Shown: piece by piece, positions 1 to 40,805 of the stretch
How positions within the stretch are numbered: the first letter of the stretch is position 1
Layout: every line of letters begins with the position of its first letter
The notes under the pieces: generated by a model
What the model saw: the letters and a program-made list of their open reading frames with translations, nothing else
Told to the model about the DNA's origin: nothing
Database searches by the model: none
Translations under genes and position numbers: made by a program
NCBI GenBank assembly: GCA_028872645.1
Contig: JAPKDK010000001.1
Coordinates: 1-40,805, forward strand
Source of the DNA: Verrucomicrobiota bacterium
Lineage (GTDB): Bacteria; Verrucomicrobiota; Verrucomicrobiia; Limisphaerales; UBA1100
DNA: 40,805 nt
Direction of reading: 5' to 3'

Positions 1-1338
1 TTTTGCTCCGGCCACTGGGGAGATTACTTCAGCCCGCCGCTGGAGCACAATGGCCGCCTTGTGAAGGGCGAGGGGTTTTGCGTCGATGATTTCACAAACA
101 AGGCGATGGCGTTTATGGAAAAAGCAAATAAGGCCGACAAGCCGTTTTTCGCTTATCTGCCGTACAACACACCGCACAGCCCGATGCAAGTGCCGGACCG
201 CTGGTGGAATAAATTTAAGGACAAAAAAATCACGATGCACAATCGAGACTCCAAAAAAGAAGACCTACCGCACTTACGGTGCGCACTGGCAATGTGCGAA
301 AACATCGATTGGAACGTCGGGCGCATTCTCAAAAAACTTAATGAAATGAAAATTGCTAACGATACCATCGTGGTGTTCTTCCACGACAACGGGCCGAATG
401 GGTGGCGTTGGAATGGCGGCATGAAAGGCCGCAAAGGCTCCACCGACGAAGGCGGCGTGCGCTCGCCGTTGCTCGTGCGTTGGCCCGGGCGAATCCCGAA
501 AGGTACGGAAGTAAAACCCATCGCGTCGGTGATTGATTTGCTGCCCACGCTGGCCGATTGCGCTGGCATTCCCGTCATTAGCAAAAAGAAACTCGATGGC
601 CGCAGCCTTAAGCCCTTTCTGTTGGGGCAAAAAGGGCAGTGGAAGGAGCGAATTATTTTTTCACACTGGAAAGGACGCGTGAGCGCGCGCACACAAACGC
701 ATCGGCTCGATCACACAGGGAAACTTTTTGATATGACCGCTGACCCTGGCCAACGCAAAGATATCAGCAAAACCAATCCAGCCCTCGCCACCCGCTTGCG
801 CGAACAAGTGGCCCACTGGAAAAAAACCGTGGTAGTGGAACTGGGCAAAGACACGCGCGCCTTTGTGATTGGCCATCCGGATTTTGAATGGACCCAAATC
901 CCCGCTCGCGACGCCACCGCCCACGGCGGTCTCAAGCGTTCCAATCGGTTTCCCAATTGCTCGTATTTTACAAACTGGACAAAGCTCGATGATCAACTCA
1001 TATGGCCCGCAGAGGTAGGTGCCGATGGGCGGTTTGAAGTGACGCTGCACTACGCCGTGCCCAAGGGCAGCGAAGGCACCGTGCTGGAGCTAAGCCACAA
1101 TGGCAACAAACTTCGCCACACGATTGCGCAGCCGCACGAAGCCCCCGCGCGCGGGCAGGAACACGACCGCGTGCCGCGGGCCGAATCGTACGTGAAAGAT
1201 TTCAAGTCAGTGAACATGGGCGAAATCGTCCTGCAAAAAGGTAAAGGCGAACTGACCCTGCGCGCGCTGGAAATCCCCGGCAAAGAGGCGCTGGAGTTTC
1301 GGCTGTTGATGCTGCGGCGGGTTGGGGCATCACGGTAG
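1..1338 (+). CDS. Sulfatase (alkaline-phosphatase-fold arylsulfatase family), 5'-truncated by the window edge, with a ~130-aa non-catalytic C-terminal domain
   Basis: Frame 1 is open from nt 1 (FCSGHWGDYF...) into tracked ORF 61..1338. Sulfatase-type blocks are present: PFFAYLPYNTPHSP, VVFFHDNGP, GMKGRKGSTDEGGVRSPLLVRWPG, DLLPTLADCAGI. The N-terminal FGly motif lies outside the window. Confidence 0.9.
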   Translation, partial: FCSGHWGDYFSPPLEHNGRLVKGEGFCVDDFTNKAMAFMEKANKADKPFFAYLPYNTPHSPMQVPDRWWNKFKDKKITMHNRDSKKEDLPHLRCALAMCENIDWNVGRILKKLNEMKIANDTIVVFFHDNGPNGWRWNGGMKGRKGSTDEGGVRSPLLVRWPGRIPKGTEVKPIASVIDLLPTLADCAGIPVISKKKLDGRSLKPFLLGQKGQWKERIIFSHWKGRVSARTQTHRLDHTGKLFDMTADPGQRKDISKTNPALATRLREQVAHWKKTVVVELGKDTRAFVIGHPDFEWTQIPARDATAHGGLKRSNRFPNCSYFTNWTKLDDQLIWPAEVGADGRFEVTLHYAVPKGSEGTVLELSHNGNKLRHTIAQPHEAPARGQEHDRVPRAESYVKDFKSVNMGEIVLQKGKGELTLRALEIPGKEALEFRLLMLRRVGASR

Positions 1339-1410
1339 GGCGATGATTCGTATGTCCCTCCAAAAAACATTGAACAATTTCTGTGTTTTCTGTGTCTCTG
1401 TGGTGAGATA

Positions 1411-2706
1411 ATGCGAGCCCTCGTTTTCATCACAACCGCGATTCTGGCGGCACCGGTGATAGCCGGCACGCCTGAGGCGATGTCGTTGCTGAAGGCGAAT
1501 TGTTTTTCTTGCCATAATCCGGACAAGGAAAAGGGCGGCCTCGACCTCACCACGCGTGCGGCCGCGCTGCGTGGCAGCGAGGAGGGCAAGGTGCTCCTGC
1601 CTGGACGGGCAGCGGCCAGCCGACTCATCCAATCGCTCCAGCCCGCCGCCGACCCGCACATGCCACCCAAGGTCCAGCTTTTGCCGCGCGCCATCACCGC
1701 GTTGTCGGACTGGGTGAATGCCGGGGCCGAGTGGGACGCCGCGTTATTAAAGGACCGCGCGCGACCGGCGCACGACACATTGGTCGCGTTGCCAAAAGGT
1801 TATGCGCCCGTGCTTGGCGTGGCGCTGTCGCCGGACGCCAAGCGGCTCGCCATCGCGCGCGGCAGCACGGTGGTGGTGCATGACCTGTCACAAACCAACA
1901 AAGTGGTGGCGACGCTCGCCGGTCATCGCGATGCCGTGCAGTCCATTGCCTGGAGCCCTGATGGCCGATGGCTCGCCACCGGTGGCTATCGCAAGGTGCA
2001 GCTGTGGAATTCCAGTTTAATACTCGCGCGCGAGTTGACCGCCTTGGACGGGCGCGTGACGGCGCTGCAGTTCGCGGACGACAACGCCACGTTGTTCACC
2101 GCTGATGGCGCGCCGGCCTCCAGCGGGATGGTGCGCCGATGGAAACTGTCCGACGGCGCAAGACTCGCCGAGTGGCGCGCGCATGGGGATACAATTTACG
2201 GGATGGCCACCAGCCACGATGGGCGGCAGCTCGCCACCGCCGGAGCCGACGGCGTGGCCAAGGTTTGGGATTTGGAGACACACAAGATGACCGTCCAGCT
2301 CGAGGGGCATCAAGGCGCGGTGTTTGGCGTGGCGTTTAACAGTGACGGTCAAAGGCTGGCCACCGCCAGCGCGGATCATGAGTTGCTGGTTTGGGATTTA
2401 AAAACGCGCCAGAAGATCACAGTGATTCGCGTACACAAGGGCGGCGTCACCGCGCTACGCTGGACATCCGACGACAAGGCGCTGGTGACCGCCTGCGAGG
2501 ACGGCTTGGCGCGCGTGTTTACGGACATAAAAAGCCACGACGGCGCGCAGAGCTCCGGCACCGCGCGCGAGGGTAAACTGTCGGGTGCAACCGGCCGCTT
2601 GCACGCGGTGGATGTTTCGGCCGATGCCAAGCTCGTCGTCACCGGCGGCCAAAACGGCGCGGTGTATTTGTGGCGCGACCGGAAACTCGCGGCGACATTG
2701 AAATGA
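1411..2706 (+). CDS. Planctomycete-type cytochrome c domain (PSCyt1-like, CxxCH) fused to WD40 repeats; secreted
   Basis: Signal peptide MRALVFITTAILAAPVIAG. Heme motif in LLKANCFSCHNPDKEKGGLDL. At least 4 WD40 repeats (HRDAVQSIAWSPDGRWLATGG; HGDTIYGMATSHDGRQLATAGADGVAKVWDL; HQGAVFGVAFNSDGQRLATASADHELLVWDL; HKGGVTALRWTSDD). GGTGA lies 5 nt upstream of the ATG. Confidence 0.85.
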   Translation: MRALVFITTAILAAPVIAGTPEAMSLLKANCFSCHNPDKEKGGLDLTTRAAALRGSEEGKVLLPGRAAASRLIQSLQPAADPHMPPKVQLLPRAITALSDWVNAGAEWDAALLKDRARPAHDTLVALPKGYAPVLGVALSPDAKRLAIARGSTVVVHDLSQTNKVVATLAGHRDAVQSIAWSPDGRWLATGGYRKVQLWNSSLILARELTALDGRVTALQFADDNATLFTADGAPASSGMVRRWKLSDGARLAEWRAHGDTIYGMATSHDGRQLATAGADGVAKVWDLETHKMTVQLEGHQGAVFGVAFNSDGQRLATASADHELLVWDLKTRQKITVIRVHKGGVTALRWTSDDKALVTACEDGLARVFTDIKSHDGAQSSGTAREGKLSGATGRLHAVDVSADAKLVVTGGQNGAVYLWRDRKLAATLK

Positions 2707-5162
2707 AAAGCTTGTCAGCCATTTTAGTTTTGATTGGGGTAGCGGGCTGCACCTCGCTGCCCGAGGGTGCGCCGCGGGTTTCGGGCATCACGCTGTCGCC
2801 CGTCGCAGTGGCGCTGGAGGTGGATGCGCGGCAGCGGTTGCTGGTGAGCGGCGCCATCGCGGGCCGCGAGGTGGACGTGACGCATTATGTGAATTTTTCT
2901 ACCGACAAACCCAAGGTGGCGGTGGTGGATCGCACGGGCCAAGTGCGCGCCGTGGGGCCGGGCGAGGCGGTGGTGACGGCGAAGTACGGTTCGCACACCG
3001 CGCAATTCAAACTGACCGTCAAGCCGCGCGCGGCAAATCAGCCGTTGAGTTTCGTGAATGACGTTCTGCCAATTCTCAGCAAGGCGGGCTGCAACGCGGG
3101 CTCGTGTCACGCCAAGCCGGAGGGTCAAAATGGTTTCAAACTCTCGGTGTTCACTTACGATCCCGAAAGCGATTGGCGCGAGATTGTTGAGGACGCGCGC
3201 GGGCGGCGGGTGTTCCCGGCGTTCCCATCGGAGAGTCTCATTGTTAAAAAGGCAACGCTGGCCATCCCGCACGAGGGCGGGCAGCGCATCCAGCCGGGCT
3301 CGGAATCGGAACGGGTGCTGCTAAAGTGGATTCGCGACGGGATGGTTTTTCAGCGCGAAGATGAGCCGGCGCTGGAGCGCGTGAGCGTGCTGCCGACGGC
3401 GCGCGTGTATCGGCGCGAGCAATCGCAGCGGCTCATCGTGCAGGCGCATTACTCCGATGGCAGCGTACGCGACGTGACCGGGCTGGCGGATTTCGTCGCC
3501 AACGATGGCGAGGTGGCGACGGTTGATGATCACGGCCGCGTGATCGTCGGCACGGTTCATGGCGAGAGCACCATTCTCGCGCGTTACATGGGGCAGGTGG
3601 CCATTGCGCGTATCACGGTGCCGGCGGAAAACCGACTGCCTGCCGAGCAGTATGCCGCGTTGCCGAAAAACAATTTCATCGACGAGTTGGCACACGTGCA
3701 GTTTGAGCGACTGGGGTTGTTTCCCTCAGATCTTTGCACAGACGTGGAGTTCTTGAGGCGCGCCTCGCTGGATGCCATCGGCCGCCTGCCGTCGCCGATC
3801 GAGGCGAAAGCGTTCATCGATGACCCCTCGCCGGACAAGCGCGGGAAACTCATCGAGCGCCTGCTGGCCGACCCCGCTTATGCCGACCATTGGGCGAACC
3901 AGTGGGCGGACCTCGTGCGGCCCAATCCCGACCGCGCGGGTCTAAAGAGCGTTTACATTCTCGACCAGTGGCTGCGCGAGTCCTTCCGCGCCAACCTACC
4001 AATGGACCAATTCGCGCGCGCGATGGTCGCGGCCAGCGGCAGCACGCATCGGTTTGGGCCGACAGTCGTCTATCGCGACAAGCGCACGCCGCCGGAGTTG
4101 GCGAAGATTTTCAGCCAGGTTTTTCTCGGCACGCGGCTCGAGTGCGCGCGCTGCCACAATCATCCAAACGAGAAATGGACGCTCACCGATTTCCATGCGT
4201 TCTCGGCATTCTTCGGGAAAATCGGCCGCAAGGGCTCGGGCGTTTCGCCGCCGATTTCCGGCGGCACGGAATGGTTTTTTGCCGGTGGCAGCGGCAGCGT
4301 GAAACACCCCGTCACCGGCGAGGCCCTTGCCCCCAAGCCGCCCGGCGCGCCCACGCCCGAGCTCGACGCCAAGGCCGACCCGCGCGAGGTGCTGGTGGAC
4401 TGGATAACCGCGCCGGACAATCCATTCTTCGCGCGCGCGATGGTGAACCGCGTGTGGGGAAATTTTTTCGGGCGCGGACTCGTGGAACCGGTGGACGACC
4501 TGCGCACCTCCAACCCGCCCGTCAACGCCGCGTTGCTCGACGCGCTCGCGAAACATTTTGTTGAAATGAAGTACGACCAAAAGGCGATCATCCGCACCGT
4601 GATGCAAAGCCGCCTATACCAACTCAGCCACACGCCGAACGAAACCAACACCGCCGACACGCGCAACTTTTCCCGGATGTATTTGCGCCGCCTACGCGCG
4701 GAGGTGCTTATGGATGCCATCGGCGACGTGACCGGCGTGCCGTCCAGTTTTTCCGCCACGTGGCCCGGTGCGCGCGCGGTGGAGACGTGGAATTTTAAAA
4801 TCAGCAGTGAATTCCTCGACGCCTTTGGCCGACCCAACTCCAGTAGCGATCCTCCCTGCGAACGCAACACATCCGGCACCATCGTCCAGGCGCTGCACCT
4901 GATGCACGGCGACGGGTTGCAGAAAAAAATTACCCACGCGCAAGGCCGCGCCCGCCGCCTGGCCGACAGTAAAATGACCGTGGCCGAAATCGCCGATGAA
5001 GTTTACCTTGCCACCCTCAGCCGCCGCCCCACCCAAGCCGAACGCGCCCAAGTCGAAAAATTCTACGAAACCATCAAAGACAAAAAAGACGCCCGCCGCA
5101 CCGCCACCGAAGATTTCATCTGGGCCATCATCAACTCGGCAGAGTTCATTTTTAACCATTAA
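2703..5162 (+). CDS. DUF1549/DUF1553 (PSCyt2/PSD1-type) lipoprotein with two Big_2 Ig-like domains
   Basis: ATG at 2703 overlaps the upstream TGA (ATGA). Lipobox in MKSLSAILVLIGVAGC. Big_2-like segments (ITLSPVAV...VTAKYGSHTAQFKLTV; VSVLPTAR...ARYMGQVAIARITV). Family hallmarks AGCNAGSCHAKPEGQNGFKLS, ECARCHNHPNEKW, NPFFARAMVNRVWGNFFGRGLVEPVDD, FIWAIINSAEFIFNH. The tracked ORF start at 2670 is a GTG extension. Confidence 0.9.
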   Translation: MKSLSAILVLIGVAGCTSLPEGAPRVSGITLSPVAVALEVDARQRLLVSGAIAGREVDVTHYVNFSTDKPKVAVVDRTGQVRAVGPGEAVVTAKYGSHTAQFKLTVKPRAANQPLSFVNDVLPILSKAGCNAGSCHAKPEGQNGFKLSVFTYDPESDWREIVEDARGRRVFPAFPSESLIVKKATLAIPHEGGQRIQPGSESERVLLKWIRDGMVFQREDEPALERVSVLPTARVYRREQSQRLIVQAHYSDGSVRDVTGLADFVANDGEVATVDDHGRVIVGTVHGESTILARYMGQVAIARITVPAENRLPAEQYAALPKNNFIDELAHVQFERLGLFPSDLCTDVEFLRRASLDAIGRLPSPIEAKAFIDDPSPDKRGKLIERLLADPAYADHWANQWADLVRPNPDRAGLKSVYILDQWLRESFRANLPMDQFARAMVAASGSTHRFGPTVVYRDKRTPPELAKIFSQVFLGTRLECARCHNHPNEKWTLTDFHAFSAFFGKIGRKGSGVSPPISGGTEWFFAGGSGSVKHPVTGEALAPKPPGAPTPELDAKADPREVLVDWITAPDNPFFARAMVNRVWGNFFGRGLVEPVDDLRTSNPPVNAALLDALAKHFVEMKYDQKAIIRTVMQSRLYQLSHTPNETNTADTRNFSRMYLRRLRAEVLMDAIGDVTGVPSSFSATWPGARAVETWNFKISSEFLDAFGRPNSSSDPPCERNTSGTIVQALHLMHGDGLQKKITHAQGRARRLADSKMTVAEIADEVYLATLSRRPTQAERAQVEKFYETIKDKKDARRTATEDFIWAIINSAEFIFNH

Positions 5163-5250
5163 GAATTTTTGATTTACGACAGTCGGCCATGATGAATTTG
5201 TGTTACTTTTAATCCGTCGAAATGGCTGGCCTTGAGAGGGGTGATTTTTT

Positions 5251-6567
5251 ATGAACCGGACAAAATATAATTGCGCGGGCATGGGCCGGCGAGATTTTCT
5301 GCAGGTGGGCTTGGGCGGCATGCTGGGCTTGGGGTTGGCGGATTTGTTGCGGGCACGGGAGGCAAAGGCGGGGAAAAAGATTAACTGTATTCTCGTTTGG
5401 CTGGATGGCGGGCCGTCGCATTATGAAACTTTTGATCCGAAGCCAGATGCGCCGAAGGAGATTCGCGGCGAATTTGGGGCAATGAAGACGAGCGTGCCGG
5501 GGGTGCATTTTTGCGACAAGGTGCCGCACTTGGCGAAGGTGGCGGACAAAGTGACGGTCGTACGATCGATCTGGCACAAGGATCCCAATCACGGCGGCGG
5601 CAATCATTATATGATGACCGGCCGGCCGACGCCCGTGCCAGTGAACTGCGGGGCCTTTGTGACCTTCCATCCGTCGTTCGGGGCGACGACCAGTTATGCG
5701 CGCGGCGTGATCGATGGCTTGCCGCCGTACATGTCGATGGACCGAATGACGCGCTCGGGCGGGCCGAATTTTCTCGGCGCAGAGCACGCGCCTTTTGTCA
5801 TCTCGGGCGATCCCAGCAACAAAAGTTTTAAGGTGCGCGATGTGGTTTTGCCGCAGGGCATCAGCGAGGGCCGCGCGGAAAATCGCCGCCGGTTGCGGCG
5901 CGATCTGGATAATCTGCTGCGCATCACCGACAAGGTGGCGAAGGATCCGGCGGTAAGCTTCGACCGCTTTAACGCGCAGGGCGTCGACCTTGTCACCTCA
6001 ACCGCCGCGCAAAAGGCGTTCGATATTTCGCAGGAGGACGACAAGGTGCGCGATCGTTACGGCCGGAACTCATTTGGCCAGCGCATGCTGTTGGCGCGGC
6101 GCTTGACGGAGGTGGGCGTGTCGTTTGTCACGGTTTATTATGGCGGCTGGGATCATCACAGGAATATATTTAAGACGCTCAACGGCAAATTCATGACCCA
6201 ATGGGATCAAGGCCTCGCGGCCCTCATTGCCGATCTCGACGATCGCGGGCAGCTCGATAACACGATGGTCGTTTGCCTCGGCGAATTTGGCCGCACGCCC
6301 AAGGTTAATAAAAACGCCGGACGCGATCACTGGCCCGGCGCGATGAGCGTGCTGTTGGCCGGGGCGGGAATTCCGCGCGGGCAAATCGTCGGCGCCACCG
6401 ACGCAAAGGGCTACTACGCCGCCGAAAATGTTTACACGCCGGAAGACTTTGCCGCGTCGCTTTACCACAAGCTGGGTATCGATCCGCATCAGGTGCTGCA
6501 CACCGCCACCGGACGGCCGGTGCAGTTGGTGGACGGCGGTTCGCGCATCAAGGAACTCTTCGCGTGA
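5251..6567 (+). CDS. DUF1501 protein (sulfatase/phosphatase-fold, Tat signal)
   Basis: Twin-arginine motif GRRDFLQVGLGG. Typical blocks ILVWLDGGPSHYETFDPKPDAP, VVRSIWHKDPNHGGGNHYMMTG, YGGWDHH, GEFGRTPKVNKNAGRDHWP. GAGAGGGG Shine-Dalgarno-like run upstream of ATG 5251; alternative ATG at 5281. Confidence 0.9.
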   Translation: MNRTKYNCAGMGRRDFLQVGLGGMLGLGLADLLRAREAKAGKKINCILVWLDGGPSHYETFDPKPDAPKEIRGEFGAMKTSVPGVHFCDKVPHLAKVADKVTVVRSIWHKDPNHGGGNHYMMTGRPTPVPVNCGAFVTFHPSFGATTSYARGVIDGLPPYMSMDRMTRSGGPNFLGAEHAPFVISGDPSNKSFKVRDVVLPQGISEGRAENRRRLRRDLDNLLRITDKVAKDPAVSFDRFNAQGVDLVTSTAAQKAFDISQEDDKVRDRYGRNSFGQRMLLARRLTEVGVSFVTVYYGGWDHHRNIFKTLNGKFMTQWDQGLAALIADLDDRGQLDNTMVVCLGEFGRTPKVNKNAGRDHWPGAMSVLLAGAGIPRGQIVGATDAKGYYAAENVYTPEDFAASLYHKLGIDPHQVLHTATGRPVQLVDGGSRIKELFA

Positions 6568-8216
6568 TGGGCCTCGCACTCATTGCGGCAATCTTATTTT
6601 CACTCACGGCAGCCGCTGCACCGCCGCAGGTGGATTGGCTTTTTCCCATCGGCGCCCAGCGCGGCAGCGAGGCGCTCGCGCAAATCGGCGGCAAGTTTCA
6701 ATGGCCCTTAAAAACTTGGGTGGACGATCCCGGAATCACGATCACAGCCGATGCTAAAAAAAAGGGCTTCTTCAAAATCACCGTCACGAAAGGCGTCACC
6801 CCTGGGCCTCATCTCGTGCGTTTTTATGATGGCAACGGCACCGCGCCGCCGCGCGTTTTTTTTGTGAGCAAAGCGCCTGATGTTCCGGAGAAAGAGCCGA
6901 ACAACGAAATGCTCTTACCGCAGGCGGTGGACGTGCTGCCCGCTGTCGTCCACGGCAAACTGCAAAGTAGCGGCGATGTGGATAGTTACCGCGTCAAACT
7001 CAAGGCCGGCCAAATTTTCATCGCGCAGCTCGACGCGTACACCGCCGGTGTTTCGATGGATGCGTTGCTGCTGCTGCGCGATCACCGAGGCGTGAAGCTC
7101 GCCTTTAATCATGACGCCCACTCACTCGACCCGCGTCTCGTGTGGCCATGCGATCGCGATGGCGAATATGTTTTGCAGGTCGCCGCGTTCAAATTTCCCG
7201 CCAACAGCAGCTCGAGTTTCATCGGCGGTGCAAATTATGTTTATCGCATCACCCTCACCAACGGCCCGTGGATCCGCCACGCTTGGCCGCACGGCGCGGC
7301 TTCCACGAAAGGCAGCGTTGGATTGATTGGCTGGAACTTAAAAAACACCTCCGCCGCCACGCCCGAAAATTCCAGCCGCGAAACCATTGTGGCGGTAGAT
7401 GCCGCAAATGGCCCGCTGCGATTGCCGGTGACGCCGTGGCCACAGTTGGCTGAGCACGAGCCCAATGACACCAACGCTACTGCGCAATTATTCGCCGCAC
7501 CCGCGACGATTTCCGGCCGCATCGACAAGCCCGGCGACATCGATCGCTTTGCCTTCACCGCCAAGAAAGGCGCGCGCTATCGGCTGGACATCGATTCGTT
7601 TACGCTCGGCTTCCTGCTGGACGCGCGGTTGTCGGTCGAGAATTCCGCCGGCAAAGAACTCACCAACAACGATGACGCCAATAAAAACCGCGACCCGCTG
7701 CTCAACTGGACCGCCCCCGCCGCCGGCCGTTTCTGCGCGGTTGTTCGCAGTCTGTTGCACAAAGGCGGTGGTGAATATTTTTACACGCTGAAAATTCACC
7801 AACCCGAACCAAGCTTCAGCGCCACCGTCGCCGCGCCGCAATTCGCCATAAACGCCGGCGTCACCAACGAAGTGAAAGTGACCGTCAATTATCTCGACGG
7901 CTACAAAGGTAAACTCACCGTCGCCGCAAAAGGTTTGCCCAAAGGCGTGAGCGCCGCGCCGGTCATCATGGAAAAGAAAGGCACCGCCACCCTCAAACTC
8001 ATCGCCGCCAAAGACGCACCGCCCCACAACTCCCCGCTAACCATTACCATCACGCCCGAAGGCAAACCCGCCACGCCCGCCACCGTCGCCCTCACCAGCG
8101 CCAGCGTTAACAACGGCGTCCCCCAAGGCTTCCCCGACTTCATCATCCCCACCTCGCCCCACCTCTGGCTCTCCGTGCTCCCGGCTAAGCCGCCTGCTAA
8201 GAAGCCGAAGCCGTGA
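6567..8216 (+). CDS. Secreted protein with two pre-peptidase C-terminal (PPC)-like domains and a Lys/Pro-rich tail
   Basis: GTGATG at 6564..6569 overlaps the DUF1501 stop, so the start is GTG 6564 or ATG 6567. Signal peptide MGLALIAAILFSLTAAAA. Two PPC-like units start EKEPNNEMLLPQAVDVLPAVVHGKLQSSGDVDSYRVKLKAGQ and EHEPNDTNATAQLFAAPATISGRIDKPGDIDRFAFTAKKGARYRLDI. Tail is PAKPPAKKPKP. Confidence 0.7.
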   Translation: MGLALIAAILFSLTAAAAPPQVDWLFPIGAQRGSEALAQIGGKFQWPLKTWVDDPGITITADAKKKGFFKITVTKGVTPGPHLVRFYDGNGTAPPRVFFVSKAPDVPEKEPNNEMLLPQAVDVLPAVVHGKLQSSGDVDSYRVKLKAGQIFIAQLDAYTAGVSMDALLLLRDHRGVKLAFNHDAHSLDPRLVWPCDRDGEYVLQVAAFKFPANSSSSFIGGANYVYRITLTNGPWIRHAWPHGAASTKGSVGLIGWNLKNTSAATPENSSRETIVAVDAANGPLRLPVTPWPQLAEHEPNDTNATAQLFAAPATISGRIDKPGDIDRFAFTAKKGARYRLDIDSFTLGFLLDARLSVENSAGKELTNNDDANKNRDPLLNWTAPAAGRFCAVVRSLLHKGGGEYFYTLKIHQPEPSFSATVAAPQFAINAGVTNEVKVTVNYLDGYKGKLTVAAKGLPKGVSAAPVIMEKKGTATLKLIAAKDAPPHNSPLTITITPEGKPATPATVALTSASVNNGVPQGFPDFIIPTSPHLWLSVLPAKPPAKKPKP

Positions 8217-8233
8217 AGAAGCCGAAGCCGTGA
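8200..8233 (+). repeat. Perfect 17-bp tandem duplication (agaagccgaagccgtga x2) spanning the stop codon of the PPC-domain gene
   Basis: 8200..8216 and 8217..8233 are identical when read directly. Each copy ends in TGA. Confidence 0.95.
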
Positions 8234-8279
8234 AATTAACTGCACGGTGAATGCGCTGAAGTAACCGTTTCTGTTCCGG
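8228..8279 (+). repeat. Degenerate copy of the convergent gene junction found at 10753..10811 (last 10 codons of the 8529..10796 gene plus the first bases beyond it)
   Basis: 8228..8279 ccgtgaaat-taactgcacggtgaatgcgctgaagtaaccgtttctgttccgg aligns with 10753..10811 ccgtgaaatcagaaattaactgcacggtgaatgtgttgaagtagcggttactgctccgg. There are 6 mismatches in 43 nt plus a 7-nt gap. The copy encodes EINCTVNALK* versus EINCTVNVLK*. Confidence 0.8.
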
Positions 8280-8298
8280 ATCGTGGAATGGAGAATGA

Positions 8299-8466
8299 CC
8301 GTCCGCCGAGCAAGGGTTTGTACGTGAAAAACTTCAGGGCGGTGAATATGGCATGATCGAATTAAAAAAGAGCAAGGGCGAGTTCACGCTGCGCGCGCTG
8401 AAAATTCCCGACCCAGAGGTGCTGGAGTTTCGGCTGTTGATGCTGCGGAGCGTGCCTCCGCGGTGA
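8299..8466 (+). pseudogene. 3'-terminal remnant of a sulfatase paralog (C-terminal domain only)
   Basis: Translation [55 protein letters not shown] aligns with the last 54 aa of the 1..1338 sulfatase ([54 protein letters not shown]). An in-frame TGA at 8296..8298 lies directly upstream, and there is no catalytic domain. Confidence 0.8.
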
Positions 8467-8485
8467 AAATGAAAACGGGTCGTTA

Positions 8486-8513
8486 TTGACACTTCCTGTT
8501 GCTGCTCCACAAT
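8486..8513 (+). promoter_or_regulatory. Candidate sigma70-like promoter (TTGACA-N16-CACAAT) 15 nt upstream of ATG 8529
   Basis: TTGACA at 8486..8491 and CACAAT at 8508..8513. There is no Shine-Dalgarno sequence between it and the ATG. This is a pattern match only. Confidence 0.25.
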
Positions 8514-8528
8514 CGGCGCCGACCATTT

Positions 8529-10796
8529 ATGAAACGCACATTGCTAATACTTACCGCGCTTATTTCCCTGCCTGCCTTTGCGGGCAAATGGGATGAGATG
8601 AATTATGGGCAGTACCTTTCGACCTCACTGGAGGTGCCGGGCGCGGGCATTGTCAATAAGGGCATCGCCATCCGCCTCGATGCGGGCGAAGGCGGTGTTT
8701 CCAAAGGCAGCGCGTTCATGTTGTACGACACCGATTTAATGAACTGCGCCGCGGGCTGGACCGGCGGCTTCATCGACTGGCGCGGCATCGCCTTCGACGG
8801 ACGGCACAACGCCCACGCGTCCATCACTGGCGCGCAAGCGTTTGCCAATCCCGTCGGCCCCGGCTGGCGTAGTGTCACGGGCAAGTGGGCCGATGACGCG
8901 CGTGTGAAGGGGTTGGATGAAAAATCTTACGGCCCCCTGCCACGTGCTTGGGCGCATTACAAGGGATTGTACGTGAACGGAAATCGCGTGGTGCTTTCGT
9001 ATACCATCGGCACGCGCGGTGTGTTTGAATCACCATCGCTGCACGGCAAAAATGTTTTCATCCGCAACCTGCACATTGCGCCCGGACAGAGCGAAATTCA
9101 AATGCAAGTGGCGCGTGGCGAAGGCCGTGCGGCTCACTTGGAAGGCGACAAAGATTTGGTGTCAATGCAAACGGGAAAGGACGATGTGATTTGCGCTGCA
9201 GTGTTGGGTGGTTCGGGTTTGTGGGATTTGGCTGATGGCGCGAATCTGCGGCTCCGCATTCCGGCGGCGAACAAAGGGCTCAAATTGCAGGTGCTAATTT
9301 GGCGTGGCCCGCCTGGAGAATTGGATGTGTTGAAAAAGGCAGTCGCCGCCGTGAAAAAAGCTGGCAACCCACCCAATCTCTTGGCGCTGACGATAGGAGG
9401 CAAGGGGAAGTGGAAGCAAACGGTGCAAACCGATATCCGATCCGGTTTGGCGACGGGGCCGTATGCGACGGATACGTTTCAGTTGCCAGAAAAGAATCCG
9501 TGGAAGTCGTGGATGCGCCTCGGTGGCTTTGATTTTTTCAAGGACAACCGGCGCGCGGCGGTTTGCACGTGGCAGGGGGATGTTTGGATTGTCAGTGGGC
9601 TCGACCAACCGAAGGGCAAGCTGACTTGGCGGCGGGTGGCGGCGGGGATGTTTCAGCCGTTGGGGCTCAAAATTGTCGATGAGACGATTTACGTTTGTTG
9701 CCGTGACCAAATCACGCGGCTGCACGACACGAACGACGACGGCGAGATGGATTTTTACGAAAGCTTCAACAACGACCATCAAGTGACCGAGCACTTCCAC
9801 GAGTTCGCGATGGATTTGCAGACGGACGCGGCGGGCAATTTTTATTTTGCCAAGGCCGCACGGCACGCGAAGAGCGGGCTGGTGCCGCATCACGGATCGA
9901 TCATCAAGGTGAGCAAGGACGGAGCGAAGAGCTGGCGCATCGCCAATGGCTTCCGTGCGCCCAATGGCGTGACGGTGAACGGCGACGGCACATTTTTTGC
10001 CAGCGATCAGGAAGGCCACTGGACGCCGAAGAACCGCATTAATCTCATCCGCAAGGATGGTTTTTACGGCTACATGGGCTCGTACGTGCCGGGTCGTGAC
10101 CCGTCGAAGTATGACCCGCCGGTGGTGTGGATTGCCAAGAACGTCGACCGCTCGCCCGCGCAACAGCTTTGGGTGACCAGCGACAAGTGGGGCCCACTGA
10201 AAGGCTCGCTGATTAATTTAAGCTACGGCACCGGTCGACTGTTCACCGTGCCGTACGAGATGGTTGATGGCATCCCGCAGGGCGGGGTGGCACAACTGCC
10301 CATTGCCGAGACTCCCACCGGCGTGATGCGCGGGCGGTTTCATCCGGTTGACGGTCAGCTCTACGCCTGCGGACTCTTTGGCTGGGCGGGGAACAAGTCG
10401 CGCCCCGGCGGATTTTATCGTTTTCGCTACACCGGTAAGCCGCTGCATGTGCCGGTGAAATATTCGGTCAGCAAAAAAGGCGTGTCGCTAACTTTCAGCG
10501 AATCGCTTGACCAGGAAACCGCCAGCAACTCCGACAGCTTCGCTGCCGAGATGTGCAATTACCGCCGCACCGCCGGCTACGGCTCACGCGATTATCTCGT
10601 CAGCGATCCCAAAAAGCAGGGCCGCGACAAACTGGAAATCACCCGCGCCAAGCTTAGTGCCGATGGCCGCACCGTGCTGCTCCAAATTCCCAAGCTGCAG
10701 AAGTGCATGACCCTGCGCATTCAATACAACCTCAAGGGCGCGAAGGGCGAAACCGTGAAATCAGAAATTAACTGCACGGTGAATGTGTTGAAGTAG
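8529..10796 (+). CDS. Secreted dehydrogenase-like beta-propeller protein (PVC 'membrane-bound dehydrogenase domain' / glucose-sorbosone-dehydrogenase-like) with an unknown N-terminal domain and a C-terminal Ig-like domain
   Basis: Signal peptide MKRTLLILTALISLPAFA at ATG 8529; the tracked start 8499 is TTG. Propeller blocks ITRLHDTNDDGEMDFYESFNNDHQVTEHFHEFAMDL and FRAPNGVTVNGDGTFFASDQEGHWTP are paralogous to the 11733..13697 protein. No CxxCH motif. Confidence 0.75.
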   Translation: MKRTLLILTALISLPAFAGKWDEMNYGQYLSTSLEVPGAGIVNKGIAIRLDAGEGGVSKGSAFMLYDTDLMNCAAGWTGGFIDWRGIAFDGRHNAHASITGAQAFANPVGPGWRSVTGKWADDARVKGLDEKSYGPLPRAWAHYKGLYVNGNRVVLSYTIGTRGVFESPSLHGKNVFIRNLHIAPGQSEIQMQVARGEGRAAHLEGDKDLVSMQTGKDDVICAAVLGGSGLWDLADGANLRLRIPAANKGLKLQVLIWRGPPGELDVLKKAVAAVKKAGNPPNLLALTIGGKGKWKQTVQTDIRSGLATGPYATDTFQLPEKNPWKSWMRLGGFDFFKDNRRAAVCTWQGDVWIVSGLDQPKGKLTWRRVAAGMFQPLGLKIVDETIYVCCRDQITRLHDTNDDGEMDFYESFNNDHQVTEHFHEFAMDLQTDAAGNFYFAKAARHAKSGLVPHHGSIIKVSKDGAKSWRIANGFRAPNGVTVNGDGTFFASDQEGHWTPKNRINLIRKDGFYGYMGSYVPGRDPSKYDPPVVWIAKNVDRSPAQQLWVTSDKWGPLKGSLINLSYGTGRLFTVPYEMVDGIPQGGVAQLPIAETPTGVMRGRFHPVDGQLYACGLFGWAGNKSRPGGFYRFRYTGKPLHVPVKYSVSKKGVSLTFSESLDQETASNSDSFAAEMCNYRRTAGYGSRDYLVSDPKKQGRDKLEITRAKLSADGRTVLLQIPKLQKCMTLRIQYNLKGAKGETVKSEINCTVNVLK

Positions 10797-10799
10797 CGG

Positions 10800-11726
10800 T
10801 TACTGCTCCGGCGTTTCAATAAGTTGCCCGATATGTTTTTCGCCGCGTTGGCGGGCGAGGGTTTGTTGGCGTTGGCGTTCTTCGCGGCGGGCTCGTAGTT
10901 CGGGGGTGAGGGCGTCGATGCAGCGGGGGCAGCAGATTCCCGGTTCGTATGCGGGTGAAGCTAAATCCTCCGGCGTGAGCGGCCAACGGCAACCGAAACA
11001 GATTTCACAGGTACCGCGCTCCAAGCCGTGCACAACGGTCACGCGGTGATCGAATACAAAACACTCACCTTCCCACAAACTTTCTTCGGGCTTGGTTTCC
11101 TGTAAATATTTCAGGATGCCGCCTTGGAGGTGATAGACTTCCTCAAATCCTTCCTTGAGCAAATGCGCGGAGGCTTTTTCGCAACGGATGCCGCCGGTGC
11201 AAAACATCGCCACCTTTTGTTTTTTGGATTCGCTGAGATTTTTTTGCACAAACGCATCCCATTCGCCGAAGGCGGCGGTGTTGGGGTTGACGGCGTTTTT
11301 GAATGTGCCCAGCTCCACTTCGTAATCATTGCGCGTATCTATCAGCAGCACATCGGAGTCGCTGATGAGTTCGTTCCAGTCTTCGGGCGCAACGTATTTT
11401 CCGGCGGCCTTGTTGGGGTTTGCGGATGGATCGCCGAGCGTGACAATCTCCGGGCGAATGATGAGGCGCAGCCGGTGGAAGGTTTCGCGTTCAGTTTTAC
11501 ATTCGCGGTGCGGCATGTCGGCAAAGCGCGCATCGCTGCGGATGAACGCCAGCACCGCCCAGACACCGGCCTTTGATCCGGCGATGGTGGCGTTGAGGCC
11601 TTCAGTGGCGAGGATGATTGTACCGAGTACAGAGTGCGTTTTGCATTCGGCTTCCAGCCGCGTGCGGAACTCTTCGCAATCGGGCAGATCAACAAAGCGA
11701 TAAAAGGTAGTGACGGTCTGCGTCAT
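10800..11726 (-). CDS. trhO: Rhodanese-domain tRNA uridine(34) hydroxylase (UPF0176/YceA family)
   Basis: N-terminus TFYRFVDLPDCEEFRTRLEAECKTHSVLGTIILATEGLNATIAGS. Rhodanese active-site loop FCTGGIRCEKAS followed by VYHLQGGILKYL. Cys-rich C-terminal CEICFGC...CCPRC. Confidence 0.9.
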   Translation of the reverse strand: MTQTVTTFYRFVDLPDCEEFRTRLEAECKTHSVLGTIILATEGLNATIAGSKAGVWAVLAFIRSDARFADMPHRECKTERETFHRLRLIIRPEIVTLGDPSANPNKAAGKYVAPEDWNELISDSDVLLIDTRNDYEVELGTFKNAVNPNTAAFGEWDAFVQKNLSESKKQKVAMFCTGGIRCEKASAHLLKEGFEEVYHLQGGILKYLQETKPEESLWEGECFVFDHRVTVVHGLERGTCEICFGCRWPLTPEDLASPAYEPGICCPRCIDALTPELRARREERQRQQTLARQRGEKHIGQLIETPEQ

Positions 11727-11732
11727 GCCTCG

Positions 11733-13697
11733 TTAGTTTCGCTCAAGTGTAAGGTTATCGATGTTCGGGCCGCTGGACCCAGTGGACTCGAGGCGGATAT
11801 CGTTTACTCCAGCCTTAAGCGAGGCGGTTGTGGTGAGGGTTTTCCAATTTGTCCAACTGCCGGTGCTTGCGAAAGGAAGAGTCTTGATGATGACTTTTCC
11901 ATTCACCTTGAGTTGTAATGGGCGACTGCCGTCAATCAAAGCATAGCGAAAAATTAGTGTGTGCCCCCCAGCAGATTTGGTTTGGATCAGCCAGTTGAGG
12001 TGTTCGCCGGAGGACGCTTGGAAATCAATATATCCTTTGCCCGTATAGCCACCATTGTTTTTGGCCACTCTGGCCCCGTTTCTCCCAGCTGTTTCGGCCT
12101 CAAAAATTTGTTTTGACTGTGTCAGTGCGTTGGGTTGCGCGACAATAATCTTACTAACCGGTTTAGCTTTAGGAATGCCGACCGTTAAATGAGGGGCCTT
12201 GTTGTCACCATTAGTGAGGCGATTGAGAGTGTAGCAGATAAAGGTGTTAAGCACGGGGTTTTTGTCCATCGCAGTGATGTTTTTCAAATTCAGCTGGTAG
12301 ACATAACCGGGATTAAGTTTCTCTAGATTAATGGAGACAGATTTGCCATCGGATGCGAGCTTGAGGTTCGTCACTTTGATGGGTTCCTTGCCAAGTTGAG
12401 GTGAGCCATAGCTTTGGTGGTACTTATAATAGTAACGCTGGAAAACAAAATTTTCCACGGCGGCCCGTGCCAGTGGTTTGGTAAAGCTGAGTTTAAAGCC
12501 GGTTTGGGTTAGTTTCATGGCTGAAACACTCATTGGGGTTTTTCCGGTCCAAGTGATGCGCTGTAATCCGCTGCCACCCGCCCATGAGAGGTGGGTTTGC
12601 CCAACCCAAAGACTTCCATCCGGGGCGAAAACAAATCTGTGCATACCCCGGTGTAATCCCCCGTTATCAATAAAAGGTAGACAGGCACCCTGAGTTTCGC
12701 CGGCTACTTCGTCGACGAGCACGCGCATAATGCGGGGTTTATTCATCTCGCCCACGAGCAATTGGCCGGCAAAGGGGCCGAATTTTCCTCCGGAGGTATC
12801 GGTGAGCATCTGGGTGGGGCTATTGGCCATGCTGCCTTGCGGGAAAAGCACCGATGCGCGGGTGCGCTTGGCATCAAACTCGGACGGGGACACTTTGAGA
12901 GGGTTGCGGCCTTTTTCCCATGAATCAGTCCAGGCCAGGCTTGCGGGATGCCCATGGAAGTTATTTTCCTTCACATGGAAAAGCTTGCTGGTGCCCAGCC
13001 AATCTCCCTGATTGTCAGTGGCCCACAGTCGTCCTTGCGCATCAAAATTAACTCCGTTGGGGGAGCGAAAGCCGGAAGCGAAAGGGATGGTCTTGCCATC
13101 GGGCGCAATTTTCATGATCCAGCCGCGATAAGGTGTGGCTGAATACATTCGGCCAGAGCCCGCCCTATGGTTCTTGTAAAACTGTTCACGCGTAATGCCG
13201 TAGTGGCGAAATTCACCACGGATTTCCGGGCGAATACTTGCACCACTGGAAGCGAGGTTGAGCCCCACGTAGTAGTTGCCATCCTTGTCACGTGCGGGGC
13301 CGAAGGCGAACTCATGGTAATTGCCGGTCATGCCAAATTGGTCACTGATGGTCTGATAATGGTCAGCCTCGCCATCGCCGTCGGTGTCACGCAGGCGTGT
13401 TAGTTCAGGGCGCTGCATAACGACCAGCGTGTGGTTATCCTCGGCGATAATCCCCAGCGGCTCGTGCAGGCCGTCGGCAAAGAGTTTCCATATTTTTGTC
13501 TTTGGGTTGTAAGTATAGACCTCGCCCCGGTGGAAGCAGGCGGCTAACCGACCATCAGGCAGAAAAGTCAGGCCTCCGATTTGCACGTCCAGTCCCTTGG
13601 GGGCGGGGATGTTCTCGACCTTGTAATAGTCATTGATGCCGGCACCATGAACGGAAAGGTTTGCGAGTAGGGTGAGGATGAAAATTGCGCGCTTCAT
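11733..13697 (-). CDS. Secreted dehydrogenase-like beta-propeller protein with a C-terminal CBM6/CBM35-like carbohydrate-binding module
   Basis: Signal peptide MKRAIFILTLLANLSVHG. Propeller blocks LTRLRDTDGDGEADHYQTISDQFGMTGNYHEFAFGP and FRSPNGVNFDAQGRLWATDNQGDW. C-terminal FEAETAGRNGARVAKNNGGYTGKGYIDFQ...GSWTNWKTLTTTASLKAGVNDIRLESTGSSGPNIDNLTLE is CBM6/35-like. The ATG overlaps the upstream stop (ATGA 13694..13697). Confidence 0.8.
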   Translation of the reverse strand: MKRAIFILTLLANLSVHGAGINDYYKVENIPAPKGLDVQIGGLTFLPDGRLAACFHRGEVYTYNPKTKIWKLFADGLHEPLGIIAEDNHTLVVMQRPELTRLRDTDGDGEADHYQTISDQFGMTGNYHEFAFGPARDKDGNYYVGLNLASSGASIRPEIRGEFRHYGITREQFYKNHRAGSGRMYSATPYRGWIMKIAPDGKTIPFASGFRSPNGVNFDAQGRLWATDNQGDWLGTSKLFHVKENNFHGHPASLAWTDSWEKGRNPLKVSPSEFDAKRTRASVLFPQGSMANSPTQMLTDTSGGKFGPFAGQLLVGEMNKPRIMRVLVDEVAGETQGACLPFIDNGGLHRGMHRFVFAPDGSLWVGQTHLSWAGGSGLQRITWTGKTPMSVSAMKLTQTGFKLSFTKPLARAAVENFVFQRYYYKYHQSYGSPQLGKEPIKVTNLKLASDGKSVSINLEKLNPGYVYQLNLKNITAMDKNPVLNTFICYTLNRLTNGDNKAPHLTVGIPKAKPVSKIIVAQPNALTQSKQIFEAETAGRNGARVAKNNGGYTGKGYIDFQASSGEHLNWLIQTKSAGGHTLIFRYALIDGSRPLQLKVNGKVIIKTLPFASTGSWTNWKTLTTTASLKAGVNDIRLESTGSSGPNIDNLTLERN

Positions 13698-14716
13698 TTT
13701 CCGTGGGCGTGGTGATGGGTGATGGTAAAGCTTTTGGCTTCTTCACTGGTCAAAGTGGCAACTCCTTGGTTGATTTTCCCCTTTGAGACTTTTGTGTTTT
13801 TCGAGGCGATCGTGATGCGTAGGGGGTAGTTGATATCTGGGATTCGAAAATGACGGGTCAACCCCATGCCCGAGGGCAGGGCGGTGATGCGTTCGTAAAT
13901 ATCAATGTCACCAATGGTGTAGTGGAATTCGGGATGGCCATCGATTTTGCGGTAGCCTTGAAACTGAGGTTTAAAATCAGATGGGGCTTTTTTGTGGAAT
14001 GGGAAATCCTTCGAGCCAGTCCAAAATCTAGTGCCGATTATTTTGGCCAGCCCGTTGCCATTAGCCTTCCAGACGGGCATCGGGTCTACAAAGCCTCCGA
14101 TCCACGCATAACGCAGGTGACAGGTGCCTGCATCCCAACAGTAGGAGACACCGTGGGGAAGGGCTACCGCAATTGCAGCCGGGGAGGCATCAGGCATGAA
14201 GATGCGATACAGGAGCGGTCGGCGATGAGGCCAGGCGTGCAGGTTTTTATTGGCGCTCTGAGCACGGGCCATCGGTGAAACGTTTTGGTCCTGGGCAAGC
14301 TTGGGCATTTTGATGCCCACATACATTGCCCCGTACATGATCAGGCCGTGGCCGGGGAAAGTGCATACGTAGGGGTAGATCCCTTTTGCCTTGGGTGCTT
14401 CGAATTTTAACTCGGCACTTTCATCAGGCTTGAGTACGGGCGTATGCCACAGTACGGCATTGTTCTTGGGGATGTAGTTGGAATCGGGAGGCAAAGTGAT
14501 GGCATCCTGCACGATTTCAAGCCGTTTGCCCGGGGCAATGATGGCGAGATTGTGCGCCATCTCATCAGAATTCTTGAAGGTGAGCACCACCTCCTGCCCG
14601 GGTTGAGCTTCAAAACGCGGTTTGTCGTACTGTAACCCCGGCAAGGTGCCGATGGTGATTTTTAGAGGCGCGGCAGAAAGTGTAATTGCCGCGAATAATA
14701 AAATAAAAAATCGCAT
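13694..14716 (-). CDS. Azurin-like type-1 copper (cupredoxin) domain fused to a ~200-aa unknown domain, with a His-rich C-terminus
   Basis: Signal peptide MRFFILLFAAITLSAAP. Copper-ligand pattern DEMAHNLAI ... YPYVCTFPGHGLIMYGAM has the same C-T-F-P-G-H-x3-M spacing as azurin. The C-terminal domain carries AWIGGFVDP and HYTIGD blocks that resemble the N-terminal domain of the 8529 protein. Tail is THHHAHGK. Confidence 0.85.
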   Translation of the reverse strand: MRFFILLFAAITLSAAPLKITIGTLPGLQYDKPRFEAQPGQEVVLTFKNSDEMAHNLAIIAPGKRLEIVQDAITLPPDSNYIPKNNAVLWHTPVLKPDESAELKFEAPKAKGIYPYVCTFPGHGLIMYGAMYVGIKMPKLAQDQNVSPMARAQSANKNLHAWPHRRPLLYRIFMPDASPAAIAVALPHGVSYCWDAGTCHLRYAWIGGFVDPMPVWKANGNGLAKIIGTRFWTGSKDFPFHKKAPSDFKPQFQGYRKIDGHPEFHYTIGDIDIYERITALPSGMGLTRHFRIPDINYPLRITIASKNTKVSKGKINQGVATLTSEEAKSFTITHHHAHGK

Positions 14717-14729
14717 GTGATCTTAAAAT

Positions 14730-15722
14730 CTACTTTTCCTGTATCCACACGTTACGGTAGCGCACGGGGTTGCTGTGGTTTTGGAACCAGATAGGTCCGG
14801 GCGTGGCCCCTTCCTTTTGGCCGGCACCCGTCTTGTTTTTGAGTGCATAATCATCGTGGATCAGGATGCCGTTAAGCTTGGCGGTGATGCGGGCCGGGGC
14901 GGTGCGTTTGCCATCCGCATCAAACTTGGCAGTGGTGAAATCCACATCATAGGTTTGCCAGGTGAGCGGTGGGAAACAGGCGTTTACATCCGGATACTTC
15001 TGCTTGTAGAGGCAGCCACAATCATTCTTGGCGGGCGTCATCTCGATGCCGAAGGAATCGAGCACCTGCAACTCATAACGGCGTTGGAGGTAGAGCCCAC
15101 TATTGCCACGGGCCTGGCCGCGGGCAGTGGGCTTGAAGGGGAGTCGGAATTCCACATGCAGTTTGAAGCTTTGGAAATTATCCTTGGTAATGGCACCTTC
15201 CTTCATCAGCCCATCCTTGGTGACCTGTAATTTATCCAGCGAGCCATTGTCTTTGCCCGCAAAGAGCACCTTGGCTCCCTTGGGCGTTTTGGCACCGATG
15301 GTATCCGATTTGCGGATCATCCTGGCAAAGGTGCCGACCTGCTGGTCCCCCTTGGTAGCAATCACCTTGCCATCATTGTAATGCAGCGCAATGGGTGACT
15401 CATCATTGGTAAAGGTGGCCTTGGTCTTGCCTTTGCGTTTTCCCGTGTAGACCCACTTGGTTTGGCCGTCCCAACCTGCGCCGGGTAGACCTCCTTGAAA
15501 AGCTGTGGCCTGAAAAGTGCCTTCTCCCAGTGCCACTATCTGTATTCCGAGCTGGTGGTTGGTTTCCGATCCATCGATTCCTTCACCAGCGTATTCGCCT
15601 TGGATGAGAAAGTCCGGATCTTTCGCCGCCGCCTCGGGCGTTTCATAAGTGAGCTGGCCCTTGGGAGCGGCCACGAGGTTGAAAGCAAAAATGAGTGTGA
15701 GAAATGGGATGAGTTTCTTCAT
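14730..15722 (-). CDS. DUF1080 (3-keto-disaccharide hydrolase family) secreted protein
   Basis: Signal peptide MKKLIPFLTLIFAFNLVAAP at ATG 15722. The tracked ORF extends to 15941, but that extension lacks any signal or domain features. Family blocks FKLHVEFRLP, GNSGLYLQRRYELQVLDSFG, GCLYKQKYPD, GPIWFQNHSNPVRYRNVWIQE. Confidence 0.85.
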   Translation of the reverse strand: MKKLIPFLTLIFAFNLVAAPKGQLTYETPEAAAKDPDFLIQGEYAGEGIDGSETNHQLGIQIVALGEGTFQATAFQGGLPGAGWDGQTKWVYTGKRKGKTKATFTNDESPIALHYNDGKVIATKGDQQVGTFARMIRKSDTIGAKTPKGAKVLFAGKDNGSLDKLQVTKDGLMKEGAITKDNFQSFKLHVEFRLPFKPTARGQARGNSGLYLQRRYELQVLDSFGIEMTPAKNDCGCLYKQKYPDVNACFPPLTWQTYDVDFTTAKFDADGKRTAPARITAKLNGILIHDDYALKNKTGAGQKEGATPGPIWFQNHSNPVRYRNVWIQEK

Positions 15723-15868
15723 GGCTTTGGTGTGGGGGATTGTATCGGAGCGGGCCCAAAAGGCAACAGTAGGGAATGGCCACGGAGGAAAAGGGATGAG
15801 GCTAATTTTACGGGTAAGGCTGGAGAAGAGGTCGGCTTTAGGCTCCACTTTAAGATTCACTATAAGTT

Positions 15869-16181
15869 TATGTTTACTTTCCCGACCGCTCAGGCTGGTG
15901 GCTTCGAGTATGTTGAGAATCCCAATGACAACACGGTACATAGATTTTTAAAAGGTGCTGGATGGCTACCAAGCGAGGCGGGCGAAGTGATCTATCAATA
16001 TGTCTATTCGGTGCCCAACTTTTTCCCATATATATGCAAACATCAGACCGGAGAATTGGGCGCGAGTGAGGTTATGTTTCCCTACGTGCTTGAACCTGAT
16101 TGGATGACAAGTGTCTGGGAAGTTAAGCGTGTTCAAAGGCCCGGGAATATTGAAATCAATCAGGTCGCGTTTCCAACTTGA
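15869..16181 (+). CDS. Hypothetical 104-aa protein or gene fragment in the low-GC islet
   Basis: The first ATG after the divergent DUF1080 start, in the frame of tracked ORF 15495..16181. No recognisable motif, mixed third-position composition, and convergent with the methyltransferase gene. Confidence 0.25.
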
Positions 16182-16282
16182 AAATATATTAGGGAAATGA
16201 AATATGATTAAACAAGAATGTGTACAGCCTCGAATTGATTCTCTAACAGACACAAACTTCTGCTCAATCGATTTTTCACCCA

Positions 16283-17242
16283 CTAAGACTTCTTCACCGC
16301 AAACACACAAACCGTCTGTCCCACCTGTTTGCGCTGCCAGTTTTTTCGTTCAAACCAAGCCTCTAATTGTCCCTCTGCCTTAAGTTTCTTAATCTTTTCA
16401 ACCGCCCCAGCGAGTTCCCCCTCCTTACATAAAGCAAAGGTCGAATCGCTCTTGGCAAAGTACTCACTCTTCTCCACAAACCCATCCAAATCGAAGTAGA
16501 GGGCGGGATCATACAAAATTTCATCATAAATATGTTCAAATCTTACACTCCCCGCCTCAAACCCTGCTTCTTCTAAAGCATTTCTCATCGTCTCCACGGT
16601 GGGAGCGCGTTTCTCCCAGGCACTAAATGCGTCAGGAATGCACTCCGCCCACCACATGCCGATTTGGACACACACAGGGGGAGAGAAATTAATGCTAATC
16701 CGGCCGCCCGCCCTCAAAACTCTATACCATTCTTTGCAAGCTGCTTTGAGATCAGAGAAATCGTTATCAGGGCGGAGATGGTGGATAACCTGGTTGTTAA
16801 TCACCGCATCATACTTTCCGGTTTCCATAGCGGGCATGTCACAAACGTTGTCTACAGAGAACGAAATATCTGCCCCGGAAGCTGTCTTCAGATTAGGAAG
16901 GGATTTTCCATCCTCAACACTGGTTTTCGCAGCGTCACTAGCACTCAGCTGCTTAACATTGTTCCAAGCTTCCTTCACCATACTCATATTGAAATCCGTA
17001 CAATGAACTTTTTTCAGATTATAAACATGCTCCCCAGCTTCTTTGATAAACTCAACAGTGTAATTCCCCGTCCCACAACCGGAATCTAACAAATGGATGT
17101 TGGAAAGATCTGTGGAGCCCGGCCCATCAACCCCTTCTGCGTGGCCTGAAATAAATTGAGCAATTCTTTTTGCCGCTAAGGCGCGGCGCAGAGCTGTGTA
17201 GGTGGAAGCTTTCTCATCGTAGGATTCGTAGGAGTGGGGCAT
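16283..17242 (-). CDS. Class I SAM-dependent methyltransferase with a ~120-aa C-terminal extension
   Basis: Motif I LLDSGCGTGNYT, post-I acidic residue in HCTDF, later blocks YDAVINNQVIHHL and WYRVLRAGGRISINF. GC is clearly lower than in neighbouring genes (hand-counted lines about 33-45 percent). Confidence 0.85.
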   Translation of the reverse strand: MPHSYESYDEKASTYTALRRALAAKRIAQFISGHAEGVDGPGSTDLSNIHLLDSGCGTGNYTVEFIKEAGEHVYNLKKVHCTDFNMSMVKEAWNNVKQLSASDAAKTSVEDGKSLPNLKTASGADISFSVDNVCDMPAMETGKYDAVINNQVIHHLRPDNDFSDLKAACKEWYRVLRAGGRISINFSPPVCVQIGMWWAECIPDAFSAWEKRAPTVETMRNALEEAGFEAGSVRFEHIYDEILYDPALYFDLDGFVEKSEYFAKSDSTFALCKEGELAGAVEKIKKLKAEGQLEAWFERKNWQRKQVGQTVCVFAVKKS

Positions 17243-17281
17243 GATTTATTCTGGATTGGGTTGTTATAAGTGGAGGTTGCC

Positions 17282-18946
17282 CTACTTTACACGCCCCGTA
17301 TGTTCGGCATTCTGTCGACGCATGGGCCACGAGCTTTTGGCTAGGCCAAGGATCTTGGTCTTGATGGCATAGAGCTTTTTGTCCTTTGCTCCGACGTAAA
17401 CCGTGCCATCAGATCCGATGGCGGGGGAGGAGTGCACACCATCTCCCGTTTCAAACTTCCATAGCTTGACCCCTGCGGTTGCCTTGGCTTTAGTCGGCTC
17501 CAGCTTGGTCGCTTCGGTATTGGATGCGGATGTTTGAACGGGTTCTTTCTGCAACTGACTCCGTTTCAGGGTTAGGGAATAGACCTCGCCTTTATCCACG
17601 GTGATGCACTTGAAGGTCAGCTCGGGGTCGGCCTTGGTGAGGTCAAAGGTGAGGTGGCCGAAATAGTTGCCTTGGTTGTAGCTAAAGAGTGCTTCCTTTT
17701 TTGTGCCGTGCGTGTGGTCGTTGGTGAGCTTGGAGGTCTCGAACTCATAGAGGGTGTAGCCGTTGGGGCGTTTGATTTGGTAAACATCGGTGCGGTGGCG
17801 GTCGGCGGATAGTAGAATCACACCGCCAATTTTTTCGCGGTCAATCAGTGAAAAGATTTCCTCGCGCTCTTTGGGCACGCCCCACCAAGAATCCTTGCCG
17901 CCCTTGTCGGCGTGCTCGGTCCAGAGGGTGCCGCTGGCGATGACCTTGAAGGTGGCCTTGCTGGCCTTGAGTTTTTCCAGCAGCCATTTCTTCTGCACCG
18001 GCCCCAGCATGGTACCTTTTTTGTAATCACGATAGTAACGACCATCGGTCATGAAGAAATCCACATCGCCAATGTTGAAATCAAACCAGCAGCCCGGTTG
18101 CTTTTCGCCTCCGCCAAAGTAGGCGTTAGGCCAGTTCTCCTTAAACACGTTCCAGACCGGAACTTTCCACGCGGGCTTGAATGGATCGGGACCGCCCGCG
18201 CAGTCATTCGCGCCGAAATCGTGGTCATCCCAGATGGCATAGGCGGCCGTGCTACTCATCAGTCGCTGATACTCAGGGCGTAACTGGCGACGGTAGTAGT
18301 AAAGCCGCTGGCGATTTCGCTCCAGCGGCTTGTCGATGTAGAGGTTGTCGCCAAGGAAGAGGAAGGCGAAGGGATTGGTCTTGGCCACATGATCCCAAAT
18401 GATTTCCTTGGTGGGATTCACCCGCGCACCACCCCCAAAGGCGATGTCGATCTTCACCTTCTGTGCACGCGTGGGTGCAGTACGGAAGGAGGGTTTCAGT
18501 GATCCCAAGGCCGGTTCACCATTAACGGTGACGGCGTAACTGTATTGGGTCCACGGCTTTAGGCCTTTGAGTTCTACTTCAGTCGTAAAGTCGCGCGCCT
18601 TACTGGTTCGCGCAGTGCCGATGATATTGCCGGGTTGAGCAACGACCTTCACTTCAGCTGCATCCGGTGTGCGCAGCCATACCACAGCACTCGTTGGTGT
18701 GACCTTGCCAATGACCGGCCCGCCAAAGAGTTTAATGCCGTGTTTCTTTATGAGCGCTTTGAAGCCAGGCTTTTGGTTGATGTCTGCCAGGCCGGCATCT
18801 CGGTTCTTCTGATTGAACAAAAGGTTTTGCGCGAGGTACTCCTCCAGTTCGCCCAGCATCGGCACATCGAGCGGCGTTCGGATCATGTCCTTCGCGGCAA
18901 GCGAGGGGAGCACACAGACAGCCAGTAGGCACAAGCAGAGGCGCAT
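17282..18946 (-). CDS. PhoD-like metallophosphatase (alkaline phosphatase D family) with a single C-terminal PQQ-like propeller blade
   Basis: Signal peptide MRLCLCLLAVCVLPSLAA. PhoD-type blocks FAFLFLGDNLYID, YAIWDDHDFGANDC, ASGTLWTEHADKGGKDSWWG, VILLSADRHRTDVY. The tail LWKFETGDGVHSSPAIGSDGTVYVGAKDKKLYAI...SSWPMRRQNAEHTG is a PQQ-like repeat. Confidence 0.85.
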   Translation of the reverse strand: MRLCLCLLAVCVLPSLAAKDMIRTPLDVPMLGELEEYLAQNLLFNQKNRDAGLADINQKPGFKALIKKHGIKLFGGPVIGKVTPTSAVVWLRTPDAAEVKVVAQPGNIIGTARTSKARDFTTEVELKGLKPWTQYSYAVTVNGEPALGSLKPSFRTAPTRAQKVKIDIAFGGGARVNPTKEIIWDHVAKTNPFAFLFLGDNLYIDKPLERNRQRLYYYRRQLRPEYQRLMSSTAAYAIWDDHDFGANDCAGGPDPFKPAWKVPVWNVFKENWPNAYFGGGEKQPGCWFDFNIGDVDFFMTDGRYYRDYKKGTMLGPVQKKWLLEKLKASKATFKVIASGTLWTEHADKGGKDSWWGVPKEREEIFSLIDREKIGGVILLSADRHRTDVYQIKRPNGYTLYEFETSKLTNDHTHGTKKEALFSYNQGNYFGHLTFDLTKADPELTFKCITVDKGEVYSLTLKRSQLQKEPVQTSASNTEATKLEPTKAKATAGVKLWKFETGDGVHSSPAIGSDGTVYVGAKDKKLYAIKTKILGLAKSSWPMRRQNAEHTGRVK

Positions 18947-18960
18947 GGTCTTAAAGCGCG

Positions 18961-19692
18961 TTATTCGCCGAGCAGTTTGGCGAGTTCGGATTCAATGGAT
19001 TCGGCCCAAATCGAATATCCTTTTTCGCTCAGGTGCAGGAGGTCAGGCATGATCTCGCGGGTGAGCGTGCCGTCTTTCTCAAGGAACTTGGGCCCGATGT
19101 CGAGGTAGTGGACGTGTTTGCCGTCATCGAGTTTGCTGAAGATGGCGTTGGCACCTTCATTGACCTGACGCTTTTTGTCGGTGTTGTTCGTGCCGCGTGG
19201 AAATACACCAAGTAAAAGAATTTTAGTCTTGGGAGATTTGGTCCGGATTTGCTTCACGATGACTTCTACGCCATCGGCGATTTCCTTGGAGGTGTTGCCG
19301 CCGGCATTGTTGGTGCCAATCATGATTACGGCTGCCTTCGGGGTGATGTTCTTCAGGTTGCCATTATCCAGTCGCCAGATGACATGTTGCGTGCGGTCGC
19401 CACCGATACCGAGATTTACTGTGTTTCGTTTGCCGTAGAACTTCGCCCACACACCTTTGCCTTTGCCTCCCCAGCCCTGCGTGATGGAATCGCCAATGAA
19501 CACGAGGTCGACATTGCCCTTGGCTACGCGGTCATTGAAGGAGTTGTGGCGGTTCATCCAACCTCCCGCGCGCGGCACAGGCTTGGTTGCGGAATGAAGT
19601 TTCGGTTTTTCTTCAGCAGAAAGTGAGAGAGAGAAAAGGAGAGCGCCAATTAGTAAAGCGGATTTCATAGCGGCAAAAGTAAAAGGCCGCAT
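18961..19692 (-). CDS. SGNH/GDSL-family hydrolase (PAF-acetylhydrolase-like esterase), secreted
   Basis: Blocks DLVFIGDSITQGW, GIGGDRTQHVIWRL, IMIGTNN and DLLHLSEKGY give the SGNH catalytic pattern. Start is uncertain: ATG 19692 (MRPFTFAAMKSALL...), ATG 19668 (MKSALLIGALLFSLSLSA) or TTG 19704. Confidence 0.85.
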   Translation of the reverse strand: MRPFTFAAMKSALLIGALLFSLSLSAEEKPKLHSATKPVPRAGGWMNRHNSFNDRVAKGNVDLVFIGDSITQGWGGKGKGVWAKFYGKRNTVNLGIGGDRTQHVIWRLDNGNLKNITPKAAVIMIGTNNAGGNTSKEIADGVEVIVKQIRTKSPKTKILLLGVFPRGTNNTDKKRQVNEGANAIFSKLDDGKHVHYLDIGPKFLEKDGTLTREIMPDLLHLSEKGYSIWAESIESELAKLLGE

Positions 19693-19704
19693 CGGGAATG
19701 TCAA
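19676..19704 (-). promoter_or_regulatory. Candidate promoter TTGACA-N17-TACTTT, 7 nt upstream of ATG 19668
   Basis: Minus-strand TTGACA at 19704..19699, a 17-nt spacer, then TACTTT at 19681..19676. It is mutually exclusive with the 19692 and 19704 start options of the SGNH gene. Pattern match only. Confidence 0.2.
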
Positions 19705-19729
19705 CGAAGGGTTGCCCTGTTTTTAACGG

Positions 19730-19867
19730 TTAACTTTTTTTGCCCTGGCTGAGGATAAGCAGTCGCGGGCCGGCAGCGGCCAAACTGAAGATGGCACCAC
19801 CCATGAATGTCCCGAGGAAGGATGCGGTGCAGTCGTGGTTCGCTTTCCAGATGCCGACAAGCATCAT
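19730..19867 (-). CDS. Small (45 aa) putative membrane peptide translationally coupled to the RND pump gene
   Basis: Not in the ORF track because it is under 60 aa. My translation is MMLVGIWKANHDCTASFLGTFMGGAIFSLAAAGPRLLILSQGKKS*. The ATG at 19867..19865 overlaps the RND TGA at 19866..19864 (ATGA), the same coupling used at five other junctions here. Codon third positions are G/C-rich. A hydrophobic core is followed by a basic tail. Confidence 0.35.
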   Translation of the reverse strand: MMLVGIWKANHDCTASFLGTFMGGAIFSLAAAGPRLLILSQGKKS

Positions 19868-22800
19868 GCCGTTTTCGGCTCCGGTTTGCGGTCTGTTTGC
19901 CAATCCCAATAATTACTGAACGCGCCCTTTATGTCTTCCAAAATGAGGTAGCAAATGGGTACGAGAATGAGCGTAATGAAGGTGGCAAAAAGCACACCCC
20001 ACGCGAGGCTGATGCCCATGGGCACCACGAATTGAGCTTGGGTGCTTTTCTCGAACATGGTGGGCAGGATGCCGCCGAAGGTGGTAAGGCTTGTCAGTAT
20101 GATAGGTCGGAAGCGTGCGCCGCCGGCATTGCGTACCGCTTCAAGTATCGGCAAGCCTTCAGCGCGTTTGCGGTTGATGTAGTGCACCATTACGAGGCTG
20201 TCATTTACGACTACTCCGGCCATGGCGAGCAGACCGAAGGCGCTCATGATGCTAAAGGTGACGCCCATGATCATGTGACCCAGCAGCGCACCCATGATGC
20301 TAAAGGGAATAATGGCCATCACGATGAGTGGTTGTGAGTAGCTCTTAAAAGGAATGGCAAGCATGGCATAAATGCCGAGCAGGACAATGATGCCGCCGAT
20401 GCGCAGAGCGGCAAAGGACTCAGCGCGTTCGCGGCTTTCGCCATCAAAACTGTAGCTCATGCCGGGGTGTGACTCCACCAGCGCCGCGACCTTGGGCTCG
20501 AGGTCTCCCCGGATTTTCTCAAGGTCAAGTGCTGGGTTGTACTTGTCGGCATCGGCAACCACGTAGAGGGTGCGGGCTAGGTCGGTGCGACGGATGGAGG
20601 GAAAGCTCTCGGCCATTTTCAAATCGGCCACGGCAGTGAGCGGCATCGACGCACCATCGGTCGTGAGGATATGCATGTTTTCCAGGCTGGCAAACGCTTC
20701 GCGTTCGACGAGCGGATACCGCACCATCACGCGCACTTCATTTTGCCCGCGCTGGATGCGTTGGGCTTCGTGGCCAAAAAAACCGCCTTGTACCTGTCGG
20801 CCCACCATCGCGCGCGTGAGCCCACGCTGGAGGGCATCGGGACGGAGGGTGGGGCGCACTTCCTCCTTGGTGCGCTCGAAAGTGTCGTGGATGTCGAACA
20901 GGCCCGCATAGGTTTCCAGCTCGGCTTGGATTTGGCTGGAGACTTTACTGAGTACCGCAGTGGTTTTGAGCGAGGTGTCCATCGCTGGCATGGCGAGCTT
21001 GATGGCAACGGGATCACGCGTGCGGCCTATCACTGCGCGCGTGGTTACTTCCTGCGCACCTTCGATGAGGCCGATGTTTTTGCGCCATTCACTAGCAAGA
21101 TCACGCGTTTTGAGATCCAAATATCTGGTATTATGAAAATGAATGCGATCTTCCGGCGCCATGATTTGTATCTGCACCTCGCCGAGATGAGCCACGCCAC
21201 TCTCTGCGCGCCCGCGCACGCCGGCTATATTCTGGCCGCCAATGGTGCTAATGATGTTGCCGATGAGGCTGCGCTGCGTCACTTGACCGGTTTCGGGATC
21301 GTCAAATGCGCTGGTGTATTTTGTTTTTAACTGATTAGCCTCAGCAATCATTACCTTGAGTTTTTCAGCAGTGACCTCATGTGCGGTGCCCTGCGGCATC
21401 ACGAGCCGCGTGGTGGCAATCTCTGCGTCAATGGGCGGAAAGAAAACCATCTGCAAACGCCCACTAAAACTGTATGCGCAAATCACCATTGCCGCGCCTA
21501 TAAAAATACAGAGTGTTACATATCGATGCACCGAGGCATGCGAGAGGATAGGGCGGTAAATATGGTCAATGCTCCACTCAAGACCATCGGCGCATCCTCG
21601 TTGCATGCGGGCCAACGGGCCGAGTGTGCTGCGCTTGGGTTTGCCGGTGGAGAGGCGGCTGAGGTGCGCGGGCAAAATCAATTTTGATTCCACCAATGAA
21701 AATATTAGGCAGGGAATCACTACCAACGGAATTTGCGCGAAGATAAGCCCGCGCCTTCCTTCCACCATCAACAGCGGCACAAAGGCGATGGCGGTGGTAA
21801 GCACGCCGAAGATCACCGGCACGGCGACTTCCTGCGTGCCCTTGATGGCTCCGGTTAATGCGTTGCCACCGCGTTGTTGGTGGGCATGAATGCAATCGCC
21901 GGTGACGATGGCGTCATCCACTAAAATGCCCAGCACAAGAAGGAACCCGTACAGCGTGAAGAGATTGATGGTGACGCCGAGATATGGCATCAGCGCAAAG
22001 GCGCCCATAAAGGCCACGGGCACGCCCACGCAGACCCACAGCGCCACAGCGGGTCGCAGGAATAATCCCAGTAATACGATTATGAATCCGATGCCCATGA
22101 GCGCCGAGTCGTTAAGGGTGACGAGGCGTTTCTTGATGATGTCCGCGCGGTTATTCCACACATCAATGGACACGCCTTCGGGCAGTTGCGGAGTGAGGCG
22201 CGCGAGGTAGCCCTTCACGATGCCTTCGATCTTCAGCGCATTTTGGTCGCCCGTGCGCGCCACATGCACCACCGCGCAGCGATTTCCATTGAAGCGCATC
22301 AACACGCGATCCTCCTCGAACGCATCGGTCACGTTGGCGAGCTCACCTAGTGTGAGATGCGAGCCGTCTTCGCGCGAATGCACAATGATTTTTTCAAACG
22401 CTGGTTTATCAAAGGCGCGTCCCTCGGTGCGCACGAGAACCTCGCCGTTGCGACTACGGATGGCGCCGCCGGGAATATCCACCGCCGAATTGCGCACCGC
22501 ATCGGCTACTGCTTGCAAGGTGAGCTGGTGTTCGCGCAGCACTTGTTCGGGGATTTCGATGCTGACTTCATAGTTGCGAAGGCCGCGCATCACCACGCGC
22601 GAAATGCCGTCCAGCCGACCGACTTCATCGCGCACACGTTCGCCGAGTTGGCGCAGGTCGTGCTCGCTCATGTCCCCATGGATGATGAGTGTCACCACCT
22701 CGTGCAGGCTTTCCTCAAGCTTGACCACCGGCGGTTCGATTCCCTCGGGCAGATTATTCACCGCATCCACGCGGCTCTTTACTTCATCCCTCAATTCTCT

Positions 22801-23109
22801 TGGATCGTGCCCGCTCGCCACCTCCACTTCGATGCGCGCGCTGCCCTCGCTGGCGGAGCTTTGGATTTCCTCAATGCCGGGAAGATCGGCGATGCTATTC
22901 TCGAGTGGGATGATGATGGATTCCTCCATCTGTTCCGGGGTAGCACCGCGATAGGTCACGCGGATTTCCACCTCGTCTGGCGCGAAATCGGGAAACACCT
23001 CCACCGGCAAACGATTCACGATGCCGTTGACGCCCATCAAAATGATGAACACCATCAATAAGTTGGCGGCCACGCGGTTGCGGGCAAACCATTCGATTAA
23101 ACCATTCAT
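19864..23109 (-). CDS. RND efflux transporter permease (AcrB/HAE-like)
   Basis: 1081 aa. N-terminus MNGLIEWFARNRVAANLLMVFIILMG. TM4 proton-relay block LGILVDDAIV resembles AcrB. The duplicated 12-TM organisation is evident from repeated hydrophobic blocks. The start overlaps the MFP stop (ATGA). Confidence 0.95.
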   Translation of the reverse strand: MNGLIEWFARNRVAANLLMVFIILMGVNGIVNRLPVEVFPDFAPDEVEIRVTYRGATPEQMEESIIIPLENSIADLPGIEEIQSSASEGSARIEVEVASGHDPRELRDEVKSRVDAVNNLPEGIEPPVVKLEESLHEVVTLIIHGDMSEHDLRQLGERVRDEVGRLDGISRVVMRGLRNYEVSIEIPEQVLREHQLTLQAVADAVRNSAVDIPGGAIRSRNGEVLVRTEGRAFDKPAFEKIIVHSREDGSHLTLGELANVTDAFEEDRVLMRFNGNRCAVVHVARTGDQNALKIEGIVKGYLARLTPQLPEGVSIDVWNNRADIIKKRLVTLNDSALMGIGFIIVLLGLFLRPAVALWVCVGVPVAFMGAFALMPYLGVTINLFTLYGFLLVLGILVDDAIVTGDCIHAHQQRGGNALTGAIKGTQEVAVPVIFGVLTTAIAFVPLLMVEGRRGLIFAQIPLVVIPCLIFSLVESKLILPAHLSRLSTGKPKRSTLGPLARMQRGCADGLEWSIDHIYRPILSHASVHRYVTLCIFIGAAMVICAYSFSGRLQMVFFPPIDAEIATTRLVMPQGTAHEVTAEKLKVMIAEANQLKTKYTSAFDDPETGQVTQRSLIGNIISTIGGQNIAGVRGRAESGVAHLGEVQIQIMAPEDRIHFHNTRYLDLKTRDLASEWRKNIGLIEGAQEVTTRAVIGRTRDPVAIKLAMPAMDTSLKTTAVLSKVSSQIQAELETYAGLFDIHDTFERTKEEVRPTLRPDALQRGLTRAMVGRQVQGGFFGHEAQRIQRGQNEVRVMVRYPLVEREAFASLENMHILTTDGASMPLTAVADLKMAESFPSIRRTDLARTLYVVADADKYNPALDLEKIRGDLEPKVAALVESHPGMSYSFDGESRERAESFAALRIGGIIVLLGIYAMLAIPFKSYSQPLIVMAIIPFSIMGALLGHMIMGVTFSIMSAFGLLAMAGVVVNDSLVMVHYINRKRAEGLPILEAVRNAGGARFRPIILTSLTTFGGILPTMFEKSTQAQFVVPMGISLAWGVLFATFITLILVPICYLILEDIKGAFSNYWDWQTDRKPEPKTA

Positions 23110-24617
23110 GGCCGTTTTGCTTTGCCTTTACCGTTCTTGCCTTGTTCCCCCTTTTTGCTCTTGGGTTTTCCGTTGAAGGGTGGGGGTGCGGCTTCACCTT
23201 CAACACGCACTTGCAGGGCTTGACCATTGGTAGCGTAGTCGATCGGCGTGGTAATAATTACATCGCCCGGCTGCAGAGAGCGGGTGACCATCACCGTTTC
23301 ATTGCTCCATAAGATTTCAATGATCCGGCGTTTGAGGGTTGGTTGGCCATCTTTTTGCATCGCCAGTGCTACTTCGTTCCCGTGCCGCACGGCGTGGCGC
23401 GGGAGAACAAATACATTTTCCAAGGTATCGCCGGTGATGGTGGCTTGAACGAAGAGTCCCGCTCGAAGGTAAGGCGTACGACCGTAGGGCTCGGGGATGT
23501 GTGCGATCAACGCAAGTTGTTGACTGGTGGCATCGTGCCGGCCGCTGTCACGTGAAATGTAGCCTTGCCAACGATGCATATCACGGCCGATTTGAATGCG
23601 GATTTCCACCGCCGGCGGGGCGATGGGCACTTCAATTTGCGTGGCCCGCGTCTCGTTGGTGTTTGCGCGGTGCAGGGGCACACGGATGTGCTGCAGGCGG
23701 GCATTGGAAACGGGCAGGTGTACCTCCGCGTAATCCGTGGCAATTGCCATGGCTAGCACGGTGCCAGAGGTGACATATTGGCCAATGTCCGCGTTCTTGG
23801 CGATAATACGGCCAGGGTATTTAGGTGCGCGCACCACCGTGCGGGCGAGGTCGATGTTTGCCTGTGCGAGCGTGACGTCCGCCACGCGAATCTGCGCCTT
23901 GAGGTCGGCTTCTAATTGGTCCGGGCGTAGCGCGAGATCTTCCTTGGCCTTGGCCAACTCCGCCTGCTTGGCCTTGGCGTTGGCGGCGGCTTCGGCCACT
24001 TGCGGTTCGTTGCGCGCGAGGGGGCTGGATTTGTCCAATGTATTCAGCCGCTTAAGATTGGCGATGGCCGCGGCGCGGCGCGCTTCCTCCAGTTCTAGTG
24101 TCGCACCGGCTTGTGCAAGATTGGCCTGCGCCACGACCACGGCGTTGGAATACGCGGAGCGTTCAAGTTTTTGCAACGCCAGTTTTGCGCCTAATTGCGC
24201 TAGCGTGGCTTCGGCGCGAGCGATGTCATTGGAAGGATTTGTCTTATCCAGAGTTAGCAGCACTTGTTCGGGCTGGAAAAATCCACCCTCGCGAAACACC
24301 TGCTCAATTGAAATGATTCGCCCGCTCACCTCCGGGATGATGCTGCTCTGTGCACGTGCACGTACGCGCCCCTGGCTGGGAAGTTTGATGACAAAACTCT
24401 GCGGCTGCAAGCGAATGGCCTGTACTACTGTCACCTGCCGCTTGGGCTTTTTGCGTTCGGCTTCTTCCTGATGCGTCCAAAAATATCGCGCGGCGGAAAA
24501 GCTGCCCGCGAGAATGACGCCTCCCACCAGCACGCCTACCAGCGTTCTGGCCATGCCGTTGCGCGTCAGTGGGGTTTCTTCGGCTTCAGTTTCTGATGAT
24601 TTTTCGGCTTCGATCAT
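23106..24617 (-). CDS. RND efflux periplasmic adaptor (membrane fusion protein, HlyD family) with a Lys-rich C-terminal tail
   Basis: N-terminal TM anchor TLVGVLVGGVILAGSF. Long Ala/Leu/Gln coiled-coil hairpin region (ATLAQLGAKLALQKLE...EAAANAKAKQAELAKAKEDL). Beta-barrel blocks follow. It sits between the OMF and RND genes with ATGA overlaps on both sides. Confidence 0.9.
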   Translation of the reverse strand: MIEAEKSSETEAEETPLTRNGMARTLVGVLVGGVILAGSFSAARYFWTHQEEAERKKPKRQVTVVQAIRLQPQSFVIKLPSQGRVRARAQSSIIPEVSGRIISIEQVFREGGFFQPEQVLLTLDKTNPSNDIARAEATLAQLGAKLALQKLERSAYSNAVVVAQANLAQAGATLELEEARRAAAIANLKRLNTLDKSSPLARNEPQVAEAAANAKAKQAELAKAKEDLALRPDQLEADLKAQIRVADVTLAQANIDLARTVVRAPKYPGRIIAKNADIGQYVTSGTVLAMAIATDYAEVHLPVSNARLQHIRVPLHRANTNETRATQIEVPIAPPAVEIRIQIGRDMHRWQGYISRDSGRHDATSQQLALIAHIPEPYGRTPYLRAGLFVQATITGDTLENVFVLPRHAVRHGNEVALAMQKDGQPTLKRRIIEILWSNETVMVTRSLQPGDVIITTPIDYATNGQALQVRVEGEAAPPPFNGKPKSKKGEQGKNGKGKAKRP

Positions 24618-26065
24618 TCCTCATTGGGCTCAGGCTCAGGTTGGGCAAATTCGCCACCGAGAGCGAGATAAAGGTCGATGCGATTTTGTAGACGCGCATT
24701 CTGTAACTCCAGCAAAGAGCGTTTGGCATCAAACATTCGCCGTTGCGATTCCAGCACCGTTACGATATCCGCAAGTCCAGCTTGATAATCTTCAAGAGCG
24801 AGCGCTTGTGCTCCCTCGGCCTCGGTCACCGCGCCGCGCAGGGCGATCTCTTGCCTCACCAAAAACTGCTCCGCAGCCAACGTTGTTTCCACTTCGGCAA
24901 AAGCCTGTAGCGCCGTTTGCACATACAGATAGCGCGCCTCTTTACGCTGGGCTTCGGCGCGTTCAATTTGCGATTTAATTTTACCACCATCCAAAATCGG
25001 CCGTGTGAGGTTGGCCGCGAGGCTCCAAATATTGTTATTGATATCCAGCACATCCTTTAATTCATTGCTCGACGTGCCTGTGCTGGCGGTCAACTTGATT
25101 TGCGGCAGACGATCCTTGCTCGCGGCATTCACGCGGCGATGGCTGGCGAGATACTTGTTCTGCGCCGCCAATACATCCGGGCGGCGTTCGAGCAACTGCG
25201 CGGGCAATCCCGCCGGCACGGTCGCGGCCAGTGTGGGCAGCGCGCTTGTTAACGCTACTTCGCCTTTCGGATATCGCCCCAGTAAAATTTCCAGAGAACG
25301 CCGTGCTCCATCGCGAAGGCGAAGGCGAAGGTGAACCGCGTTCTCCGCATTGCGCACGCTGGTGCGCATCAGCCGCACATCCAGCGCCTTGGTCAACCCG
25401 CGCTGCAGGCCATCCTCCAGCACTGCGAGGTTGTTGGTGTAACTCTGCAGCGTTTGCCGCGCCAGTTGCGATTGCAGTTCCGTTTCGGCAAGGTTGAACC
25501 AGCCTTTGGCCGTGTTGGCAGCGAGACTCAGTCGCGCGGCGTGCAAATTGGCGACTGCTTCGCCGGCATCCAGCCGTGCCGCCGCCCGCGTGTCTGCAAG
25601 TCGCCCCCACACATCCCATTCCCACGCGAGATTCAGTTGCGGCGAATAGCTGTACGAGCGGCTGGAGGAAATGCGAAAGCCGCTGGAGGAACTGCGCTTG
25701 GTGCGCGAAGCCACGGCCGTGGCGGTGAGGGAGGGCCGCAAATCCGCACCGGCAATGCGCAGATTAGCTTGGGCTGTTTGCAGGCGTGCCGCAGTCACCC
25801 GAAGATCGGGGTTATTCGTCATCGCCTCCCGCACCAGCGCGTTCAGCGTGGCGTCGTTAAAATCCGCAAGCCAGCCCGCCCCCGCCGGGATGTTGGTGGA
25901 ACTTCCGCCCCCCCCAAAAGCCGAAGGTAAAGCCAACCCCGCCCAAGCCTCCGGCGCATCGGGGGCAGGGGAAACGCATGCAGTTCCTCCTCCGAATATC
26001 ACTGCGCTCAGCGCCAGACAATTAACTAGAAATCGGTTCAAAAAATCCCCCCCGTGCCCATGCAC
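24614..26065 (-). CDS. Efflux outer-membrane factor (NodT/TolC family) lipoprotein
   Basis: GTG start. Signal with Cys (AVIFGGGTAC). Typical OMF blocks NNPDLRVTAARLQTAQANLRIA and two repeated alpha-helical halves. C-terminal LYLALGG motif. Confidence 0.9.
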   Translation of the reverse strand: MHGHGGDFLNRFLVNCLALSAVIFGGGTACVSPAPDAPEAWAGLALPSAFGGGGSSTNIPAGAGWLADFNDATLNALVREAMTNNPDLRVTAARLQTAQANLRIAGADLRPSLTATAVASRTKRSSSSGFRISSSRSYSYSPQLNLAWEWDVWGRLADTRAAARLDAGEAVANLHAARLSLAANTAKGWFNLAETELQSQLARQTLQSYTNNLAVLEDGLQRGLTKALDVRLMRTSVRNAENAVHLRLRLRDGARRSLEILLGRYPKGEVALTSALPTLAATVPAGLPAQLLERRPDVLAAQNKYLASHRRVNAASKDRLPQIKLTASTGTSSNELKDVLDINNNIWSLAANLTRPILDGGKIKSQIERAEAQRKEARYLYVQTALQAFAEVETTLAAEQFLVRQEIALRGAVTEAEGAQALALEDYQAGLADIVTVLESQRRMFDAKRSLLELQNARLQNRIDLYLALGGEFAQPEPEPNEE

Positions 26066-26244
26066 GTGAGCGGGAGATTGTACGCAAAAACCGCCTGAAA
26101 GCGAGAAAAAGTGAAAGCAAATAGTCTGCGATTTTCTCCGAAAGGGTACTATAAAAAATCTGTTTATTGTAGTGGACGGGTTTTTTGTGAGCGCTTATTC
26201 TTTATTCAACCAACGCACCATTTCTAACACATATCAAAGGACAC

Positions 26245-28167
26245 ATGATCAAAAACAGTCTCATCCTCACCACCGTTGTATTATCACTCCTCATCGCACC
26301 CGGTTGCGGGGAGAAAACCACCCCGCCCACAGAAGAATCTACGGGTGAACCTGTTGGCAGCGGCGGGGCCGCACCTCAAGGGCCTCATGTGCGGGTGAAA
26401 ACTCCCACGGCCAAGCCTTCGCCGCAGAAGACGAGCATGGCCGAGGTGGCCAAGCATCTGGATTTTGGCGGCAGTTTTTATCTGTATCTAAGTACTGAAC
26501 AGGTGTTGGCCAAACTGGATGGTTATCTGGATGCCGCCTCCGCCTTGGCGGATGAGGCTGGCCAGTGGGAATTTGACGAGCAACAGCGCCAGCAGATTGC
26601 CATGGCAGTGGATATGGGGCGTACTACCTACGAGCAGATTGGGGTAAGGGACATCAGCGGCTTCGGGATGAGCAGCTTTGCCCTTGAGGGAGATCTTAAC
26701 CGTGCCGTAATGGTGCTGCACCATTATCCGGAGAAAAAAGACGGACTTCTATGGAAAATGATTGGTGCTCAGTCGCACGAGCAGCAGATTCTTAAAATGT
26801 TGCCTGCCGATACGGTGGTAGCCATCCAGGCCGATCTTGATCTTGTGACTGGTTTTGAATGGATGCGTAAATTTATTACTGATACCGCTCATCCTGATCT
26901 TGTGGCTGAATTTGCGAAAGGATTGGCCGAGATGAATCAGGCCATGGGGTTTGAGGATTTACTCAGGTCTACCGGTGGAGAGATGGGGTTCTTTGTGACG
27001 CTCAATGATGCAAAGCAGATTGCGGTTCCTCTGCCTCCTGATGCACCGCAAGGTTTAAGTCTGTCTTTTGCTGAGCCTGGTTTGGCAATTTTGATTAAGG
27101 TGAAGGACGATCAGTTAATGAAGCTCATCACCGCGCAGCTCCAGAATCCGGAGCTGGCCGAGATGGTTAAGCAATCCCAGGAAGGCGGAGAGACTCTGTA
27201 CACCATGACAACGCCGCCGTTGCCAGTGGACATCGACCTTAGCCCCACGCTACTGAAGGCTGGCGACTATATTATCCTTGCGACCAGCCTCAAGCTCGCC
27301 AAGGACATTCTGGCTGTGCGTGAAGGTGAAAATCAGGGTTTGGCGGGCACCGCCGAATTCAAGCGGTTGAAAGGTGACATGGATCTCAAGGGCAACCAGT
27401 TGCATTTTATAAGCAGCAGGTTGGGCATGGAATTTGGTAAGTTAACCAAGCTTGGAATGGCTGCTGCCGAGGAGCAAGCCAATGCAGAAGGGCCCGCAGA
27501 GCAAAAGATCTTCGAGGTGATGAAGAAATTTATGGGCATGAATAATGACCAGCACGCAGGGCAACTGTCTGTTTTGCGTGTGACCCCTGAGGGAGTTGTA
27601 ATGGAAAGTCGAAGCAGCGGCGACGCGATGGGAGTAGCTCCACTCCTGTTAGTGGGAGGTGCGGGAATTGGTGCCTCCATTCTGCTCCCAACGCTGGCTA
27701 AGGCCAAAGCCAAGGCTAGCTCCATGAAGAGCGCGAGCAATGCCGGTCAACTGGGCAAAGGTTTGATTATCTACTCGATTGACAACGATGGCCGCTTGCC
27801 ACCCGCCAACCAGTGGTGCGATGTCGTCATGCGCGATATGGGCACGGAGAAGGTATTTATGTCGCCACAAGATCCAACGGCTGGAGCTCGGATGGAAGCG
27901 GGGCAGAAATTCAGTTCCTACGCTCTGAACGCCGCGGTGGCGGGGAAAAATCCTGATTTGTTGCCGCCCGACACCGTACTGGTTTTCGAATGCCCGGTGG
28001 GCTGGAATGGCACGGGCGGCTTGGCAGATATCCAGCGCGCCCGTGCCCAGATGGGATCCTATAGCAGCCTGCAGGTCATTCCCGTGACGATGATCGATGG
28101 CACGGTCCGGTTGCTGCGTTTCGGGGAGTTGGGCCGGTTAAACTGGACCGGCCAACGGCGGCGCTAA
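26245..28167 (+). CDS. Unknown-function exported protein (paralog 1): lipoprotein-like signal, ~440-aa unknown domain, hydrophobic helix, C-terminal pseudopilin/DUF1559-like module
   Basis: AAGGA RBS-like run upstream of the ATG. Signal MIKNSLILTTVVLSLLIAPGC. Residues ~463-640 read PLLLVGGAGIGASILLPTLAKAKAKASSMKSASNAGQLGKGLIIYSIDNDGRLPP ... VFECPVGWNGTGG ... TMIDGTVRLL ... LNWT. A strong terminator follows. Confidence 0.8.
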   Translation: MIKNSLILTTVVLSLLIAPGCGEKTTPPTEESTGEPVGSGGAAPQGPHVRVKTPTAKPSPQKTSMAEVAKHLDFGGSFYLYLSTEQVLAKLDGYLDAASALADEAGQWEFDEQQRQQIAMAVDMGRTTYEQIGVRDISGFGMSSFALEGDLNRAVMVLHHYPEKKDGLLWKMIGAQSHEQQILKMLPADTVVAIQADLDLVTGFEWMRKFITDTAHPDLVAEFAKGLAEMNQAMGFEDLLRSTGGEMGFFVTLNDAKQIAVPLPPDAPQGLSLSFAEPGLAILIKVKDDQLMKLITAQLQNPELAEMVKQSQEGGETLYTMTTPPLPVDIDLSPTLLKAGDYIILATSLKLAKDILAVREGENQGLAGTAEFKRLKGDMDLKGNQLHFISSRLGMEFGKLTKLGMAAAEEQANAEGPAEQKIFEVMKKFMGMNNDQHAGQLSVLRVTPEGVVMESRSSGDAMGVAPLLLVGGAGIGASILLPTLAKAKAKASSMKSASNAGQLGKGLIIYSIDNDGRLPPANQWCDVVMRDMGTEKVFMSPQDPTAGARMEAGQKFSSYALNAAVAGKNPDLLPPDTVLVFECPVGWNGTGGLADIQRARAQMGSYSSLQVIPVTMIDGTVRLLRFGELGRLNWTGQRRR

Positions 28168-28180
28168 AGTAAAACTTCAC

Positions 28181-28216
28181 TGCCAGCGGGAATTTTTTCC
28201 CGCTGGCAATTTTTTT
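28181..28216 (+). terminator. Rho-independent terminator after paralog 1
   Basis: Perfect 12-bp stem tgccagcgggaa (28181..28192) / ttcccgctggca (28197..28208), a 4-nt loop tttt, then a-ttttttt (T7 at 28210..28216). It starts 14 nt after the stop codon. Confidence 0.8.
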
Positions 28217-28246
28217 GTCGGCCTGTCAGGGTGATCGCCTCCACCC

Positions 28247-30493
28247 ATGGACATTTACATCAAGCGTGATGACGGGCAGTTCGGGCCATTTTCGCCCGAA
28301 CAAATCGAGGAGTGCCTCGCGAGCGGGGCGTTGATCGAGACGGACATCGCGTGGCACGCGGCCTTGCCGGATTGGGTGCCGGTGACGGAAGTGCTGGGCA
28401 CGCTTGAACCTGCGCCCGCACAGGCACCGACGGAACCTGTTCCTGCCAAGGTCGCAAAAAGCGGCAGCAGCAAAAAATTACTCATCGCCGGTGTAACGGC
28501 CGTGGTGGTGCTTGGCGCTGCAGCGGCGCTGATGGTTCCCAAGTTTCTTAATGAAGGAGGGGATGGGGACAGCCCGTTGCCAAAGTCAAAAGTGGCGGTC
28601 AACTTAAAGACCAACACTCCGCCCAATGACATTCCAGACAAAATCGGCAATGCGGATATAAGCACCAACGCACTCTCCGTGCCGCTCGCGCCGAACGGGC
28701 CTTCAAGTACTTCATTCGATGCCGTTACGCAGCACCTCGATACGGGCGGTAGTTTTTATTTTTACCTCAGCACCGATGAAGCGCAGGCATGGGTGCGGTC
28801 GGGATTTGATGAGGGCGGAAAATTGCTGGAGCAGTTCGGCCCGATGCTCGGCGAGGAAGGCGCGGGACAGGCGGCGATGGGATTTGCAACCGCCAAGGCA
28901 TTGTACGCGGGCATCGGCTTGGAGGCGATCGACGGCATTGGCGCAAGCACTCGGAGCCTCGGCGATGGCCTCAAACGCAATGTGGCAATGTTCCATCATG
29001 ATCCAGCGAAGAGCGATGGAATTTTATGGAAAGCTTTTGGTAGTGCGGTGCATGATTTGGATGGGCTGTCGCTCATGCCCGCCGAAACGGTTTATGCCTT
29101 CCACGGTGATCTTGCTTTGGCAGCCATTCTCGCATGGGCCAAAACCATGGCAGCAGCGAATCTTCCACCCCAAGCCACGCAGTCACTCACCGAAATGCTC
29201 GCCCAACCGCAAGTGCAACAAGCCCTCGGCGCATACGGCGGCAAAGTGGGAGTGTATGTGACGCTGGATTTTAAAAAACTGCATAAACTCCCAATAAATG
29301 GGGTGGGATCGACATTGCCCGGCAGTGGCAAAGCGTTACCAAGCAGTCGGCAGACCTTCCCCAGCGGAGAGAACGCCGTGCCCGGCGGTTTGCCTCCCAT
29401 TCCCGCCGTGCCCAGCGATTTGCCTCCCGGCGAAGGCGTGGCCACGCTCGTTGGGGCAGGGGATGGATTGGAAATTCCCGAACCTGGTTTGGTCCTCACG
29501 ATTAAAGTGAACAATGGCGATTTGCTCACGATGCTGCAGCAATTTGCTGAGTCGATGAATATGCCCTTGGAGGAGGTGGATTTCGGCGGGGTGAAGGCGT
29601 ATCAATTTCCACAGCCCATTCCGTTTCCGCCTTTGCCGGAGATTGTCGTCCAACCGGTGGTGTTTCAGTCCGGCGGCTATTTAGTTTTCACCAGCAGCCC
29701 CGTGCTGGCGGCAAAAGTGCTCGCCACCCAGGCCGAGCCGGACACCGGCCTGCGCGGCACGGCGGAGTTCAAAAAACTCACGAAGGGCATGGAGCTGAAA
29801 GGCAACCAATTCACCTTCATGAGTGGTCGCGTGGCGGGCTTGTACGGCAACATTTTGAAACAAGGCATGGCGGCCGAGGCGGCGATGCTGCCCGAGCCGG
29901 TGCAAAACCTGATGGTGCGCCTGATGACGCTCGGTATGAAGGGACAAGTTTCCGTGCTGCAAGTATTGCCTGAAGGGTTTCTCGTGCATTCGCATACCGA
30001 AGGCATGGGGTACGATTCCGCAGTGTTGGCGGTGGCCGGAGTGGTGCCGCTGGCAGTCGGGGCAGCGTTGGTATTGCCCGCGATACAAAGCGGGAGATTT
30101 CAGGCGCAAGAAGTGCAAAGCATGAACAACCTCAAACATCTCGCCATTGCCATTCACGAATTTCATGAGGACAACGATCACTTGCCCGATGCCACCAAGT
30201 GGAGCGATGAGCTTTTGCCGTTCGTGGGAAATGATAAGCAGGTGTTCATTTCCTCCGCCGATCCCGATGGCAGTTCATACGCCTTCAACAAAAATCTCAG
30301 CGGCATGAAGCTTGATGATTTGCAGGCTGCCGCGCGCACGGTGGTTTTTTTTGAAAGCGACCTCGGCTGGAACGGCGCGGGTGGTATTGATGACGCTATT
30401 GCTTTGGGTGATGACTTTCTTATTGGCTTCGCCGATGGCCACATGGAACGGGTTTCCGGAGAGGACCTTGATAAACTAAACTGGACCCCATGA
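28247..30493 (+). CDS. Unknown-function membrane protein (paralog 2): GYF_2-like N-terminal domain, TM helix, unknown domain, second hydrophobic helix, C-terminal DUF1559/pseudopilin-like module
   Basis: GYF_2-like IYIKRDDGQFGPFSPEQIEECLASGALIETDIAWHAALPDWVPVTEVL. TM helix LLIAGVTAVVVLGAAAALMV. Blocks shared with paralog 1: HLDTGGSFYFYLSTDE, GTAEFKKLTKGMELKGNQFTF, QVSVLQVLPEGFLVHS. Residues ~591-748 read AVLAVAGVVPLAVGAALVLPAIQSGRFQAQEVQSMNNLKHLAIAIHEFHEDNDHLPD ... FFESDLGWNGAGG ... GFADGHMERV ... LNWTP. Confidence 0.8.
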   Translation: MDIYIKRDDGQFGPFSPEQIEECLASGALIETDIAWHAALPDWVPVTEVLGTLEPAPAQAPTEPVPAKVAKSGSSKKLLIAGVTAVVVLGAAAALMVPKFLNEGGDGDSPLPKSKVAVNLKTNTPPNDIPDKIGNADISTNALSVPLAPNGPSSTSFDAVTQHLDTGGSFYFYLSTDEAQAWVRSGFDEGGKLLEQFGPMLGEEGAGQAAMGFATAKALYAGIGLEAIDGIGASTRSLGDGLKRNVAMFHHDPAKSDGILWKAFGSAVHDLDGLSLMPAETVYAFHGDLALAAILAWAKTMAAANLPPQATQSLTEMLAQPQVQQALGAYGGKVGVYVTLDFKKLHKLPINGVGSTLPGSGKALPSSRQTFPSGENAVPGGLPPIPAVPSDLPPGEGVATLVGAGDGLEIPEPGLVLTIKVNNGDLLTMLQQFAESMNMPLEEVDFGGVKAYQFPQPIPFPPLPEIVVQPVVFQSGGYLVFTSSPVLAAKVLATQAEPDTGLRGTAEFKKLTKGMELKGNQFTFMSGRVAGLYGNILKQGMAAEAAMLPEPVQNLMVRLMTLGMKGQVSVLQVLPEGFLVHSHTEGMGYDSAVLAVAGVVPLAVGAALVLPAIQSGRFQAQEVQSMNNLKHLAIAIHEFHEDNDHLPDATKWSDELLPFVGNDKQVFISSADPDGSSYAFNKNLSGMKLDDLQAAARTVVFFESDLGWNGAGGIDDAIALGDDFLIGFADGHMERVSGEDLDKLNWTP

Positions 30494-31905
30494 TTCGAAA
30501 ACTTCTGTTCGCTCTCATTTGTGTTGTGCCATTTTTGGCAACGGCGGCAAAACCCAATATCATCCTCGTCATGTGCGACGACCTCGGCTGGGGCGATGTG
30601 GGCTTCAACGGCAACAAAATCATACGCACGCCGCACCTCGATGTGATGGCAAAAAACAGCCTGCGCTTTGAACGCTTTTATGCTGCCGCGCCCGTGTGTA
30701 GCCCCACGCGAGGGAGTTGCATCACCGGTCGTCATCCGTTTCGGTACGGCATTTATTTTGCCAACACCGGCCGCATAAAAACCGAGGAACTGACGCTTGC
30801 TGAGTTGCTGCAAAAAAACGGCTACGCCACCGGCCACTTCGGCAAATGGCATCTTGGCACGCTTACCAAAACCGAAAAGGACGCCAACCGCGGCGGCCCG
30901 CGTGGGGTAAAGAATTTTTCGCCGCCACAAGCGAATGGATTCGACGTGTGTTTTTCCACCGAATCCAAAGTGCCCACGTGGGATCCGATGTTGCGTCCCA
31001 AGGCCAACAACAGCCGCCAGTGGTGGGATCCAGCAAAGGAAAATGTGCCGTACGGCACTGCGTACTGGAACGAGAAGGGCGTGCGTATTAGCGAGAATTT
31101 GCGCGGTGATGATTCTCGCGTGATTATGGATCGGGCTATCCCGTTCATCCGCGCGGCGGCAAAAAAGGAACAGCCATTTTTCACCATCGTGTGGTTTCAC
31201 GCACCGCACCTACCTGTGGTGGCCGGGCCGGAATACACAAAACTCTACGCGAAACACAGCAAGTTTGCGCAGCATTATTACGGCTGCATCACCGCGCTGG
31301 ACGAACAAGTGGGCCGGTTGCGAAAAGAACTCCGCACGCTCGGTATTGCGGACAACACGCTCGTGACTTTTTGCAGCGATAATGGCCCCGAAGGGAACGC
31401 CAGTGCTCCCGGCAGCACCGGTCATTTCAGCGGCCGCAAACGATCATTGCTTGAAGGCGGCATCCGCGTGCCCGGCCTCGTCGAATGGCCAGCAAAAATC
31501 AAGCCGGGTGTGACAGCTATCCCCGCCGTCACTAGCGATTATCTCCCCACCATTCTGGATCTCATCGGCGCGGAGCAAACTGACAAACGCCCGCTCGACG
31601 GCATTAGTTTGGTGCCGCTCTTCAAAGGGGAAATGAAAGCGCGAGGCAACCCCATTGGCTTTCAATCTGCCGGCCAAGTGGCACTCATCAGCGATCGCTA
31701 TAAAATTTACGGCAGTGGCGGTCGGAAAAAAGAACAGGAACTCACGCTCCCAAAACTGAAATTGTTCGACCTCAAAAAAGACCCTTTCGAGAAAAACGAT
31801 TTGGCCGCCCAACACCCCGACCTAATCAAAAAAATGACCGGCACCCTCGAGCAATGGCGCAAGTCCTGTCGCCATAGCGACACCGGCGGGGATTACAAAG
31901 ATTGA
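30490..31905 (+). CDS. Sulfatase (S1 family, Cys-type FGly motif)
   Basis: The ATG overlaps the paralog 2 stop (ATGA 30490..30493). Signal MIRKLLFALICVVPFLATAA. PNIILVMCDDLGWGD, CSPTRGSCITGR (C-x-P-x-R), GHFGKWHLG, TFCSDNGPEG, LLEGGIRVPGLVEWP. Confidence 0.92.
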   Translation: MIRKLLFALICVVPFLATAAKPNIILVMCDDLGWGDVGFNGNKIIRTPHLDVMAKNSLRFERFYAAAPVCSPTRGSCITGRHPFRYGIYFANTGRIKTEELTLAELLQKNGYATGHFGKWHLGTLTKTEKDANRGGPRGVKNFSPPQANGFDVCFSTESKVPTWDPMLRPKANNSRQWWDPAKENVPYGTAYWNEKGVRISENLRGDDSRVIMDRAIPFIRAAAKKEQPFFTIVWFHAPHLPVVAGPEYTKLYAKHSKFAQHYYGCITALDEQVGRLRKELRTLGIADNTLVTFCSDNGPEGNASAPGSTGHFSGRKRSLLEGGIRVPGLVEWPAKIKPGVTAIPAVTSDYLPTILDLIGAEQTDKRPLDGISLVPLFKGEMKARGNPIGFQSAGQVALISDRYKIYGSGGRKKEQELTLPKLKLFDLKKDPFEKNDLAAQHPDLIKKMTGTLEQWRKSCRHSDTGGDYKD

Positions 31906-31923
31906 GGGCAGGGTTGTTAAAAT

Positions 31924-33126
31924 TCAAACTGCCTGTCCCGCCGCGTGGCCGCTGGCCCAGGCCCATTGGAAATTGTAGCCGCCGAGCCAGCCGGTCACGT
32001 CTACTACTTCGCCGATGAAATACAGCCCCGGCACCGCTCGGCATTCCATCGTTTTCGATGACAACGCATCCGTGTTCACACCGCCCACGGTGACTTCCGC
32101 CTTTGCGTAGCCTTCCGTTTTTGCGGCCAACAATTTCCACGCGCATAGATGTTGCACCAAACGTTCGCGGTCGGCTTGCTTCATTTGGGCCATCGGTTTG
32201 TAAGGCGAAAACTGTTTGGCAAACGCGAACGCAAAGCGTTTGGGAAACCACTGTTCCAGCCAGCGATCGGGGGTTTCACGAAAATGCCGTGAGTCTTCCA
32301 GTAATTGTTCCGGTTTTGCATCCGGCAATAAATTCAGCGTGAAAAATTCCCCATCCGCGCAGTAATTCGACACTTGCAAAATCGCCGGCCCGCTCAGGCC
32401 GCGATGGGTGAAGAGCAGGTTTTCCCGAAATGACTGCGTGCCCGCGCTGGCAATGCAATCGATTGAAATGCCGGTGAGCTTGATGAACGGCCACGGCGCG
32501 TCATCGTCGAGCCGCGGAATGATGGGCACCAAACCGGGGCGAGGCTCGATGATCGGCACTTCGAATTGTTCCGCGATGCGATAGCCGAAATCCGTGGCGC
32601 CCAGCGCAGGAAACGAAAGCGCGCCGGTGGCGATCACCAACGATTCGCATTCAAAATCGCCCCGGGAAGTTTGCAGCCGGAAACCATTCCGAGCTTCGAG
32701 CGAATCCACTTCGCAGCCGGATAAAATTTCCACGTGCGCATCGCGGCATTCGTCCTCGAGCAATCCCACAATTTGCTTTGATGAAAGTTTGCAGAAAAGT
32801 TGCCCCAAAGTTTTCTCGTGAAACTCAATGCCGTGTTTCCGGACTAATTCAATAAATTCACTCGAGGGATAACGCGACAGCGCCGAGCGGCAAAAATGCG
32901 GGTTGTTGGAAACATAATGTTCCGGCCCCGCATCACGGTTGGTGAAGTTGCAACGACCCCCACCGGAGATTAGGATTTTTTTGCCAATCCGTTCGTTGTG
33001 CTCCAGCACCGCCACGGTGCGCCCGCGCTGACCAGCGGTCATCGCGCACAACAATCCCGCGCCGCCCGCGCCAATAATAATGACATCGTATCGTTGCCTC
33101 ATTTCAATTTTGGGATGAGCACGCAT
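31924..33126 (-). CDS. HI0933/BaiN-family NAD(P)/FAD-dependent flavoprotein
   Basis: YDVIIIGAGGAGLLCAMTAGQRGRTVAVLEHNERIGKKILISGGGRCNFTN and C-terminal GLYFIGEVVDVTGWLGGYNFQWAWASG are family hallmarks. Start options are ATG 33126, ATG 33102 and TTG 33132. Confidence 0.9.
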   Translation of the reverse strand: MRAHPKIEMRQRYDVIIIGAGGAGLLCAMTAGQRGRTVAVLEHNERIGKKILISGGGRCNFTNRDAGPEHYVSNNPHFCRSALSRYPSSEFIELVRKHGIEFHEKTLGQLFCKLSSKQIVGLLEDECRDAHVEILSGCEVDSLEARNGFRLQTSRGDFECESLVIATGALSFPALGATDFGYRIAEQFEVPIIEPRPGLVPIIPRLDDDAPWPFIKLTGISIDCIASAGTQSFRENLLFTHRGLSGPAILQVSNYCADGEFFTLNLLPDAKPEQLLEDSRHFRETPDRWLEQWFPKRFAFAFAKQFSPYKPMAQMKQADRERLVQHLCAWKLLAAKTEGYAKAEVTVGGVNTDALSSKTMECRAVPGLYFIGEVVDVTGWLGGYNFQWAWASGHAAGQAV

Positions 33127-33292
33127 TTGCAACAGTCGAGCCAGCCCCCTTTAGCGGGCTGATGTAGACATTGAAAGTGCCGAGGTGAATCATGCGCCGC
33201 CACCTTTTCGGCGCACGGGGAAAGCGTCAAGCGCGGATGGTGTAATTTTTCCTTTTGACCACGGATCGATCAAGCTAATCTTCGGGCCGTTC

Positions 33293-34714
33293 ATGAAAAC
33301 ACTTTCCCGTACTCTCATCGCTTGGTTGGCATTGGTCATGTTTGCCTCCGCCGCAGACCGGCCAAACATCGTCTTTTATTTCATCGATGATCTCGGCTGG
33401 ACGGATGTGTCGTTTATGGGGTCAAAATATTATGAGACGCCGCACGTGGATCGTTTGGCACGGGAGGGAATGAAGTTTATGGATGCTTATGCGTGCGCGC
33501 CGAATTGTGCGCCGAGTCGTGCGTGCCTGATGAGCGGTTTGTATGGCCCGAGGCACGGTGTCTTCACGGTGGGTAATTCTGATCGGGGTCAGGCCAAGTT
33601 CCGCAAATTGATCCCGACAAAGAACACAACTGAATTGGCGGATAAATTTATTACCGTTGCCGAGTCACTGCAGTCGGCCGGTTATGTGACAGCCGCCATG
33701 GGGAAGTGGCATTTGGGATCTGATCCCACCAAGCAGGGGTTCGATGTGAACATTGCCGGTAAGCATTGGGGCAGCCCGAGTGGCGGTGGTTATCATAGCC
33801 CGTATAATTATCCGAACCTTGTCAATAAGGAGAAGGGTGAGTACCTGACTGATCGGTTGGGGCAGGAGGCCTGTAAATTCATTGAGGGGAATAAGGATAA
33901 GCCATTTTTCCTCTACCTCACTCATTACGCCGTGCACACGCCCATTCAATCGAAGCCCGAGTTAAAGGCGAAGTATCAGAAGAAGCCGACGGTTGGTGGA
34001 CACACAAATGCGGCTTATGCAGGTATGATTGAAAGTATGGATGATAGCATTGGTGCGGTTCAGGCCACACTCAAACGCCTTAAACTAGATGACAACACGA
34101 TCGTGATTTTCTTTTCTGATAATGGGGGTCATGGGGGTGTGACTTCCAATGCGCCTTTGCGTGGCTCCAAGGGAATGCTGTACGAGGGCGGCATTCGCGA
34201 ACCATTGGTGGTCAAATGGCCGGGGGTGACTAAAGCTGGTAGTACCTGTAAAGAACCGGTAATTGGCGTGGATTTTTATCCCACCTTCTTGGAGTTGGCC
34301 GGTATTGATCGCCCTGAAAATCTTAAACTCGATGGCTTAAGTTTAGTACCCTGTCTCAAGGATGATTCCGCTTCTTTGGGTCGGAAGGCGCTTTATTGGC
34401 ATTTCCCATGTTATCTTCAGGGTTACACGCCAAGGCATGGTCCATTTCGCACAACCCCCGCTGCAGCGATTCGCATGGGTGACTGGAAATTAATCGAGTT
34501 CTTCGAGGACGGGGCCTTGGAACTGTATAATTTGAAGAAGGATCTGAGCGAAGAGAATAACCTCGCACAAAAAATGCCGGAAAAAGCAAAAGAACTTCAT
34601 GTGGCCATGCTCAAGTGGCGCAAGGCAACAAAGGCACCGGTGCCGACGGAAAAGGAGCCGAAGTATGACCCGAACGCAAAGTTTAGCCCTCCCAATCGGG
34701 TCAAGGGGAAATAG
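33293..34714 (+). CDS. Sulfatase (S1 family, Cys-type)
   Basis: Signal MKTLSRTLIAWLALVMFASAA at ATG 33293; the tracked GTG 33185 extension has no features. PNIVFYFIDDLGW, CAPSRACLMSG (C-x-P-x-R), GKWHLG, IFFSDNGGHG, LYEGGIREPLVVKWPG. Confidence 0.92.
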   Translation: MKTLSRTLIAWLALVMFASAADRPNIVFYFIDDLGWTDVSFMGSKYYETPHVDRLAREGMKFMDAYACAPNCAPSRACLMSGLYGPRHGVFTVGNSDRGQAKFRKLIPTKNTTELADKFITVAESLQSAGYVTAAMGKWHLGSDPTKQGFDVNIAGKHWGSPSGGGYHSPYNYPNLVNKEKGEYLTDRLGQEACKFIEGNKDKPFFLYLTHYAVHTPIQSKPELKAKYQKKPTVGGHTNAAYAGMIESMDDSIGAVQATLKRLKLDDNTIVIFFSDNGGHGGVTSNAPLRGSKGMLYEGGIREPLVVKWPGVTKAGSTCKEPVIGVDFYPTFLELAGIDRPENLKLDGLSLVPCLKDDSASLGRKALYWHFPCYLQGYTPRHGPFRTTPAAAIRMGDWKLIEFFEDGALELYNLKKDLSEENNLAQKMPEKAKELHVAMLKWRKATKAPVPTEKEPKYDPNAKFSPPNRVKGK

Positions 34715-34766
34715 AAGAAGAAATGAGTTTGCCTGATAGGCTGTCTTGCGCGAGCATCGCGCATCC

Positions 34767-36251
34767 ATGAAACTTTCTGTAATTCATTCGTTGGGCCGGC
34801 TGTTGCTGGTGATTCTGTTGGCTGCGCCTGTTCTTTCCCGAGCGGCGGACAAACCGAATGTGTTATTCATCTTCGCCGATGATATGTGCTACGAGACCAT
34901 CGGGGCACTGGGATTGACGGATATTGATACGCCCAATCTGGACCGGCTTGTGAAGCGTGGCACCACCTTTACTCGTGCCTACAATATGGGTTCATGGAGT
35001 GGTGCGGTGTGTGTAGCCAGTCGGCACATGTTGATCACCGGTCGTTATATCTGGCGTGCGGAACAGGCTTCCAATCTTTTGGGCGGTCGGCGCAAGGGCA
35101 ATAAAAAACCTTTGCCGAATCAGGAAGCAAAACAGAAGGAATTTGATGGGCTATGGCCGCAGGTGCTAAAGCGTCAAGGCTACCAGACTTTCTTTACCGG
35201 CAAATGGCACATCCGTGCCAAGGCCGATGAAGCCTTTGAGGTGGCCCGCAACATCCGGCCTGGTATGCCCAACCAAACTGCTGCCGGGTACAACCGGCCG
35301 TTGCCCGGCAAACCCGATCCGTGGAGTCCCTACGACAAGAAATTTGATGGTTTCTGGAAAGGCGGCAAACACTGGAGTGAAATTGTAGCCGATGACACCA
35401 TTGATTTTCTGGGCATGGCCAAGAAGGATAAACGGCCCTTCTTCATGTATGTTGCTTTTAATGCACCGCACGACCCACGTCAGGCGCCCAAGGAATACGT
35501 CGACAAATATCCTCTGAGCCGCATCAAGGTGCCGAAGAATTATCTGGCTGAATATCCCTACAAGGAAGGCATGAAGGCTGGCAAAAATTTGCGGGATGAA
35601 AAACTGGGGCCTTTTCCTCGTACTGAGCACGCGGTGAAAGTTCACCGTCAGGAATACTATGCCATCATCACGCATCTGGACACGCAGGTGGGCCGCATTC
35701 TGGATTCGCTGGAGAAGAGTGGTCAGGCAAATAATACTTACATCTTTTTCAGCGCCGACCACGGGTTGGGCGTTGGGCATCATGGCCTGTTTGGAAAACA
35801 GAACCTGTATGAGCACAGCACGCGAGTGCCTTTCCTCGCCGTGGGTCCGGGTATCAAGTCGGGTGCCAAGATTGATGCTCCCATTTACCTGCAGGACATC
35901 CACGCCACTACCTTGGAACTAGCCGGAGCCAAGCAGTCCGATAAGGTGGAGTTTCACAGTATCATGCCGCTTTTGCGCGGTAAGGCTAAAAAACATGCCT
36001 ACGATGCCATTTACGGCGCCTATCTGGATGCCCAACGCAGCGTGACCATGGATGGTTATAAGCTCATTCTTTATCCCAGCTTACAGAAGAAGCGTCTCTA
36101 TAATATCATTGAGGACCCTCTGGAAATGAAAGATCTAGCGCATGATCCAAAACAGGAGAAACGCATAGCTACTCTTTATGGACGGTTGCTCAAACTGCAA
36201 AAGGAAATGGATGACAAGGTTGATCTGAAAATTGCCTTTCCAAATCTATAA
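34767..36251 (+). CDS. Sulfatase (S1 family) with a variant C-x-A-x-R active-site motif
   Basis: Signal MKLSVIHSLGRLLLVILLAAPVLSRA. PNVLFIFADDMCYE, CVASRHMLITGR, GKWHI, FFSADHGLGVGHHGLFGKQNLYEHSTRVPF. Confidence 0.9.
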   Translation: MKLSVIHSLGRLLLVILLAAPVLSRAADKPNVLFIFADDMCYETIGALGLTDIDTPNLDRLVKRGTTFTRAYNMGSWSGAVCVASRHMLITGRYIWRAEQASNLLGGRRKGNKKPLPNQEAKQKEFDGLWPQVLKRQGYQTFFTGKWHIRAKADEAFEVARNIRPGMPNQTAAGYNRPLPGKPDPWSPYDKKFDGFWKGGKHWSEIVADDTIDFLGMAKKDKRPFFMYVAFNAPHDPRQAPKEYVDKYPLSRIKVPKNYLAEYPYKEGMKAGKNLRDEKLGPFPRTEHAVKVHRQEYYAIITHLDTQVGRILDSLEKSGQANNTYIFFSADHGLGVGHHGLFGKQNLYEHSTRVPFLAVGPGIKSGAKIDAPIYLQDIHATTLELAGAKQSDKVEFHSIMPLLRGKAKKHAYDAIYGAYLDAQRSVTMDGYKLILYPSLQKKRLYNIIEDPLEMKDLAHDPKQEKRIATLYGRLLKLQKEMDDKVDLKIAFPNL

Positions 36252-36350
36252 CCACCCTTCATTTACGACCGTGCTATGAATTCGTTTCGGGGAATTTGGT
36301 GATCATATAATTGCCCTTGACCGGCTCGTTAATTCTTGGAAGCATTCGGA

Positions 36351-36881
36351 ATGAAGCCGATACTATTCGTTGCAACCTTCCTTTTGTCCTTGAGCCTGAC
36401 AGCTGAAGATTCTCTCTACAATATTCCCATCAAGGATATAAACAACAAGGCCGCCAGCCTTAAGGCCCATAAAGGCAAAGTAATGCTGGTGGTCAATGTG
36501 GCTTCGCAGTGTGGTCTTACTCCGCAGTACAGGCAGCTTCAGGCTGTTTATAAGAAATACGACGGCAAGGGTTTTATCGTGTGTGGTTTTCCCTGCAACC
36601 AGTTTGGTAGACAGGAGCCGGGTACCCTTGAGGAAATCAAGAAATTCTGCAGCTCAAAATACGATGTAAGTTTCCCTATGTACGCCAAGATAGACGTCAA
36701 TGGTGAGGGAGCGCATCCGCTGTACAAATCGCTAAAAAAACAAATTGGACCGGCCAAGATTAGTTGGAATTTTGAGAAGTTCCTGGTTGGTAAGAACGGC
36801 AAGGTGTTGAAACGGTTTTCTCCGGGAACCAAGCCCGATGCACCTGAAGTTATCAAAGCCATTGAGACGGCGCTCAAATAG
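36351..36881 (+). CDS. Glutathione peroxidase (Cys-type) with an N-terminal signal peptide
   Basis: MKPILFVATFLLSLSLTA, then the Gpx blocks VMLVVNVASQCGLTPQY, GFPCNQFGRQEPG, ISWNFEKFLVGKNG. The catalytic residue is encoded by TGT at 36510..36512 (Cys, not TGA/Sec). Confidence 0.9.
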   Translation: MKPILFVATFLLSLSLTAEDSLYNIPIKDINNKAASLKAHKGKVMLVVNVASQCGLTPQYRQLQAVYKKYDGKGFIVCGFPCNQFGRQEPGTLEEIKKFCSSKYDVSFPMYAKIDVNGEGAHPLYKSLKKQIGPAKISWNFEKFLVGKNGKVLKRFSPGTKPDAPEVIKAIETALK

Positions 36882-36907
36882 TGGGTGTGGTAGGGTTCTC
36901 TCAGGCA

Positions 36908-39352
36908 ATGAAAGAACAACGGAAATGGAATATCGCTGCTCAGGCTGATTTAGGGATCAGTATCGAATTGGTTGCGGTGCTAGTCGCTGGTGCATTCAGT
37001 TTGGGAGGTGCAGATATAAAGTCGGATTTGGAAGGCTTTCAGCAAAATGTGAAGCCACTGCTAAAGAAGTACTGTGTGGAGTGCCATGGTCCGGAAAAGC
37101 AAAAAGGAGACATGCGGCTGGATAACATTGATCCGGATGTGGTGATGGGTAGAAGCTTCGATCAATGGGAAGACGTTCGGGAAGTATTTAATACCGGTGA
37201 AATGCCCCCTGAAAAGAAAGCGCAACCTAGCGGCGCCGAACGTGACTTGATGACTCGCTGGATGGATGCGGAATTCAAAAAAGCGAAGCTCCATGGCTCC
37301 ACGAAGAAACGCGGTACGGTTCGGCGACTGACCCGTTATGAATTGCAATATGCGCTGGAAGATCTTCTGCAGTTTCCCGTTCAGAAAGAGATGAATATGC
37401 TCCCGGAAGAGGGGACGAGTCACGAAACCGGGTTAAAAAACAATTCCCGGTTGCTCATGATCAGTAGCCCCCACTTGGAATCATACCTTGACGCCGTAAT
37501 GACCATCATCAAACGAATGAAGGAAATCGCGGTTTTCGAACCTTTCGGCACCCGTGCCAATATCGCTAATTTGGAGGTTAATCCGCCGCCGAAATTCACT
37601 TCAGAAAAAAAGAAAATCAAGCCAGCCCTAAGTAAAGTATCGCGTTCAGGCAAAGGGGTTATACTTGAGAAAGGGGGCTATTTTGACCTGAACATAGCTT
37701 CCGTTTCCAAGTATAAATCCCAAACCTCTCTATTGGCGAAAGCGGACAGTCCGGGAAGGGTCGAGGTTGCCATGGGGTTCCAGCGTTCGGAAGTCGATAC
37801 TCGGCAGGTGATTCATGGGATGGGGGTCATTGAGATCGCCAAAGGCGACGAGGTTCAGAATTATATTTTGGAATCCTATCCGGAAGACTTGACCGATGAG
37901 TTCACCAAGGGCGATCGTCCCTTTTTTCTACGTATCACGAACCGGGGGGCGCAGAATATTTATCTGGAAAACTTGGAGTACCGGGGCAACGTGAATACGG
38001 AATTGGTGAAAACGTTGATTCCTCATGGTCTCCTGGAATCTGAAGTCAACCAACAGGTTAGCCGGAAGATTGCTTCCTTCATCAAGAAGGCCTTTCGAAG
38101 AACTCCCACCGAGGCGGAACTTAAAAAGTACCATCAGGTTTATCAACGTCATGCCAAAGATGAATCTCCGTCCATGGCCTTGCTAAGCGCCTACAAGGAA
38201 ATCCTCTGTTCGCCCAAGTTTTTTTATCTTGGTCTCCCGGGAAAGCTCCGGGCGGAAGAAAACGTGAATTTCATACTGGCTGAGCGACTCGCTTTTTTCT
38301 TGTGGTGCTCGATTCCTGACGAGCCATTGATCAAGGCTGCCTCAGAAGGCATTTTATCCCAATCTTCGGAACTGGAGTCTCAAGTGGAGCGCATGTTGAA
38401 AGATGAGAAATCGAGGAGATGGGTGGAACGTTTTGCCGACCAATGGTTGCAAACCTCTCAACTGGGTAACGTCGCCGTTGATCGGAACTACTACCCCAAA
38501 TTCAAGGATACGATCAAGGAACTGATGCATAGGGAAACCTACGAAGCCGTTAACGACGTCTTTCGGAACGGTTCTTCCGCATTGAACTTGCTGCAGGCGG
38601 ATCACGTGTTCGTAAACCAGACATTAGCTGGGTTCTACAAACTCAGGGGCGTGAGAGGTGAAGAATTCCGAAAGGTCGCAGTGGATGCAAAATCGCATCG
38701 AGGCGGTTTGCTGACCCAGGGCACGTTTCTCATTGGTAATTCAGACGGCATGAATTCTCATGCCATTCTCCGTGGCGTTTGGCTCGCTGACGTGATCCTT
38801 CACGCCCCCCCCCCCGATCCGCCCGCAAACGTGCCGCCGCTCGATGAAAGCATCCCCGGTTTCAATAAAATGACTCTCAATCAAAAGCTGTTTGCCCATA
38901 GCAACAATGAAGCCTGCCGGAGTTGTCATCAGAAAATTGATCCCTGGGGAATTCCCTTTGAAAATTTCGATGCCAGCGGGCTTTGGCGAACTAAAGTCCT
39001 GATTGTATCCAAAGCATCCGACCCGCCAAAGGATCAGGGAAGCGAGCAAAAAAAGAGAAAGCAGCTCGCCTTCGAAAAAAGCTACCTGGAGATCGAGTGT
39101 AAATCGACCCTGCCGGATGGTGCTAGCGTGGATGGCATCGATAAACTAAAGGCTTATCTGGTCAATCATCGGAAAAGGGATTTCGCCAAAGGTTTGGTGG
39201 AGCGGATTCTGGCTTATGGGCTCTCGCGGGATATCGATTTTCATGACGAAGATCTGGTGAACAGGCTAGTTGACCAGCTTGAGGCAAGGCAGTATTCTAT
39301 CCCTAATTTGATTAGAGAGATTGTCAAAAGCGAAGTGTTTTCAAACAGATAA
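36908..39352 (+). CDS. DUF1592-family protein (PVC-specific DUF1585/1587/1588/1592/1595 module set with an N-terminal CxxCH cytochrome-like motif)
   Basis: TM anchor ISIELVAVLVAGAFSLGG. LLKKYCVECHGPEKQKGDMRLDN. Later blocks LAERLAFFLWCSIPDE, GGLLTQGTFLIGNSDGMNSHAILRGVW and ACRSCHQKIDPWGIPFENFDASGLWR. Followed 17 nt later by its usual DUF1552 partner. Confidence 0.85.
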   Translation: MKEQRKWNIAAQADLGISIELVAVLVAGAFSLGGADIKSDLEGFQQNVKPLLKKYCVECHGPEKQKGDMRLDNIDPDVVMGRSFDQWEDVREVFNTGEMPPEKKAQPSGAERDLMTRWMDAEFKKAKLHGSTKKRGTVRRLTRYELQYALEDLLQFPVQKEMNMLPEEGTSHETGLKNNSRLLMISSPHLESYLDAVMTIIKRMKEIAVFEPFGTRANIANLEVNPPPKFTSEKKKIKPALSKVSRSGKGVILEKGGYFDLNIASVSKYKSQTSLLAKADSPGRVEVAMGFQRSEVDTRQVIHGMGVIEIAKGDEVQNYILESYPEDLTDEFTKGDRPFFLRITNRGAQNIYLENLEYRGNVNTELVKTLIPHGLLESEVNQQVSRKIASFIKKAFRRTPTEAELKKYHQVYQRHAKDESPSMALLSAYKEILCSPKFFYLGLPGKLRAEENVNFILAERLAFFLWCSIPDEPLIKAASEGILSQSSELESQVERMLKDEKSRRWVERFADQWLQTSQLGNVAVDRNYYPKFKDTIKELMHRETYEAVNDVFRNGSSALNLLQADHVFVNQTLAGFYKLRGVRGEEFRKVAVDAKSHRGGLLTQGTFLIGNSDGMNSHAILRGVWLADVILHAPPPDPPANVPPLDESIPGFNKMTLNQKLFAHSNNEACRSCHQKIDPWGIPFENFDASGLWRTKVLIVSKASDPPKDQGSEQKKRKQLAFEKSYLEIECKSTLPDGASVDGIDKLKAYLVNHRKRDFAKGLVERILAYGLSRDIDFHDEDLVNRLVDQLEARQYSIPNLIREIVKSEVFSNR
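38805..38815 (+). repeat. C11 homopolymer inside the DUF1592-family CDS
   Basis: Eleven consecutive C read directly. They encode part of HAPPPDPP. Confidence 0.95.
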
Positions 39353-39368
39353 GAAAAAACATAACGGA

Positions 39369-40712
39369 ATGGGATCTAAATCTTGGCATATTAAGCGACG
39401 AACTTTTTTGAGAGGAGCGGGCCTTTCTCTGGGGCTTCCTTTCCTCAACGCGATGGCCGTGGGCAAAGAGGCAAAAGCCATCAAAGCCTTACCCAAGCGT
39501 TCGGCATTCATCTTTTTCCCTAATGGAGTAAGCCTGCCACCGGAAAGGGATCCTCAGCATGAGGACTGGTACTGGTTCCCCAAAGGCGGTGGCAAAAGCT
39601 ACGAGTTCCGGACCAGTCAGGCGGCTTTGAACCCTTATCGCGAGGACATTTCCGTCGTCTCCGGTCTCTCTCATCCATTAAATCGGAATAGTGGAGATGC
39701 CCACGTCAACCCGACTGGCTTCCTGACCTCCAAGGAAATGATAAAAGGGAAGACCGTCCTTAACTCGATATCCATTGATCAAGCGATCAGCAACCACCAC
39801 GCAGGGAAGACGCAATTGGCCTCCATGCCGCTTTCCACTGTTGGGGGAGTCGGGAGTTTAACCAGAAACTACACCTTGTCTTACGATAAGGATGGAAAAG
39901 GGATTCCTGCCTGGTCGAATCTGAAGAAAATCTACGAACGCATGTACGTCGCAAGCAGTCCAGCGGCCTTGGATCGATTGCAGGGGAAAACCCATTTGCT
40001 TAACGAAATTCACGAGGATGCGAAGGACCTCAGGCGCAACCTTGGGAAGGAAGATCAGGGAACTCTCGAGGAGTACCTGCAAGCGATTTCCGAATTGGAA
40101 AAGAAAATTGCCAATGATCAACTATGGGCGAAAAAAGAGGCAGCGACCGCGCCTCCTGAAATCAAGCTGGATATCGAGTTTACCGATGTGGAAAACTACA
40201 TCCGGACGATGTACGACTTGATGTATATCGCCTTCAAATCAGACATTACCCGTGTCGCGACTTATCAAATTGCTTCCGAAGGTGGTACAGCGCCCACCAA
40301 CAATCTTTCCAAACGCATCGGTCTCACGAAGGACCTTCACCAATTGAGTCATTCCGCGGGCAAAGGAAAAGAAGGTTTCAAGGACTGGGGTATTTGGGAT
40401 CAATTCGTGGCCAAACAATTGGCTTACTTCATTAATCGCCTCAAGGAAACGCCGGAGGGCGACGGTAGTCTGCTTGATCGCACTCTCATCTTTCAGGGGG
40501 CGGCGACTTCAAGGGTTCACGATAACACGAACTTTCCGATCATCATGGCCGGCGGCAAGCAAATGGGCCACAAGACCGGGCAATTCGTCACCTACGACGA
40601 GAAGAAGAATGCCTTGTCCAACCTGTTTGCCAGAATCGGCAACGCAATGGATGTGCCGATGGAGAAGTTTGGGGATAGTAGCGGGAACCCGATGAGTGAG
40701 TTGTTTGGTTGA
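39369..40712 (+). CDS. DUF1552 protein (Tat signal), partner of the DUF1592-family protein
   Basis: Twin-arginine signal HIKRRTFLRGAGLSLGLPFL at ATG 39369; the tracked TTG 39321 overlaps the upstream gene. Family-type blocks AFIFFPNGV, SVVSGLSHP, LPSIDQ-like SISIDQAI, GDGSLLDRTLIFQGAATSRVHDNTNFPIIMAGG. Confidence 0.85.
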   Translation: MGSKSWHIKRRTFLRGAGLSLGLPFLNAMAVGKEAKAIKALPKRSAFIFFPNGVSLPPERDPQHEDWYWFPKGGGKSYEFRTSQAALNPYREDISVVSGLSHPLNRNSGDAHVNPTGFLTSKEMIKGKTVLNSISIDQAISNHHAGKTQLASMPLSTVGGVGSLTRNYTLSYDKDGKGIPAWSNLKKIYERMYVASSPAALDRLQGKTHLLNEIHEDAKDLRRNLGKEDQGTLEEYLQAISELEKKIANDQLWAKKEAATAPPEIKLDIEFTDVENYIRTMYDLMYIAFKSDITRVATYQIASEGGTAPTNNLSKRIGLTKDLHQLSHSAGKGKEGFKDWGIWDQFVAKQLAYFINRLKETPEGDGSLLDRTLIFQGAATSRVHDNTNFPIIMAGGKQMGHKTGQFVTYDEKKNALSNLFARIGNAMDVPMEKFGDSSGNPMSELFG

Positions 40713-40805
40713 TAAATAATAATTCTGACCAGACAAGTGTATCGTAAACCAAGGAAAACAGCTATCACACTCATCCGCCAGAAAACACTGAGAGATCTAA
40801 TTCTC

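Follow-up and report, generated by a model that had tools for sequence, protein, structure and literature searches.

Soluble quinoprotein glucose dehydrogenases (sGDH; A. calcoaceticus 1C9U/1CQ1, S. coelicolor 3DAS, T. thermophilus 2ISM; GSDH, PF07995) are periplasmic six-bladed propellers that, like YliI and the fungal AA12 enzymes, oxidise the anomeric C1 to a lactone, and the acceptor reported for sGDH in vitro is cytochrome b562. To our knowledge, all characterised six-bladed PQQ sugar dehydrogenases oxidise C1 and not C3. The AA12 enzyme CcPDH (6JT5/6JWF) has a CBM and an electron-transfer module, and bacterial 'PQQ-6beta' enzymes adjoin periplasmic carriers (cytochrome c4/c551) in CAZyme clusters; the carrier in these systems is haem b or haem c, and the preprint on the 'PQQ-6beta' enzymes makes no mention of a cupredoxin or azurin (bioRxiv 10.64898/2026.07.10.737718).

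Other described systems share different features with the locus presented here. PVC-type heme-binding CxxCH proteins (TIGR02604/DUF7133, HEAT repeats and cytochrome c) belong to the same propeller superfamily and join the propeller to a one-electron carrier. In the MADH-amicyanin, AADH-azurin (2H3X) and ADH IIB-azurin pairs, the electrons of a periplasmic dehydrogenase go to its own dedicated type-1 copper protein, the product of an adjacent gene, but the dehydrogenases have another fold and cofactor (TTQ or eight-bladed PQQ), the carriers are single-domain proteins without a DUF6797 adaptor, and the substrates are amines or alcohols rather than glycans. The cupredoxin-quinoprotein pairs known to us (MADH-amicyanin and AADH-azurin) all run from dehydrogenase to copper.

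Oxidation of a glycoside followed by its cleavage, which an earlier note on this DNA called a combination that its author had not seen described, has been published for LacABC, ThuAB or BT2158 acting with the DUF1080 protein BT2157 (PMC9007349, PMC8121099, bioRxiv 10.1101/2024.03.25.586180). The oxidiser in that pathway is an FAD/GMC or Gfo/Idh/MocA enzyme, LacABC includes its own electron carrier (a cytochrome c subunit), and the two 3-keto-glycoside 1,2-lyase families involved are DUF1080 and AP_endonuc_2 (BT2156), the activity of DUF1080 being that of a 1,2-lyase/hydratase and not a hydrolase (same references).

Here we describe a three-gene unit, uncharacterised though widespread, from a marine Verrucomicrobium. 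It lies in a window of 40,805 nucleotides, the whole stretch of DNA that was analysed, and encodes three exported proteins that probably oxidise glycans together in the periplasm.

Results

Organization of the locus

Reading of the sequence bore out the three closely packed minus-strand genes of the earlier note, with their short spacer and ATGA overlap (Table 1). The cupredoxin and propeller genes overlap or are tightly spaced in most related loci as well. An alternative start for gene 1 within a longer open reading frame (to 15941) was rejected, as a signal peptide starts with the methionine at 15722, which is also where the homologues begin. Sigma-70-like sites are no more numerous in the region than expected from shuffling. 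The trhO-like gene, a member of a housekeeping family that occupies the same position in 10 close-relative loci, is probably on the same transcript as the three-gene operon. The convergent paralogue is 29% identical to gene 3 over 485 aa (E 8e-42), has neither a carrier domain nor a CBM, and has counterparts at the equivalent position in five related loci.

Table 1. Features of the locus, with positions in the window.
Feature	Position	Strand	Basis
Gene 1, exported DUF1080 protein, 330 aa	14730..15722	-	PF06439, PDB 4QHZ, homologue starts
DUF1080 jelly-roll, aa 167-328 of gene 1	14739..15224	-	
Gene 2, exported cupredoxin with diverged DUF6797, 340 aa	13694..14716	-	PF00127, Foldseek, DUF6797 score
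Cupredoxin domain, aa 15-133 of gene 2	14318..14674	-	
Gene 3, exported propeller protein, 654 aa	11733..13697	-	PF23500, AF2, Foldseek, hhalign
Six-bladed DUF7133 propeller, aa 25-383 of gene 3	12549..13625	-	
Ig-like beta-sandwich, aa 384-500 of gene 3	12198..12548	-	
CBM35, aa 529-652 of gene 3	11742..12113	-	
ATGA stop/start overlap of cupredoxin and propeller genes (translational coupling)	13694..13697	-	sequence read
13-nt spacer from DUF1080 stop (TAG, 14732..14730) to cupredoxin start (ATG at 14716)	14717..14729	-	sequence read
Sigma-70-like hexamer pair, weak, candidate only	15739..15766	-	9/12 positions match, just upstream of gene 1
trhO-like gene (UPF0176/rhodanese)	10800..11726	-	PF17773 and PF00581; 6 nt downstream of gene 3, co-oriented
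Convergent paralogue: N-terminal DUF6797, propeller and beta-sandwich	8529..10796	+	PF20601, E 2e-30

Domain architecture of the three proteins

The product of gene 1 consists of a signal peptide (MKKLIPFLTLIFAFNLVAA), an N-terminal domain of ~125 aa and the jelly-roll, and its assignment to DUF1080 is confirmed by PF06439 (E 7e-31; 108 bits, cut-off 26.8) and PDB 4QHZ (E 1e-26). The product of gene 2 begins with a cupredoxin of the azurin/auracyanin type (PF00127, E 4e-9) that matches auracyanin A (2AAN, E 1e-13; Foldseek TM 0.89, rmsd 1.4 A) and, as a model, the azurin of the AADH complex 2H3X (TM 0.82). The set of type-1 copper ligands is complete (H55, C118, H123 and M127) and invariant in 28 homologues, in agreement with the blue-copper assignment made earlier. 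The His-rich THHHAHGK tail that had also been pointed out is present here and is restricted to close relatives. Between a linker and this tail lies a second domain of ~180 aa (about aa 165-335) that was not named by the earlier note; it is a diverged DUF6797 (E 0.003 in gene 2, and E<=1e-3 in 15 of 28 family members).

The glucose/sorbosone-dehydrogenase-like propeller predicted for gene 3 is likewise borne out. It scores 38.3 bits against PF23500 (DUF7133; cut-off 27), while the GSDH and TIGR02604 models both score under their cut-offs (TIGR02604: E 1e-15, score 58, cut-off 122). In the AF2 model (pLDDT 86, with region 151-186 poorly modelled), the best Foldseek matches of the propeller are PQQ sugar dehydrogenases of the sGDH family, 2ISM, 3DAS, 1CQ1 and 6JT5; the last of these (E 1e-9) upholds the proposed likeness to the AA12 propeller type. 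Alignment by hhalign with a GSDH profile containing 1C9U gives 98-99% probability. Judged from profiles and models, the propeller is thus a remote homologue of the PQQ soluble glucose dehydrogenases, although identity to sGDH is 12-18% and gene 3 adds a beta-sandwich, a linker and a C-terminal CBM. The latter, described earlier as CBM6/35-like, is indeed a CBM, but of family 35 rather than 6: its matches to the CBM35 modules of Xyn30D and CsxA reach E 1e-21 and a TM of about 0.9 (Foldseek). It scores 46.6 bits against CBM_6 and 35.9 bits against CBM_35.

The cupredoxin and propeller genes form a conserved core

A search for relatives returned 520 matching stretches in 185,579 species genomes. 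Among the loci with enough downstream DNA to be evaluated, the propeller gene directly follows the cupredoxin-DUF6797 gene in 76 of 76, from Verrucomicrobiota, Bacteroidota and Planctomycetota. This adjacency, present in all related loci that could be evaluated, goes far beyond what chance would produce, and the two genes constitute a conserved core. Synteny in other genomes, on which the earlier note would have judged all three genes, is strict for this pair; the DUF1080 gene is missing from 60 of 79 loci.

Paralogues of the pair use other electron carriers. The TIGR02604/DUF7133 family is greatly expanded in the host genome (28 matches). In two loci of this genome, the gene before the propeller encodes a cytochrome c joined to DUF6797, either with five CxxCH motifs (C415) or with an intervening PA14 domain (C164), and in a third (C69) the propeller shares a single open frame with a CxxCH motif and a DUF6797-like stretch, none of these parts being called by Pfam. 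Conversely, two GDSL-DUF7133-(HEAT) proteins (C116 and C414) end in a cupredoxin where canonical TIGR02604 proteins have cytochrome c, and in a Pedobacter locus a HiPIP gene follows a DUF7133-HEAT gene. Copper and haem carriers are thus interchangeable on these propellers, which argues that the cupredoxin is the redox partner of the gene 3 propeller. Unlike the PVC-type proteins, gene 3 has no HEAT repeats, and no CxxCH motif was found in the translations of any of the three proteins, as had been noted; the carrier is instead a separately encoded copper protein joined to DUF6797. The proposal that a blue-copper partner replaces the PVC haem domain is therefore strongly supported by the three-phylum synteny and the carrier swapping.

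These observations bear on whether the propeller is a redox enzyme at all. It could be a glycosidase or lyase, or a binding protein, with the cupredoxin serving an unrelated role. Beta-galactosidase activity, with a Km of 1.8 mM for lactose, has been reported for Lac161_ORF7, the sole biochemically studied TIGR02604-type protein, on the basis of a glucose-oxidase/peroxidase colour reaction (PMC5342196), an assay that a haem-bearing sugar oxidoreductase could conceivably disturb. The gene 3 propeller also resembles the luciferin-regenerating-enzyme (SGL) fold at similar TM and matches NHL-type repeats in sequence. A non-redox role would leave unexplained, however, why paralogues are paired or fused with cytochrome c, multi-haem cytochromes, HiPIP and cupredoxin, and we regard it as highly improbable.

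The putative cofactor site and the direction of electron flow

Counterparts of sGDH R228, Q246, G247/P248, T348 and R408 are conserved in the propeller. By hhalign, R211, N229, G231 and R354 align with R228, Q246, P248 and R408, where G247/P248 are Ca ligands, and these four residues are among the best-conserved positions across nine paralogues. A counterpart of the catalytic His144 could not be placed, the N-terminal half of the alignment being displaced by one blade. Part of a PQQ/Ca site, the feature by which the earlier note proposed to judge the propeller, is thus conserved. A search that detects pqqC of Chthoniobacter flavus did not find this gene in the host genome or in four of five isolate genomes with the pair (five of six carriers), which suggests that PQQ is scavenged or that the cofactor is different. 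PQQ dependence is therefore unproven, with the predicted site only partly conserved and pqqC missing from most carrier genomes.

An alternative is reverse electron flow, in which the cupredoxin reduces the propeller or its metal or cofactor and the propeller is an oxygen- or peroxide-dependent glycan modifier. The sGDH catalytic base is not clearly conserved, most hosts do not appear to make PQQ, and the His-rich tail of the close clade could handle metal. Against this, no metal motif of an oxygenase type was observed, the best-conserved propeller residues match the sGDH cofactor pocket, and known cupredoxin-quinoprotein pairs run the other way. We consider reverse flow improbable.

Discussion

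What does the DUF1080 protein contribute? The host genome (3.1 Mb) contains about 31 DUF1080 copies, and the overlap of contigs bearing DUF1080 and DUF7133 is not above expectation, so conserved adjacency is the sole argument for a link. DUF1080 lies immediately upstream of the pair in clade A and, independently, in a Chthoniobacterales locus, and in Sphingobacteriales it heads a same-strand gene string (a putative operon) containing the pair. Like CBM35, it is a lineage-specific addition outside the conserved core, yet it has joined the pair independently at least three times. In clade B, an exported AP_endonuc_2 TIM barrel (xylose-isomerase-like) takes the place of DUF1080 and lies directly downstream of the pair. 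Relatives of the pair thus carry one or the other lyase family of the 3-keto-glycoside pathway, and a periplasmic oxidase with DUF1080, as well as an electron carrier, is common to both systems. They differ in that the oxidiser here is a propeller and the carrier copper, and that 3-keto regiochemistry is only putative.

One possibility is that the redox module carries out C1 chemistry, converting free sugars, or the reducing ends of oligosaccharides, to a lactone by oxidation at the anomeric carbon and passing the electrons to the cupredoxin; DUF1080 would then be a lectin-like or hydrolytic accessory with no action on a keto product. The C1-only regiochemistry of characterised relatives favours this and counts against C3 oxidation, as does the lack of DUF1080 in most loci. 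Neighbours of the pair in other clades are sugar or sugar-acid enzymes throughout, many with Tat signals, which like the CBM35 on the enzyme fits a carbohydrate substrate. They include exported lactonase-like proteins, each with a Tat signal (SGL in clade B and Amidohydro_2 in Bacteroidota), and sugar-acid enzymes, dehydratases included (an enolase-superfamily, a UxuA-like and a DHDPS-like protein). However, no lactonase is found in the operon of this window, CBM35 would be of no obvious benefit to a reducing-end oxidase, and repeated recruitment of DUF1080, with AP_endonuc_2 in the equivalent place in clade B, brings both keto-glycoside lyase families to the pair. We hold C1 oxidation to be a tentative alternative. 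The C-oxidation and cleavage proposed by the earlier note is plausible on the latter grounds but unproven, as DUF1080 is not part of the core and the lactonase-like and dehydratase neighbours fit C1 oxidation equally well.

Our preferred reading, to which we assign a probability of about 0.5, is that the locus specifies a copper-wired carbohydrate dehydrogenase in the periplasm, whose keto-sugar product is acted on by DUF1080, resulting in oxidative glycosidic cleavage. The propeller, a distant member within the superfamily of soluble quinoprotein glucose/aldose dehydrogenases, would oxidise a sugar hydroxyl (at C3 or C2) or hemiacetal, while CBM35 would anchor it to a glycan that probably carries uronates; the presence of this module suggests polymeric rather than disaccharide substrates. 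Two electrons would be taken up by the type-1 copper in the product of the gene just upstream, with DUF6797 docking the carrier onto the propeller, and the reduced cupredoxin would be re-oxidised by the aerobic respiratory chain; a haem-copper oxidase is encoded in the host genome. The DUF1080 protein, co-transcribed in this lineage, may carry out 1,2-elimination/hydration of the keto-sugar product, as BT2157 does, and the operon overall would break glycosidic bonds oxidatively.

Organisation of the operon

The earlier note described three packed, co-oriented genes on the minus strand, and the ORF coordinates together with a reading of the junctions bear this out (see table). The 13-nt gap that it placed between genes 1 and 2 is read in the sequence as TAG, 13 nt (14717..14729) and ATG, and the ATGA overlap of genes 2 and 3 at 13694..13697 is likewise there. 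The longest ORF for gene 1 would begin at 15941, but this start was rejected since a typical signal peptide begins with the methionine at 15722, the residue at which homologues also start. By inspection, all three products carry putative Sec-type signal peptides and are predicted to be exported. Promoter and terminator scans of the region returned nothing above chance. A trhO-like gene lies 6 nt after gene 3 and 3 nt from the stop of a convergent paralogue, a position that is retained in 10 close-relative loci.

Gene 1 is a DUF1080 protein, as the earlier note had proposed: residues 167-328 match PF06439 with an E-value of 7e-31 (108 bits versus a cut-off of 26.8), and the protein matches PDB entry 4QHZ with an E-value of 1e-26. 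A domain of ~125 aa that is without a family match lies N-terminal to DUF1080.

Coordinates of the three genes and of related features in the window, in contigs of the same genome (C-numbers; C58 belongs to Chthoniobacter flavus) and in related loci of other genomes (L-numbers)
Location	Coordinates	Strand	Feature
Window, gene 1	15722..14730	minus	DUF1080 protein (ORF)
Window, gene 2	14716..13694	minus	cupredoxin-DUF6797 protein (ORF)
Window, gene 2 C-terminus	13694-13720		His-rich tail
Window, gene 3	13697..11733	minus	propeller protein (ORF)
Window	10800-11726		trhO-like gene
Window, neighbour	8529..10796		DUF6797 fused directly to a propeller, 29% identical to gene 3
C415	14021-17880		five-CxxCH cytochrome c-DUF6797 protein, then propeller
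C164	190-3378		cytochrome c-PA14-DUF6797 protein, then propeller
C69	20486-23299		one open frame with a CxxCH motif, a DUF6797-like stretch and a propeller; Pfam calls none of the parts
C116	3-2915		GDSL/SGNH, DUF7133 propeller, (HEAT repeats), C-terminal azurin-like cupredoxin
C414	1306-4530		GDSL/SGNH, DUF7133 propeller, (HEAT repeats), C-terminal azurin-like cupredoxin
L084 (Pedobacter sp. AK017)	4185-6763		DUF7133-HEAT gene, HiPIP gene immediately next
L062 (Chthoniobacter sp. MAG)	5902-9492		cupredoxin-DUF6797-LamG and propeller in one uninterrupted 1196-codon frame
C58	132932-133621		pqqC match with one in-frame TGA

The cupredoxin-DUF6797 protein

Judged from its sequence, the first domain of gene 2 is an azurin/auracyanin-type cupredoxin that is predicted to bind Cu(II) and to show the blue 600-nm band. 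PF00127 matches gene 2 (E-value of 4e-9, 37.3 bits versus a gathering score of 21.2) and all 28 of its aligned homologues, in which the ligand set His...Cys-x4-His-x3-Met (H55, C118, H123 and M127) is invariant. The four residues align with the ligands of auracyanin A, which the domain matches with an E-value of 1e-13, and the Greek-key fold superposes on 2AAN with a Foldseek TM score of 0.89 and an rmsd of 1.4 Å. The type-1 copper protein with azurin ligand spacing that the earlier note recognised is thus borne out by family model, ligands and fold. Azurin proper was rejected as an assignment, as the TIGR02695 equivalog scores 37 bits versus a cut-off of 105.1. The His-rich THHHAHGK tail is present, but it is confined to close relatives; with its variants THRHSHGK and IHRHILGK, it is conserved in the marine clade only. 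The tail may be a metal-handling tag.

The second domain of gene 2, of ~180 aa, has an invariant pair of cysteines (Cys193 and Cys199) and a 'CWDAGxCxLRYAW' motif. DUF6797 (PF20601) matches it below the cut-off (E-value of 0.003, 18.8 bits versus 24.9), and a BLASTP comparison of the domain with the DUF6797 of the window neighbour was not significant (E-value of 0.43). PF20601 is found at E<=1e-3 in 15 of the 28 homologues, with a best value of 4.5e-7, and by these profile matches across the family the domain is probably a diverged DUF6797.

The propeller protein

Gene 3 encodes a six-bladed propeller followed by an Ig-like sandwich and a CBM35. Taken together, the AF2 model, Foldseek and hhalign indicate that the propeller is homologous to soluble PQQ glucose dehydrogenase (sGDH). 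Mean pLDDT of the AF2 model is 86, and an insert at residues 151-186 is modelled poorly. The model's best propeller matches in Foldseek are the PQQ aldose/glucose dehydrogenases 2ISM, 3DAS, 1CQ1 and 7CGZ (E-values of 5e-12 to 1e-10 for 2ISM, 3DAS and 1CQ1) and the AA12 enzyme 6JT5 (E-value of 1e-9, TMt of 0.56), the latter being a similarity of fold only. In hhalign, the propeller profile matches a profile of 17 GSDH sequences with 98-99% probability and a single GSDH sequence with only 6%. The 17-sequence profile comprises 16 Verrucomicrobial GSDH genes and 1C9U, the sequence of which was checked by a PDB search and is 100% identical. Searches of PDB sequences with the gene 3 protein and a 34-sequence profile recovered only CBM35 and NHL/'Pizza' repeats and no sGDH. 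The resemblance to glucose/sorbosone dehydrogenases put forward in the earlier note stands as homology, although the Pfam GSDH cut-off is not reached (PF07995, 20.4 bits versus 25, residues 206-335 only). PF23500 (DUF7133) scores 38.3 bits versus a cut-off of 27, although the match spans no more than positions 77-207 of the 385 in the profile, and TIGR02604 stays below its cut-off (58.1 bits versus 122.2). Gene 3 has no HEAT repeats and no CxxCH, in agreement with the earlier observation that the heme domain usual in PVC relatives is absent.

The C-terminal module, which had been described as CBM6/35-like, proves to be a CBM35 by family model and fold. It scores 35.9 bits with PF16990 (cut-off of 28), is matched by the CBM35 modules of Xyn30D and CsxA with an E-value of 1e-21, and aligns with 2W1W, 4QB1 and 2VZP at TM scores of 0.90-0.93. 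Its nearest structures are uronate binders (2W47, 4QB2 and 2VZR).

What cofactor might the propeller hold? We take R228, Q246, G247/P248, T348, K377, R406 and R408 of sGDH to bind PQQ and Ca, with G247/P248 as the Ca ligands, and His144 to be the catalytic base. In the well-aligned C-terminal half of the hhalign alignment, R211 of gene 3 corresponds to R228, N229 to Q246, Q230/G231 to the Ca ligands, T295 to T348 and R354 to R408. These gene 3 residues are conserved in sequence, while the equivalents of K377 and R406 are ambiguous in the alignment. Every paralogue in the same genome that aligns at these positions keeps R211, G231, S293 and Q336, and all but one keep each of H128, D228, W233 and R354, with Asn replacing H128 in one. 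Both global and local hhalign set the N-terminal blades one blade out of register, so gene 3 has no firm equivalent of His144; the otherwise invariant H128, situated where the inner strand of blade 3 starts, would be topologically in the right place.

Neither pqqC nor a true pqqE was found in the window's own genome (92.8% complete), which encodes two classical GSDH genes (C141 and C210), and of five isolate genomes with a pair of the gene 2 and gene 3 types, four gave no pqqC match. The same search finds the pqqC of Chthoniobacter flavus, which served as a positive control; that match contains one in-frame TGA. Since pqqC is missing from most carrier genomes, either PQQ is scavenged, as it is by many Gram-negative bacteria (bioRxiv 10.64898/2026.07.10.737718), or the cofactor is another.

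Exchange of electron carriers

The closest propeller paralogues in the same genome have the same arrangement as genes 2 and 3, but with haem carriers in place of copper (C415, C164 and C69; see table). The converse is seen on C116 and C414, where a cupredoxin occupies the position that cytochrome c has in the canonical PVC 'CxxCH' architecture. These paralogues indicate that the one-electron carriers are interchangeable modules, and by that carrier swapping the cupredoxin of gene 2 is probably the redox partner of the gene 3 propeller. A HiPIP encoded beside a DUF7133-HEAT gene in Pedobacter sp. AK017 is a third kind of carrier adjoining DUF7133 propellers; a heparinase II/III-like gene and four Amidohydro_2 genes lie beside the two. 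DUF6797 always stands between carrier and propeller, which suggests that it would act as a docking adaptor. The window's own genome encodes a haem-copper oxidase that could take up the electrons.

A conserved two-gene core

Scanning one genome per species for a sequence pattern gave 520 stretches coding for relatives of gene 2, and 79 distinct loci from among them were analysed. A propeller gene directly follows the cupredoxin-DUF6797 gene in all 76 loci that have enough downstream DNA. These loci belong to marine Verrucomicrobiae, Limisphaerales, Chthoniobacterales, Sphingobacteriales, Chitinophagales, Cytophagales, Flavobacteriales and Planctomycetota MAGs. The neighbours of the pair differ among clades, although all are carbohydrate enzymes, many with Tat signals. 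Clade A, to which the window's locus belongs, has DUF1080 directly upstream and a CBM35 on the propeller, with 12 DUF1080-carrying loci among those examined (64-97% cupredoxin identity). In clade B (L019-L040) the pair is followed by an exported AP_endonuc_2 TIM barrel and an SDR, and preceded by a LarA_N-like protein and an exported SGL lactonase. The various loci of clade C (Bacteroidota) have exported enolase-superfamily, DHDPS-like, epimerase, Gfo/Oxidoreduct_C and exported Amidohydro_2 or UxuA-like proteins. A Chthoniobacterales locus (L070) likewise has DUF1080 immediately ahead of the pair, and in Sphingobacteriales DUF1080 heads a same-strand gene string, a putative operon, to which a GFO/Oxidoreduct_C gene is added. 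Since the propeller follows the cupredoxin-DUF6797 gene in every one of the 76 loci, DUF1080 and CBM35 are additions to a two-gene core. Thus, of the three-gene synteny, the cupredoxin-propeller part is general and the remainder is a lineage addition, as in the 12 clade A loci.

In Bacteroidota loci (L042-L081), enolase-superfamily, UxuA-like and Amidohydro_2 proteins with apparent twin-arginine signals are encoded immediately before the cupredoxin gene. Such signals would imply that sugar-acid chemistry takes place in the periplasm, an uncommon setting for families that are mostly cytoplasmic. The single frame in the Chthoniobacter sp. MAG (L062) was rejected as a true cupredoxin-propeller fusion, given that the propeller's internal signal peptide is retained; the frame is due either to loss of a stop codon or to misassembly.

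What is oxidised

The DUF1080 protein BT2157 is a 3-keto-alpha-glucoside 1,2-lyase and glycal hydratase, and BT2156, of the AP_endonuc_2 family, is the corresponding beta-lyase; both act downstream of a periplasmic 3-dehydrogenase, as DUF1080 does with LacABC (PMC9007349, PMC8121099, bioRxiv 10.1101/2024.03.25.586180). Activity of DUF1080 on 3-keto-glycosides has been shown only for BT2157 and AL/BT2 homologues, and the family also includes an endo-xanthanase/lichenase (PMC9007349, PMC8121099, bioRxiv 10.1101/2024.03.25.586180). The window's operon has no known glycoside 3-dehydrogenase (LacABC, ThuAB or Gfo-type), and the propeller takes that place.

The earlier note read the operon as an oxidise-then-cleave system. 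Two unrelated keto-glycoside lyase families recur beside the pair, which supports this reading. An alternative is that the pair oxidises C1 to form a lactone, and this is supported by two unrelated exported lactonase-type families and sugar-acid dehydratases that also recur beside the pair and fit it equally well. For the window's operon we favour oxidation to a keto-sugar followed by lyase cleavage, only because DUF1080 is the sole accessory enzyme there. The 3.08-Mb genome contains ~31 DUF1080, ~28 DUF7133 and 6 DUF6797 matches, and a hand count gave no genome-wide link of DUF1080 and DUF7133 contigs (3 shared versus ~2 expected), so the DUF1080 argument draws on conserved adjacency alone.

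It is possible, with a probability that we put at about one in four, that the cupredoxin-DUF6797/propeller pair is an unrecognised and widespread class of respiratory glycoside dehydrogenase. Such enzymes would oxidise C3 or C2 ring hydroxyls of polymeric uronate-bearing glycans and thereby start a non-hydrolytic cleavage, by elimination and then hydration, via DUF1080 or exported TIM-barrel lyases. In this picture DUF6797 would serve universally to dock the propeller onto copper or haem carriers, and PQQ might not be the cofactor, given that pqq genes are missing from most hosts.

Relation to known systems and significance

A literature search found no paper naming DUF7133, DUF6797, PF23500 or PF20601. 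The one TIGR02604 protein with a published activity, Lac161_ORF7, was reported to be a beta-galactosidase in a glucose-oxidase/peroxidase assay, and its gene, like the clade C pairs, lies beside an enolase-superfamily gene (PMC5342196). Bacterial six-bladed PQQ enzymes that pair with cytochromes c4 or c551 inside CAZyme clusters are the subject of a 2026 preprint, which makes no mention of cupredoxins (bioRxiv 10.64898/2026.07.10.737718). Gene 3 shares a DUF7133 match with the PVC-type heme-binding CxxCH proteins but differs from them in having no HEAT repeats, CxxCH or TIGR02604 score at the cut-off. Dehydrogenase-cupredoxin pairs are established, as is the 3-keto-glycoside pathway, so the window's locus is a new variation on known kinds of system.

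DUF7133 propellers and DUF1080 proteins count among the families that have expanded most in PVC and Bacteroidota genomes, and a carrier-docking adaptor is a first functional hypothesis for DUF6797. Three soluble exported proteins, and the bleaching of blue copper as an optical read-out, make the locus a compact system for experiments. Were the pair to act as a respiratory glycan dehydrogenase supplying a lyase-type cleavage, some of the polysaccharide turnover in sea and soil would be tied directly to the electron-transport chain. Such turnover would run without classical glycoside hydrolases and would be missed by CAZyme-based inventories of the carbon cycle.
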